Shown here piece by piece: positions 1-64,000 of a DNA stretch of 64,000 nt (position 1 is the stretch's first letter; each line of letters begins with the position of its first letter). The translations under genes and the position numbers were made by a program. This DNA comes from Paecilomyces variotii (Eukaryota), in the NCBI GenBank assembly GCA_004022145.1, contig RCNU01000007.1; one strand, written 5' to 3'. The notes under the pieces are model-generated. The model worked only from the letters and a program-made list of their open reading frames with translations, was not told the DNA's origin and made no database searches.

Positions 1-377
1 TTACGCGTACACGCATGGACATGAGAACAAGAGGAATTAAATAATAATTTCGAACGGACCATATCAAAAGCTCTTAATCCAACATTATGACTTTCGATTT
101 TTTTTTCATTTGAATGCATCGGTAATCCTAATGATAATGATAATAACAATAGACGAGGCGGTTATTAGCTTATTCGTATGTATGTACCATTCCGAAAGTG
201 TATTAGATGTATGCGCAAGTTTCGAAGAACACGAACACTTGATGTGAAAACAAACAGGGTATTATCAACGAGAGAAAAAAAAAAGGGAACTCCAGAATCA
301 TATGAAAAAAAAGGGGGCGGGGCATATAACAAAATAGATGCTCCCCCCTTCTTCTATCTCTCCCACCTGGTTAGTAA

Positions 378-2423
378 TTAAACAACCAATTCCCACTCCG
401 CAATAAACGCAAACGCCATTCCAACCCGACCTTGCTTCTCTCGGAATTCCTGAACAGTCAATCCATGCGCATCCTGCAGGTCTCCGAAACTAGTCACAGA
501 AGCAATTTGTAGTTTTTGGCCTGGCGCACCCAGTATTCGCGGGTCAGGAATATCTAGATACCAGACATCTCCGCCTCCGTTGGGATTAGAGCCGCGGACG
601 TGCTCGAAGGGTAGTTGTTGGTCTTCGCGGCCGTCGATTCCGTGGATCATAAGGACGAAAACGTAGGGGCCTGGCTGCTTGCTGTGTTGTGTGACGCTCC
701 AGTGTGGACAGAGAAGGTTGAATTGGAAGCGGAGGGGACCGGGTTGGTAGATTGATATCTGCTTTGTTGCGGGTAGAAACGACTGTTCGTTGATGTGGTT
801 TTTGCCCGTGTCGGACCAGAGATGAGGCTGTTGGAATCCGTTGCCGAAGATATATTCCTCCCAGCTCATAATGCGGCCATCGTCGCGGAAGAAGTGCTCT
901 TTATTCTCGGGATAATGGCGAAGGCCGAATTCGTCATTCGACATGGTAAACTGGGACGGGTTGAATAGCGGGGTATACGGCTGATTTCTGCCGTTTACTA
1001 CTCCAGCTCCCCAGCATGGGTCAATAAGCTTCCATTTGCCGCCATCAATCTTCACAGCGTTCCATGCATGACTTGATCTGAATGGGGGTAAAGCAGATCC
1101 AGGGGCTATGTTCTGGAAACCAAAGCCCTTGCCATGACCTCCAACCACGATCGCTTCCAGTCCTGCGTATGTTGCAAGAGTGGAGAACAGACCGGCATAA
1201 CCCTCGCAGACGGCCAGTCCTGTAGCCAATGTATTTGCCGGGGTGGATGGCTTCACGCGGTCATTGAAGAAAGCATCTACATCGTATGCTATGTTGTGGT
1301 GAAGCCAGGTGAAAATCACTCTCGCTTTGTCGGTGGCAGAAGGGAATGGCGCCGTCAGCTCCCTAGCCAGCCATGCAAGATCTTGCGTCGGGAGTGAATG
1401 ACGAGGATATTGAGCGGCACGTGTGTCAGGCCCAGAGTAGTCGCGGCATATTAGACAGCCTGTACTCTGCGAGGTATATACACCGTTCGAACCAAGACGA
1501 GGCTTTGTCGCCTGTATCTTGGAAAGATCTGGAACTGGTGGAGGGGTGCCATTGGAGACGGAACCGGGTCTCGGGGGTATATTTGGTCCCTGAGTCTGCT
1601 TGTTTAGCCCGGCGAAAGAAGATTGCCGGATCTTATCGAGCTCAGACGATGATGGAGCCGGAGGAGGAAGATTCCTAGGTGGTGGTCTAACGCCATGCTC
1701 GTCCGCAGCATTCGCCGATTTCGAGAACCCATTCACATTGGGTCTGCGCGGCGGTAGTTTTGGGACTGGCGGTTGTTCATTATCGTTCGATGGCTGTCGG
1801 GATGGCAGTCGTGGAGGTGGTCGCGGAGGCAAGCTGCGTTCGCTCACAGCAGACCTAGGCCTGGGTCGAGATGGAAGAGCTGGTTTTGGTCCCTCCGACT
1901 CACTCCTTTTGGGAGGCAGAGGTGGTAACTGTGTCTCACCCCATGCTGGCGCGCGGACCGTTCGTGGGGCCGATTCCAAAGTCGACGAGGTCCTGGACGT
2001 GCCGGTTGAAGCGATGGTCGAAATCGACAAGCCAGATGCCGTAGACTCTAGAGAGTCTCGACGTGATGACGGACGGCGCGGGGGAAGCGCTGGGGACTTC
2101 CGCGCGGGGAGCGGAGGGGTTTTAGCAGTAGTACCACTATTATTATTATTGTCTGGTTTCTGTCCAGTCCTTCTGATCGTGGGCGGCGGCAACAGTCCGT
2201 CCTGACGAAGGCCTGCTGGCTCGTTGCCAATTTTTGGAAGAGATGCAGCAGCACCGTTGACTTGATGCGGCGGAATGCTGACTGTCTTGATATTTCTCGT
2301 CACCGCTGGCCGTGAGGGCTGGGATGCTGGTGCTCCGCTCGGATTCCTCCCAACTTGCGCATTGTTTAGCGCTGCAATCCGCTGCTGAAGCGTTTGCAGC
2401 TGCGGTTCTTCTGCCATTGCCAT
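378..2423 (-). CDS. Transglutaminase-like (kyphoscoliosis peptidase/Cyk3-type) domain protein with Pro-rich N-terminus
   Basis: 681-aa ORF with no evident intron. Motifs DKARVIFTWLHHNIAYD, AVCEGYA (Cys), HAWNAV (His) and LIDPCWGAG (Asp). First ~300 aa rich in PxxPxR motifs. Confidence 0.85.
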   Translation of the reverse strand: MAMAEEPQLQTLQQRIAALNNAQVGRNPSGAPASQPSRPAVTRNIKTVSIPPHQVNGAAASLPKIGNEPAGLRQDGLLPPPTIRRTGQKPDNNNNSGTTAKTPPLPARKSPALPPRRPSSRRDSLESTASGLSISTIASTGTSRTSSTLESAPRTVRAPAWGETQLPPLPPKRSESEGPKPALPSRPRPRSAVSERSLPPRPPPRLPSRQPSNDNEQPPVPKLPPRRPNVNGFSKSANAADEHGVRPPPRNLPPPAPSSSELDKIRQSSFAGLNKQTQGPNIPPRPGSVSNGTPPPVPDLSKIQATKPRLGSNGVYTSQSTGCLICRDYSGPDTRAAQYPRHSLPTQDLAWLARELTAPFPSATDKARVIFTWLHHNIAYDVDAFFNDRVKPSTPANTLATGLAVCEGYAGLFSTLATYAGLEAIVVGGHGKGFGFQNIAPGSALPPFRSSHAWNAVKIDGGKWKLIDPCWGAGVVNGRNQPYTPLFNPSQFTMSNDEFGLRHYPENKEHFFRDDGRIMSWEEYIFGNGFQQPHLWSDTGKNHINEQSFLPATKQISIYQPGPLRFQFNLLCPHWSVTQHSKQPGPYVFVLMIHGIDGREDQQLPFEHVRGSNPNGGGDVWYLDIPDPRILGAPGQKLQIASVTSFGDLQDAHGLTVQEFREKQGRVGMAFAFIAEWELVV

Positions 2424-3726
2424 GGGCTCAGGTACTTGAAAGACCTAAGGAAGAGGAGCGACAGCAACGAACCGAGGTTCAAATCCTGATGTAAAGTCTG
2501 AAGGCCTGTTGCGCGTCCGTTTAAATAACGCGGCGTCGAACAAGCTGAAAGGGGACTAATTGTCCTTCTGTCGTTTGAAATGACCAGGGGAAATGAGCGT
2601 TTTGAGGCTGTGAGCTGCAGGTATCCGATCCTCGAAACCTGGACGTAAGTACAGTAGATAAGTTTGTATGACCAGATGATCAGCCCCTCACAATAACTCC
2701 CATCGCAAGAAATAATGCAATAACAGTAGCCATCCAGGCTTCTCCCAGGAGCCGTCCGTCCGCTCTCGGGTGTCGACTTTCCTTTTTAAAAAGAAAAACA
2801 GCAATGACTCCTCGATGCAGAGAGTTTCAGAGCAAGCCTGGCGCTGCGGGGCTCTCTGCTTGGGTCATCTACCTAGGTCTTGGAGTCGCTAAAATAGGCC
2901 CCTAAAGTGCTTGGGGGCAGAAAGTTTCATTTAGATCGAAGAGCCTCACGATTGCTCGCCAACGCTGCCTTCTGAGTGGACGGGGCGATCTAGCTATCAA
3001 GTCCGTGATAAGCTGCCTAGCATGATAGATGCTGGCCATCACTAGCACTCTGGATTCCTAGCCTGTGCGGTGGCGATGCAATCCAGGAACGATTTGGTGG
3101 CTGAACAAGTCGAGGTTCCAACCGAGAAGAGGCCGAAGAGTGACAGCGCGGGCCGATGCCTTAACTTACTCGTCTCTCCACGCTCTGTCTATAAATAACT
3201 GAACTAAAGGATGGTGGAAGATCAAATAGATAATACTAATCACAGAATAATTCCTGACAGGATGGATACCTAGACGCCTAACGGCGACGGTGTAGAGCTT
3301 ATTTGAACAGAACAGGATTATGACCTTGCAGAAAGAAAATGGGAAAAGACGAGAACATAATCCACAAGAGCCGATTCCGTCTCCCAGCACCCAGTTCCAA
3401 ACGGATGGCCTCCCAGAGACGCGACTGAAGGAGCACCTCGCCATACAAATAATCACACGAAGGGAAAGAGAGAGTCGACAATGAGAAACAGAAGACCTCG
3501 AACGCAGCCCAATGCTCAAAAAAAGAAAAAGAAAAGAAGAAAACACCCTCCGGAGAATGGAAAGCAATCAGGACCGGTCGAGTGCTCGGGGCAATGAAGC
3601 ACCCGTCGGTTCGTCCCAACAGCATCAAGCATCATCAGAAACCATCACTTCATCCAGTTGTACATGTCCCATCGGCACCAATGGCCTCCAATCGGCCAAT
3701 GGCGCATTCTCGTCGCTAGTATGTCG

Positions 3727-4876
3727 TCACACGTCGCGGTAGAGCAGCAGCGGCTCACCGACATTTTCAACCTCCGGAATGGTACACTTTAGATCAAACG
3801 CTTTGCTCAGGACGATCTTGAAGATCTGCTTTGTTGGTCAGTGATAGCGCAAGACAGGAGAACGGTGTGGAGCTGGATCTGTGACCTTCTGGACGTTGAT
3901 GCTATGGCTGGTGCTGCTGAAGATCAGGCTTGCTCGCATGGCCTTCGCGAACCGTTTGGCCTAGTCGCTAGTTAATAACCGCACTAAGAGACAAGTTTCT
4001 TGCTTCATGAACCTACCTGCAGAGTGATCTCTTCTTGATCTGCCCGGGGTAAGTTTGCGAAATGGTCGTACTTTGTGCCCACCAGGAATGGAATGGCGGT
4101 CTTGTTGAAGCCGCGACCCTGACGATACCATTCCTTGATGGAGTTGAGCGTGCTCTTCCGGGTCAGGTCAAACATGAAGAGAATAGCAACTGCATCATTG
4201 CAGACCAGCGGAAGCATGTTGACGAATTCTCGTTGGCCGCCCAGGTCCCAGATGGAAAATGTGATTTCGGTATTTCGAATAGAAATGGTCTTCTCCATGA
4301 AATTGACGCCTTCTCCTGTTCAGTCATCGACGCTCGATACTGGAGGGATCACGCAGCCTTACCCAATGTCTGAATGTAGTCCTCGTCCCAACTGCCTTCC
4401 ACGTACTTGACCATCAGACTAGTCTTGCCTATCTGCGCATCTCCCACCATTCCAACCTTGATCACCACGCTGTTCTTGGCCGGCTGCTGCGACGACGACT
4501 GCGGCCGTTGCTGTTGTTCCTGGAACGGCTGAGAGTATCCGTATCGATCCCCACCACTGGACAGCCCCGAACCCGGCCGCGAGATGGGCTGCGGCGGCTG
4601 TTGATAGGTCATTGTGGGAGAGGAATTCCACCGCGAGGATTGGTCTGTGTCGTGAGCGTAGTGTTGAGAAGGAGGAGAGGGAACGTAGTCCGGTGCAGAG
4701 TGCGAGGAGAGATGACCGCTCTGCCCGTTGCTGTACGCAGGAGAGCCGACGAGCACTTCGGAGCCCGCCTGCTCAGGGTCAGAGGGCGCAACGACCTGCT
4801 CAGGACTCTGCTGCGGTTGTTGCGACAGTTCCATGACAGCGGCAGGCTCCACCTCAGGCGGTTGTGGCCCGTCCAT
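3727..4876 (-). CDS. spg1: Septum-promoting GTPase Spg1/Tem1 (septation initiation network)
   Basis: Exons 4876-4363, 4309-4017, 3960-3886, 3825-3727. Motifs GDAQIGKTS (P-loop), DYIQTLGVNF (switch I), [14 protein letters not shown] and C-terminal [22 protein letters not shown] introns restore the frame. Confidence 0.93.
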
Positions 4877-5509
4877 GGTAGGAATGTAGGGATACGACGG
4901 TCGAGGATCTCTTCACGATAGACGCAGTGTCAACACGAGCCAACGCAGACGGGCGCCAGCACGAACGGACGTACGAACACCCAAGGAGAAAAGAGCTGTG
5001 GCACAGTGCTATGAGCACCGCATGAGATGCGATTGGGCGACAGGAACTCGAGGGGGAGTGAGCGAGGACTCGAGAAGCACAGATGGGGAGCAGCAGCTGG
5101 ATCCGCAAGCTAACTAACAGATGCAATCTAAGACACGTGGGGATGGGAGACTCGGGCAGCAGAGACGCGCACAACAGCAACTGGGGCAAGCGAAATGAAA
5201 CGACCGTAAAGGGACTTGCAGGCCGGGACAACAACGAGGACGACGAGAGAGCAGCAATAATAACAATGAGAGCCTGGATGAGACGAGAGACCCTCACGGC
5301 GGGCAATCAATCGTCGACCTTCAGCCCAGCGAGAGCGGGCGGAATCAGATCACGCGCTAGTGACTTTCCGGGCTAGTGGATTTCCGCCGTCAAAAAAGTT
5401 CACGGCGCTCCAAGAGGCATCTCGATAAGTTGATCGCTCTCGCGATTCCACCACCTGCGCGCTGAGGCTGTCTGCTTCTTGTTACGTCTGGACGGAGGCA
5501 TCTTTCACC

Positions 5510-7149
5510 ATGTCCAAGCGCACAGCTGATGCCGTTGAAGAGCACTCCGCCGCCCTCAAGGCGGGCGAGCGTCCCGTCGCCGATGCCCCTCCAGATGAGG
5601 TGGGGGAGTTCGAGGACGAGTTTGAAGACGAGTTTGAGAGCGAAGATGAGATCCTAGAGGCAGGAGTGGATGGCCGACCAGATGCAGAGCGGGAAGCAGA
5701 AGAACAGAAGGGTACGTGGCTGTCCTAGGCCCCAACGCGCAGTGGTCACGATATAACGTCTATGGAATGCATTGTATTGACTATTTGCATTATTGCACAG
5801 ATGCTATGGACGTCGATAAGCAGACTTTTATCCCTGGTCGGACAAAGCTGGCACCGGGAGAGACGCTGTCGCCAGATCCTACCACATATCACATGCTGCA
5901 CACGCTCAGTGCGCCATGGCCATGTCTGTCGTTTGACATCGTCCGTGACAGTCTGGGTGACAACCGAACGACATATCCTGCGACGGTCTATGCGGTTGCA
6001 GGTACACAGGCCGAGGGTAGCCGTGCGAAAGACAATGAGCTCATGGTGCTCAAGCTGAGCGGGCTTAGCAGGATGGAACGGGACAACGAAACCGACTCGG
6101 AGAGCGACTCGGATGATGATGAGTCTGGAGATCCCATTTTGGAGCACAAGTCGATTCCACTGAACTCGACGACAAACCGGATCCGCGCCCATCAGACACC
6201 AGCTCCCTCGGGAGACTACTCCAAACCGCCTCAGACCATCACTGCCACTATGCTGGAGAACTCCCAGGTTCTCATCCACGATGTGACCGCTCACCTCGCC
6301 AGCTTCGATACCCCCGGCGCAGTTCTTCCTCCGTCCGCCTCCAAGCCTCTCTCCACTCTCCGGATGCACAAGTCTGAAGGATACGCATTGGACTGGTCTC
6401 CTTTGCAGCCGCTGGGCAAACTTCTGACTGGTGACAACGACGGCTTGATCTACGTGACCACTCGCACAGAGGGAGGCGGCTGGGTGACCGACTCGCGGCC
6501 ATTCATCGGCCACACATCGTCTGTGGAGGAGTTACAGTGGTCTCCCAACGAGAGAAACGTGTTCGCCTCCGCAAGCAGCGACGGAAGCGTCAAGGTGTGG
6601 GATGTCCGGTCCAAGTCGAGGAAGCCTGCTGTGGATGTGAAGATATCGAACACCGACATCAACGTGATGAGCTGGTCCAAGCAGACCTTCCACCTTCTGG
6701 CCACTGGTGCGGATGACGGACAATGGGGGGTCTGGGATCTGCGACACTGGAAGCCCAATGCTTCATCGCCGTCTTCGCAGCTGCGGCCATCTCCAGTTGC
6801 TTCGTTCGACTTCCACAAGGAACCTATCACCAGCATCGAATGGCACCCGTCCGACGACAGTGTTGTCGCCGTTGGTTCTGCAGACAACACCCTGACCCTG
6901 TGGGATCTGGCCGTCGAACTGGATGACGAGGAGAGTCGCGATGCCGGCATGGCGGATGTACCACCGCAGCTGCTGTTTGTGCACTACATGGAGTCCGTCA
7001 AGGAGCTTCACTGGCAGGCCCAGATGCCCGGTACGGTCATGGCGACGGGCAGTAACGGATTCGGGTATGTTACTTCTCCCCCTCGCTCTTCTAGCCATGA
7101 TTCGGAGCTAACCTTTCGATACAGAATCTTCAAGACTATCAGCGTCTAG
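5510..7149 (+). CDS. RRB1: Ribosome assembly WD40 protein Rrb1 (GRWD1)
   Basis: Exons 5510-5711, 5801-7064, 7125-7149. Acidic N-terminus, WPCLSFDI, EGYALDWS, HTSSVEELQWSP, PPQLLFVH and C-terminal FKTISV. Confidence 0.93.
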
Positions 7150-7595
7150 TCTATTCTTACAATTATTTATCCGCCCAGCCCAGCATCGGGACCTGAGGGC
7201 TTGTTCAATGCACAGAACCAAGTACATAAGCAAAACCTCGCCATCTATCCCACCACCCACCATCTTCAACCGATCATCACCATTGTCACCATATACCAAC
7301 AGAGTCGATAACCATCAGGATATCTACGTGATTAACTCGACCAGGTACATACAGATGACGTACTACAGAGCATCAACAAAAAGGCAAGGCCAAAAAAGTC
7401 AAGATTCCACCTGAACGATCGTCATGTCATGAAATGTAATGACATTGCATGTCCTTTTCTTCTTTTTAACGCTTTCCTATTCAATGTCTAGATATTGGCA
7501 GTTCTATACAAAAAAAGAAAAGTTTCAATGGGATTGGATTATTCATTCATTCATCACTTATCGTTCAGCATTCAGCATTCAATCTTCAAGATTTA

Positions 7596-7622
7596 GTATT
7601 CAGTATTCAGTATTCAGTATTC
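7596..7622 (+). repeat. (AGTATTC)n tandem repeat
   Basis: agtattcagtattcagtattcagtattc, about 4 copies; boundaries approximate. Confidence 0.8.
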
Positions 7623-10600
7623 GACGGTTCTCATCGAATCCACGTCTGATCTATTATTTATTATCTAAGTTCATCCATACATCCACGCTCAGCTAGAATT
7701 AGGACTCCAAGTCTAAATAACACTATCTATCAAGGGATCCATCTATCTATCAGAGACACGCAATGATAAAAAAAAAAAATTATCTCGCAGTGTCTGTCTC
7801 GATTGAAAATATCCATAGTTTCCACTTTTACCATCAGTATGTACAGTACGTGCCCCCTTCTAGGATTATCTGAGATAATACAACGCCCGCATAGGTAACA
7901 AATAGCTATGTTATACTACGATAATACTTAAGTTAACTATTACCATTCCCAGACCATTTCTCAAGCAGTGTAGATTGGTTGGTGATGTCTCTTGAGAGTA
8001 CTGTAATAACCATAACCCCCACGCTTCCCCACGCCAACGTACAGTAACTATGTATGTACACATCGTATTATATATCAGGCAGCTAACTAACTACCAGGCA
8101 TTATTACATAACATATCTCTTATGACTAATTACCTGTTTTTTGCTGTTTGGAATCATTTGAATACCTTCACGCGGATTGGGGGATGGGGGATAAGATTCA
8201 CGTGATCGGGGAATTTCGGTCTTTGGTGGGAGGAGGGGGGTGGATTATTTAGAATAGAAAGGGGGCCAAAAAAACAAAAGTTGACGCCCGGATCGCTGGG
8301 TGACTACTGTAGTTATCCTATCGCTATCACGCTTCGTTATCGGCAAGGAGGGGGAGGGGCACGACGGCGCAGCTCTCAATCTCCTTGATTGAAACTGCGC
8401 AAAATAATTACGCGCCGCTCCACTAAGTTAGGTATGGTATGTACTTGAGTAGGGCGCGACGCTTTGGTGGGGAATACCTAATTAGACTGTTAGAATAGGT
8501 AGGTATGGTAGTTTGACTCTGGTCTGTGAGTCGGTCTTCTTCCCGTCTGCTGCTGCAGGGTAAATCATCGATTGCCTGCCTGCCTGCCTGCACGTTTGAA
8601 CGGTTGGCTTGTCTCGTTACCGGGGAGAATGCTCTTTTTTTTTTTTTTTTTCTTTTTCCAAGGTACAGGACAGGGCAAGAATGGTTCGTCTTTTTTGATA
8701 CAGAGAAAATAAAATAGATAAAATGTGAAAAAGGCCAGCAAAAGCCGTAGCCGAATTTACATACTAGGGATCCACATCGCAGGGTGTCGAGACTACCTAT
8801 GGTATGCCCAGAGGACAAATAGAAGCCAGATGTCGCCCACAAGTCACGGACTGCCGGATGATCCTGAAACCCTGCGCTGGCCAGCTGTGGACAAGCTAGA
8901 CTGTGGTTGGGCAATACTGGACAAGAGGCCACTGCGCTGGCCACTTTGAGAGCTTCACGATCATCTTACTATCCGACTAGACTGTGGTCTGTCCGCATCG
9001 CATGCATGAATAGTAGCCGAATGGCCTCAAGGCTGGCCCAGTCCGTCTCATGCATGTCACTTGGGGCCATCTAGAGTACGTCCACGGCCGCACGGCGATT
9101 CGGAATGGCCCATCAACTGGACCCGCTGTCAGGAATGAAATTGAGAAGTGATGTTTGCGCGGCGATCGGATACTGCAAAGGGAGAGGTGCCACTGTTGTA
9201 GTGGAATAATAAGGCCGTGGATGATGATAATACATGGCTCGCACGAGGGACGACTTTAGTCGGCCGTCTGGTCTGTATGGGGTGCAGGAACCAGAATAGT
9301 CGCTCGTGCTCCCTAGGCGGCACAACGTTGCAACTTGCTCAGCAGTTTTGATTCATTGGACAAGTATTATAGACGCTAGAGTACTGGCCATGGCCCACGA
9401 TGCGAAGGTATCTCATATTTTCATGTCGCGATGATCTGTACATGTGTGGTGCTGTGAGCCATGGGGCATGCTGCAAAACATCGGATAGAGTGTGGAAGTA
9501 TGTATATCTTAGATCGTTACCACGTAGCAAGACAAGGGAGGATCTAGTCAAATCGATGATATTGTCGTCAAATGTATTCCATATCTGGCAGTTGATCCCA
9601 TAGGGCCTGTTCAGTCAGTGCTTCTCGAGTAACTAACTCGTATGAGCGTTGGCGCTTGGACGGACAAGAGATGAAATAGAAGAGTTCAAGATGAGAATCT
9701 TCGATCCCTTCCCGGGGTAGTGCCGATTAATACATTGATGCGGCAAATGTCTGTCACGCAGCGACCGATCCAGGCGTTGGTGAAGGTAGTTGGGGTCTAA
9801 AGACACCCAGACGTTGGACTGCGGTCGGTCATCAGTAAAGCATCGTTGATCCTCCCGGAAACGGCATGCACTGTCATGTCCTTCTGGGATGAACTGCGTT
9901 TCTATGCGTGGCAAAGTCTGCCAGCTTGTCTTTGTCTTACGGAGAGTGTTTTCATCGGAGGATTGGTTCTTCAGGATTGTTGTTGTCTGTGACAAGCCAG
10001 AGAGAAACGAAGAGTCTTGGGATTTGCAATGGTCGCGGACGATCTAGAGTCACTGGACCAATGGTCATTCGTGACAGTATCTAGCACCCATGTGTCTCGG
10101 GCTTGCAAACTGCAAGATGCATGTTCTCAAAGCGAGGCAGGTAGAAGTGCGTTGATCTGGCAGTCGCCACAAGAGACATGGCAGGTATGCTTGCAAAAGA
10201 GAAGATCTCCTAGCATCTGCCTGATGCCCTGGGACAGCAATTGGGTGATGTACTCTGAGCCATTACCAATCGTAGCAGCACTGATCCGCATCAGCGAAAT
10301 ATACCGCGCACAGTAACCATCGCCGTGTGTCTCAACGTGTCTCGACTGCTATGGCAAGACCATGACGTCTCACAGGACTAGGAACTGACTACCATACGCA
10401 CGGTTCCAGAGCTCATCTGGAAGGACGGCAGAAGGAGCTCTGCGATGGTTGGGTGGCTGGACACTGAGCGCTTACTACGGAGTACATTGGACCTGCATCT
10501 TTCAGCTCCAACCTCGAGCCATACTCTAGTGCTTGGAACGCAATAGCCAAGATGTCGAATGAGAGTCGCTCGAATGAGCCACTAGGGAACACAGGTTGGC

Positions 10601-10700
10601 GGCCTGAGGTGCTGGAGGACATTTTGGCCGAGTGCGAGCCACGGATGATCGGCGCCCGCAGAAGTCGTTGAAGATGCGATTTGGAAGCGCCCTACGAGAT

Positions 10701-10749
10701 TGACCATGACCATGACTATGAGCATGTCCATGAGCATGTCCATGAACAT
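10701..10749 (+). repeat. Degenerate hexamer tandem repeat (CATGAC/CATGAG/CATGTC)
   Basis: tgaccatgaccatgactatgagcatgtccatgagcatgtccatgaacat, period 6. Confidence 0.75.
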
Positions 10750-13033
10750 TCAAACACAGTTACTACTCCGTAGTGACCATCGATCTTCCGCCCATAGCCG
10801 TGTCCGGACACCGGATGCAGGACGATGCCCGGAACGAGGGAAGCCCCGAGACCGAGCAGCTGACTGCTTTATCCAGGGTTCAGCGCTCTGGCCGTGTCCG
10901 GGCGAGACTAGAACTGCTAGTCAGTTACAACAGCTTCATCCGGGGTTCTGCGGCGGCTGGTCATGTGGCCGCGGTTTCATGGGTCGAGCTTTGCTTTCCC
11001 AGTCGACACGAGGTCCCTGCGCGGACATCGTATCGGAGATCTCGACGGGGACGCTATTATTATTATGGATTGTTGGGAACTGTTGATGCTCGAGGTAAGA
11101 ATCTTCTACATAATCCAACGATTGATTAATTAATTAACTAGCAGTCGATTCCAGACTGCCTTTCCTCCTTGAGGTCATTTCTCGCCTGGGACGAACCGAC
11201 CCATCGACTGTTGCCCTGTGGCTGTGAAGCGCGCGACTAGTTAACCAGAGGTATTTACTCTACCAACTTCGAGAGTTATGCACAGCTCGATGAAATATCT
11301 TGCTCTCCCAGCAGAACCTCGTCTCATGACCATCGTGACCCGCAACCCCGGGTTTTAGACCCTTTGGAGTTTGGACGAGCCAAGTTAAGCAGGATCGCGG
11401 GACCCCGTACCTTTTCACCCACGGATCCCATCGAACGGCCAGCTAGCTTCCATGGACCCGCTACCCCAACCACAAAGATCTGGTCTTTTTTAAATTTTTT
11501 CTTTTCGTGTCTGTCCATCACACTATGTGCAGGATGGCGGTCTGTTCCAGTGGTGGCAGAGACACAGAAAGCCAGAGAGGGCGTGGAGGAACACAACAAC
11601 ATCATCGAGGCCGTCGGCACTCGGTTCGACCATGGGAAAGCTCCTGAATGCGGTTTTCGGTCTCCTGCAGAACAGCTATTCGACTTCTGGGTCGCCATGC
11701 TTCCTCCCCGGCGGATGAAGACAGAGGGCGAATACTCCGTCGATCGCCGACGCTGGTTGGTTTCTAGAATTTAGCATTCCTGGGGAACGTTCAGGGGGAG
11801 CACGGCGGATCTGGAGAAGCCAAGACCACACGGGCCAGTTGCTAAACCTTTTACCTTGTTCGTACTCGACCTTACTCGACTACCAACGAACTGCTGGCCT
11901 ATGGAGAGAGGTCGAGCCTGTCAGCATACAGAAGACCACGAAGGAAATCAATCACAAGCACCACCAAAATACGGGGACAAAAAAAAGGACTCGAGCTAGG
12001 AGAATAATCATACGAAGAAAACCATCTACGTACAGTACCAGTACATACTCTAGAGTTAGAATAACTCAACACTTCTGGGGTCACCGCTCGGCCCTCCACA
12101 AAAAAATCCCCCACCGGCGAGCGATGGCGCATGCTCCTGCTAAATTCGGCCGGGGTGGGCCCTTCCGCCACCACCTGATTTCGCCTGGCCGTCTCCAGTA
12201 ACAGCTTGAGCCAAGGTTGGTTCAACATCGACAGCGCCGCCAGCACACACGGGCCATGTTCTGCCCCTGGTCGTCTGTACCGATGACACCGTTATGGTAC
12301 CGTATCATCCGTGCACAGTTATCCGCTACCTGCACTTACTATTCTAGAGTAGATAACTACTACTGTAGTTAGTTCGTTTTACTCCGGATTTCCTCTCTGC
12401 GAATTTCGAAGCCTCGTCCATGATTATCATCATTATTATTAATCTGCTTCCCGTGACAAGCGCAATCTCCTTACACGGTCACCCGTATCGGAAAGCGAGT
12501 TCGGATCTCATTCCAGTAGCCTGAAACGGCAACTGCTTGCTTCTGGTCAATAACAATGCTTTCTCTTCGGGACGCCAGAAATCAACAGCCAGTCAGCAGA
12601 AGCACTGACCTCCCATGCCAACTTAGCGCAGGCTGTGGTTGGCCAGCGCTCTGCACAGCTCCGTCATCAAACAGAAGAATGGCGACCATTGTCTAGGACT
12701 CAGTTACCGTCCAATGTCTTTGGTTCCAGAATCTCCCGGGGAGGAGCTTTGGAAATCCTTTTTTTTTTTTTTTTTTGGTTTTATTTGGGTATCGTAAGGT
12801 GGTTCGAGTAGCATGTGGTCGTGACAGTAAGCTATTATAATCAAGAAGAAACAATAACGCGAGTGACAATGAAGACGGAAGACAGCTGGGTGGCCAAAAA
12901 GACAAGGGTAGACAACTAGCACTGCGCGAGCACTGGGAGCGGTGCGTGGTTCTTAGGGCGAAATATCGTGGCATCGATACGTCGGGACTGGCCGGTCATG
13001 ACGTTGTTCGGCAGTTGTTCAGCACTTTGTCCA

Positions 13034-13336
13034 GCGGGGCGTGGAAAGAGAGATCCAGGTCGCGTGCACCGAGGGTCTGGGGTGGAGGGGGGCCGCATCC
13101 CAGGTGGGCATCTCGGTGATCGCGTCGAGATTAGTTTGCGGGCCGTACTGGAGACGGACACTGGGGGCGGTCACAATGGTCACGGCCGTTACCAGCGGTC
13201 CTGGCGATAACTTACCAGCGTCGAGCCAGCGACGGCGCACACGCAAGCGGTGATTGGCGGAGCAGCGCAGGCAGCGTCTGACCTGGGGGATATTCCAGGC
13301 TCCTGAGTGGCTGTCGGCAGCAGGTACGCCGTGGAG
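13034..13336 (+). promoter_or_regulatory. Cluster of SYGGRG (CreA/Mig1-type GC box) motifs upstream of the amdX-like gene
   Basis: Seven + strand matches at 13034, 13077, 13082, 13148, 13161, 13283 and 13331. Confidence 0.5.
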
Positions 13337-14426
13337 CCGATGGATCGAGGCTGTGGCGCTCCCCATTGGCTGTGGCCGCGGTCCATGCTCGGGTTAGCGC
13401 CCCCCTCGAGTAACTCTACTGACGTTGGTTCGTGCTGGCCGCCGCCGCCGTCCTCGTTCCTCTGCTTCTGCCAGAAGAGTAGTAGAACTACTACTACTAC
13501 TAGGCGTAGGTACGAAGGCGAGATCTCGCCGCCAGGCACTTTCTATCTATCTGCTCCATCTTCCATCCTGAAACCCCCCCCCTTCATTCTCCGTAAAGCG
13601 AGACACATCGTCCCTTTCTGCAATTTCTCGTCGCAATTGAGGTCGTCGCTCCGCTTACTGCCCTTATCGCCTCGTTCGCCAGTTCCCCGCCTACCCACCA
13701 GTGAAACCCACTAGTTAGACGAATGCTCGCGGCACGAAGCATCAGCCCTTGCGGAAGAAGTCGAACTGTTGACCGGGACTGGGCCCTCCGGGACTCGACG
13801 GTAGAGAGGTGAATACAGTCGTTGATCTGAAGAACAATAACAATACCTCATCCGTGGTCTCCATTTTCATTGACCGTCCAATTCCCACCGACGGGTCGAC
13901 CAACGTGGGATCCGATCTTTGTCCAACCCAGCCTTGCGCTTCCCATCCTCGCGCCACAACGTAGGTTGACGAAGACAGAAGAAGAAGAAACAGCAGCGGC
14001 ACAGACGGTCCCGTGGGAAAATCCATACATCTCACCAGGTGACCTGCGGATTCACCGGTGTCGAGAAACTCGGTAGGTTGTCGCCTTGTGTCGGTTGTGG
14101 TCTGTCAGCCCGGCCCTTCGCTATCCGCCGACCTTGGATCAGTTCGATAGCCCCCGTCTGGCTGCCTCCAGGCATCATAACATCCCAAATGCTGACTTGA
14201 TGTCATCAGTGTCCTTGACCTCGAATCTGCTGGTAGCTGCTGATCGATCCAACCCCGAAGAGAGCTCTCTCTCTCTCGGTGACGCTCACGTTGCAGCACA
14301 ACTGCGTGGACGATCCAGAGGCGCTCCATAGTTGCCTCCCCCCCGAAATATAACTCACTTCCTCGTGAGTTCTTCTCGAGAGAAGCTCTGTGTTCAGTCA
14401 CGGAGCTACGTCAAGAGATAGGAAAG

Positions 14427-17400
14427 ATGTTCTCGGATACCATGGTGGCCCAGGACGGCAATCATAGCCCCAAGACGGAGGATCTCGCCTCCATCAGCGA
14501 GGTCCCTGTAAATGCAACGGGTATGTTTAGATGCTGTCCTCTGTGATGTCCTCAGGAGCCCACGACTAATTGATAATGCGGTCACAGCTATGATTGGACT
14601 GGACGAGAACAACAAGCAGTCCCCGTCGAGTACCCAGAACGGGTCGACGAACGGACCTGCCCCAAAATCAGACAAGCCTCGACCTCATGTCTGCAACACT
14701 TGTGGCCGCTCCTTTGCGCGGTTGGAGCATCTGAAACGTCATGAGCGCTCTCATACCAAGGAGAAGCCCTTCGAGTGCCCGGATTGTGCTCGTTGTTTTG
14801 CACGTCGTGATCTGCTGCTCCGGCATCAGCAGAAGCTGCACATGACAACAACACCTTCGTCTCGTCCGAGAAATGGCAGGAGAGAGAGCATCGGTGCCGC
14901 TTCGACCGCCACCAACCGCGTCCGCAAGAACTCCACGGCCAGTACGACGACAAGTGCCGCCATGAGGCCGAGAGCCAACACCATCAGTCATATCGATGGC
15001 TCGTCTTTGGGGGTGGTCAACAACAACGTGAACCCTCCAGCTCCCGGGCTGGGACATTCCGGCCACACTTATCATCCCAGTCTTAGTTCAGTGTCTGGAG
15101 GCCCCAACTTCGACGGCAGAGGATTCAGCTCGGGACATCCTCCAGTCAATGGTCTGAAGGTGGAGACGTCGGGAATCCCTATGGATATGTCTGGTGGACT
15201 TCGCACTGCGCCCGTGTACGGGAGCTTTGCCTCGGACTTTGGCTTGGGTGAGATGCTGCTAGGCCAAGGGAGCACGATTAACCCTGCCCAGCTACATTTT
15301 GCAGGCTCTCCCCAGGCCTTTGGCAACGACTCGGAATCCTCGCCTTTCAACCATGCAATGCAGGGATTCCACTCTGTTACGGACCCTGCGCTGGACGACG
15401 ACGGCAACTTCGACTGGATCAATGGATTTGACACTACGGTGCCGCTGGGAAACACCGATTCGGTCATTGACGAGTCATCGCCATCGGCCATGAGCACTGG
15501 CAGCCAGAGCGGAATCAGTGAGCCGTTGCTGGACGGATCGACTCAAATGTCCATGTCCTCAGCCGGCTGGCACAATGCCTTCCCTCCGCACACGGCAGCA
15601 CCTTCAGCGCCCTTCGCGATGGACTTCTCCTCTTCGTTTCCTGACCTCGGTATCCCGCCAGAGACCATTTCGCCAAAGTCGCTCATGGCGCAGAATCAAT
15701 TCACGGATCCTTCTTTTGCATCGCCTCCGCCTATGGCGCCTATGGGCCCCTCAGTGTTGGGAGGGCACTCGCAGAGTATGTTTTCATCCTCAATGGTAAC
15801 CAACGGAGAATCTCCTAATCCTCTCAACGTACCTTTCGCAAATAGTCCCCTTCGAAAACCCGTATCTGCCAGTCCAACAGATCCTTTCGCCGACACGGCC
15901 CGACAGGCTGTATTAGCCAATATGACCTTACCGAACGGGTCAGCACAACGCCGGTATTCTCAATCGACAAATGGAAGCCCATACACCCGCGATTTCACAC
16001 CACGCCCGACTAGCTACAACAACAATAACACCAGCAATAGCTCATATCTGCTCCCCAGCACCTTCGACCTGCAGCGATACGTTTCCGCATACATAAATTA
16101 TTTCCACCCTCATCTTCCATTCCTCCACATTCCGACTCTCGACTTCCAGAGCCCTGACTGTGCAAACAACTTGCGGACGCCCAGTGGACATTTAGACCTG
16201 AACCAGAACTTGAATTCGCCTGGAAGCGGCGCTGGGTGTTTGATCCTTTCGATGGCGGCTATCGGCGCGCTTTATGAATTCGACACGGCTGTCTCGAAAG
16301 ATCTCAACGAATGTTCGAAGAAGTTGATCCAGATCTATCTCGAAGGAAGGAGAAAGGCGGACATGTCAGCAGCCTTCAGCCGTGTCAACACCGCCAAGTC
16401 AGAACGCGACAATTCTGTTCTCAATACGCCCTTGTGGTTGGTGCAAGCGATGTTGCTGAATGTCATCTACGGGCATACCTGCGGAAACAAGATCTCCGCA
16501 GATATCGCCAGCACCCACTGCGCCGCATTAGTTAGCCTTGCCCGAGCGGCAGAACTAACCCGTCATATCGAGCCAGAAAATCTCCCTCAAGACTATCTGG
16601 GCAGCGGTACCGTTAACAGTGAAGCTGAACTGCAGACTTCCGGCCCACTCAAGGAGAGAAAGGACTGGCTCGACTGGAAGATAGTGGAAGAGCGCAAACG
16701 AACCCTCTATGCCATCTTCACCCTGTCTAGTTTGCTGGTCTCCACCTACAATCATGCGCCTGCCCTAACGAATTCCGAGATCCGACTCGACCTGCCATGT
16801 GAGGAAGACTTGTGGGCTGCGGAATCGCCTCAGGCTTGGAAGAAGATGGGAGGGAAGTCTGCAAAGAAGTCATGTTCCTTCTCATCTGCGCTCGCTACCC
16901 TTCTTACTGCCAGCCAACGGCAGCAGCAACCGTCCAACCCGGCCTTTGGTGGCAACCATCAGTCAGGGGATCTAGGAGAGACCGATCTGAAGCCAAGCAC
17001 TTTCGGTTGCATGATACTGATCCAGGCCCTGCACAACTATATCTGGGAGACGCGCCAGAGACACATGGGACGCCAATGGACTGCGCAGGAGACCGAAGCC
17101 ATGCAGGCACATATCGAGCCTGCTCTCAGGGCATGGCAGACTGCCTGGGCAAGCAACCCTCTTCACAGTCTGGAGCGGCCGAACCCGTTTGGGGCAGGCC
17201 CTCTGTCCGCTGACAGTATTCCTCTTCTGGATCTTGCCTACGTTCGGTTATTTGTCAACTTGGGCAGAACCAAGGAAGCGTTCTGGCAAAGAGATTGGAA
17301 TGCCATGGCAGACGAGCTTGCGCGCGGCGTAGACATCATTCCGCAAGGCGATGAGAATGGCGCTGACGGTCAGAGAGATGAACTTGATTCTATGCGGTTT

Positions 17401-18057
17401 CACAGGGACTCGATTGCCGATCTGGGGGTGGAAGATCTCAACCTCTCCAAGACCCCGACGCAAGATCAACCTATGCACGGCTATTCAGCGGGCCACCAAC
17501 GGTCAGGTGACTCGAGACGCGAGAAGCATTTGCGGAAGGCTGCTTTCTATGCAGCAGACTCCATTTGCATGTCGGACAGACTGGGAAATACGTTTGCTGA
17601 GTTCACTTCGAGAGAAATTCCCCTTCAGTGCGCAATGTGTTTGTTCGACTGTGCCCAGATCCTGGCTGAATGGATCACCACCGTGCAAGAACGTGTGGGA
17701 CCATATTTGGGAGTTCTTGGAAGGGATGAAGTGGACTTGACCCAGGTTCCTGGTATAATGCTTCTGGAGGACGAAGACTGCAAGCTCATCGAAAAGATCA
17801 AAGAGATACTTTCTAGTATGGAAGGGAAAATGCAGCGCGAAGCCCAGACTCCTGGCTCTGTGCACGCTATGAGTGCTTTGCAGCGTATGCCGAGCGCTGT
17901 CGAGGGAGGATACGGCAGTAAGATCCTGATGGTTGCAGCCTATCTGTTCGATCGGGCTGCAGTTTGGCCAGTCCTCAAGCTTGTCGCTCGATCTCTTGAG
18001 ACACAAGCCGTGATGATGAAAGAGCGTGCTCAGAGTTCCGTCGCAATTGGTCACTAG
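14427..18057 (+). CDS. amdX: C2H2 zinc-finger transcription factor with fungal-specific TF domain (AmdX/Adr1-like)
   Basis: Fingers [50 protein letters not shown]. Middle domain motifs [10 protein letters not shown] and EERKRT..LPC. Likely exon 1 14427-14520 (MFSDTMVAQ...), intron 14521-14587 (GTATGT..CAG), exon 2 14588-18057. Confidence 0.85.
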
Positions 18058-18914
18058 CTTTGTCGATACTTCTCGTCTTATTTGCGCCGTTCTCCTCCAC
18101 TTTATTTCATCCTTGGTTTTGAGACACCGCCTGGATGTCACCAGCGATACCCCGACAGATACCCATAGACGAAACGATCGGAATATTTTTTTCTGCTGTT
18201 ATCAAGAAAAGAAAATCTGAATAAAACTTCAGTCGGAATGCGAGGATACGGTTCACCATTCCGTGTACGAGCGTCTGCTTTCGATTGGGAACTTTCCCTT
18301 CACTCTTCCCACGGGTGGGTATGGATTTTGTATATGCGAATATTGTTTTCTGCACATGCGGTTACGACGTCACGGCCCGAAATTGAGTTTTATCTTCGCG
18401 ATGTGTGGAGCAAAAGGCAAGATAAATGCAGGGTCGAAGACAACCACAAACACGGCCTCTCTTGCCATTCCCCTAGTCGACCTTGATCCCTTCAACAGGC
18501 CATCGACTCTCACAGTCGCCCTTTGTCTTCCTGCCATTTACCTATGCGCTGTTCGATTCCGCTGAATCGGCGCAGATTTCCAAAAATTTCCACTCTTCCT
18601 GATCATATAAGGTGTTATTCTCCTTTCACTTTTTCTTCAACGAGACAGATCTGATAAATCGAACTCTGTCCTTGTTTTACTTTTCCACCAGAGAAAGAAA
18701 GGGCTTCGAGAAGTTGCTCCAACTCGGCGCTTAGAATACCACTAAGCGTTTTTGCCTCATTGGCTTGTTTTGGCTCTCTGGATTTGTTTCCATTTATTTC
18801 CTTTTTTATCTTATTTTTCTTTTGACAATGATGCGTCATGATACATGTACTTGCAATTGCATGTCTTGTTTTTTTGTATCTAGGGAAATGGAATGGAACG
18901 GACTGTGGAATCTA

Positions 18915-18938
18915 GTGTATTGTGTATTGTGTATTGTG
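18915..18938 (+). repeat. (GTGTATT)n tandem repeat
   Basis: gtgtattgtgtattgtgtattgtg. Confidence 0.7.
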
Positions 18939-19438
18939 CACTGTATATAGTAGACATCCTGCCTAGGCGTAGCATCTAACTATGTTGTTTTGACGGGTGT
19001 GATTGATTGAATAACTTCGCTGAGTAGTTCCTAACGAAGGTTCTGGTAGTTCTAGATTGGAGAAAGTTGGTCTCTGCGTCATAATTAAAGCATGCTAGCA
19101 AGCATTCAGAAAATGTAAATATCGTGGCTGGTTTATTTTTCTTTTTTTGTTTACAATATACATATGTATAGTACACAATATAGTTACTAGTTTATAACAA
19201 TTACTTTTTTTTTCGTGACAAAAAGCTCCCTATATAACACCGATGGGACTTGTTGGTTCTCGTACCCCGTTCCCTTTTCGGAAAGAAAAAATAAATAAAT
19301 CCAACATGGAATGAGACGAAGGTGAACTCCCTTTTGTTCAGAATGGACATGAATGTAGAAGTAGAAGTATGTATGTATGTAATAAGTAGCATTGTTCTGC
19401 TTTCTTCTTTGCCTCTTTCGACCTAGATTTATTTTAAC

Positions 19439-22236
19439 TTACACAAGCAATCTCTCAAAAGCATACTTGCCCATAGCTTTGCGGCGCAAGTAGCCGATCT
19501 CACGACTACTCCGCGTCTTGACCTCGCCAGTGGATTTCTTGACTTTCTTACGACTGACGTCGCCGTGTCGGGTGGCTTTGAGGGATAAGGGAAGCATCTT
19601 GCCGCCAGCTTCGGGGTCGAGGAGGTCATCTTCGTCGGGAGGAGCGTAGGTGATGAGCTCGGCGCCGTTGAGGCGTTCGTGCTTCTCGCGCGGTGCGGGA
19701 GTTGGGGGGATTTCTTCGCCGGCGAGGTTGGTGGGGACGCTGGGGGTGACGACCGTGGAGGCGTAGCGGAGGAATTCGCGCAGGATGCCTTTCAGGTAGC
19801 TGGCTTCTTCGACGCCGGCGAGGGCGAAGGAGATTTCGGTCTTCATGTCGCCGATGAGGTCGAGTTCGTTGGCGAAGCCGGCGGCGGAGACCCAGCCGGA
19901 TGGCCCGATGGCGTCCACGCAAGCGGATAGGAGGTCGATGATGGAGTCGAGGGTGAGGGAGGGAGAGACTTGGTGCGTGGCGAGCGGGATGGGAGGAGAC
20001 TCGGTGAAGCGTGTGGTGTAACCGCCTGTCGCGAGGGAGATGCGAAGATGCTGGATCACGGAGAGGGTCTCCGTGTTGGAGAGAGTGGAACGGATAGATT
20101 TGATGACGTCGGGGATAGCGTGGAGATGGAGTTTGATGAGGGTGAGATTCAGACCCGTGAAGGCGTCCGTCAGAGCAGATTCGGGGCTGCGGGTGACTTG
20201 TTGAGAGGTAGAAGCACCTTCAACGCCTTCCATCTCATCGGCTTCGTCCCGTGGTCCGTTCGTGATAGCTCGGGCTGGCTCATCAAGAGCGGCGAAGCGG
20301 GTGCGTACGACTTCGATGAACATCTTCAGCGCGGCTGCCAACTCGTCGGTGCTCAGCTTCACCGGTCCTTGGAGGACTGATAGGAGAAGCTTGAGAGAGG
20401 GATCAAAGTCCACCAGAGAACGAACGAATGAACCGCTCGGGAATGGTGGAAGGATACGCGGCTTTGCGCACCGGCGGACGGCGATCTCGACGTTGTTCAT
20501 CGATAGACGGCCCGAGTCGATTAGCCATTTGCATGTTTCGCTGGGCCAGAATGAAACTGCGAGTTTGGTGGTATCTTCACTCTCGCCAGAACGAGCGAAG
20601 AATAGTTTTGACAAGACAAGCAATATCTTTTCCGGGTTGATGAAGCGATCCACCGGAGCGGTAAGATCAAAATATGACTTGACAGCCTTATCGAAGGCCT
20701 TTGTGTCCTTGTTCTGCGATGCGAGATCCAAGCTCTTTCTTAGTTTGTTCCACTTGTCGACCTCTTCTTGTCCATCCAGACCCAACAGCTCGAGATGCTC
20801 TTCTTGGTGTGCCCCCGTAGTATCCCACACCGTAGCAGAGGATTTGAGACCGCGGCCAATGGCATCAATCAGCAGTCCATCTCTCTGGCGTTTGAGAGAC
20901 TGTGCTGGAGCAGTGTGGGCCGAGCTCAGGTCGAAAGCAAGCAGATTATTTCCCTTGGTAGCAACCGCGATTCCCAGTTTCGCAAAGTAGCTCACGAAGG
21001 CCACCGGGGACTTGTTAATGTCGATTTTCGATGAGCCCTCAGACAAGACATCACCAATCGCAATGCTTCGCTGTATGGACTGGTACTGCGTATCGTACAG
21101 GGCGACCATCGACTGGCTGGCGCCAATCACACTATGCGGAGATATGCGAGTGACGGACGAGAATCTCTCATCTTCCAGAATGAACTGGGATGTCACAGTG
21201 GGCGTGTACTGGGACAGATCAACGCTCAGGAAGCCCCTCTGGAATGAGAGGTTGAGACCCGCAGAGCCAGAGTGGAAGTTCCACTGCAAATTCTCCACGG
21301 CAAGTCCTTCGAGACCTTCGACCGCAGGGAGACTGGCGGTCGTGAGGTGTCGCAACTTCTGGCTTTCGTCCAGACTTAGGGCATCCGAACGGATACGGGC
21401 TGGCACTGAGAATATCTGGATTTTTACATCTTCCAGCGACAGCGTGTTGGTCCCAGCGGGGTATGAAACCAGGAGCAGCACGGAGGGTTCTTCAACCCCG
21501 TTACCCACTATATCACCGGACGCTAAAGCGGCCAGATCAGGGCGTCTCTTCAGAAGAGATTTCTTTGCATCCCCAAATTCGATCAGGAAGCCTGCACACA
21601 CTTCACGAGCCGCGGAAGACTTGGCAATCTCGCTATGCTTGATGCTCCAGCGTTCCGTCTTGAGATCCGGCGAAAGTCTCCGCACACGTCCATCTTTGTG
21701 TACGGCCAGAACATCGAACGAGTCTTCCTCTTCACTTCCTTCGTCTGAAGCTGCTGGAAAAATGCCCAGGAATACTGTGGGGCTCTTCGAATCTTTCAGA
21801 GTGAACGAGGACGAAGAGATGTTAGGCGCGCTCGTCGCTGTGGCTCCCGACTCCTCGAAGAAAGCCTTGATCTGCTTCTCCGGACGTTCTACTGCACAGT
21901 AAGTCTGTCTGATGACTGTGGACTTGTGCGTGAGCTTCCTGCGCACGGAGCATGGGCGACAAGAAAACGACGACTGCGGCGGGACTGCGTAGGAAGTAAC
22001 GAGCTTGGGTGTTTGGACCTGTAGACTCTGTTCAGCACTAGTCGCATTACAGATACGAATACCATACGCACATTATAGATGTTCAGCGCTTCGCCATCCA
22101 CAGCCACGGCCACCTCATATCTCTTTCTTTTCCTCGCGTCGGACAAGCTATAGACCTCACCGATCTGGGTTTTGCCTGTCGAACCCTGCAGCGGACGAGG
22201 CAATTGCGCCAGCACAGAGGGGGCCTGCAACTCCAT
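19439..22236 (-). CDS. UTP8: U3 snoRNA-associated protein Utp8-like (SSU processome t-UTP)
   Basis: Exons 22236-22072 and 22018-19439 (intron GTGCGT..CAG). N-terminal LAQLPRP...KRKRYEVAVAVDGEALNIYNVQTPKLVTSY resembles the Utp8 propeller start. C-terminus GKYAFERLLV. Confidence 0.75.
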
Positions 22237-22490
22237 GGTGAATGCGGATGACCGTGGAACACAATAAGGTCAACTCCGATCTTCCCAAGTTGATGTGCTG
22301 GAGTGCAGACTGTACTGCAAGATGTCGACTGCCGTCGATAAAAAGCCCGCTGTATGCCTCTGAACAATGTTCTATCTCGAAAAAATTCGCGGGTATACAT
22401 TACGCCGATATCCGGCGCCAAACTAGATCGGGAGTGACAATACGCTAGTGCGGTTACAGCCGTGACGTAACTTACACGCCCGGAGGCTGC

Positions 22491-22520
22491 AAACCGCGGG
22501 TGGACGCGCTCACTTCGCGT
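22491..22520. promoter_or_regulatory. MCB-like ACGCG cores in the UTP8/ELG1 divergent promoter
   Basis: ACGCG at 22504-22508 and TCGCGT at 22515-22520, about 190 nt upstream of the ELG1 ATG. Consistent with a replication gene. Confidence 0.45.
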
Positions 22521-22705
22521 CTCCCCGAGACATGTTCATTGATTTCCTGTTCATGGACGAAGCACCTGCCACTTGCTGTTGTATAACAATTTGCAGTTAT
22601 ATGCGTGAGGCATTTGCCTATATACTTGTCTTCTGATTCAGATGATCGCCTCCAAACTCTCATTTACACGTCAACGGTAACGGGGACTGAGCATGCGCTC
22701 ACTCC

Positions 22706-25700
22706 ATGGCTTCTATAGCTGCAACTAGTAGGGTCATGGGTGAAGGAGAGCAGCGCACTATACACCCCTTTTTCACAAAGAGTTAGAGATCTCTAGGACT
22801 GCTGGCCGTCTTGTATACTGATTCGTGACAGATTATAATGCTGGCAGTCATCAATCCCAAAGCACAAACAGTTCAACATCGGGAGAAGAACCGCACATTG
22901 TTGGAAACGCTACGACGAGCGGCAGCCCCGGCCAAACAACGCAGAATGGACCGGATACTTCAGGGCATCATGTCTATGGAGAAGGAAGTGCCAACCATGA
23001 AAGCTCCAATGAGATACGCAAGGAACAATCCTCACTTCAGCAAATGCTACCCGTTGTACGCCCGATAGCCCCGCAAGGCACCACACTTGACGAAGATCCA
23101 AACTCGAGTCGAAGGAAGCGGAGGAAGACGGAGCCTTTGGAAGACTCGGTCTCCGTGCAGCCAGGGCTGGAACAATCCGGTCAGCTGGGGTTCGACAGCA
23201 CGGACTCCAGAATCATCGCTGGGGCTGTCCACCATTCTGATCAAGGCCTGGGTCTGACCAATACCATCTCAGACTTGGAGAATAATGCTGGAACGTCTGC
23301 ATCACATAAGTCTGTATCGGGAGTTCCCAACGTATCGGGTTCCACGAAGGATGAACCATCGACAACAACTACCAGCTTGCCGACTACCCCTCCCAAGAAG
23401 ACCTTGAAGCTCAATGCCAATGGAAAGTTACTCAGCTCTCCTGCAGAAAATACGGAGGTGAAAGGCCAGAAAAAAGGAGCTGGGAAACGCAAATCAATGT
23501 CTAAGAACAAAAAGAAGGGTCAGGAATCGAAGGTTGTGGTGATGAAATATGGTGCGGCCAAGAGTTCAAAGGAGGTGGTAGGCAATCTGATCAATACGAT
23601 CTTGGCTGGTGACCACAGGCACGTAACTTCTCACCACGTCAATGCCCCTACGAGCAAGGAGAAGCCTCAAAAGCCTACACACCCCTTCTTCCTCAGCAGA
23701 TCGGTTCGCAAAACAGAACAATCGCCTGGGCCTACGTCCACGCAGCAGTCTTCGCGAACCGGTTCTCCTAGTGTCTCAGCGGATCGCCAACCAGAGAGAC
23801 CCCAGAAACTGTTCCCTCTATCCTCAAAGTCACCTTTCATAAAGGTCCCAGATCCTGTTGAGTCTCTATGGCCTCCTCAGCATTTCGCGCATGTTAGAGG
23901 TCTCGAAGGGGATATAAGTGAGCTGTTCAGCGACCGTTTAGACCCACAGTCAGACCGGAGGAAGGCAAAAACATCTGTTGTAAGCATCGATGATTCGGAT
24001 AATGTCCTCCTGCGTAGGCTACGCAAGGCTCATAGATCGCCAACTGCCGTTGATCGAGCTGCTTTGCGGATACCGAAAAGACACATCGCGAGTGGTACGG
24101 TTTTACAGAAAGCGATACAGAGCCAACTATCAGACTCTACTTCATCAACCCCTGGTCAGGTCAGAAACACACCGCCAAAAGCATGCCATCCCGCCATCAG
24201 CAGACTGAAGTCATCGATACGATCTACAATGACTCCCTTCGACAGAGGAGAGTGCGAGACTTTACCATGGACCCAGAAACATGCTCCAGTTTGCGCAGAA
24301 GATGTCCTCCAGGTCGGACCAGAGGCGGTTATGCTGCGGGATTGGCTACGAAGACTCACGATCTCTGCGGTTGACAGGGGGCAGTCAGGTAGGGAGAACC
24401 AGAAGCCGAAGCAGGGGAAGGGAGAATCTGGTGGGAAGCGAGTAAAGCGGCGCAAACGGGCGGAAAAGCTAGACGGGTTCATTGTCTCGAGTAGCGATGA
24501 GGCATCGGAGATGGACGAGGTGACCGACCCTGAAGAGGACGAACTTGCCGGTGGTGTGACAGTCAATTCAAAGAGGACCGTTATTAGAGCTGGAGATGTT
24601 CAGGGCCGTCCAAGAGACAAGACACGGTTGACGAACGCGATATTGCTCAGCGGCCCGTCGGGATGTGGAAAGACGGCTTCTGTGTATGCCGTTGCGAAGG
24701 AACTAGATTTCGAGGTCTTCGAAATCAACGCCTCCAGCCGCAGAAGCGCACGAGACATGGTTGAAAGGGTTGGAGATATGACTCAAAACCACCTAGTTCA
24801 TCGCCTCCATGAAGCAGAGGACGCGACCCAGCATGCCGAATTGGAAAGTGCAAAACAAAACAAAGTGAACAGTTTCTTCAAAGCCACTGCTACAAAAGCC
24901 AAGAAGACCAGTGAACGGGCAAAGGGAGACAAGAAGCGTGCAACAGAGACGCCTCCGAGGACTACTCGCAGCCAGAAGCAGTCGTTGATCCTCTTGGAAG
25001 AAGCCGATCTCCTTTTCGAAGAGGACAAGCAATTCTGGACCGGAGTTATAACTCTCATCAGCCAGTCGAAGCGTCCTATCATCATTACCTGCAACGATGA
25101 AAAGCTCATACCTCTCGAGGATCTTTCCTTACACGCCATTCTGCGATATCGCATGCCTCCTCGGTCCCTTGCGGTAGACTACTTGCTCTTGGTGGCTGCG
25201 AACGAAGGCCACATGCTGAGCCGCGACGCCGTTGCAGACCTGTATTCCGTTTCCAAGCAGGACCTCCGAAGGTCTTTAACAGAGCTTGATTTCTGGTGTC
25301 AGATGGCGGTGGGCAGTGAGAAATCTGGACTTGACTGGATAGTCGATCGATACCCCCCCGGACGTGATGTGGATTCCCGTGGCGATACTGTCCGGGCGAT
25401 CAGTCTGAACACCTATCAGCGTTTCATGGGCTGGTTCAATCGCGATATGATCCTCGAGAAGGACGAGCCTGATACGGAAATCGAATTGATGGCGGAAAGT
25501 CAAGCATGGTGGCAGCTCAGTATACAGGACTCGGAAGAAATGGTCGATCCGTCGTCCTTCCAACTGGAGGACACCGGGATGCAAGATGCGGAGGGCAAGG
25601 CCAGCTTGATCTCCCTCGAATCGTTGCGTCGCATAGATGACGCAATAGAGATGAGGAGCGCCCTTGATATCCTCTGCTACCATAGCTCCTTGCAACCAAA

Positions 25701-26406
25701 TGAGGACCATCTTGACACTTCCTGTCCGCCCATCACGGAAAAACAACGGACTGGTTACATCGAAGGTTACCCGCTATTGCAGGCAGACACCATGCCCGAC
25801 TACACATGGCTTTCGACTAGTATTGGATCGACGCTTGACGTGCTCACGAGGAGGATCTACTACGGAGCGAGTTCCGACAGTGAAGACCTGACCGCGCGCA
25901 AGGTGTTGAAGAAAACCAGCCAAGTTCGGCCACCTTGTAGATCGAGGCCAGAGCTTCTCGCGGCGTTCGAACCCATCATGCGGGCAGATAATATCTTTCC
26001 TGCACCGACTGGACGTCTAGCGCCCTCCTTTGAGAACGGCACGGCCATCATCTACGAGGATCTGGCGCCATATGTTCGCGGAATTGTGGCCTTTGACCTC
26101 CGCCTGGAGCGGTATCGATTGAAGCTCAGCGGTCTTCTGTCCCAAGGAGGCAGTGGCGCGAAGAGGATGAGGAAGACGAGAGCCAGTAGAGCTGCGCTCG
26201 AAGGCGGCGACAAGGCGAATACGCGCAAAGAGCGATGGTTTCCGGCGGACGTGCAGCCCAGCCGGATTCTTGCCACTGGAAATGAAGAGTGGCAGAGCGT
26301 GCTGGTCCAAAGCGGGCATTTCAACGTCGCGCCCATGGCAGCCGTGGGAGAAAGCAGGGAGTCTGTCGACACTGCATCTGAGAGTTCGGGCGATGGTGGT
26401 TTCTAG
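22706..26406 (+). CDS. ELG1: Elg1/ATAD5-like alternative RFC large subunit (PCNA unloader, AAA+ ATPase)
   Basis: Walker A GPSGCGKT, FEVFEINAS, Elg1-type Walker B LILLEEAD, SKRPIIITCN, DLRR. Exon 1 22706-22781, intron 22782-22831, exon 2 22832-26406. Confidence 0.85.
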
Positions 26407-27022
26407 ATATCTAATACCATATGAAGAAGAGCTGGGTCTATAGGCGTTGGATGTTGGTGCAATCTACGGCGTGAATTAGCGGGCTATGTGTATATTCAGC
26501 GGTGATATAATATAAGTATGCGACGATAGCCTCTTGAGTGTACCATGTAGTAGCGTGGCTCATCTCTGTTTCCCATGAATATGAAACTATTTCAATAATC
26601 CCCAGGAATCAGAAACCACCATTGTAGGTCAAGCAGTATCAGCGTTCTTAGTTACCTTTTAGCGCCCCCTTGCTCGGCACTGCCGACGAACCCCAAAGCT
26701 TGCCGTCACTCATTCCAGCCTCTCTCGCTGTCATCGAAGCTGCCTGGCACCGCGTTCCATGCGTCCAATATCGGTCTGGACGGTTGGAGAATCTGCTCCA
26801 TCATCCGCATTCTTCCTGCTTGCAGCATTGATCTGTTATCGCGCAGCTGGTGGTTAGGTTGAGCTCCAGCTCGCGGCGTCGTTATTCCAAGGCATCTATC
26901 TCCACCCGTGACGCCAACAACAAGCTCTCTATCTCTCTATCTCCCTCGCCTTCCTGCGATCCTGCCCTCGCACGATCGCAATCCTCTCCAGCCAGCTACA
27001 CTCGTCTCTTTTCTTTTCCCAA

Positions 27023-29517
27023 ATGTCCTTATTCGGGACATCCCCGGAGGAGTCTTCCCCCGGTAATTCCGTGCTCCGATCGAAATCCTCCCTGTTTGCT
27101 GACGACGCGGGCTTCGGCGCGGGGTCCGGATCGTCTCTCTTCGCTGATGACGCCGGCGACGATTCGCCCTGGAGCAACAATACCATCCCCAAACGAGCGG
27201 CGCGGCGGGACCTGGTGAAGACGCTGCTGCCGGCGACGGATGTGCCGGAGAGCTATATCGATGCCTACGATCTCATCCTGAATTCGGGGCCCAGGGTCGG
27301 TGCCGGCGTGGGCCTGACGGGCGTAAGGGAGATATTGGCCAGCAGCGGGCTGAATGCGACGGATCAGGCGCGCATTTTGAATCTCGTCGTGCCGGGGGAG
27401 CAGGAGAATGAGAATGGGTTGGAGCGCAACGAATTCAACGTTCTGTTGGCGTTGGTGGGATTGGCTCAGGAAGGGGAGGATATTACGTTGGATTCGGTGG
27501 ATGAGCGGAGAAACAGTATGTTTTTCGATTTATTAATTTACTCCTCTTTTGGATTCTGTCGCGTGGCTATTTCTTTCTTTATCTATTTGGGGGAGGAGTT
27601 ACAGACTAACTCCGTGATGCTACAGAGCTGCCGCAACCCAAAATCACTTATCTTGATCGGTTGAGAGATCAAGGCGATCATAACAATCAGTCCCAGCCGA
27701 CTCCACAGCGAGTGATCGCTCCGCAGGAGCCAGGTTCCTCTCGTTCTCAACGTCCGCGGGGGCCTTCTCTAGGAGGCCTGGAATCTGATCCCTGGGGTAG
27801 CCCAGATCTGCACCGGAATCATAATCATGCTCAGGGGAGTGAGAATGCGCCGGCAGTGAACGGTTACGGGAGCTTGCGGTCCGCTGGCGATCGCTGGGTG
27901 AACCAGGGAGCGGGTTACAATGATCAGACGGGGTCTACAAATGGTGCTGGAGTGAACGGTCAAGCAGATACTGCGCCTCCCAGCACCTCGGGATCCAGCT
28001 GGGGAGGTGCAGGCGATGGCTTCCCTCATCCTGAACAATCGGGACTGGGCGAGTTCGGTCAACTGGGAGATGAACAAGGAGGATCAAACCCTCCGCGACG
28101 GTCAATTGGGGGAGGTCGCGTGAAAGGGACTGGACCGGAGGAAGTGATCACAGTTACTCTGCTCCCAGAGAAAGAAGGCCTGTTCATGTTCCAGCACCGG
28201 AATTACGAGGTCAAGTCGGCACGGAGAGGAAGCTCTGTGGTGCGGAGATACAGTGATTTTGTCTGGCTTCTGGATTGTTTGCACAAGCGGTATCCGTTTC
28301 GCCAGCTTCCCCTTCTTCCTCCTAAGAGAGTTGCAGGTACGTTCAAGGCTTGCGGAAGCTCCACCTACTCTTTTGCTCACTTCTTTGGTTCTAAATAAAA
28401 GTCAATGGGACTCACCTTGCAGCGGATTCATCCTCCTTCCTTGAGAAACGCCGTCGGGGACTCGTCCGCTTCGCAAACGCCCTCGTCCGTCATCCGGTGC
28501 TCAGCCAGGAGCAATTGGTGGTTATGTTTTTGACGGTTCCTACAGTAGGTTTCTCCGATCAGGATATTATCTAGTCTACCGTCTAATATAGATTTACCTC
28601 TAGGAACTGTCCGTCTGGCGCAAGCAGGCGACCATTTCCGTGCAGGACGAGTTTGCCGGCAAGGCTCTTCCACCCGACTTGGAGGACTCGCTGCCTCCCA
28701 ACCTGACGGAATTGTTCGACACCGTGCGAGCAGGCGTCAAGCGATCGGCGGAAATCTATATCAACCTTTGCACCTTACTTGAGCGTCTCGCGAAGCGCAA
28801 TGAGGGGCTCGCGGCGGATCATCTCCGCTTTTCGCTGGCGTTGCAGTCCTTGACTGAAGTGACGAAAGACACTTATGCTGTCGACACGGACGATGTCCCG
28901 CTGCTGAATGAAGGAATCAGCGCTACCGCCAGACACCTGTCCGCAAGTCAGACTTTGCTAGAAGATGAGGCCAAAGCCTGGCACGACGGTGTTCTGGAGG
29001 ACCTGAAGCGACAACGGGACTGTCTAGTCAGCATGCGCGAATTGTTCGATCGTCGAGACCGATATGCCCGCGACAACATCCCTCAGCTGGAGCGGCGTAT
29101 CCAAAACAACGAGCGGAAACTGCAGGATTTGCGAAATCGGCCAACAGAGCGACAGGGGAAGCCAGGAGAATTGGAAAAGATTGAGGACGCAATCTTCAAG
29201 GTCAGTAGCTTCTTTTTCTCTTTCTTTTTTTGCGGAAATTATACCCTATTTTTTTCTTGCGACAATTCTTTCGGGTCCAATTGCTAACGCCATGTCCGGT
29301 ATTGCAGGATAAGGAATCGATTGTGCAACAGCATGCGCGCGGGGTGTTTATCAAGGAGTGCATCCGGGACGAGCTCATCTACTTCCAGTCGAGCCAGTAC
29401 CATATCAGCCATCTGCATCAGGACTGGAGCCAGGAGCGAGTCAAGTACGCGGAGCTGCAGGCGGACAACTGGCGGACGCTGGGCGAGGAAGTCGACAGCA
29501 TGCCCACGGGGGAGTGA
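27023..29517 (+). CDS. MVP1: Sorting nexin Mvp1 (PX-BAR)
   Basis: Exons 27023-27515, 27626-28336, 28402-28544, 28604-29200, 29308-29517. PX motifs [31 protein letters not shown] and FLEKRRRGL. Helical BAR C-terminus. Confidence 0.92.
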
Positions 29518-31333
29518 AGCTGTCTGATTGCATAGCTTGTTGCTTTTTTTTGTCTTCTCTCGCTCGTTCATTATATCTCTGCCCTCTCGTGGTTCCATTG
29601 ACATACCCCCCCATGCATCATCGTCATCATCGCCATCATCATCATATCTACTCTGCGTCTGTTCTCCCGCGTTGATATTTGCTTTTTGTGCCCCTGAATG
29701 GAACCCCACGTTCTGTGTAACCATTTCCCCCGTGTTGTCTGGCCTATCCGGGGCATCTTTTGTTCTCTTTTTCCTATTCGCCGCCTTCCTGTACGATTTG
29801 CAGCGGTCAGCAACGAGTGCACATGACGACGATACCTCGTGTTCCCCGTTTTCTTTTCTTTTCTTTTTCTTTTTCTTTTTTCTTTTTTGCTTTGGAGGTT
29901 AACTAGTTCGAATGGTGATACATACGCCCATCCCCCGTATTATTTCCGGCTGCTTTCTTGCCCAAAGTGCTGGCTCACCGTCTCGCGCTGCCGATCCGGC
30001 CGCCTCGTTGGAGTAGATAGACAGGGGGCCGCAGGTTGATGCGGCGTCGGGGCCACGCGAGCAGATGCTTGATTCGACTCGTTATTTGAGTGGGCGTCGC
30101 CCTGTGCAGGTGCTCATTTGCTTGATTAGTTCGTTGCCTTGGTCCATCTGGGGTCGGAGAGCCGCCGTCAGGAACGCGTAGAGGACATTGCTCTGGATGC
30201 TAGTTACGACTGGTGGAGGCAGTTAGTTTCTGATCTCCGCACGACTAGATATGTATGGTATGGTATATCTATCTGCTATCATTTCTTCTCCACCGGTGAG
30301 GCGAGTAGAGTATACTGGCCCTTGCCATACGTACGGAGGAATATAATCGACAGTACCTAGTAACCGCAACTGATGTTCTGGAAAATCGAATTCATTTCGC
30401 TAATATCCCACTCTCTGGATCGATGATTCCCCAAGAATGGTAACTACGATACTATTCCAGTATCTTCTCCCTAGATACATAGAATCATAGATAGTCGAGC
30501 TTCTCTACTGGCCGCTTCGGCATGTTCCCGGTGGCGTCGATCTCCGGTTTTAGTCTCGTTTAGCCTCATCCACTTGTCGATTCTCGGTCTAGGGAATGTT
30601 GGAACTTATACGGAGTATGTACTAGTAGTATCTTAGGTGAGCCGTAGGAAGAACAAGTGGAGTTCTCTCACCGTTTTCTTTCTCCCTCTCGTGATCCATG
30701 ATTCATCTCGTGGGTCTTAACTAGACTAACTAACTAACTAGACTCGACTAAGCTGGATGGATCATGGAACGGAGGATTTCTTAGCAGCGCATCGTGGCAG
30801 AGGCTGATAATGACGGCAGCGGCGTTGGAGTAGTCACTTCGTATGTATTTTGGTATGTATTGGTTAAAGTCTTGATGTTGGGATATGCTGGGTTATAATA
30901 GTAATGATGATAATTGCTTTTTTATCAAAGAGAGCAACTTCTGTAGATAGACATCTGGATTGCGGGGAAGAATATTCTATTTTCTTTCATTCTTTCTTTC
31001 TATATTTCTCTTTCTTGTTTCTTCCTGTTCCTATTCTTCCCGGTCGATAAACTCTGGCTTCATCTCGCCAAGGGCTCGGCAGCGGAGATTTACTCGTCAA
31101 CGTGGTTTTTTTTTTCTCGTATTGTTAAACGAGCTGGCTGTGAGAGATAGATAGATAATTATTAACTAATTAATTCCCTAGAGCAGATGCGGAGAGAAAA
31201 AGTAAGCAATTAATTAATTAATTAATCAATCAACTAATAATTCTGTCAAGACTTTCTTCCTGCTCTCACTTCCGCCCGCGGCGATCGAGATCCGCGTCTC
31301 TGGGCCAATTGACCTGACCTGACGCTCTTCTTC

Positions 31334-31337
<4 letters not shown>

Positions 31338-31371
<34 letters not shown>
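31338..31371 (+). repeat. (CT)n microsatellite / CT box near the probable NHA1 transcription start
   Basis: About 16 CT units followed by a pyrimidine-rich leader. Confidence 0.85.
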
Positions 31372-31374
<3 letters not shown>

Positions 31375-31616
31375 TACTCAACTGCTGCTCACTCGCAGTC
31401 TTCTTTCTTCTCTCTTTTTTTCTTTTCCCCTCTCCCTTCCCTATCTTGGAAATCCGTCGCGCACACAGACCTTCGTGCACTTATCGCTCCCCGCACGACC
31501 GTCCCCAACTCGCGCCACCCAACCATCTTTAACCCAGCCCGACTCCCCCTCAGGAAAGCCGTCCATGCATCGGAGGGAGAGCCGGGCATCAATCCGCTAA
31601 AGCTTCGTCTCGCGAC

Positions 31617-31833
31617 GTGAGTCCGTGTGGGAACAAAATCAAGAGGAGGACTTGCAGACACGCCGGAAGGAGCTAGCTCTGCGGTCGTTTCTCCCCCGTT
31701 GGGAGATCAAGAGGAGGAAAGGACGTCGAACGGTCGACGAGAGGAAAGAGTTTCGTCGCTGCGAAAAGAAGAGAAGGATTTTTGCGATTTGGAGATTCGG
31801 GGGAGGGTTTGGAGATTTGAAGCTTCATCACAG
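31617..31833 (+). other. Probable 5'-UTR intron of NHA1
   Basis: GTGAGT donor at 31617. CAG acceptor at 31831-31833, 22 nt before the CACCATGG start. Branch site not clearly canonical. Confidence 0.5.
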
Positions 31834-31855
31834 GGCCAGATCACAGCAAATCACC

Positions 31856-34800
31856 ATGGCCTGGGAGCATCTGTCGATCGATAAGCCGCATGTGGCCTAC
31901 ATCATCCTCGGAGGCTTCACCTCCCTGTTCATGCTGTGCTCGCTGTTTGTCAAGGAGAAGCTCTACATTGGCGAAGCAACGGTCGCCACGCTCTGTGGGA
32001 TCATCTTCGGTCCCCATGCCGCCAACCTCTTCGATCCCGCGTCCTGGGGCAATGTCGACAAGATCACCCTCGAGTGCTCCCGCATCGTCCTGGTCGTCCA
32101 ATGTTTCGCCGTCGGAGTCGAGTTGCCCAAGGCCTACATGGAGCGCCACTGGCGCTCCGTCGTCCTGCTGCTGCTCCCCGTCATGACCTGGGGCTGGTTC
32201 GCGACCAGTCTCTTCATCTGGTGGATGATACCGCCGCTCAACTGGTTGGAGAGCCTGGCCTGCGCCGCCTGCGTGACGGCCACCGATCCCGTGTTGGCTT
32301 CGTCAGTCGTGGGAAAAGGGAAATTCGCCAAACGAGTGCCCAAGCATCTACGCGATCTGCTGTCTGCCGAATCGGGCTGCAACGATGGCATGGCCTTTCC
32401 GTTCATCTACCTATCCGTCTACCTCATCAAGTTCCACCGGAACGCCGGCGAAGTCACGATGCACTGGATCTGCGTGACCATCCTCTACGAATGTATCTTC
32501 GGTGCTGTCTACGGCTTCATTATCGGTTACATCGCGCGACATGCCATCAAGTTCGCAGAGCGCAACAACCTCATCGACCGGGAGAGTTTCCTGGTGTTCT
32601 ACTTCGTGCTGGCGCTCTTCTGTGCAGGTACCGGCAGTCTGCTGGGCATGGACGATCTCCTGATCGGTTTCGCCGCCGGCGTCGGCTTCAGTAACGACGG
32701 CTGGTTCACCGCGAAGACCGAGGAGGCACACGTCTCCAACGTTATTGATCTACTGCTCAACTTGGCCTACTTTGTTTACTTTGGTTCCATTGTGCCGTGG
32801 GAGTACTACAACGCCCCCGAACTCGGCGTGGTCCCATGGAGGCTGGTCGTCATTGCCATCTTCGTCATTCTGTTCCGTCGGATCCCCGCCATGCTGATGC
32901 TCAAACCGCTCATCCCAGATATAAAGACCTGGCGCGAGGCCTTATTCGCGGGCCATTTCGGTCCCATCGGTGTCGGTGCCGTCTTCGCCGCCATTCTGGC
33001 CCGTTCAGAGCTGGAGGGCGCGGAGGGCGAGCCGCTGCCCCAGAAGGATCTGCCTCATCCCGGCGCGTCGAACTACTATGTCGTGCAGCTGATTTGGCCT
33101 ATTACCAGCTTCCTGATCATCTCGTCCATCCTGGTGCATGGTTCGTCCATCGCCGTTTTCACCCTGGGAAAGCGCATCAACACCTTGACCATCACCATGT
33201 CCTACACCACCGCCAACGATGAGGGGCCATCTTGGATGAACCGCCTGCCCCGCGTCCAGTCGATGAGCAAAAGCTCCATGTCACTGCGGAAGGCGGACTC
33301 GACTGAAGTGTCCGGGGATGAGAAGGAGCCCGAATATCCTCCTGGCACCCTGCCGCCTATCGGTTTCCCTGGTAACTTCCTCCGCCGTGTTCGCGAGGAA
33401 GACCAAGACTCAGAGGCTCGTATGGCCAATCTGCGGCCATTGAGACGGAGAAAGCGCAGAAAACGCACGACTGCCGGCGGCCCTATCAGTGACACTGCAA
33501 TTGCGCCTCGGAGACGACCGGAGAACGACGATACCGAGACTGAGGAGCAGCCGGAGGGAGAGAATGGACGCGAATCAGAAGAAGAGGAAGAAGATGGAGT
33601 CCGTCGGCAGGAGAAGGAGGAACGTGATAATATCGAGCGGGAAAGCTCTCCTCCCGGAAGGGAACGGGACAGGTTCGGACGGGAACCGGAGATGGAGGTC
33701 TACCAGGAAGGCTCCAAGATGCTGCTCGAGGACGAGGAAGGAAATGTTCTGAGGACAGAGGATGTTAGCCATGAATCCCCTCAGCAGCAGCGGCAGGCCA
33801 TCCTAGAGGAACATAAGAAGCTCCAGCAAGACAAGTCTGGTGAGTATTCCAAGGCCAGAGGTCAGCCGCATGAAAAGACAGAAGGCGAAGAAATCGAGGA
33901 GAAGGTGGCCGAAGAGACTGGCCACCCATATGAGAAAATCAAGAAGCGCCTCCTCCCTTGGGTTGGCCGCGACAAGGGGGAGAAGAAGAAGAAGGAGGAG
34001 GAGGAGGAGGAGAAGAAGAAGAAGGAGAAGGATGAGGATGTCGCGCGCAAGACCAAACGCAAAGAAGAAAAGGCACCGGCGGGTCGCCGCTCCGGTCATG
34101 CCTATCAATTTGGTAACACTATCATCGTTGAAGATGAGGATGGAGAAGTTATCAGGAAGTACACAATTCCAGCCGGCGACAAGAGGAAAAAGAAGGAGGA
34201 ACAAACACCGGCTGGTACTGCCGAGGGCCCTGTGAAACGGGGCCTGACCCGGATGGGAACGTGGCTCGCCGAAAAGGAGGGTGGCGAGTCTTCGAAAGAC
34301 GCGCAAAGGAAGGCCAAGAAGCAAGAGGAAGAAGATGACACCCGACTCCGCTTCACGCTGGCCAACGATGATCAGGTTGAGGAGAAAGGTATCGACCACA
34401 AGGGCCGTCGCATGACCAAGGAGGACTTCATCAAGCAGATCCAGAGACTGGACCCGAAGGCTCGTCACGAGATCGTCCAGGATAGCGATGCGCCCGACCA
34501 TGTCAAGAAGGCAGCCCGCAGGGATGCGCATGTGGATATGCGAAAGCGCCGCGACAGTGAAAGTCGGAGTCCTGAAAAGCAACCAGCCCGTGGCCCTATG
34601 AAAGAGGAAGCAACACAGATCCCCGAAGATTACGAGAGCGGCGATGAGTCTGGCGAGAGCGTGCTCACTGACGAAGAATCGGATGAACCGAGCCCCCCAG
34701 CAACCGACGTGATGGCCTCGTTAGCCAAATACTCGCGCGGTTCAGCCGCGCACGCCCGCCGACGTGTCTTCACTGGTGATGAGTCTTCTTCCTCTTCTCC

Positions 34801-35305
34801 ATCTATCTCCGGACGTCGACGACGCGATTCCGAAGACGATGGAACCGCGCGTGTCCCGCCGGCTCAGCGACGACTGGCTGCTGGCTTACCTCCAGCGGCT
34901 GCTCCTCGTCCAGAGGACGTCGAAGACAACGGGGAGACTCCCGCAGAGCGCAAGCGTCGTCTTGCTGCGTTGGGTGAGATCCACGATCCTGCGGACGATG
35001 TTGAGGAGGAAATCGACAGCGAAGACAACGGCGGCTTCCGCAAGGTCAAGGGCAAGGTCCAGTTTGCCGATGGTACTCGGCCTTCTCGCCGAAAGGAGGG
35101 CGCTGGCACGGCGGACTTGAGAATCAGTTCTAGCCCTAGTCCCCATGCCACGGCCTCTGGTGCCCTCAGTGATGACAACGGCAGCCCAGATAGTAGCAGC
35201 AACGGTAATGGTGATAGCAGCAATGGCTCGCCATCGTCACCTCGGCCCAGTCATCAACGACACCGTCCACGTGTGTCGTGGGGAGGTGAAATGGGTCGAG
35301 AATAA
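31856..35305 (+). CDS. NHA1: Plasma-membrane Na+(K+)/H+ antiporter Nha1 (CPA1 family) with long hydrophilic C-tail
   Basis: Start MAWEHLSIDKPH in CACCATGG context. Motifs ATDPVLAS, ESGCNDG, DDLL, RRIP and GHFGPIGVGA. Many hydrophobic segments then a long charged tail. Confidence 0.93.
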   Translation: MAWEHLSIDKPHVAYIILGGFTSLFMLCSLFVKEKLYIGEATVATLCGIIFGPHAANLFDPASWGNVDKITLECSRIVLVVQCFAVGVELPKAYMERHWRSVVLLLLPVMTWGWFATSLFIWWMIPPLNWLESLACAACVTATDPVLASSVVGKGKFAKRVPKHLRDLLSAESGCNDGMAFPFIYLSVYLIKFHRNAGEVTMHWICVTILYECIFGAVYGFIIGYIARHAIKFAERNNLIDRESFLVFYFVLALFCAGTGSLLGMDDLLIGFAAGVGFSNDGWFTAKTEEAHVSNVIDLLLNLAYFVYFGSIVPWEYYNAPELGVVPWRLVVIAIFVILFRRIPAMLMLKPLIPDIKTWREALFAGHFGPIGVGAVFAAILARSELEGAEGEPLPQKDLPHPGASNYYVVQLIWPITSFLIISSILVHGSSIAVFTLGKRINTLTITMSYTTANDEGPSWMNRLPRVQSMSKSSMSLRKADSTEVSGDEKEPEYPPGTLPPIGFPGNFLRRVREEDQDSEARMANLRPLRRRKRRKRTTAGGPISDTAIAPRRRPENDDTETEEQPEGENGRESEEEEEDGVRRQEKEERDNIERESSPPGRERDRFGREPEMEVYQEGSKMLLEDEEGNVLRTEDVSHESPQQQRQAILEEHKKLQQDKSGEYSKARGQPHEKTEGEEIEEKVAEETGHPYEKIKKRLLPWVGRDKGEKKKKEEEEEEKKKKEKDEDVARKTKRKEEKAPAGRRSGHAYQFGNTIIVEDEDGEVIRKYTIPAGDKRKKKEEQTPAGTAEGPVKRGLTRMGTWLAEKEGGESSKDAQRKAKKQEEEDDTRLRFTLANDDQVEEKGIDHKGRRMTKEDFIKQIQRLDPKARHEIVQDSDAPDHVKKAARRDAHVDMRKRRDSESRSPEKQPARGPMKEEATQIPEDYESGDESGESVLTDEESDEPSPPATDVMASLAKYSRGSAAHARRRVFTGDESSSSSPSISGRRRRDSEDDGTARVPPAQRRLAAGLPPAAAPRPEDVEDNGETPAERKRRLAALGEIHDPADDVEEEIDSEDNGGFRKVKGKVQFADGTRPSRRKEGAGTADLRISSSPSPHATASGALSDDNGSPDSSSNGNGDSSNGSPSSPRPSHQRHRPRVSWGGEMGRE

Positions 35306-36430
35306 GCCTGGTCTCCCTTCTTTCAGCATTTTCAGAATCCATCAGATCTGTTAGGACGTCTAATGGGAGACCATCTTGCCATAAAGCAACGCCAGCTTGT
35401 CCGGTCAGGCTCTCACCTGGTTGTGTTGTCCAACCCCTCCTGTATAGTACAGAAGAACACGAAAGAAGAAGATAGGAAGAAGGAAAAGCCCAAAGTCAAT
35501 CAACCAATCAAACTGGGTCAAAGGGGGAACTAAAAAGCAACCACGGCCAGATATCTAATCAGATCGCTATTGCTCTCATCCATCTCCGCATATTCGCACG
35601 TCTAACTGGGCTAGGCTGGGCTGGACTGGATCGGATTGTTACGCTCTGCGCTGGTTCTTGTATCACATCATCGGCGCTTCTCGCTTTTCTCCAGTCGGAG
35701 AGTTGATTGGATTGGATTCGATTCGATTCGCAGTACATACATACCGTCCAAACGATTAGAGTACATAAATACCCTTGGCTTTTTGCTCCTACCTCAGAAT
35801 GTTAGGATTCTGCACCTTTTCTCTCGTCTCGAGAGAGGAAGATCCTATATGTTCCGAGTACGCATTCTTGTTTTCCTTGTTAAGTTTGGCTTCATATTGT
35901 TTGTTACGGCTATCAATGCTTGCTAGTCCTTTTTCTTTTATCTGTCTTGTTTTCTATTTTGTTTTGAATTACTAAGATGATACCTCGTCTTGCTTTTTTG
36001 CTACTGTCTCTGGTCGAATTGAGTTGCATTCATGTGTTCCACGTGTGATGGTGCGATGTACCATTGATGTGCATGATACTTGTACTGGTTTCTCTCCCTC
36101 GCCTAGTTACTTACTTCCTGCTGTTGGTTTTTGACCGTGTGTATGAGAGAAAGAGCAATGGTCTGGTCTTATGCGTCTGTATATTGTGTAATGTGCATAG
36201 ATGTTCTGAATAGCCGCCGATCAATGATGAAAAGGTAGTTATGAGATTTGATTTGCGGCTTATAGTTATTGATTTCTCTATAGTTAACTATTGATTTGAT
36301 TTATAAGGATAGAGAGCGTAGTAACTAGAAGTAAAGTACTAAGCAGTCTTGAGTAATAAAATAAGAAGCCGGAACTTCAGCTCACCTATATATAGCGTGA
36401 TTTCTAACTATGGTAATATAATATTAAGTA

Positions 36431-36431
<1 letters not shown>

Positions 36432-36481
<50 letters not shown>
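36432..36481 (+). repeat. (TATC)n microsatellite within an AT-rich tract
   Basis: About 9-11 TATC units. Confidence 0.9.
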
Positions 36482-36742
36482 AATTACTTTCTAGGCTATT
36501 TGATTTACTAGTTAATATGTCTGGAACCTCTATGATAAAATAAAAACCTATTATTGTATCGCTTAATACCTAAACTTAAGCCCTAAGATTCCTAAGATCG
36601 CGCGTAAATATAATTATAGCATTCATTCTGAAGTTACATTAAACACTGCAAAAACGCATTGAAAACAATTACACAAGCTCATATATATAACTAGGACACT
36701 AAGTAAGTGGTTAATAAAATCTGTCGACTTGAACACCTTGAA

Positions 36743-36763
36743 TTGCTTGCTTGCTTGCTTGCT
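36743..36763 (+). repeat. (TTGC)5 microsatellite
   Basis: ttgcttgcttgcttgcttgc. Confidence 0.8.
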
Positions 36764-37201
36764 TCTAGCAATGGTGCAATATGATATTGTCCCGTGCCTG
36801 GTTCTCTAAGCGCGTTGTTTTCCTCTCATTATGTACGATGTAGTACTAACGTTCTTTACACGAGGCAAGAATGCAGACGGTAATTGTATATATGCAAAAC
36901 AGCGCAAGATCCGCAATAAGATCATTGCTCTTTCCAATTGTATACTTGGAGAATCGTGGTCCTCCTGGAATCATAACTGCCAAAAAAGTCCCCATCCCAT
37001 CATGACAATGACATGAGCAGAGGGGGAAAAACATCCAACATGATGACATAGCATAATACACAGACCCCCATATGGGCGGACGTAGACCGCATAATACAGA
37101 CCAGACGGAAAAAAAAATCATCTCAAAAAAAACAATGCCGTTCGCTCAAATGTAGAAGAACCCCCGAGAACTCCGGATCAGAAAAGGAGAGAAACACCGC
37201 C

Positions 37202-40200
37202 CTATGCAACGACTTCTTTCTTCTTGAGCACACCCAGTTCTTCTAGTCGAGTCAAGACACGGCACACATCCGAGTTATTCTCGGATACTTCCTCCCCTAT
37301 GGAGGACCGCAGCTCCAGCCCGTCAAGAACCTTGATAGCACCACCTGTGGCAGCGTACAGCATGAGCTCCACGACTCTCCGTCGCAATTTTGTCGACTCA
37401 TCAAGGCAGGCCACGTATTTGCGGTCAGCTTCCACATCTGCGGGGGGCAGGGTGTACGGGTCATCGATCTCATGGCTTTGTTCAAGCTCACCCCCGTTTT
37501 CCCTCCAAGGGACCACTCGAGCAACATCTTGGTGCCCACCCAGATTGGCGCGAGCTGTAAATCCATCCTCATCAAGGCCCTTCTCTCTCCGGACTGGCTC
37601 TTCTTTGTCCTTCAGTCTACCGACTTCACTTCGTCCACTGCCGGACAGAGAGGGAGGGTAAAATCCAACCGTGAGAGGATTTCCGCGGAGATCAACTCTT
37701 TTCAGAGAGCTACGGTTCCCGCTCGAATCTTTGCCAACATGGGCCAGGACCTGACAAAGTCTTCTCAGTCTCGTAAAGCGATTGCCCACCAGCGTCAATC
37801 GTCCAAGACACTTCATGCCCACTATTCCACCTGCATCTGACAATGCATTGAAGTTGAGATTCAATACTTTGACGTTCGGAAAACTCATTGCAAAGTCCTC
37901 AGGAAGACTGGGGAGTGCACATGATGCAATATCCAATAGCTGCACGCTTCTCATTGGTACAGAAGGAGACAATGTGCGTGGCGACAGTCTGTTTGACGAC
38001 AGGAATATCTTGCGGACATCCTGCAGCAGACCAAGGTCAAGATCAAGAGACAGTGGCTTGTCTACTTCCTGAAAACTCTGCTCTCGTGCAGAAAGGATCT
38101 CAAGCTCGTGGCATTTGCCAATCCCGGCGATAGTCGACAACGAATTTCTGTCTACGTAGAGTAGGCTAAGCGATGGGAAAGAACTGACGTCCAAGGTGCT
38201 AATGCGGTTATCTGAAAGCTTGAGTGAACGCAGTCTGCGCAGCTTGACGTTGCAAGGCAGATCGCTGAGATGATTCGAACTCAGATCTAGGTCTTCGAGA
38301 GACGGCAAGTAAGCCACATTTTCAACGGAAGTCAGCCGATTGTGGCTCAAGTCGATTTCCGTCAACCGCGTCCTATTGAAAGTAGGTCAGTATCACGCAT
38401 AGTTGAGAGATTTTGATATACTCACAGCTCGGATCCTTCGAAATCCACTGCTGTCAGCTCGTTGTTCTTAAGTTTCAAGCTCAGTAGCCCGTCTAGATCT
38501 AGAATGCCGTCTATATTGCGGATCTTGTTATTATTTGCCTTCAGCTCCCTTAGATGAATTAAGCCCGAGAAGCCATCCAGGTTCTCCAACTCGTTTCCGG
38601 ACACATCCAAGTACTGGAGGTTGATAAGATGGCCCCATGCCGTGAGGCTGGAAAGACAGTTGCGTTGGATCCTCAAGTGTCGGAGGGTGGGAGGAACGCC
38701 ACTCAGCTGCCCGATATCATTATCCGAAGCATCCAGCTCCTCAAGCCTGGGGCAGAACTCATTGAGCCTGTGAAGAGTGATTAATCCCTTTTTGCTCAGA
38801 TCCAGACGTCGTATATCCTCCCAGTATGGCTCATACGGCTCAACATCCGTAATGTGCTTGATCAAATCCTCTGCTGCCAATGCGAAGGTGCCATGAACTT
38901 GACGCAAAGACGTGTGGTGGGCCCGCTGCGCAACATAACTGAGTTCAAGCTGAAGAGGGTCATCGATCTGATTGACAGTGAAATCGGGCAAAGGGCTAAG
39001 ATGGAAACTATACGAGGTGTCATTGCCGATGGACGAATACGACAAAGATCTCCGCCGGTCATTCGAAAGCGGAGTAGTTATCGAATCCTCGGCAGTGCGC
39101 TGTTGGATGACACTCAGGTTGTTTGTTGACTCTTCGCTCTGTTCATCTATGCGCGAAACTGACCGCCCAACGAAAGGCTTCCCCTCAAGAGACCTCCTGC
39201 GAGAAGAGTTCTTGACGTTCCGCAGCAATCTACCGGGATGAGGTCCATCCCGCGCTGTTTCTCTTGTACCGCCAGCGCCAGGGCTGGAGGCGTCATGCTC
39301 CGATGCCTGCGGGCTGGAATTCTCAGGATAAGCGACGTGAGACACCAGAGGAGAAGAGAAGCTGATCGTAACAACGCGCGGTTGACGAGTGGGACCGTCA
39401 GACTGAGGTGCAGCCGAGGTATGTCCATCATGGAGATGAATTTCGTGCTGGACCTCCTTCAAACGTTCGTCCGTCTGAGCATCTTTGTCGCGGGTTCGGT
39501 TCACGTCCAGTTCAGGCGTGCCCCATGATGTCGCCCTTGTATCCGTCTTTGGACCGCTAGAGTCAAATGGAGTAGCTTTCGATTGGACAGAACTGGCATT
39601 CACCGAAGGTTCCCCGTCCTTGCTCTGTGGCCGTGTCTCTAGCGACTGACCATCTTGGGACTCGACCGAATGGACACCATTCTTTGATTTGTGGGAAGCT
39701 TCGAGCTCCCGGATCCGCATCAGTTCTTGAATCTCATCCACGCTGAGATCTGAAATATCCTGAAACGGGTCGCCTTCGCTGTCATCGGTCCTTGATCTGT
39801 TTATAGATTCCACCCTACTCTTCTTTACCCACATGTGGGTTGCACGATCATAGCTCATCCCATTGACCAGCTCTGGGATCAAATGAGAAACCATATCCGA
39901 AGGGATCATTCCCTTCGCATTGGAACCATTTGAGGAACGAGTAGGAATCGAGCGACCACCAAGGCTGTTAGACGAGTCCTGCGTATTCATCGTGGTGCCA
40001 TCCTGAGACTTGGGCTCTGAATGCTTTCGTTTGCGTTGCATGAAAGGGTTCCCACGTATGCGGATATTTTGCGGGCTACTTTCTTCATCGATGTCCTTCT
40101 GACCGCGTTCCGCGAGACGCAAGGAAATCGTCGAACCGCTCATAGTAAGCTCCTGTTCATCTCGCTCTTCGAACTTCTTCAAGTGACTGGCAACTCGTGG

Positions 40201-42780
40201 GTTGTGGGGACGGATTTCTCTTAATCTGCGTAGATCCAAGCCGTCACGACTAGGCGGTCTGGAGAATTCCTCTTGGGTGGACTCGTCTCCAGAGGCTTCT
40301 TCACCGTCTGGGTTTATCATTCTGGACTCCTCCACACTCTCCAGGCCGTTAATCGTTTTACCCTTTGCTCTGATAATATTCATAACCTTCGTAGCCTCGT
40401 CTAGGAAATCCTGTGTGGTAATGGAGCCTTTTCGGACGTCTGTATTCATGGGATGACTGCCGGTTTTTCTTTGACCAGGCTTGGTGTTTTCGTCTTGAGA
40501 AGGCAGGTCTCTCTCGCCATTCTGTTGATCCTGCGTTGGCGTCTTTGGCGGTTGCAAATGCCCATTCTTTTCCAAGTCATACTCTATACCCTGCCGCGCC
40601 AGACTTTTCTGGAGCAGTGACATACTTCCCATGGTATCCGTGACGATATCTAACGTTTCGTCGAAGCTCTGAGGGTATTGGCCCGGTTTCTGCAACGTTC
40701 GACGTCTCTTGGGGGTCGACGTCCTTGCAGGAGTATTGAGGGCCCGTTTAATTTCAGAGTTATCCTGATAGAGAAGCACATCCTTGCTTGGGGGGTGTGA
40801 CCTCGCCCACGAAAGTATTCTGGAGTGACGGCGGCTGTTTCGGCGCGATCCCGTACCTTTGAGGCTTCGCTGGTTTTCTTGCTGCTGAACAGGTGAACTG
40901 AATGCTGCAGGCGATGAATTGTGCGTAGGACTGACCAGGGAATCGTCGAATATGCCTTTAGGTATAGCTTGCATGTTTGGAGACGTGTCCGAGAAGTCGA
41001 ACCTATCCAGCTGTCCCACTCCGAAGCGGTTCATGCGAGATTCCAAAGCACCCTGTGACCTCGGACGCGGAGACGATTGCGGAGAGCCATTGCCCTGGGG
41101 CTCGCGCCTCGAGTTTGGACGACTACGATTTCTGCCTCTCCGTCTAGAGCTCTCGCTGGGGGAAGGGGGTTCATCCTCCTCGGAAATGTCGGCAAACGTC
41201 TCTTCGAACTGGCTCATCCTCCGCAACAACTTATTGTTGGTAAAGGTATCATGGTTTCCAAATAGCTTCAGAGGGCTCACGGACGGTTTCATCGCGGCGG
41301 AGGAATCTCGAGCTGGAGTGACCGTGACAGCAGGAGGCGTAGGTGCGTCAGAGGGGATCTCGAACTGCTGGCGCGAAGGCCTGAACAGCTCGAATTGCGG
41401 CGGTGAACTGCGGATCTTGGAGTTGGCGAGGAAAGAGGGAGAGCGGAACTGCGAGGGAAAGGACGAAGGAGTCAACTGGCGAGCCTGGAAGGAAGCATCA
41501 TCGGCCGAGTATCCTCCCCGGCGCAAATTCACAAATGCACCGCGGGATGCGAAGTCCAGTGTGCCCATGGACAGGTCCTTGGGCAGAGAATGGCTGGTCA
41601 CGTCGAGCAGATCGTCTTCGGGGGACCCATCATCCTCGTCGTCACTGTTTTGATACATGATCCCACTGTCGCTAGCCCGTGAACTGGGCCGGTACCTCCC
41701 CTTTAACGACATCTTTTCGAGCTTGGTGTTCAGTTTCTGCAATGCAGATTCGATTATATCCGACGGCCCCTTCCCTTCCAGCGTATTGTTCCTCGATAAG
41801 AAAATGGGCGTCAGACCCTCATTCCGCAATTCCTCCATACCACTGACCGTCCTCGAGCGCATGTCCTGGTTTGGCCCACTGCGGTGGTAGCTGGGACTTG
41901 GCGACTCGCCCCTTGCGTCGTCCCGGGGCCGGTTTTCTTTGTCTGAATCTGGAGTGAAATCGAACGTTTTGTCGTCAGGTTCCTCCGCAGCTTTTGAGGC
42001 TTCCGCTGCCGCTTCCTTTGTTTCATGATGTACCTGGCTATCCTCTGCCCCCGTAGCGCCCTCCGTATCCTCCCCCTGTTTTCCCGACCCATTCTCTGTA
42101 AAGGCCCAAAAGGAGTCTGTCTGGCTGGGGAGCGCCAGTGTTTCCTGTCGCACTGCTCCTGAGCCCGGCGTAGGCGGTTTAAAAACACTCTCCAGACCTA
42201 TTGGCGCAAAGAGGTCGCACTGTTCACCGGCTGGAACCTCTCCGCGCACCAGTCTCTTGCGCCATTCCGGAGTCCCGTCTCCTCCGCTGCCTTTCTTCGA
42301 CATGCGCTGGACGGTTGAATTATGCTGTACCGTCTGGTTCGATGCGCTCGAGACCGCACGCGACGGTGGTTTCTTCGAGGGCGTGGAGGCCTGTCTGCGA
42401 TGCGCGGCCGAGCTCCGGGTCGGCCGCTTCGGGTCTGTTTTGGCAGCGTCCGAAGCAGGCGTCTTCTTCTCAATTGGCGTCTTTTTCACGGGCGTCTTCA
42501 CCAGGCGCGGCGTGAACTTGTTGGGGGTCTTTGGGGTAGGTGGTTCGCGTCTGATGGAATGACATGGGCGCGGAATCTTCTTCTTGTCGTCGTGCAGCGG
42601 CTGCTTCTTCTTCGGTGTCGTCGTCGAGTTGCGAACGGGGATGCGACTGGGGGTTGGCGAGTTGTGAATATTAATACTCGAGCGTCGCGACAGATCCGCA
42701 GGACTGGCAACTCCAGGAGAATCCCTGGGCTGGGAGACCCAGTCATCCGAAAGCGAATCCAGCCACGGTTGGTTGCCCAT
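37202..42780 (-). CDS. sepK: Leucine-rich-repeat SIN/MEN scaffold (SepK/Cdc11/Nud1)
   Basis: Exons 42780-38426 and 38372-37202 (GTGAGT..TAG), about 1840 aa. N-terminal WLDSLSDDW, SITTQDFLDEATKVMNIIR, GMSYDRATHMWVK and many C-terminal LxxLDxSxNxL repeats. Confidence 0.85.
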
Positions 42781-44238
42781 CTTGCTTCAACCACGGTTGT
42801 TTGGCGGTTCACAATGCGCGGCGCGAGATGCTAATTGCGCGCAAGGGCTCTATCATAACATGGTGGCATCCGCTATCGTTGCAATCAGCGCAGCAGAATC
42901 GAAGAGGGTATGTCGAGTAGAATCAGTAATATCGAGTAGTTTTGTCGGGGGGAGAATAATATAAGAACTGACAACAAGAACAAGAACAAGAATAATAAGA
43001 ACAAGCGCTTGTTGTGATGATGGGGGATGCTGACTTGTCCAGCGCCTGAAACACTTCCCAGTGGACCGAGCAAATGGCCCAAGCAACGGTTTAATGCAGC
43101 CACTCCTCTCTCTCAGGGCGATGCGCGGTACATGCGCTGCGTGCTAAAATAATAATCATCAAGGCTGCTAACTAACTAGTACTGAACTGGATAGTCTAGT
43201 CATCATTAATTAATTAATTAATTAATTCTCCTCGTCGACGATGCTTGCATTCAAAGTTGAAGCTAACTAAGGATGGTGGGCTGCGGCAAAATATCCCGTT
43301 GTCAATACTTAATCCAGTCGAAATGTAAACAATCATCAATGCCTCAAATAATCTTATCCCGCCACAGTCGCCCTTCTCATCTTTACTTTTATTTTCCAGA
43401 CGGCCATTCGCAGAAGCCACTTGCACGTATATTATTACCTTTCGCAAGCAGCGCTGGAGACAAAATCACAGCACAGACCAGAAAAGAACGGTTCGCTCAA
43501 TCAATAATGCTCTTATAACTCAAGAATGGATCTCTTGCGGCCCTTCATTCCCACAGTGGGTTAAATATCTATAGACCCAATTCCATTTGCGAACAGTCGG
43601 AATGGGTCCGTCGTCCGGGAAGATTGGATTCGAGCTGCAGGTGAAGTATTTATTTGCTGGTTTTTTTGGTCGACAGCCTCACTCGTACTTTGGGCTGCTA
43701 TTTCCTTCCATCCGAAGAGATAGGTTACAGGACCTGTTGCAACAGTTATCTTTCTTTCTTTGTTTCTTTCTTTCTTCTTACTTTCGATTAGAATAGGAAA
43801 TATGTGGTCATACTAAGTGCTCTCAATAGAGTTGGTCTCTACTACATCTAATGCCGAGTACCTGTGAACCTGGGTAGCTTTCCATCAGAAGATATTAGAG
43901 GCATAGTTCAGTGTGAGACGTGCACATGTTGTATATTGTTAGACTCGTCCTTCGAGGAGGAGACAGATCTGTTGGGAGTATTTGAAATGGCGGGGCTTGG
44001 AGGTCGACTATCGATATATATATTTCGCGGATCTACACAGCCCAGGGAGAGATCAATTTGGTGGACAACCTTAGAGATCTTCCGTATTTATTTTATTTTA
44101 TTCCACCTTACCCTTTTTTTTTAACTCACAAGAAAATTAATCTTCTAACTACAAACATTGTAATTACCTATTTACCCCAAGGCAATAGTGAATAATATGA
44201 TGGCCGTCGTTAATCAAGTCACCCTAAGTAATTAAGCG

Positions 44239-44276
44239 ACGCGTTGCCGGGGAAGCCAGACGCCCTTTTGACGCGT
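44239..44276. promoter_or_regulatory. Two perfect MCB elements (ACGCGT)
   Basis: ACGCGT at 44239-44244 and 44271-44276, about 250-290 nt upstream of the 44527 ATG. Confidence 0.55.
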
Positions 44277-44526
44277 TAAGTGCTTTCCACGAGATCGGAT
44301 GAGGCAACCTAGCTTGTAGTTACTTAGTGAATGCACCCACGCCATGGAGAGATCGAGTGAAGCTCAGCTGCCAGCCATGCGATAACTAACTCGTCGCTGA
44401 TCATCTCAAAGGCTTCAGCTATGCAGACATCCTCCATCGGTTCTCTCCCTCCGTCTCTGCTGCCCAAGCAGTTGTCCGCTGCGGCAGCTCATCCCCTCCG
44501 ATCCGACAAACCTCCTATCCGCCTAG

Positions 44527-46833
44527 ATGCCATTCCGGCGACCCATCTCGCCGCTCTCGCTCGAAACAGTCCCTACGCTGGAAGCAGAAGCCGGTGATCT
44601 TCTCGGGTCAGACGATGAGTTGGACGAGCCCGCCCGTGCGGCCAAACGCCGCAGAATCGAGCAGCTGGGGGAATCGTATCTGACGGGCCAGCCGTTGTTC
44701 ATACTGTCGGCCTCGCTCAGAGGCCCGTTCGATGATGGCTGGAATAATCCGTGGACGAAGACGAGGAAACAGGAAAAGAGCGCCAAAGAGACCCATCTTT
44801 TAGAAGAGACCGCGATTCCAGAGACAGATCCCAAAAGACGGAAGCTCCCAAATGCCCCAGGCTCAAAGGAGGGTAGACCCCGCAGTCATGGCCCTGCTGC
44901 CTATTCCAGTCCTCCTGTACCAGAGATAAATACCGGCCGCTTCACCAGGAGGGAAAACGGGAGAAGTGCACGTCACAGAAAGGGCGATCAAACTAGTCAA
45001 GCTCGGCTACAATCAGAACCAACACCAAGCTGCGTACCTCGATCAAGCGAGCCAGCAGCCGGTATCGAGCTCACGAGTTTTGTGGAGGAACCGGTCTCCA
45101 AGTCGTGGCTGAAGAGAGACCGTAGAAGAATGGAAATCTCGGACATACGCACACCTAATTCTCCTACCAGGCGCAGAGCCCGGAAACGTGATAGCTCGGA
45201 CGTGATGGCCAGGACGAAGCCATCGGGGCCAAGCATGGAGGAAATCACTCGTCTACGTCCTGCTATTTATACATGTTCCGGGGCTCTTCAACCCAACGAA
45301 CCAAATGCTGCCTCGAAACTCGCCCGAAACGAATACTGGCAATCCCAGTCAGTTCAAAGCATTCGGCACCATTCGACGCCGGCTTTTGGAGGAGGGACCC
45401 AGAATTCATCCACGACGATTCAACAAGAGGGCACGGCAGAGCGAATCCCAGATACTTTCAAAAGACCACGGCTGTTTGAATATCGCGAAGAGGATAGTCC
45501 ACCTGACTTGGACCGCATCGAATCACAAGCAGACGCTGCTCGAAAGGATAGTACTGACAAGCACGGTAAACGACTATCTCTTCATGTTGTCCCGCCATCC
45601 TCCCATCTACCCGAATTCGAATATCGTCGACTCAAGAATAACAAACATATCAAGTGGTCGTCTTCAAGACTCGCATCCCCAGCAGAGACCGGCAGTGAAC
45701 GAGAGGACGACAGCGGTGCGTCCGCAGTGCAAGCTTCTTCGAACAATAACACCTCATCTTCGAGACGGTCGTCCGTTCATTCAAATCGACAAAAGGATTC
45801 CAGTGAACCCCCGGTTCATTCCACTCTGAAGGACAGTGAAGGTAGCGCTGGCAACGAGCCAGGAGCCCGCTCCCCAGGCCTCGTCGCGATATCTGCGGTG
45901 ACTACATCGACCAGCCGGAATGTTGAGGTCACGTCGACTGAAGGCATTCAATCGGCACAGGTGGTGCCAGGTATTGCTGGTTCCCGCGATCACCTTGTAT
46001 CACTGCAATCAACCAATATTTCTGAACATAACACCGCCGAAGACGATCATCATGCTGATCATCAGCTTTCGACACAAGCTGCGTTACTCCTCGCGCAGAG
46101 ATCGTTCCAGGATGACCTTGCAACGCCGAAGACAGAGGTCGACGCAGAACTTGCAAGTGGCTCCTCAAGCCCCCGGTCCCATGAAGAGGACGATTCGCGG
46201 GTCTCAGTCGGAATTACCCCCTTTAATCAGGTCACTACTCCTCTCAAAGACCATCGTGGAGAGGGCCCAGTGACGGCCCGGAGAGAAGAGTTTCATGCGA
46301 TCAGCACCCAATACATGATCGATGCAATCACTCCTTTCACTTTCAGTTCTTCGACGAAGTCGTACGATCAATCTGGTTCCTCCAAACGGACCAAAACGAG
46401 TGCCCAATCCAAGAGGGCCAGCTTTGCGATGTCTCCTCCAGGTTCACCTAACTGCGTATCGCCGTCGTTGACAAAAGACTCTAGAGCGCAGAGTGGGCCT
46501 CCGACCGAAGAGCCGAAAGCCGAGTCTCATCGCGAGACAGAAATGGAACAAGTGACGTGTATTGGGCCCCGAAATAACCAGTCTGAGAGTCAGTCTACAG
46601 CCTTGCCCTTCACACTTTCCGGATCGACGCCTACTACGGCCCAACAGGATGGACAAGGGCCGGTTATGGAAGTGGGCACATTTGACCTCAGCCAAGCTAT
46701 TGAGGACGCAGGCAGCTGGCTCCAACAAAGCTGGGATGTGAATCGAGATATCCAACAGTACAGCAGCAAGAGCGCCACGTCCGCTTCCAGTCAGGCACAT
46801 AGAACGGCTGTGGGTATTGATACTGTCAGATAG
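44527..46833 (+). CDS. Uncharacterised, mostly disordered protein (768 aa)
   Basis: Long ATG ORF with no evident intron. Ordered-looking N-terminal block KRRRIEQLGESYLTGQPLFILSASLRGPFDDGWNNPW. Ser/Thr-rich body and C-terminal FDLSQAIEDAGSWL. Confidence 0.8.
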   Translation: MPFRRPISPLSLETVPTLEAEAGDLLGSDDELDEPARAAKRRRIEQLGESYLTGQPLFILSASLRGPFDDGWNNPWTKTRKQEKSAKETHLLEETAIPETDPKRRKLPNAPGSKEGRPRSHGPAAYSSPPVPEINTGRFTRRENGRSARHRKGDQTSQARLQSEPTPSCVPRSSEPAAGIELTSFVEEPVSKSWLKRDRRRMEISDIRTPNSPTRRRARKRDSSDVMARTKPSGPSMEEITRLRPAIYTCSGALQPNEPNAASKLARNEYWQSQSVQSIRHHSTPAFGGGTQNSSTTIQQEGTAERIPDTFKRPRLFEYREEDSPPDLDRIESQADAARKDSTDKHGKRLSLHVVPPSSHLPEFEYRRLKNNKHIKWSSSRLASPAETGSEREDDSGASAVQASSNNNTSSSRRSSVHSNRQKDSSEPPVHSTLKDSEGSAGNEPGARSPGLVAISAVTTSTSRNVEVTSTEGIQSAQVVPGIAGSRDHLVSLQSTNISEHNTAEDDHHADHQLSTQAALLLAQRSFQDDLATPKTEVDAELASGSSSPRSHEEDDSRVSVGITPFNQVTTPLKDHRGEGPVTARREEFHAISTQYMIDAITPFTFSSSTKSYDQSGSSKRTKTSAQSKRASFAMSPPGSPNCVSPSLTKDSRAQSGPPTEEPKAESHRETEMEQVTCIGPRNNQSESQSTALPFTLSGSTPTTAQQDGQGPVMEVGTFDLSQAIEDAGSWLQQSWDVNRDIQQYSSKSATSASSQAHRTAVGIDTVR

Positions 46834-47319
46834 AGCTGTTGGCTTTCAGGATTATTTCACTTAAGGCGAACGCCGGTCTTGGGAGGAGGGTTTGGATTAT
46901 GGAGTCGTCAGTTGGAGTACCTGAGGGGTGCCTGAGGAGTAGCTTATCTCTCATTTACTATTTTCATAAGCATAGGCGTTGTATATAATTGGATGCATAC
47001 ATAGAGGAGTTAGCGATGTAAATAGGTCTCCATATCTACATTGAGCGCTTTATGTTTTTCTTCAATGTTAGGTTGAAACTAAAATATAATGCCCTGTCCC
47101 TATATATTATTGCTTTTGAGATAGTCCGATTTTAAAAGAGACTCTTGAATATCTAATTTGTTCTACTTCCATCTGGTACTCTAGACTACCATAGTTAGTG
47201 GCAGCCATAGTGGATCCAATGAGCGGCCGCTAGTGAGTCGCCTGGAGCTCCGCGCGTGCCAACATCATCTCCGCGCATACCCATTATCGTCGCCTCATGG
47301 GCACGATTCGAAGAAGCAA

Positions 47320-50300
47320 ATGGCTCTGACTTCGGTGAGGGAAAATCCAACCTATAACCACAAAATTACAGGAACATGTTTCACTGACTCCGACTACCTC
47401 GAAATATATAGTGGAAAACGTTTAATTTCTTCGAAGTCTCGCAGGTGAAGCTGCCCGAGGAGAGCTCCTCGGTCTTCGACGTACGTATCGCCATCTCTCC
47501 CTCCCCCTCTCACCTGTTTCTATACGCGGGCTTTGTTTTTTCCCCCTTGGCTAATGCATAGTGTGGTGGTTGCGATAGAATGATGTTTCTTCCATATGTA
47601 CCGGCTCAGCGAACCTGTTCCTAGGCACCACTAATGGTATCGTCCATATCGTCTCGTCGGCGTTCAAGCTAGTGCGATCATTCAAGGCGCATGATGCGGG
47701 TTCTATTACGCATATGAAACAGGTCGAAGGGACGTCGTTATTGGTGACTATAGCGGAGGATCTGCTGAATGAGCCCGTGTTGAAGGTGTGGGCGCTGGAT
47801 AAGTCGGAGAAGAAGACTGGGGCGCCGCGGTGTCTTTCGTCGCTGTCTGTGCAGAATCAGAGGAGGCAGTTTCCGGTATGTGATGGGATCGATCGTTTTT
47901 GCGGGTGTCTGAGCTAATTGGTATTGGTAAAAGGTTTCGGCGTTTACTGCCTTACCCGACTTATCTCAGCTGGCGGTTGGTTTCGCGAATGGAGCGGTGA
48001 CGGTTATTCGAGGGGATCTGATCAATGATCGCGGGGCTAGACAAAGGATAGTTTTCGAGTCAGAGGAGCCGATTACTGGATTGGAGGTGCAGGTTGGAGG
48101 GATCACGAATCTTTACATTGCGACGACGAGTCGTATTCTCACGCTTGTGATCGCGGGTAGAGGCCAGGGACAGCCTGCGCGGGTGCTCGAAGATGCAGGT
48201 TGTGGACTGGGTTGCATGACGCTGGACAAGCAGACTGGAGATGTCCTCATTGCACGAGAGGATGCCATATACACTTATGATGCTCGGGGAAGGGGCCCAA
48301 GTTATGCTTTCGAGAGTCCAAAAACCTCAATCGACACGTTCAGTGATTATGTGGTCCTGGTCTGTCCGCCGAAGACGACAAAGTCGGATCCTTTGCGGAG
48401 GCTCGGTCAGATGGATGACCTTTTGAGTACATCGACGTTCACGCTGCTGGATACTGATCTTAAGTTCATTGCTCATACGGAATCGCTGGCGTCGAGGCCG
48501 AAGAGCATTTTCATGGAATGGGGGGATCTTTTCCTTCTCACGACGGACGGAAAGGTGAGCATCCGGGACCGAACGTGCGTTAAGCAAGCTGTCTAATGAT
48601 AATTTAGGTCTACCGCTACCATGAAAAGTCTCTACAGCAGAAGCTAGAGATTCTCTATCAGCGCAACCTTTACATTCTGGCAATCAACCTAGCGCAGAAG
48701 GCTGGTGTTGACGTTTACCAGCAGAACGTCATCTTCCGGAAATATGGTGATTACCTTTACCAGAAAGGGGACTACGATACGGCAATGCAGCAATATCTCA
48801 GGGCGATCGATAACACGGAACCTTCTCAAGTCATTAGAAAGGTTGGTTCAGTTTATTTATTTCGTCAAATCGTGTGAGGTATATTCAGTGGCTGATAAAG
48901 ACGCAGTTCCTGGATACGCAGCGGATACATAACTTGATCGAGTATTTGGAGGAGCTTCACGAGCATGATCGTGCGACGGCAGATCATACGACGCTGCTCC
49001 TGAATTGTTATGCCAAGCTAAAGGACACAGGCAAGCTGGACTCCTTTATAAAAGCTCCTGGCGAGCTTAAGTTCGATCTCGAGACAGCCATAGCTATGTG
49101 TCGACAAGGCGGGTATTTCGAGCAGGCAGCGTATTTGGCTACGAAGCACGGAGAGAATGAGATGGTCGTCGACATTCTCATTGAAGACTCGAAGAAGTAT
49201 GCGGAAGCAGTTGAATTCATCTGGCGACTGGAGCCCGAGGAGGTGCGTATTACCGCGGATGTTCATCTTATCTTTAGAAGCTCAAACCTGACTTGTTCTA
49301 GGCCTATCCTAATCTCATTAAATACGCGCGGGTGCTGCTATCGCACTGCCCGCAAGAGACGACGCAGTTGTTCATAGACTACTACACGGGCAAATACCGA
49401 CCGAAGAAGGAGATTGAGGCTCCCGCAAAACCAGAGGAGCAACCTGGCAGCGCAGTTTCAAACCTGGCCGCTTTAATACCTCTCCCTTACATGAGCGTCG
49501 GTGGTGGTCACAAGTCTCGACCCAGCGAACCTGAGGTTTCCACAGAAGATAAGACGGCTGAGACGCCAGTTGAATACGACATTCCCAAGCCTAGGACCGC
49601 GTTTTCCTCGTTTGTGGACCACCCACAGGAGTTTATCAGATTCCTGGAAGCGCTTATCCAGCAAGAAGACCTGAAGAAAGAGGATAAAATCGATCTATAC
49701 ACCACTCTTTTTGAAATGTATCTTGACACGGCGAACGGAAAGAAGGATAATACGGAGAAACAGGAATGGCAGGACAGAGCCAAGAAGTTGATTGAGGGCA
49801 AAGACGTAAGGATAATGAAAACCATCACAGGGTGCATGGCTAATCCCGTCGACAGATACCTATCTCAACCTCAAACGTCCTGCTTCTTTCGGATTTGGCC
49901 AACTTCCGAGAGGGCACAACTCTGGTGCGCGAGCAAGAGGGACTTCGAGCGGATATCTTTCGGTCCTACACCGCTGCGAAGGATACGCAAGGCGTGATAA
50001 GAGCTTTGAGGAAGTATGGCCCCCAGGAGCCACAGTTATATATCGATGCGTTGGCGTACTTTGCCTCTAGCCCGAAGATACTGGAAGAAGCAGGCGACGA
50101 ACTAGATGTCGTTCTCAGAAAGATCGACGAGGATGGCCTCATGGCGCCACTCCAGGTCATTCAGTCTCTCAGCAATAACGCTGTCGTCACAATGGGTATG
50201 GTAAAGAGGTATCTTAGCAGCAATATTGAGCGGGAGCGGAAGGAGATCACAACGGTGAGTTTGACACCTTCATCAACCACCTTTTTCTGTCTTTTAACAC

Positions 50301-50690
50301 TGACTCTCGATGTAGAATCGCCGCCTCATATCCAGCTACAATGCTGAAACCGAGAGCCGAAAGAAGGAGATCGAGGAGCTGGGCAACAAGCCCGTCATCT
50401 TCCAATCCCGTCGCTGCATGTATTGTCGTGACCCACTAGACCTCCCAACCGTCCACTTCCTCTGCAAGCACTCATTCCACCAGCGATGTCTCGACAAACC
50501 CGACGAGAATCCAGAATGTCCAGTGTGCGCGCCACAAAATGCCACGATCAAGGAGATCCGCAAGAGACAAGTAGACTGGGCAGACCAGCACGATCTTTTC
50601 GCTGGGGAACTTCAGCGCAGTCGAGATCGGTTCGGTCTCATCAGCGAGTTCTTTGGAAGAGGAGTCATGCGACCGCAGAGTACGGAGTGA
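47320..50690 (+). CDS. VPS11: Vacuolar protein sorting protein Vps11/Pep5 (HOPS/CORVET core)
   Basis: Nine exons: 47320-47334, 47412-47480, 47579-47875, 47934-48554, 48608-48841, 48907-49242, 49302-49805, 49856-50254, 50316-50690. Start MALTSWKTFNFF, HTTLLLNCYAKLKD and C-terminal RING (CMYC..LDLPTVHFLCKHSFHQRC..CPVC). Confidence 0.93.
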
Positions 50691-51054
50691 AATGAAGTTA
50701 AAGAGGGGAAGAAGATTTCTGTTTAATGCTGTGTTGAACGTCTTGATACCTCCTTGTAGACTATATATGCATATTAGCAATATATCTATGATCTGTTCAC
50801 AATGCACTATTGAAATGCCAAATCAAAGAATCGAAATGACTCATTCAAGCTCAATATACCCTACGGTCGCGTGGAGGAGTCCCCTGTATTCTCATCAGTG
50901 ACGCGACGCGCGCAGAATAACTTCACCCAGTCAGTACCAGCACCACCAGAAAAAAGCCCCTCATATAACCCAGACCCTCCAAAAAACTCCTCACATAAAT
51001 ACCCCCAGAAAAAAAGAATTACAAAAATCCTCCTAGAGTTACGCAGCAAAAAAT

Positions 51055-51064
51055 AAAAAAAAAA
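51055..51064 (-). terminator. Pol III oligo(dT) terminator of the putative ncRNA
   Basis: T10 run on the minus strand 5 nt after the 3' arm of the closing stem, followed by a further T6. Confidence 0.7.
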
Positions 51065-51069
51065 GAAAG

Positions 51070-51210
51070 TGACCTGATACCGCGGGTTTACCTGGATGAC
51101 CCCCTCCATCATCAACCCGATAAACCGCCCAGGCCGGGACTCGAACCTCGGCGCTCATGTATGGCGTATGTCCACAGGACCGCTGCGCTATGAAACCCGG
51201 GTCTCGGTCA
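51070..51210 (-). ncRNA. Putative RNA polymerase III-transcribed structured ncRNA (~140 nt, tRNA-like but not a tRNA)
   Basis: Minus strand: TATAAT (51236-51231), A box TAGCGCAGCGG (51190-51180), B box GGTTCGAGTCC (51147-51137), T10 terminator. 5' TGACCGAGACCCGGGTTT pairs with 3' AAACCCGCGGTATCAGGTCA. Confidence 0.75.
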
Positions 51211-51490
51211 AAGGGACCTTCTTACAGTGAATTATATGCGTTGTGTTGTTGTTGTGCTGGAGTAGAGGGCGGTAAGTATGGGGTGGATGTTATTTTGTAT
51301 GTAGATCTGGGGGCGGATCTTATCTTATCAGTCACGTGATGGCGCGTTGTGCGGCGTTTGGGCTTGGCGCGTGGACGGAACGCGCGCGGAAGAGTAAGTT
51401 GGGTTGGGGATTTGTTCTAGACCCCCTCCTCCTACCTAATTAGAAAGTGGATAGCTGTATCGAGAAGAGAGGTGGGATTCTATCATCGAT

Positions 51491-53752
51491 ATGCATCCAG
51501 GAAGGGTGATTCAGGATTCGGATGATGAAGATGATGCTCTGTCTGATGTCGCGACGTCGATTGATCCGTTACAGGAGCAGGAGCAGGAGCAGCATGATGA
51601 TGACTATGGCAATGCCGAGGGTCAGGCGGAGGAGCATGAAGAGCGACATTCCGAGAAAGAGGTGGAATATACTACAGAGCGTGCTATTACTGGATCGCAG
51701 CTCGGTGTCAATTTTGATGATTTTCTACAATCTCAGCCTCAGACGACGACTGGTCTTTCATCTTCCCAGCAGAGGAGGGAGGAAAGATGGATTCCGACAG
51801 AGAGTGGTAATGAGTCTATTGGTGAGTGTATGCGTGTGTTGTTTTCAGTGGTGGGATTTTCATCAGCTAGGGATTTTACTGAGATGTTTCCTGTCTGTCT
51901 AGGTGCTACGATGAGCGAAATCGGTCGCGCTCAGAGGTTGCTAGTTGATGATGTGACGCCTCTCAATTATCCACTGCTTCCCTCGATGGACCAGTCGGCA
52001 GATCCACTGCTGTGTACATATCAGTCTTCTGATGGAGCTGGCGGGGTGAAACGTCCACAGTCTGTGGTTGATGCCGTGAGTGGAGAAGATCAGGATACGG
52101 GATACTGGTCAGAGCAACAAGCGAAGAGATGCAAGATCTCGGAACACGGAAATGGCGAAGATGAGGTCGTGGAGTTGCCTCAAAAGGGCAATGAACATCA
52201 GCTGCAGGACCTTCTGCAGCAATCAGCAGCTATGGATGAGCAGTCCCACAGCCACCCTGGGCCGGACGATCCAGAGAAGAAGACCAGCACAAACGACAAC
52301 GAGGCGTCTGTTACGGCCTCATACAACTACTTCGACTCGTCACTGAAGCTGAGAGAGTATACGGAAGTTAGCACTGTGCCTATTGCTAGCCCAGGAGAGG
52401 AACGCGATGAGCTAGTGGAGACCATTCGTCGAACGCCTGGCCGATCGAAGTCGATGCAGATGCCCCCCGTGGACTCGCCTCACGACACTGAACCCTTTTC
52501 CTCATTGATATCTCCGCATGTAAAGCGGGCAAAAAGTGACATGCCAGTGAAAGGTGTATCCCCGAAAGCGTCGATAGACACGCCAGACGAACTGTCTCTC
52601 CCCGTTACGGTGGAAGCCCCGTTGGCTCAAAAGAAGAAACGAGGAAGGAAGAAGAAGCAGCTGGCAGAGGATGGCACTGATGGGGAGCCAGACGAGCTTA
52701 ACGCCGATGCCACACATGGAATCCCTGACGAACCGAAGAAACGCGGACGCGGCAGGCCTAGAAAAATACAAGTCGAAGGCGTGCAATCACCTAAACCCCA
52801 ATTCGACGAAGATCTTGTCATGGCTGTTGCACAAGAGACCATTGCAGACCCGGATCAACCTAACAAGTTCGAGGAAGACTCTAGGTTCGTTATGCACGAT
52901 GAAAAACCAGACTATGACACCTTTGATCCTGCAAAAGCAGACGTAGGACTGCCACAAGAACAATATATACCTCGACCAAGTCGTTCACGAGCTCAACCAA
53001 TTGAAAATTATGAATCTCCCGATTCGATATCGGGACTATCCATAGAGAAGACCAAGAAGAGGAAGATCAAGCGGGGCAAAACCACTTCGATCATGATCAA
53101 GAAATCCTACGAGTCAGACGTCGAAGACGACGTGATATGGATTGACGAGAAGCCCGCGAAGGAGCCCTTCAAAGCCAAGGAAGAGACAGTAGCAGCAGTG
53201 GCACAAAGGCCTGATACCGTTGCTAACGACTTCGCGGAAGACAATCAGTGCGACATCAAGGACATAAAGCCCACTGACGCAATTGAAGATCCAACTAAAC
53301 AAGAAGCCATCGACCCAGCTCGTTCCGATGAACCTCCTGGTCCGAAGAAGCGCGGACGCAAGAGAAAGAAGACCGCAGAACTCGTGATCGCAGATCCTCC
53401 AGCTCAACAAGATATCTCTGAAGACGCAGAGACCGACGAACACACTACTCCTCAAAACATCCCAAACAATATTAACCCCCCAATCACCACCGAGGAGGGA
53501 CAATCAACCACTCACGAGGATACAATCCAAAAACCAGCCGAACCTCACGACATAACACCAGAACCCGAGATTCCAACTCCCAAAACGCCAACCGCAAAGC
53601 CCCACGATCCGACCGCCTGTACGTCTCAGAACACGAAGACGAAAGGCCCCGATAAACATAGCCCGATCACTTCCACAAGCAAGGTCCCATACCGCGTAGG
53701 TCTGAGTCGTAGAGCGCGAATCGCACCACTGTTGAAAATAGTGAGGAAGTGA
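51491..53752 (+). CDS. AT-hook-containing acidic nuclear protein
   Basis: KKKRGRKKK, KKRGRGRPRK (AT-hook) and KKRGRKRKK. C-terminal PYRVGLSRRARIAPLLKIVRK. Probable in-frame intron 51822-51902. Confidence 0.8.
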   Translation: MHPGRVIQDSDDEDDALSDVATSIDPLQEQEQEQHDDDYGNAEGQAEEHEERHSEKEVEYTTERAITGSQLGVNFDDFLQSQPQTTTGLSSSQQRREERWIPTESGNESIGECMRVLFSVVGFSSARDFTEMFPVCLGATMSEIGRAQRLLVDDVTPLNYPLLPSMDQSADPLLCTYQSSDGAGGVKRPQSVVDAVSGEDQDTGYWSEQQAKRCKISEHGNGEDEVVELPQKGNEHQLQDLLQQSAAMDEQSHSHPGPDDPEKKTSTNDNEASVTASYNYFDSSLKLREYTEVSTVPIASPGEERDELVETIRRTPGRSKSMQMPPVDSPHDTEPFSSLISPHVKRAKSDMPVKGVSPKASIDTPDELSLPVTVEAPLAQKKKRGRKKKQLAEDGTDGEPDELNADATHGIPDEPKKRGRGRPRKIQVEGVQSPKPQFDEDLVMAVAQETIADPDQPNKFEEDSRFVMHDEKPDYDTFDPAKADVGLPQEQYIPRPSRSRAQPIENYESPDSISGLSIEKTKKRKIKRGKTTSIMIKKSYESDVEDDVIWIDEKPAKEPFKAKEETVAAVAQRPDTVANDFAEDNQCDIKDIKPTDAIEDPTKQEAIDPARSDEPPGPKKRGRKRKKTAELVIADPPAQQDISEDAETDEHTTPQNIPNNINPPITTEEGQSTTHEDTIQKPAEPHDITPEPEIPTPKTPTAKPHDPTACTSQNTKTKGPDKHSPITSTSKVPYRVGLSRRARIAPLLKIVRK

Positions 53753-54260
53753 TGGGCGTGAATGTGTGTACTGAAACCGCCTATTGCGAAATGGGAGATG
53801 ACATCGCCTTATGTGCTTCTTCTTCTTCTCCTTCTCTGACTGTTCTTTTTATTCCTAGCGCCATATTATGGCTTTATGATTTCTGATACTCGAGATATGA
53901 TACATGTACATGCATATATACCCATGGAGCACAAATGATGTCTGGTTGTTCACAGACATGGTTGAGAGGATATCTATGTATTATCAATTCTATAAATAAT
54001 AGGAATAAATAGTCACTATTACAGACTAGCTGGCCATCGTAGTGAACTTCGGATATGAATATCCAGCTAGTTTCTACGCGTATTACTATGCATAAGTGAC
54101 GACCAGAAAGATACGAATGCTATTAGTAGCCTAGTCACTTTTTATTTACAAGCTTTCTGCGGTAAACGAGCGAAGGAGCGACCCGAACAATATCATTGCA
54201 GCAAGGGAAACGTGACCGCTTCCGTGTAAACATTTCGAGGCGTATTCAGTCTTGTCAGCT

Positions 54261-55394
54261 TTATTGCCGTGACTTCATACTCTGGTTCCCCGAATCGAAT
54301 AAAACTGCGTCGTGATCCCAACGATACCAGTTATCTCGAGGATCGCCCAGGCATTCTCCGACGGTAACTGCACGGTAGCCATTCTGACGCGCCTTCTCCA
54401 GTATGTAGGCCGTCAGGTTATAGACAGTTTGTTCATGCACATCGTGGGAAATGACCAAAAACGGCTTATCAGGTCTATCCCGCCGAGCCATGGCTTGATC
54501 GAACGCATCTTTGGAGCGCTGGATAAGGTCGGGGCTATCATTGTTGTAGTCGTTGGTATCCAGATCGAAATATATGATATGATAACCGAGCTCCTCGACA
54601 GCATCCTGACACCCAGACTCAAGACTGCAGCTGGAATAAGGAGGACGCATATATGTTGGAAAACCGCCCATGATATTACGCAAGGCTGCCTCGTTCTTGA
54701 GGATCTGATCCTGGCGTACTGACGGAGTAACCTTGCTGAGATCCTGATGAGACCACGAATGGCTACCGATCTGGTGTCCGCTCCAATGCATACGTTGGAT
54801 TAACTTGCCCCAAGGCAGGTTGAAATCGTCAATCTGGCCTTTACCAGAGTTGACACCTGTGACAAAGAACGTTGCTTTCGCGTCGTACGAATCTAAGAGA
54901 TCGAGAAGATCGTTGGTGTAGCGGTTGGGCCCGTCATCGAATGTCAGTGCGAGTGTCTTTGGGACTGTGCATGAGTAGATAGCACGGCGCCCATATGCCA
55001 CATTTCCAACATGAGGTCTAGGAAGGTTTGTAGTCGGTCGCCCCTGGGGAGTTCTATTGGCGTCGCAGCCGTTGCTGTAGTCTAACTGGCAATCAGGGGA
55101 CCGGCAATGATTGATTGTAGCGCCGCACCATCCTGAATGACATATGAGTTGGGCTTCAATCGACAACTGACACGACGTACACTAACCTGAAGGTGAACAA
55201 CATAAGTTATCTGCACAAACGCCCGCCCCGGGACCGCATCTAGTGTTAAAATGAGATCCAGCAAGCCCTGATAGAGGAAGGTTTCGCTGAACGAGGTTCT
55301 GGGACTCTCCAGAGCCAAGGTTATCGATGCTGTGTCCATAAGCTGTCATAATCCCAAGCCAAGTGCTGAATAGCCTGTGAGTGGGTGTTTTCAT
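54261..55394 (-). CDS. Chitin/polysaccharide deacetylase (CE4) with N-terminal hevein-like CBM18
   Basis: Exons 55394-55187 and 55132-54261. CGPGAGVC..CCSPSGWCG..HC (CBM18). CE4 motifs TFDDGP, HSWSH, MRPPY, DTNDY and SHDVH. Signal-peptide-like N-terminus. Confidence 0.92.
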
Positions 55395-58164
55395 TGTGAA
55401 GGACTTCTAGTTCGATAAAGAGAGAGACCGTTGAAATATGGGACAGAAGCATATGTTAGTCGATAATGAGAGTTTGATACAACGAGCGTGGTGCGAGAAA
55501 TATTGAAGCGCGACTCAGATTCATACAGTTGACCATCCCTGGAGCTACTGTTGGCCGTAATTTATACAACAACGGGCTGGCTCCGTTAGGAAAGGGCTAT
55601 CCTTGGGAAGGAACTTTCAGACGCCAAACAACATGCCCTTCGATTCAAGTAACTGCCAGTTCATCGCTACATGGCACCTAAGATGGATCTGTACCCAGAT
55701 TGATAAGAATGATGAAGTATTACCAGACAGGTTTTCTCATTGTTTGCAAGATCGATCTATAGTATTCAAACCCAATATGAACGTGCTTGCGACCATGCAT
55801 ACATCTTCTGCGAGGGAACTAATCTCTGGGTCAGAGCTCGATGTTGGTGGATCTGCTCTAGGTAGTTAGCCAAGAAACACACCGGGGGGGTTGAGAGACT
55901 TATAAAAGAGTTGGTGCCGCTCCCTGAAAGAGGGAACGGCCGTCTCTCTGCATCTTCCACATCGCTGCTACCGCGTTCCTACAAATGTCGTCGGCAAGTG
56001 GCATACTCGACGCATCCACTGGAACTCCCTGTCAAAGGGCAGTCATGACCTGCCGTCATAGAAGACTCCAGGCGAATTCCCTTAGGTGTCATTCCCATCA
56101 CGATATGTCAAGTAATCACCCTACACTCGGAATGACACAGACCGACGAAGGACAACATAACAAGCTTGCTAGAGCAGACAAACCGAAGTTTTGATCCTCC
56201 CGCGAGAGAGGTCCCACCCAAGCGGCCGTTGTGTCAGATCGATTCGCCGTCGACATAGCCGAGGAAGGTTGACAATGACAAAGAGCGCCCGGAGATAGTG
56301 TTATGACATTGAAGGAACCGCCAGTCGAGCTTCAAGCAGGCCATTTTACACCTTTCACATATGGAGCCCCATAGAATGGCGCCGATTTGCGACACTGATC
56401 GGACACAAGCAACGAAGCATGGGCAGTCTGTGAAAGTGGCTCGAGAAACATGAGCAAGGAGCGATCGAGCCCTCATTGCCTGTGATCGCGAAGGAGAGCG
56501 AACGGCCTCCATACCTCTCGGATTTCTCTTCCAAATCACGCCGAGAATTTTCTGTCTCCCAAACACTGTCTGACAGGTAGGAGTCATCCGTATCCTACCA
56601 TGTCAACCTCTCGAGCTCCAGACCCCGTAAGCTCCTTCCGGGCATCGGGACTGTTGGACTCTCTTGTTTGTAATACAGTACCTCTAGAGACTAGTTTTTG
56701 TTTCCTCTCCCGTAACATGGTCGTTTCCGGGAGGGCATCTTGAAGCGGACAAAAAACATCCTCAAAAACCGCTTCCTTCTCCCCGAAGGGAGGGGTGAAT
56801 GCGAGAATTCACAATCACCGATATCTGCGCCCGTCGATCAATCCACAAGCTGAACTTGCGAAGAGACGGTTAACACGGCTGATCTGGGCCTCTGATTGAG
56901 TTCAAGTCTGTGGCTGGTGCCGTGACTCGAAGTTGGCTGGCGAGCTTACATCACAGATGTCTCCATTAAGAGGACGAGGTGGAGCAGAGGGACGAAGAAC
57001 CCAGCTTCCTCGAGGTCGGAAACATGCACGGGATAGCAAACAACTACTAGCAGGCTGCTAGAGGCAGGAGGAGAATCACAAGACCGCCAGAGGACATTTC
57101 TGCCCACTGGTGCTTGCATCATCGACGAATAAAGTAGCGACTGGAACTGACAACAAGCCAAAAAAATCGACGGCATTCCATAGAGACTACCAGTCGACAA
57201 ACCGTACCTCAAGGTACGAACACAGAGACCTCGCTACAACTCCCAATTGTAGGCAGCTGGGTACTAACAATATGAAGAGTTGATTCCGGCGAGTGGATCT
57301 CCATCGCGCATTGAGGCCACGATTGTGTGTGGGCAACTATCCAAGAAGGTAAGTGTTTGTTGTGTTCAACGCTTCAATAGTCGCGAAGACGAAGCTGGCA
57401 TTTAGACCTTGGATCCTAGTGCCTTCGGTAGGAAGATATTGGAAAGCTCCCAAAGGCGACCTCCAAGTTTAGAGGTGCTCGGCATGCTTCACCTCTGCTC
57501 TCTCAGTCATCTCTCAACTTGCAAGCGCATACCAAACGCCCCTGATGATCACTTTCTAATGTCCAGCTACAGTAAACCGACGCGTGTCTCCTCAGAGACT
57601 TAGAACGCATGGTAGACCTTCTTCGAATGCCTATGGTAGGCTCTGGACGCCAAACACCTTTCGCCCCCAGCAAGGTCCCGGAGGATCTGGCGGTTGCTAG
57701 TCGGACATTTGACATATAGACCGCGAAGCTTGTGCCATTTCTGACAGCGGACAGATGAAGTAATTAGGGTTAGGTGTCCAGACTTTGCCCACCTCGAAAA
57801 ACCAAGCTCGCACCGTAGGCTTCAAGCGCAGTAGAGACAGGGCTTATTCGAGGTGTATTGATAGTATGACTACCAATGTAACAGAGACTGGAGATTTGGG
57901 AAGGTGAAACTGTATAAATCGCGCCATCAAGGCAAGAGAGTGGTGGAACAAGAGAGGTTGTTGACATGGTGGAAACGGCCGCGTCCGACCGTGTCTTCAA
58001 GAGAATGAGTCCAACTGAGAATTGCAACTGGCAGTGATCGATAAAGATTGAGAAGTTCGAGGCAAGAGGCAGTTCGGCCTCTGTCACGTACGTGTGCTGA
58101 GGGCTGTCGTGTGCTGAAGCTCATAAGAAGTCGAGGACAATAGCAGGAGACGAGAAGTAAATAT

Positions 58165-58218
58165 GTACGCGACGCGTAGTCACGTGATAAAGACACCGAT
58201 AGCATCACGTGGAGATAA
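58165..58218. promoter_or_regulatory. RTP1 promoter motifs: ACGCGACGCGT, two CACGTG E-boxes, GATAA
   Basis: gtacgcgacgcgtagtcacgtgataa...atcacgtggagataa, 130-190 nt upstream of the ATG. Confidence 0.45.
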
Positions 58219-58350
58219 CCTGCTCGAAGATTCTTTGTCAGCAGATTCGCCTTATGACCGCAGAATAGAATGAAGAACGCGGCCAGTTAGAAGACACTGG
58301 CGTAAAGATATGTCGCCTTGGTACTGATATCCATTAGTTAGGTTATAAGC

Positions 58351-61300
58351 ATGGCAGGTTCACGGAGGATTAGAGAAGCTTTCGAATCCGCGAATGAGTT
58401 CCTCTCACCTGTCTTAAATAGAGGCATGTATTCTTGGCAGCCCGCATAAGATCATGGTCAAAGAGCTAACAGTCTATAAGAGGAGATACAAAAGTCACGC
58501 GGCGACTCTCTGGTGCAGATATTGAGCGTAAAGCTATCTGTGGCTCCTGAAGAGGAGAATCAAAGAAAAGCAGTCATTAACGAGGCTCTATCGCTCCTGG
58601 GGCAAATCCATACAGCATTTGCTACTTCCATAGGGGACGATGAACCCGAAACGACAACCGAGACTGAAGATGTGGCCTTGGAAGATGCAAAACGCCGTAG
58701 ATTACTTCATGCATTGCTAGATCTCATTTCTCTTGAGGGTGTTTATCCCTCTTTGTCAGGAGGAGTCGGTATTCCTCTTGAGAAAAGGGTCATTTCTGTC
58801 CTTCCTGCAGGGGTGATCGCTAAACAGACTGAGATTCCCGCGGACAGTAAGCCCAGAGATGAAGCACTACTACGCCAGATCCTGAAAGTCTTGCGCGACC
58901 TGCTTTTTGATGAACGGCCCAGCATACAGCCGATCATCCGGGGTCGTATCTTGAGTGACATAATAAGCGGTTCTGCTGATCTTGCCTTCAACGCAAGAAC
59001 GTTGCCTTTACAGGAAAAAGAAGAATTTAGGGATATGTTCCAGAAGGTTATTGACCAGTAAGTTTCTGTCCCTAAATTTCTCATGACAGCACGTTAATTA
59101 TAGCGGTAGAACTCCAACGCAGGTCTTGTTGCCAACTTTGACTGCTTTTCTAAGAACGGATACCGCTCCATGGTTCAAATCCACAATCTCTAGTCATCTA
59201 TCTGTCATACCTCTGCGGCCGGATGGGGTTCTTCAGACTATGATATTCGTTGCATCTCAGTTTGCGCCTTCACTTGGCCACGATGCTCAGACGCCATCCT
59301 CCGATGGACCTCCCATCACAGTGCAGGCAATCATGCAGACCTCGAAGCTTCTTTCTTCTGTACCACAGGGTATGGACCCGGTGGTCTACTTTGAGAACGT
59401 TTCGCCAAAGCTGTTGGCGTTGTTGGACGGTGAAGATCTGGATTTGAAAAGAACCGCTGCGTACGTCGTGGGTAGCGGAATCTTAGGGAAAAGAGCATAT
59501 GGTGCCCCTGGAACCATTGGACATTCAATATTCGCGGAGCCGATTTTCAAGGCTCTCACAGCCGAACTTGATGAGGCATCACAGCGATGGATGAGACGTT
59601 TCACGGGCCTTGGCGAAGCTTTACCTTGGGACCGAGAACACGAGTCGCCGCGGAAAGTTATTGTTGGAGAGTCTCAGATATTCCTAGGTATCGAGAGACT
59701 AAGGAGCCTGACGTTGCAACATCCGAATCCTGGTCTTGTGAAGAGACTTCTTCATCCGATTCTGCTGCCTCTCTGGGGTATGGCATGCTATGCACGGGAG
59801 CAAGGAAAGACCGCCTGGCACGAAAAGATCCTGACACTCCTACAAACATTCTTTGGTATGTCCGTGGGTGTCCTGCCATTGAAAAAGCTCGTCGATAACC
59901 TGCTTTGGGACGGTAAACCTACATGGAGCTACGGACCTGGTGAAAATGAAGGCATATCGTTGCAACAGCGAGGAAAGAGCAACACGCAAGGACTAAATCT
60001 AGTCCAATTAGTCGACTCATTAGACTTACGAGCAGACGAATTCGTCAAGCTCTTGGGTTCAGATCCTCAAAGTGAGGAGAGAACGGCGGACATTTTCTTG
60101 TATGTCAGTGAGAGATGGCTGGTGCAACCGTCTACCCACCAGCCGTCTTTGAATCGACTGAAGCTCCCTCATGAACAAGATGACCCTGAAGCCATAACAC
60201 AGAAGCTAGTCAGTGCCAAAATAGCTGAGAAGCTACTTGAGAATTTCAAGGACACCCTATCTCGCCATCCTTTGCGTGTGCTTGAGCTTGTCAAGCAGCT
60301 TATTGAAGGCGAACTTCGAGAATACGAAGCCAAGGAGAACAGAAGGAGAGATACAGATAGTGCAAAAGCCACACTGGCATCGCTCTCTAACATCGTCGCT
60401 AGAGACCAATCGGCTTCAGACGCGAGCCCGGAGCAAGCAGAAGCTGGAGAATCATTATCAGCCGCATTCAGCTTATTATCTACAATTCTCGCGTCGCCTG
60501 AATTCTCTGTATCCGAAGCTCTTGTTCCGACACTCCAGAGTATAAAAACACAATTAGATCGCCTCACCCCTCACCTACCAGCCTCTCTATCAAAACCGGG
60601 AACAACATCCTCCATGCTCTTGGAAATCCATCTATCCTCACCTGAAGAGTTAAAGGAGAATACGAAGGCGGCACCTTCTCACGTTTCTGATCTCGAAACT
60701 CATCGACAAGCCCTGAGCAATCTCAATTCCCCTCTTCCCCCAGTCCAGGCAGAAGGTCTTTCGTTACTGTCTAATCTCATAACCAAATCATCTCCAGTTC
60801 TGGATATTCCTTCAACGCTCTCCTTGCTTTTATCACTTATCATGGATACCTCCGAGTCAGCCGCAAATGAAGAATTCATTTATTTGAATGTCATAAAACT
60901 TATTGGAGAGCTTGCGTCGAGACACCCTCGAACGGTCGTCAAAACCCTCGTGGAGCGCTATGCTGATAGAGAGGAAGAGAGAACTCTCGACCAAAGACTC
61001 AAACTCGGAGAAGCGCTTCTACGCACAGTTCAGGATCTGGGAGACGCGCTAGCCGGAGAAACAGCAAAGATACTCGGCGAAGGCATGATATCTGTTGCCG
61101 GCAGACGAAGCCGGAAACCACAAGCTCATCAAGTGCGAAAATCCCAGTTAGAAAAGGAACGAAGGCAGAAGGAACGTGAAGCGCGAGAATCCGCTATGCC
61201 AGAAGGGTGGAGTATATCCACTCCGTTGTCTAACAAAGAATCCGGGCCATCCATTTCTGAACTTCAAGAAGACGACGACTCGGATATGGAGACACCAGAA

Positions 61301-61933
61301 CAAGCTGCCCAGTCAGCTAATATCGTCTCTGCCTGGGCTGCCGGAGCAGCTGCAGATGAAGACCCAGATGACCTACGGGCGCGTGCCTCAGCAATATCTA
61401 TCCTCGCGACCGCAATCCAAACAAACCTCCTTGGTCTAGGTCCTCAGGTCGCCTCTTCCGCTGTTGATCTCGCTTTATCCACTCTTTCTTTGGAGACAGA
61501 GCCCGAGAGCGCCATCCTCCGCCGCGGAAGCGTCGTCCTCCTACTTGACCTCATCAAAGCCATTGATGAGACGCGTGAGAACAAAGGCTCCAGCGCCCTC
61601 GGATTCGGTTTCTCACTTACAGACGACGCGGGTAGAGCAAGTGGCGCTGACCGCGGGAGGACGATAGGAAACATTCCTCAGATACTTCGTACGCTGCTAT
61701 TCGTCGAGAGCAGAGAAACTGATAGTATTGTGAGAGGACATATTCGCGTTTTGATCGAGAGTCTGGAGGCGTGGATGGAGAAGTCTTTAATGTGGGGTAT
61801 TGGGGCGCGCGGAGACAGGGAAGAGGATGAGGAACCGAGACTGGAGTTAGGCGATAGACTTGCTGGCTTGGCTATCAATCCGTTAGCAGGACGAGATGGA
61901 AGGATGGGTCCCAGGATTGAGGAGATTGAGTAG
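58351..61933 (+). CDS. RTP1: Rtp1/TANGO6-like ARM-repeat protein (RNA polymerase II nuclear import/assembly factor)
   Basis: Exons 58351-58423, 58481-59057, 59110-61933. Motifs LDLISLEGVYP, PLRPDGV, LPPVQAEGL, EEFIYLNVIK, LDQRLKLGEAL, DLRARASAISIL and LRRGSVVLL. Confidence 0.8.
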
Positions 61934-62403
61934 TTTGGCGTTCTCTTTGTGAATTCTTAGAGAATCCTACGTTGAACGATCATGGAGGCGCTGCCGACTA
62001 GATATTCGGATAGAAGAAATCGTTTCAATTCAAGGTTATCCAGCTTTGCTGGTATTCCTATTGTACAGTACTGACAAACCATCCGTTCAAGTTAATATTT
62101 GCCCCCAGAAAGCTTTCTACAGAAGACCAACCCTTCTCTCAATGAAACAAGACACCCAACAATGGGAGGGAGAAAACTTCAGTACAGGCATGGTGAAAGA
62201 ACAACACCGCTCTCTGTCCGTAAAGTTACAATTTAGGAAGAACAGGATGAAGCAGGGGTATGACAAAGAGACAGTACATGACTCCAAACGCCCAGGTCAG
62301 ATGGTAAAAGAAGGCCATTAAGGACAAACATACAAATGTTCCCAGATCCACGTTCGACAACGCCATACATGTTGAGGAAGGGTGGTGACTGAGAGATCTT
62401 GTA

Positions 62404-64000
62404 TCACCACTGGCCGGCATAGTGCTGTGGATTATCGTAGCCTTGGCCGCCACGCCCTCTTCGGCCGCGACCGCCGCGACCACCACGACCACCGCGACCG
62501 CGACCTCTACCTCCCCGTCTACCGAAGGAGTCGTCACGGCCGTAGCCACGGTTGTTGTGGTGGCGGTTCGAGGTATCCGGGGCAGGACCGGCTGCCATAC
62601 GGGCGTCCCGTTCCTCCTCCGTCAAATAGAACTTGTTCTCGATACCAAGCATCTCGCAGAACTCGGCTGTCTGTGGATTGTTGTACTCATGGGGCTGTTC
62701 AGAAGTGATCACTGGGATAGCCGGATCATAGAAGGGGGCGGTGGGGACAAAGTTCTCTGGTATGACAAGCTTTCCCTTCTGAACAATGTTTTCTTCCACC
62801 CACTTTTCTGCCTCAATAATCTGATCTTTATAGAAGAGATCACCCTTGTTCGGAGGGATCCCAGCGTAACGATCACCCACGCGTAGATCATCTGCGAAGA
62901 CGCGGGTGATTGCGAGCCATTCCTTGTCATAGTGCAGGCGGAAGGGGCGCTCCTCCTGAACGCCATCCTGCTCCGAAACAGGGTAGAACTCCGTAAGCTG
63001 CAGGAACTCCTGGTTTGGCTCACACTTTCCAAGGGCCAAGAAACGCGTCTCCTTGTTCGTGATGGCCTCTGGGAAAGGTCCATTCAGTGGAGGCTGAGGC
63101 TGCTGAGGACGAGCGAAGCTGGCGGGTAGCTGACGGCGAAGGTCTTCAGAAACCTCATCAACTCCATCAACTTGCTGGATCTGGCCTTGTCCAGGAGCTT
63201 GAACATCAAGGGGAGGCCCACTGTTTTCGGGAGTACCAAGGTCATCGGACATTTTGACATCTTTCTTTTCTTCAGCTTCTGCCGAGCCAGGCTTTCCTGC
63301 ATCGGAAAGATCGTCAAGATCAAGATCGATCTCATCAGAGTTCTTGACAGTGGAGGCTTCAGCTACAGTGTTTTCATCCTTGTTGGCACTTTCATCATTT
63401 TCATAGCCTGTCTTCTCGATCCCAAGTATCTTCCTGTCGCCGGATTCTTCGTCAGGGTTAACTTTACGCCAGGTCTGCTGATAGTTCACCTCTGTGGAGT
63501 GAAGAGGAACACCAGCATCTCGCTCTGTGCGTTGACGCTCAATGAAGTGAGCGTTTGCTTCAGCGTCAGTCTTGGCAGCGACAGCGTGGAAGTTGTTCCA
63601 AGCAGAGAGCTGTGCTTTCTCAGAGTGCGGTTTGCCAATGTCTCTGACTGGTTCAGCAGCATGTGCAGGGCGTTCGATACTAGCTGCATGCTGAAGAGCT
63701 GCCTGAGCATTCTTAGCATCGGCAGTAGTATAGCCAGGAGCTATATCATCATGCTGGACAAGTGCTGCAAACTTGACGTGCAAATGCGCTGAGAACCAAT
63801 ACGCTGGACGTAGACGTTCGAGAACTTCCTTGGCAGCATCGCTGCCGAGTTTCCCGCTGATAGAGTCCTCACGGAGAAATGGCTTTCTGCGGAAGAGCGC
63901 TTGATGATCCCCTGAATATTCGACTCTCTTTGGCCAATCGTGGGAGAGCCCCAAGTCGACTTGAGAGCGGATTTGGAGAAGCTTCCGCACGTCCAGTTCT
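62404..64000 (-). CDS. DBR1: RNA lariat debranching enzyme Dbr1 (3' part; 5' end outside the window)
   Basis: LSHDWP, LRPAYWFSAHLH, TRFLAL.KC, LHYDKEWLAITR and NPQTAEFC. C-terminal RGG tract. Confidence 0.92.
   Translation of the reverse strand, partial: ELDVRKLLQIRSQVDLGLSHDWPKRVEYSGDHQALFRRKPFLREDSISGKLGSDAAKEVLERLRPAYWFSAHLHVKFAALVQHDDIAPGYTTADAKNAQAALQHAASIERPAHAAEPVRDIGKPHSEKAQLSAWNNFHAVAAKTDAEANAHFIERQRTERDAGVPLHSTEVNYQQTWRKVNPDEESGDRKILGIEKTGYENDESANKDENTVAEASTVKNSDEIDLDLDDLSDAGKPGSAEAEEKKDVKMSDDLGTPENSGPPLDVQAPGQGQIQQVDGVDEVSEDLRRQLPASFARPQQPQPPLNGPFPEAITNKETRFLALGKCEPNQEFLQLTEFYPVSEQDGVQEERPFRLHYDKEWLAITRVFADDLRVGDRYAGIPPNKGDLFYKDQIIEAEKWVEENIVQKGKLVIPENFVPTAPFYDPAIPVITSEQPHEYNNPQTAEFCEMLGIENKFYLTEEERDARMAAGPAPDTSNRHHNNRGYGRDDSFGRRGGRGRGRGGRGGRGGRGRRGRGGQGYDNPQHYAGQW

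Follow-up and report, generated by a model that had tools for sequence, protein, structure and literature searches.

The sequence analysed here is a window of 64 kb, the whole stretch of DNA under study, taken from contig RCNU01000007.1 of Paecilomyces variotii (GCA_004022145.1). It carries a compact Pol III-type unit, read on the minus strand, that lies between VPS11 on one side and an AT-hook gene on the other, as a preliminary description of this DNA had correctly stated. VPS11, assigned by Pfam hits, is the upstream neighbour; it runs on the plus strand and ends with a stop codon at 50688-50690. The downstream neighbour, also on the plus strand, encodes the AT-hook motif KKRGRGRPRK and has its ATG at 51491, ~280 nt from the unit. 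The promoter and terminator elements are arranged as follows.

51231..51236, minus strand: TATAAT, a TATA-like box (from the sequence; within the block that close relatives keep unchanged)
51180..51190, minus strand: A box, TAGCGCAGCGG (from the sequence and a composite pattern test)
51137..51147, minus strand: B box, GGTTCGAGTCC (from the sequence and pattern tests)
51048..51069, minus strand: CUUUCUU 3' overhang, T10 terminator (51055-51064) and a further T6 (from the sequence)

The first T of TATAAT, read on the minus strand, is located 27 nt ahead of the probable start, G51209, and the A box sits at +20 counted from this base. The two boxes are separated by exactly 32 nt, the canonical spacing of tRNA genes. 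Downstream of the B box, ~65 nt lead to the T10 run, which comes right after the terminal helix of the RNA and is followed by more T runs. All four elements of the type-2 Pol III promoter layout given in the preliminary description, namely the A box, the B box, TATAAT and T10, were found as stated. The composite pattern TAGCNNAGNGG-N25-45-GGTTCGANTCC has a single match in the 64-kb window and none in 100 dinucleotide shuffles; the exact B box alone also matches once in the window, with at least one match in 20 of 100 shuffles. The A/B-box layout is not a product of chance.

The transcript and its fold

Public runs that hold the stretch number 20 of the 24 listed (12 studies; three recorded as RNA). 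The RNA runs X6 and X20, together with X7 and X10, were compared in detail, with parts of the stretch uncovered in X6, X20 and X10. The transcript is represented by a contig of the X20 metatranscriptome, which defines two features.

51063..51210, minus strand: the RNA as seen, 148 nt plus a non-templated A tail (X20 metatranscriptome contig)
51206..51210, minus strand: 5' end of the RNA, with the start within these five bases and G51209 as the likely purine start (deduced from the X20 contig)

The X20 contig is 191 nt long and matches the window over exactly 51063..51210, with 0 differences in 148 nt and no gaps. On the plus strand both of its ends are non-genomic, consisting of T18 before 51063 and CTTTCTT plus A18 after 51210; the 31-mers that span these junctions cannot derive from genomic DNA. 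In the simplest account, the contig is an oligo(dT)18-primed cDNA of an A-tailed, minus-sense RNA ending ...GGUCACUUUCUU, and the 3' end of this cDNA folded back on the terminal helix, copying the 7-nt overhang and the primer. The non-templated tails thus indicate the minus strand, and place the 5' end within 51206-51210 and the 3' end in the T run. The self-primed copy of the 3' overhang confines the start to five positions, all of them perfectly paired. At the other end, the contig stops two U into the T10 run, with a 7-nt overhang of CUUUCUU. A transcript of ~140-145 nt with an oligo(U) end had been predicted, and the contig ends at 51210 and 51063 agree with it, as read from one contig of depth 4.1 in one run, contigs being a weak witness of ends and strand. 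The A tail could signal TRAMP/exosome decay, which would make the RNA an unstable by-product, or it may have been added in library preparation. Surveillance targets of the TRAMP type carry A tails.

An origin other than Pol III would make the RNA a Pol II transcript, such as a long 5' UTR of the AT-hook gene, a read-through from VPS11 or an antisense RNA, or would reduce it to DNA carried over into RNA libraries. RNA libraries can contain DNA, and a contig of the X6 RNA library spans both flanks and crosses the whole intergenic region (50989-51461); this contig may be either DNA or a longer transcript. However, the non-genomic T18 and A18 of the X20 contig coincide precisely with the predicted start and terminator, and the unit has the corresponding promoter and terminator layout, both of which render an origin outside Pol III decidedly improbable. 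A splice at the loose end of the X6 contig, 51461, was examined separately and rejected, as only a 3-nt indel lies near the contig end.

The elements of the fold are listed below.

51193..51210, minus strand: 5' strand of the terminal helix, RNA nt 1-18 (fold and duplex test)
51070..51089, minus strand: 3' strand of the terminal helix, RNA nt 122-141 (fold and duplex test)
51170..51180, minus strand: small hairpin GUCC-UGU-GGAC in the former D/anticodon region (from the sequence only)
51133..51152, minus strand: T-arm-like hairpin with a canonical T loop and the B box inside (from the sequence and pattern tests)
51085..51126, minus strand: added 3' domain, hairpin GGUUUAUCGGGUUGA / UCAUCCAGGUAAACC (repeat pairing and fold)

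The two ends of the RNA assemble into a terminal helix of 17 pairs, whose probabilities are 0.47-0.99; a single mismatch and two bulges interrupt it. The end pairings proposed earlier are real, namely UGACC/GGUCA (the UGACC beginning at 51210), GAGACC/GGUAUC (with one mismatch) and CGGGUUU/AAACCCG. The end-to-end duplex has an energy of -22.5 kcal/mol, which was equalled in 20 of 20000 random 148-nt windows; among GC-matched windows, 15 of 16792 possess an end-to-end duplex as strong as that of the unit. The minimum free energy of the whole molecule is no better than that of shuffled sequences (z = -0.25; 79 of 200 shuffles fold equally well).

Inside the terminal helix, the T-arm-like hairpin is not predicted thermodynamically (probability 0.001), and its stem requires a bulged A. 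The small hairpin GUCC-UGU-GGAC is absent from the computed minimum-energy fold and present only in a hand-specified structure, which has an energy of -40.9 kcal/mol compared to -52.6 kcal/mol for the minimum-energy fold. The hairpin of the 3' domain, with two 15-nt arms (51085-51099 and 51112-51126) that are 80% complementary, would form at the expense of the inner third of the terminal helix. Because the whole-molecule energy is ordinary and the T arm lacks thermodynamic support, the inner arms are unproven. Of the structure drawn in the preliminary description, the long imperfect end stem therefore stands, whereas the three arms enclosed by it are as yet unproven.

Relation to tRNA genes, known RNA families and other fungi

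The earlier statement that the unit is not a tRNA is borne out by several searches. ARAGORN reported no tRNA or tmRNA gene over the window, and no tRNA at the unit when introns were allowed or when run at -ps80; tmRNA and permuted tRNA, of which ARAGORN found none, were rejected as candidates. Only at -ps70 (70% of the threshold) did it return a poor cloverleaf, running 51202->51126, and RF00005 had no match at E<=10. Inspection of the 32-nt interval between the A and B boxes revealed no 5-bp anticodon stem; two registers of this interval place CAU or GCC at the anticodon position, both with poor stems. In a tRNA, the 7-bp acceptor stem directly adjoins both U8 and the T stem, whereas here 2 nt lie between the terminal helix and U8, and ~43 nt between this helix and the T stem.

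Comparison of the whole window against Rfam 15 at gathering thresholds gave only a Telomerase_Asco segment, 5.5 kb from the unit. At E<=10, the interval 50900-51400 yielded three chance-level matches and no match to the tRNA, vault (RF00006), Y (RF00019), VA, SRP, U6, 5S or Afu_ families, so that the suggestion of an RNA outside the Rfam families, those of the Afu_ type included, holds. The term vault-like that had been applied to it is accordingly kept for the architecture only, the vault, Y, VA and SRP models having no match. A snoRNA was also considered and rejected: UGAUGA is present, but there is neither a CUGA D box nor an ACA 3 nt from the end.

Apparent traces of a parental tRNA gene lie next to the T-arm-like hairpin, where one further feature was recognized.

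51128..51133, minus strand: CCUGGG, immediately 3' of the T stem (from the sequence and the ARAGORN -ps70 cloverleaf)

This motif, as CCUGGG(C), is able to pair with (A)CCCGGG at 51196-51202. Judging from these letters, CCCGGG/CCUGGG is likely a remnant of the acceptor stem of the parent tRNA; it is the only such helix flush with the T stem, and the fold that contains it is ~11 kcal/mol worse than the terminal-helix fold. Today, 5 nt (UUUCA) intervene between CCCGGG and the A box, the T arm is followed by ~45 added nt before the 3' helix strand begins, and no anticodon arm can be recognised. The 3' helix strand itself repeats the 5' leader and the acceptor strand as an imperfect inverted copy. 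The unit thus combines an apparent tRNA ancestry with retained A and B boxes, as do relics of the ZOD1/ETC9 type.

The last exon of VPS11 (P0001, comprising RING and VPS11_C) was used as a query and retrieved 80 fungal metagenome loci, with maxima among the 80 of 81% amino-acid and 75% nucleotide identity. Downstream sequence of at least 1000 nt is available in 63 of the 80 loci, and 14 of the 80 also carry a homologue of the downstream AT-hook gene. The unit was found in none of the 80, including none of the 14 with the same gene order. A blastn search of these loci returned only chance matches of 12-21 nt at E<=10, and no A/B-box pair was found; B-box-like words with at most one mismatch occur 19 times versus ~24 expected, with no exact copy. 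The covariance model R1, which was built from a single sequence and a hand-drawn structure, gave 193.6 bits on the window and at most 10.3 bits (E = 5.2) elsewhere in a search of the loci. Syntenic conservation across the Eurotiales, to which the preliminary description had looked, was not seen in these 80 fungal VPS11 loci, and conservation extends to near-identical relatives only. The absence from the 80 loci implies that the unit is restricted to a narrow clade, or that it has moved in the other fungi. In the locus L003, which has the same gene order and a VPS11 of 78% amino-acid identity, 651 nt separate the VPS11 end from residue 83 of the next gene; the same interval in the window measures 1014 nt and is ~360 nt longer. 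The distant locus L061 carries one intron-bearing tRNA-Ala (ARAGORN), which is unrelated to the unit.

The unit was described earlier as standing alone, and the copy search agrees within the 64-kb window: no second copy is present, and only the T run matches elsewhere. A DNA contig of X7 runs through the unit at a depth of 7.24, compared to 6.0-9.0 alongside, and this neighbour-like depth argues against a multi-copy repeat. Pattern scans of a prokaryote collection and a viral collection gave 0 matches in each. These data bear on a mobile origin of the unit, which would then be one copy of a tRNA-derived SINE or of a MITE-like element, in the latter case with terminal inverted repeats that only look like a helix. 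Its ends do form an imperfect inverted repeat of 18-20 nt, and a 9/10 direct repeat, AGGTC(C/A)CTTT at 51219-51210 and 51075-51066, is a possible target-site duplication that overlaps the helix; the extra ~360 nt relative to L003 would also fit an insertion. Yet no second copy was seen in the 64 kb and the X7 depth is that of a single copy, a Pol III terminator stands at the 3' end in place of an A-rich or LINE-like tail, and the TATA box, although correctly spaced, lies outside the inverted repeat. With the pattern also missing from the prokaryote and viral collections, a mobile element is very improbable, the least probable of all the readings weighed here.

Apparent constraint in close relatives

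The unit falls within a block that is shared by three relatives, X6, X7 and X10, which are roughly 95% identical.

51048..51243, no strand: block without a listed indel and with an inferred 0-2 substitutions in X6, X7 and X10 (contigs, 31-mer shares and simulation)

Aligned to the window over 50754-51455, the X7 contig shows 36 substitutions and 12 indel events; its 23 gap letters all fall outside 51048-51243, the nearest being located at 51047 and 51244, directly beside the block. The contig of X6 has 21 substitutions in 473 nt and that of X10 has 5 in 273 nt. In the interval 51040-51250, the three relatives keep 15-16 of the 17 sampled 31-mers. The missing 31-mers are accounted for by the two flank indels (51047 and 51244) in X6 and X7, and by the 51244 indel together with the contig start at 51057 in X10. 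Substitutions inside the unit were deduced from these 31-mer shares rather than read position by position; on simulation, 0 internal substitutions is the most likely number and at least 3 has a probability of ~1.4% or less. If substitutions were spread evenly, the probability of at most two inside would be 8e-4 for X7, with its 36 substitutions, and 1.6e-3 for X6, with its 21. In X20, the RNA contig without a difference in 148 nt compares to 24 differences in 951 nt of the other contigs of this run, and the neighbouring stretches of VPS11 and of the downstream gene in X7 differ by ~1.7-3.6%. The unit, including its TATA box, 3' extension and terminator, appears to be under tighter constraint than the sequence beside it.

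A neutral, decaying tRNA pseudogene, still transcribed and functionless as both DNA and RNA, would be absent from other fungi, as the unit is from all 80 VPS11 loci, and would be consistent with the missing RNA family match and the ordinary global fold energy. A precedent is provided by AfuSINE2 of Aspergillus fumigatus, a group of tRNA-related, intergenic sequences of 140-493 bp in single or low copy, of which, in the available part of the source, 5 of 8 are transcribed and 0 of 8 fold as a cloverleaf (Kanhayuwa & Coutts 2016, PMC5063351). AfuSINE2 sequences are defined there by target-site duplications and have degenerate A and B boxes, whereas those of the Paecilomyces unit are perfect and its T10 terminator is clean; compared by eye, the eight AfuSINE2 sequences printed in that part show no resemblance to the unit. 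In contrast to what neutral decay would leave, divergence of the unit in X6, X7, X10 and X20 is much lower than that of its flanks or of the adjacent coding sequence, and its boxes, TATA box and terminator are all intact though the tRNA body is unrecognisable. Neutral persistence is thus improbable.

The constraint could also be exerted on the DNA. The unit would then be a tRNA relic similar to ZOD1/ETC9 of budding yeast: TFIIIC, TFIIIB and Pol III bound there would form a boundary or roadblock that separates VPS11 from the AT-hook gene promoter, and the RNA would be a by-product that is adenylated and broken down. Decay has touched the RNA-level tRNA features (mismatches in the T stem and no anticodon arm) but left the A and B boxes perfect, the unit lies between two tandem plus-strand genes, and the non-templated A tail of the RNA contig is of the kind carried by TRAMP targets. 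Pol III complexes do influence nearby Pol II transcription, according to the available part of PMC4228148. However, the ~196 nt of the unchanged block take in the 3' extension of ~65 nt as well as the outer part of the terminal helix, neither of which TFIIIC is known to need, and a site that only binds proteins would not account for the rare, strong end-to-end helix. A role confined to the DNA is therefore rather unlikely.

A proposed selected RNA and its closest known counterparts

We give about even credence to the reading that the unit is a single-copy, clade-restricted, tRNA-gene-derived type-2 Pol III-type gene under selection, whose selected product is the RNA; it is probably a young, working non-coding RNA. 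From what is generally known of Pol III, TFIIIC would bind the intact A and B boxes at their 32-nt spacing and TFIIIB would sit on TATAAT, and the polymerase would start at about G51209 and stop in T10, the RNA ends themselves having been seen. The ~148-nt RNA would no longer fold as a tRNA; its ends would pair into the 17-bp helix with a U-rich 3' overhang, and this helix would close a core that retains the letters of the D loop and T loop of the tRNA elbow. The U tract would be trimmed to UU and an A tail added, the RNA otherwise being full length from start to terminator. As it is seen at full length, RNase P and RNase Z apparently do not process it, presumably because a gap separates the acceptor-like helix from the T arm. 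In our view, the RNA itself is the functional product, since the whole unit, and not merely the two boxes, is unchanged in the relatives. Its role would most likely be that of a small RNP or of a ligand for export or dsRNA-binding proteins, with a terminal helix and a 3' overhang like those of VA RNA, vault RNA and nc886, or else that of a small-RNA precursor, for which the preliminary description had offered Neurospora milRNAs as a putative analogy. A more specific version is offered tentatively and appears somewhat less likely than not to be right in full: a new non-coding RNA gene would have arisen from a tRNA gene in one narrow clade, would already be under strong purifying selection along its whole length, and would be a fungal counterpart of VA, vault and nc886 RNAs, with its terminal helix and 3' overhang around a tRNA-elbow core, acting as an RNP or a decoy for tRNA- or dsRNA-binding factors.

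Three loci of Saccharomyces cerevisiae, ZOD1, iYGR033c/ETC9 and RNA170, descend from tRNA genes with retention of the A and B boxes, are taxon-restricted, and are bound or weakly transcribed by Pol III, as stated in the available part of PMC5356446. Unlike these, the Paecilomyces unit adds a TATA box, a 3' domain of ~65 nt and a 17-bp end helix. Its constraint appears to span the whole length as opposed to the boxes alone, with Pol III occupancy being putative here.

A minihelix has a terminal stem of more than 14 bp. Exportin-5 corresponds to Msn5 in fungi, and vault and Y RNAs are bound by MVP/TEP1 or Ro60. The unit has an internal type-2 promoter and a terminal stem in which the 5' end is paired and a short 3' end stays single-stranded, corresponding to the minihelix type as defined in the available part of PMC7589676. 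That part also describes VA RNA I as a Pol III transcript of ~150-160 nt with internal A and B boxes, thought to be derived from a tRNA gene, in which the terminal stem and the single-stranded 3' end serve Exportin-5 export and Dicer entry (PMC7589676). The unit shares the architecture of terminal helix and 3' overhang with VA RNA I, metazoan vault RNA and nc886, with no match to them in sequence or covariance model. It also differs from VA RNA I in its core, which would be a three-way junction compared to an apical stem and a central domain, and in being cellular, whereas VA RNA I is viral.

The rodent BC1 RNA is a lineage-specific Pol III RNA of ~150 nt, encoded by a single gene that came from a tRNA gene. 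Its tRNA-like part folds as a stem and not as a cloverleaf, and it has an A-rich central region and a neuronal role. The unit resembles BC1 in being lineage-restricted, apparently tRNA-gene-derived and ~150 nt long; the A-rich region and the neuronal role set BC1 apart.

The terms 'Pol III', 'A-box', 'B-box' and 'tRNA-like' do not occur in Joechl et al. 2008 (PMC2377427). No description of the RNA was found in the literature searched, whose supplements, such as the AfuSINE figures and the ncRNA tables, could hold related loci. The list of fungal Pol III genes is short and thought to be nearly closed, comprising tRNAs, 5S, U6, SRP RNA and RNase P RNA, to which yeast adds snR52, RNA170 and a few relics. 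If the unit is only a relic, it would still indicate where Pol III/TFIIIC sits in a neighbouring gene's promoter region. If it is a gene as we propose, it would be a clade-specific addition to the Pol III genes whose promoter elements are intact, whose transcript is defined and which bears signs of selection. It would then provide a testable example of a tRNA gene rebuilt into a different RNA, in which the birth of a new Pol III gene is tractable, at a locus suited to separating the RNA-level from the DNA-level roles of Pol III units.

Fold and ends of the predicted Pol III RNA

The RNA of the minus-strand, tRNA-derived candidate Pol III element is predicted to be closed by a 17-pair terminal helix that joins its two ends. 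An alternative 15-nt hairpin was also found, in which positions 51085-51099 and 51112-51126 are 80% complementary. The computed folding energies place the terminal-helix fold ~11 kcal/mol ahead of this alternative. Because the hairpin and the inner part of the terminal helix use the same AAACC letters, the modeled RNA could switch between the two folds.

The ends of the element also carry a direct repeat, AGGTC(C/A)CTTT, whose two minus-strand copies (51219-51210 and 51075-51066) are identical at 9 of 10 positions. One copy sits immediately upstream of the RNA start and the other at the 3' end of the terminal helix. This repeat could represent a target-site-like duplication, or a relic of the origin of the inverted 3' strand.

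The flanking genes and the interval between them

The element lies between VPS11 and an AT-hook gene, with the following features:

50254-50314, plus strand: GT..AG intron of 61 nt late in VPS11, confirmed by spliced contigs from two public RNA runs (X6 and X20)
50688-50690, plus strand: VPS11 stop codon
51491-53752, plus strand: downstream gene with the AT-hook-like motif KKRGRGRPRK

The product of the downstream gene is a low-complexity, acidic/basic protein, for which a Pfam search returned no match; its conservation across many fungal loci is confined to the last ~36 residues (730-765 of the frame). A contig from the X6 RNA library (50989-51461, ~95% identical) runs across all of the intergenic DNA that separates VPS11 from the AT-hook gene, and covers the element as well. 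Carried-over DNA could account for this contig, as could a long transcript that overlaps the Pol III unit.

A tRNA gene at a distant fungal locus and a probable telomerase RNA gene

Among 80 fungal VPS11 loci from metagenomes, the sole tRNA is an intron-containing tRNA-Ala(CGC) gene (locus L061, 3151-3263, minus strand), ~1.4 kb downstream of VPS11. This locus belongs to a distant fungus (VPS11 identity of 56%), and the proximity is probably a coincidence.

An Rfam search of the window revealed a minus-strand match to the Ascomycota telomerase RNA model at 56689-56772 (47.5 bits), spanning model positions 1285-1381 of 1858; the core segment alone is recognized. A telomerase RNA gene probably resides ~5.5 kb from the Pol III element.
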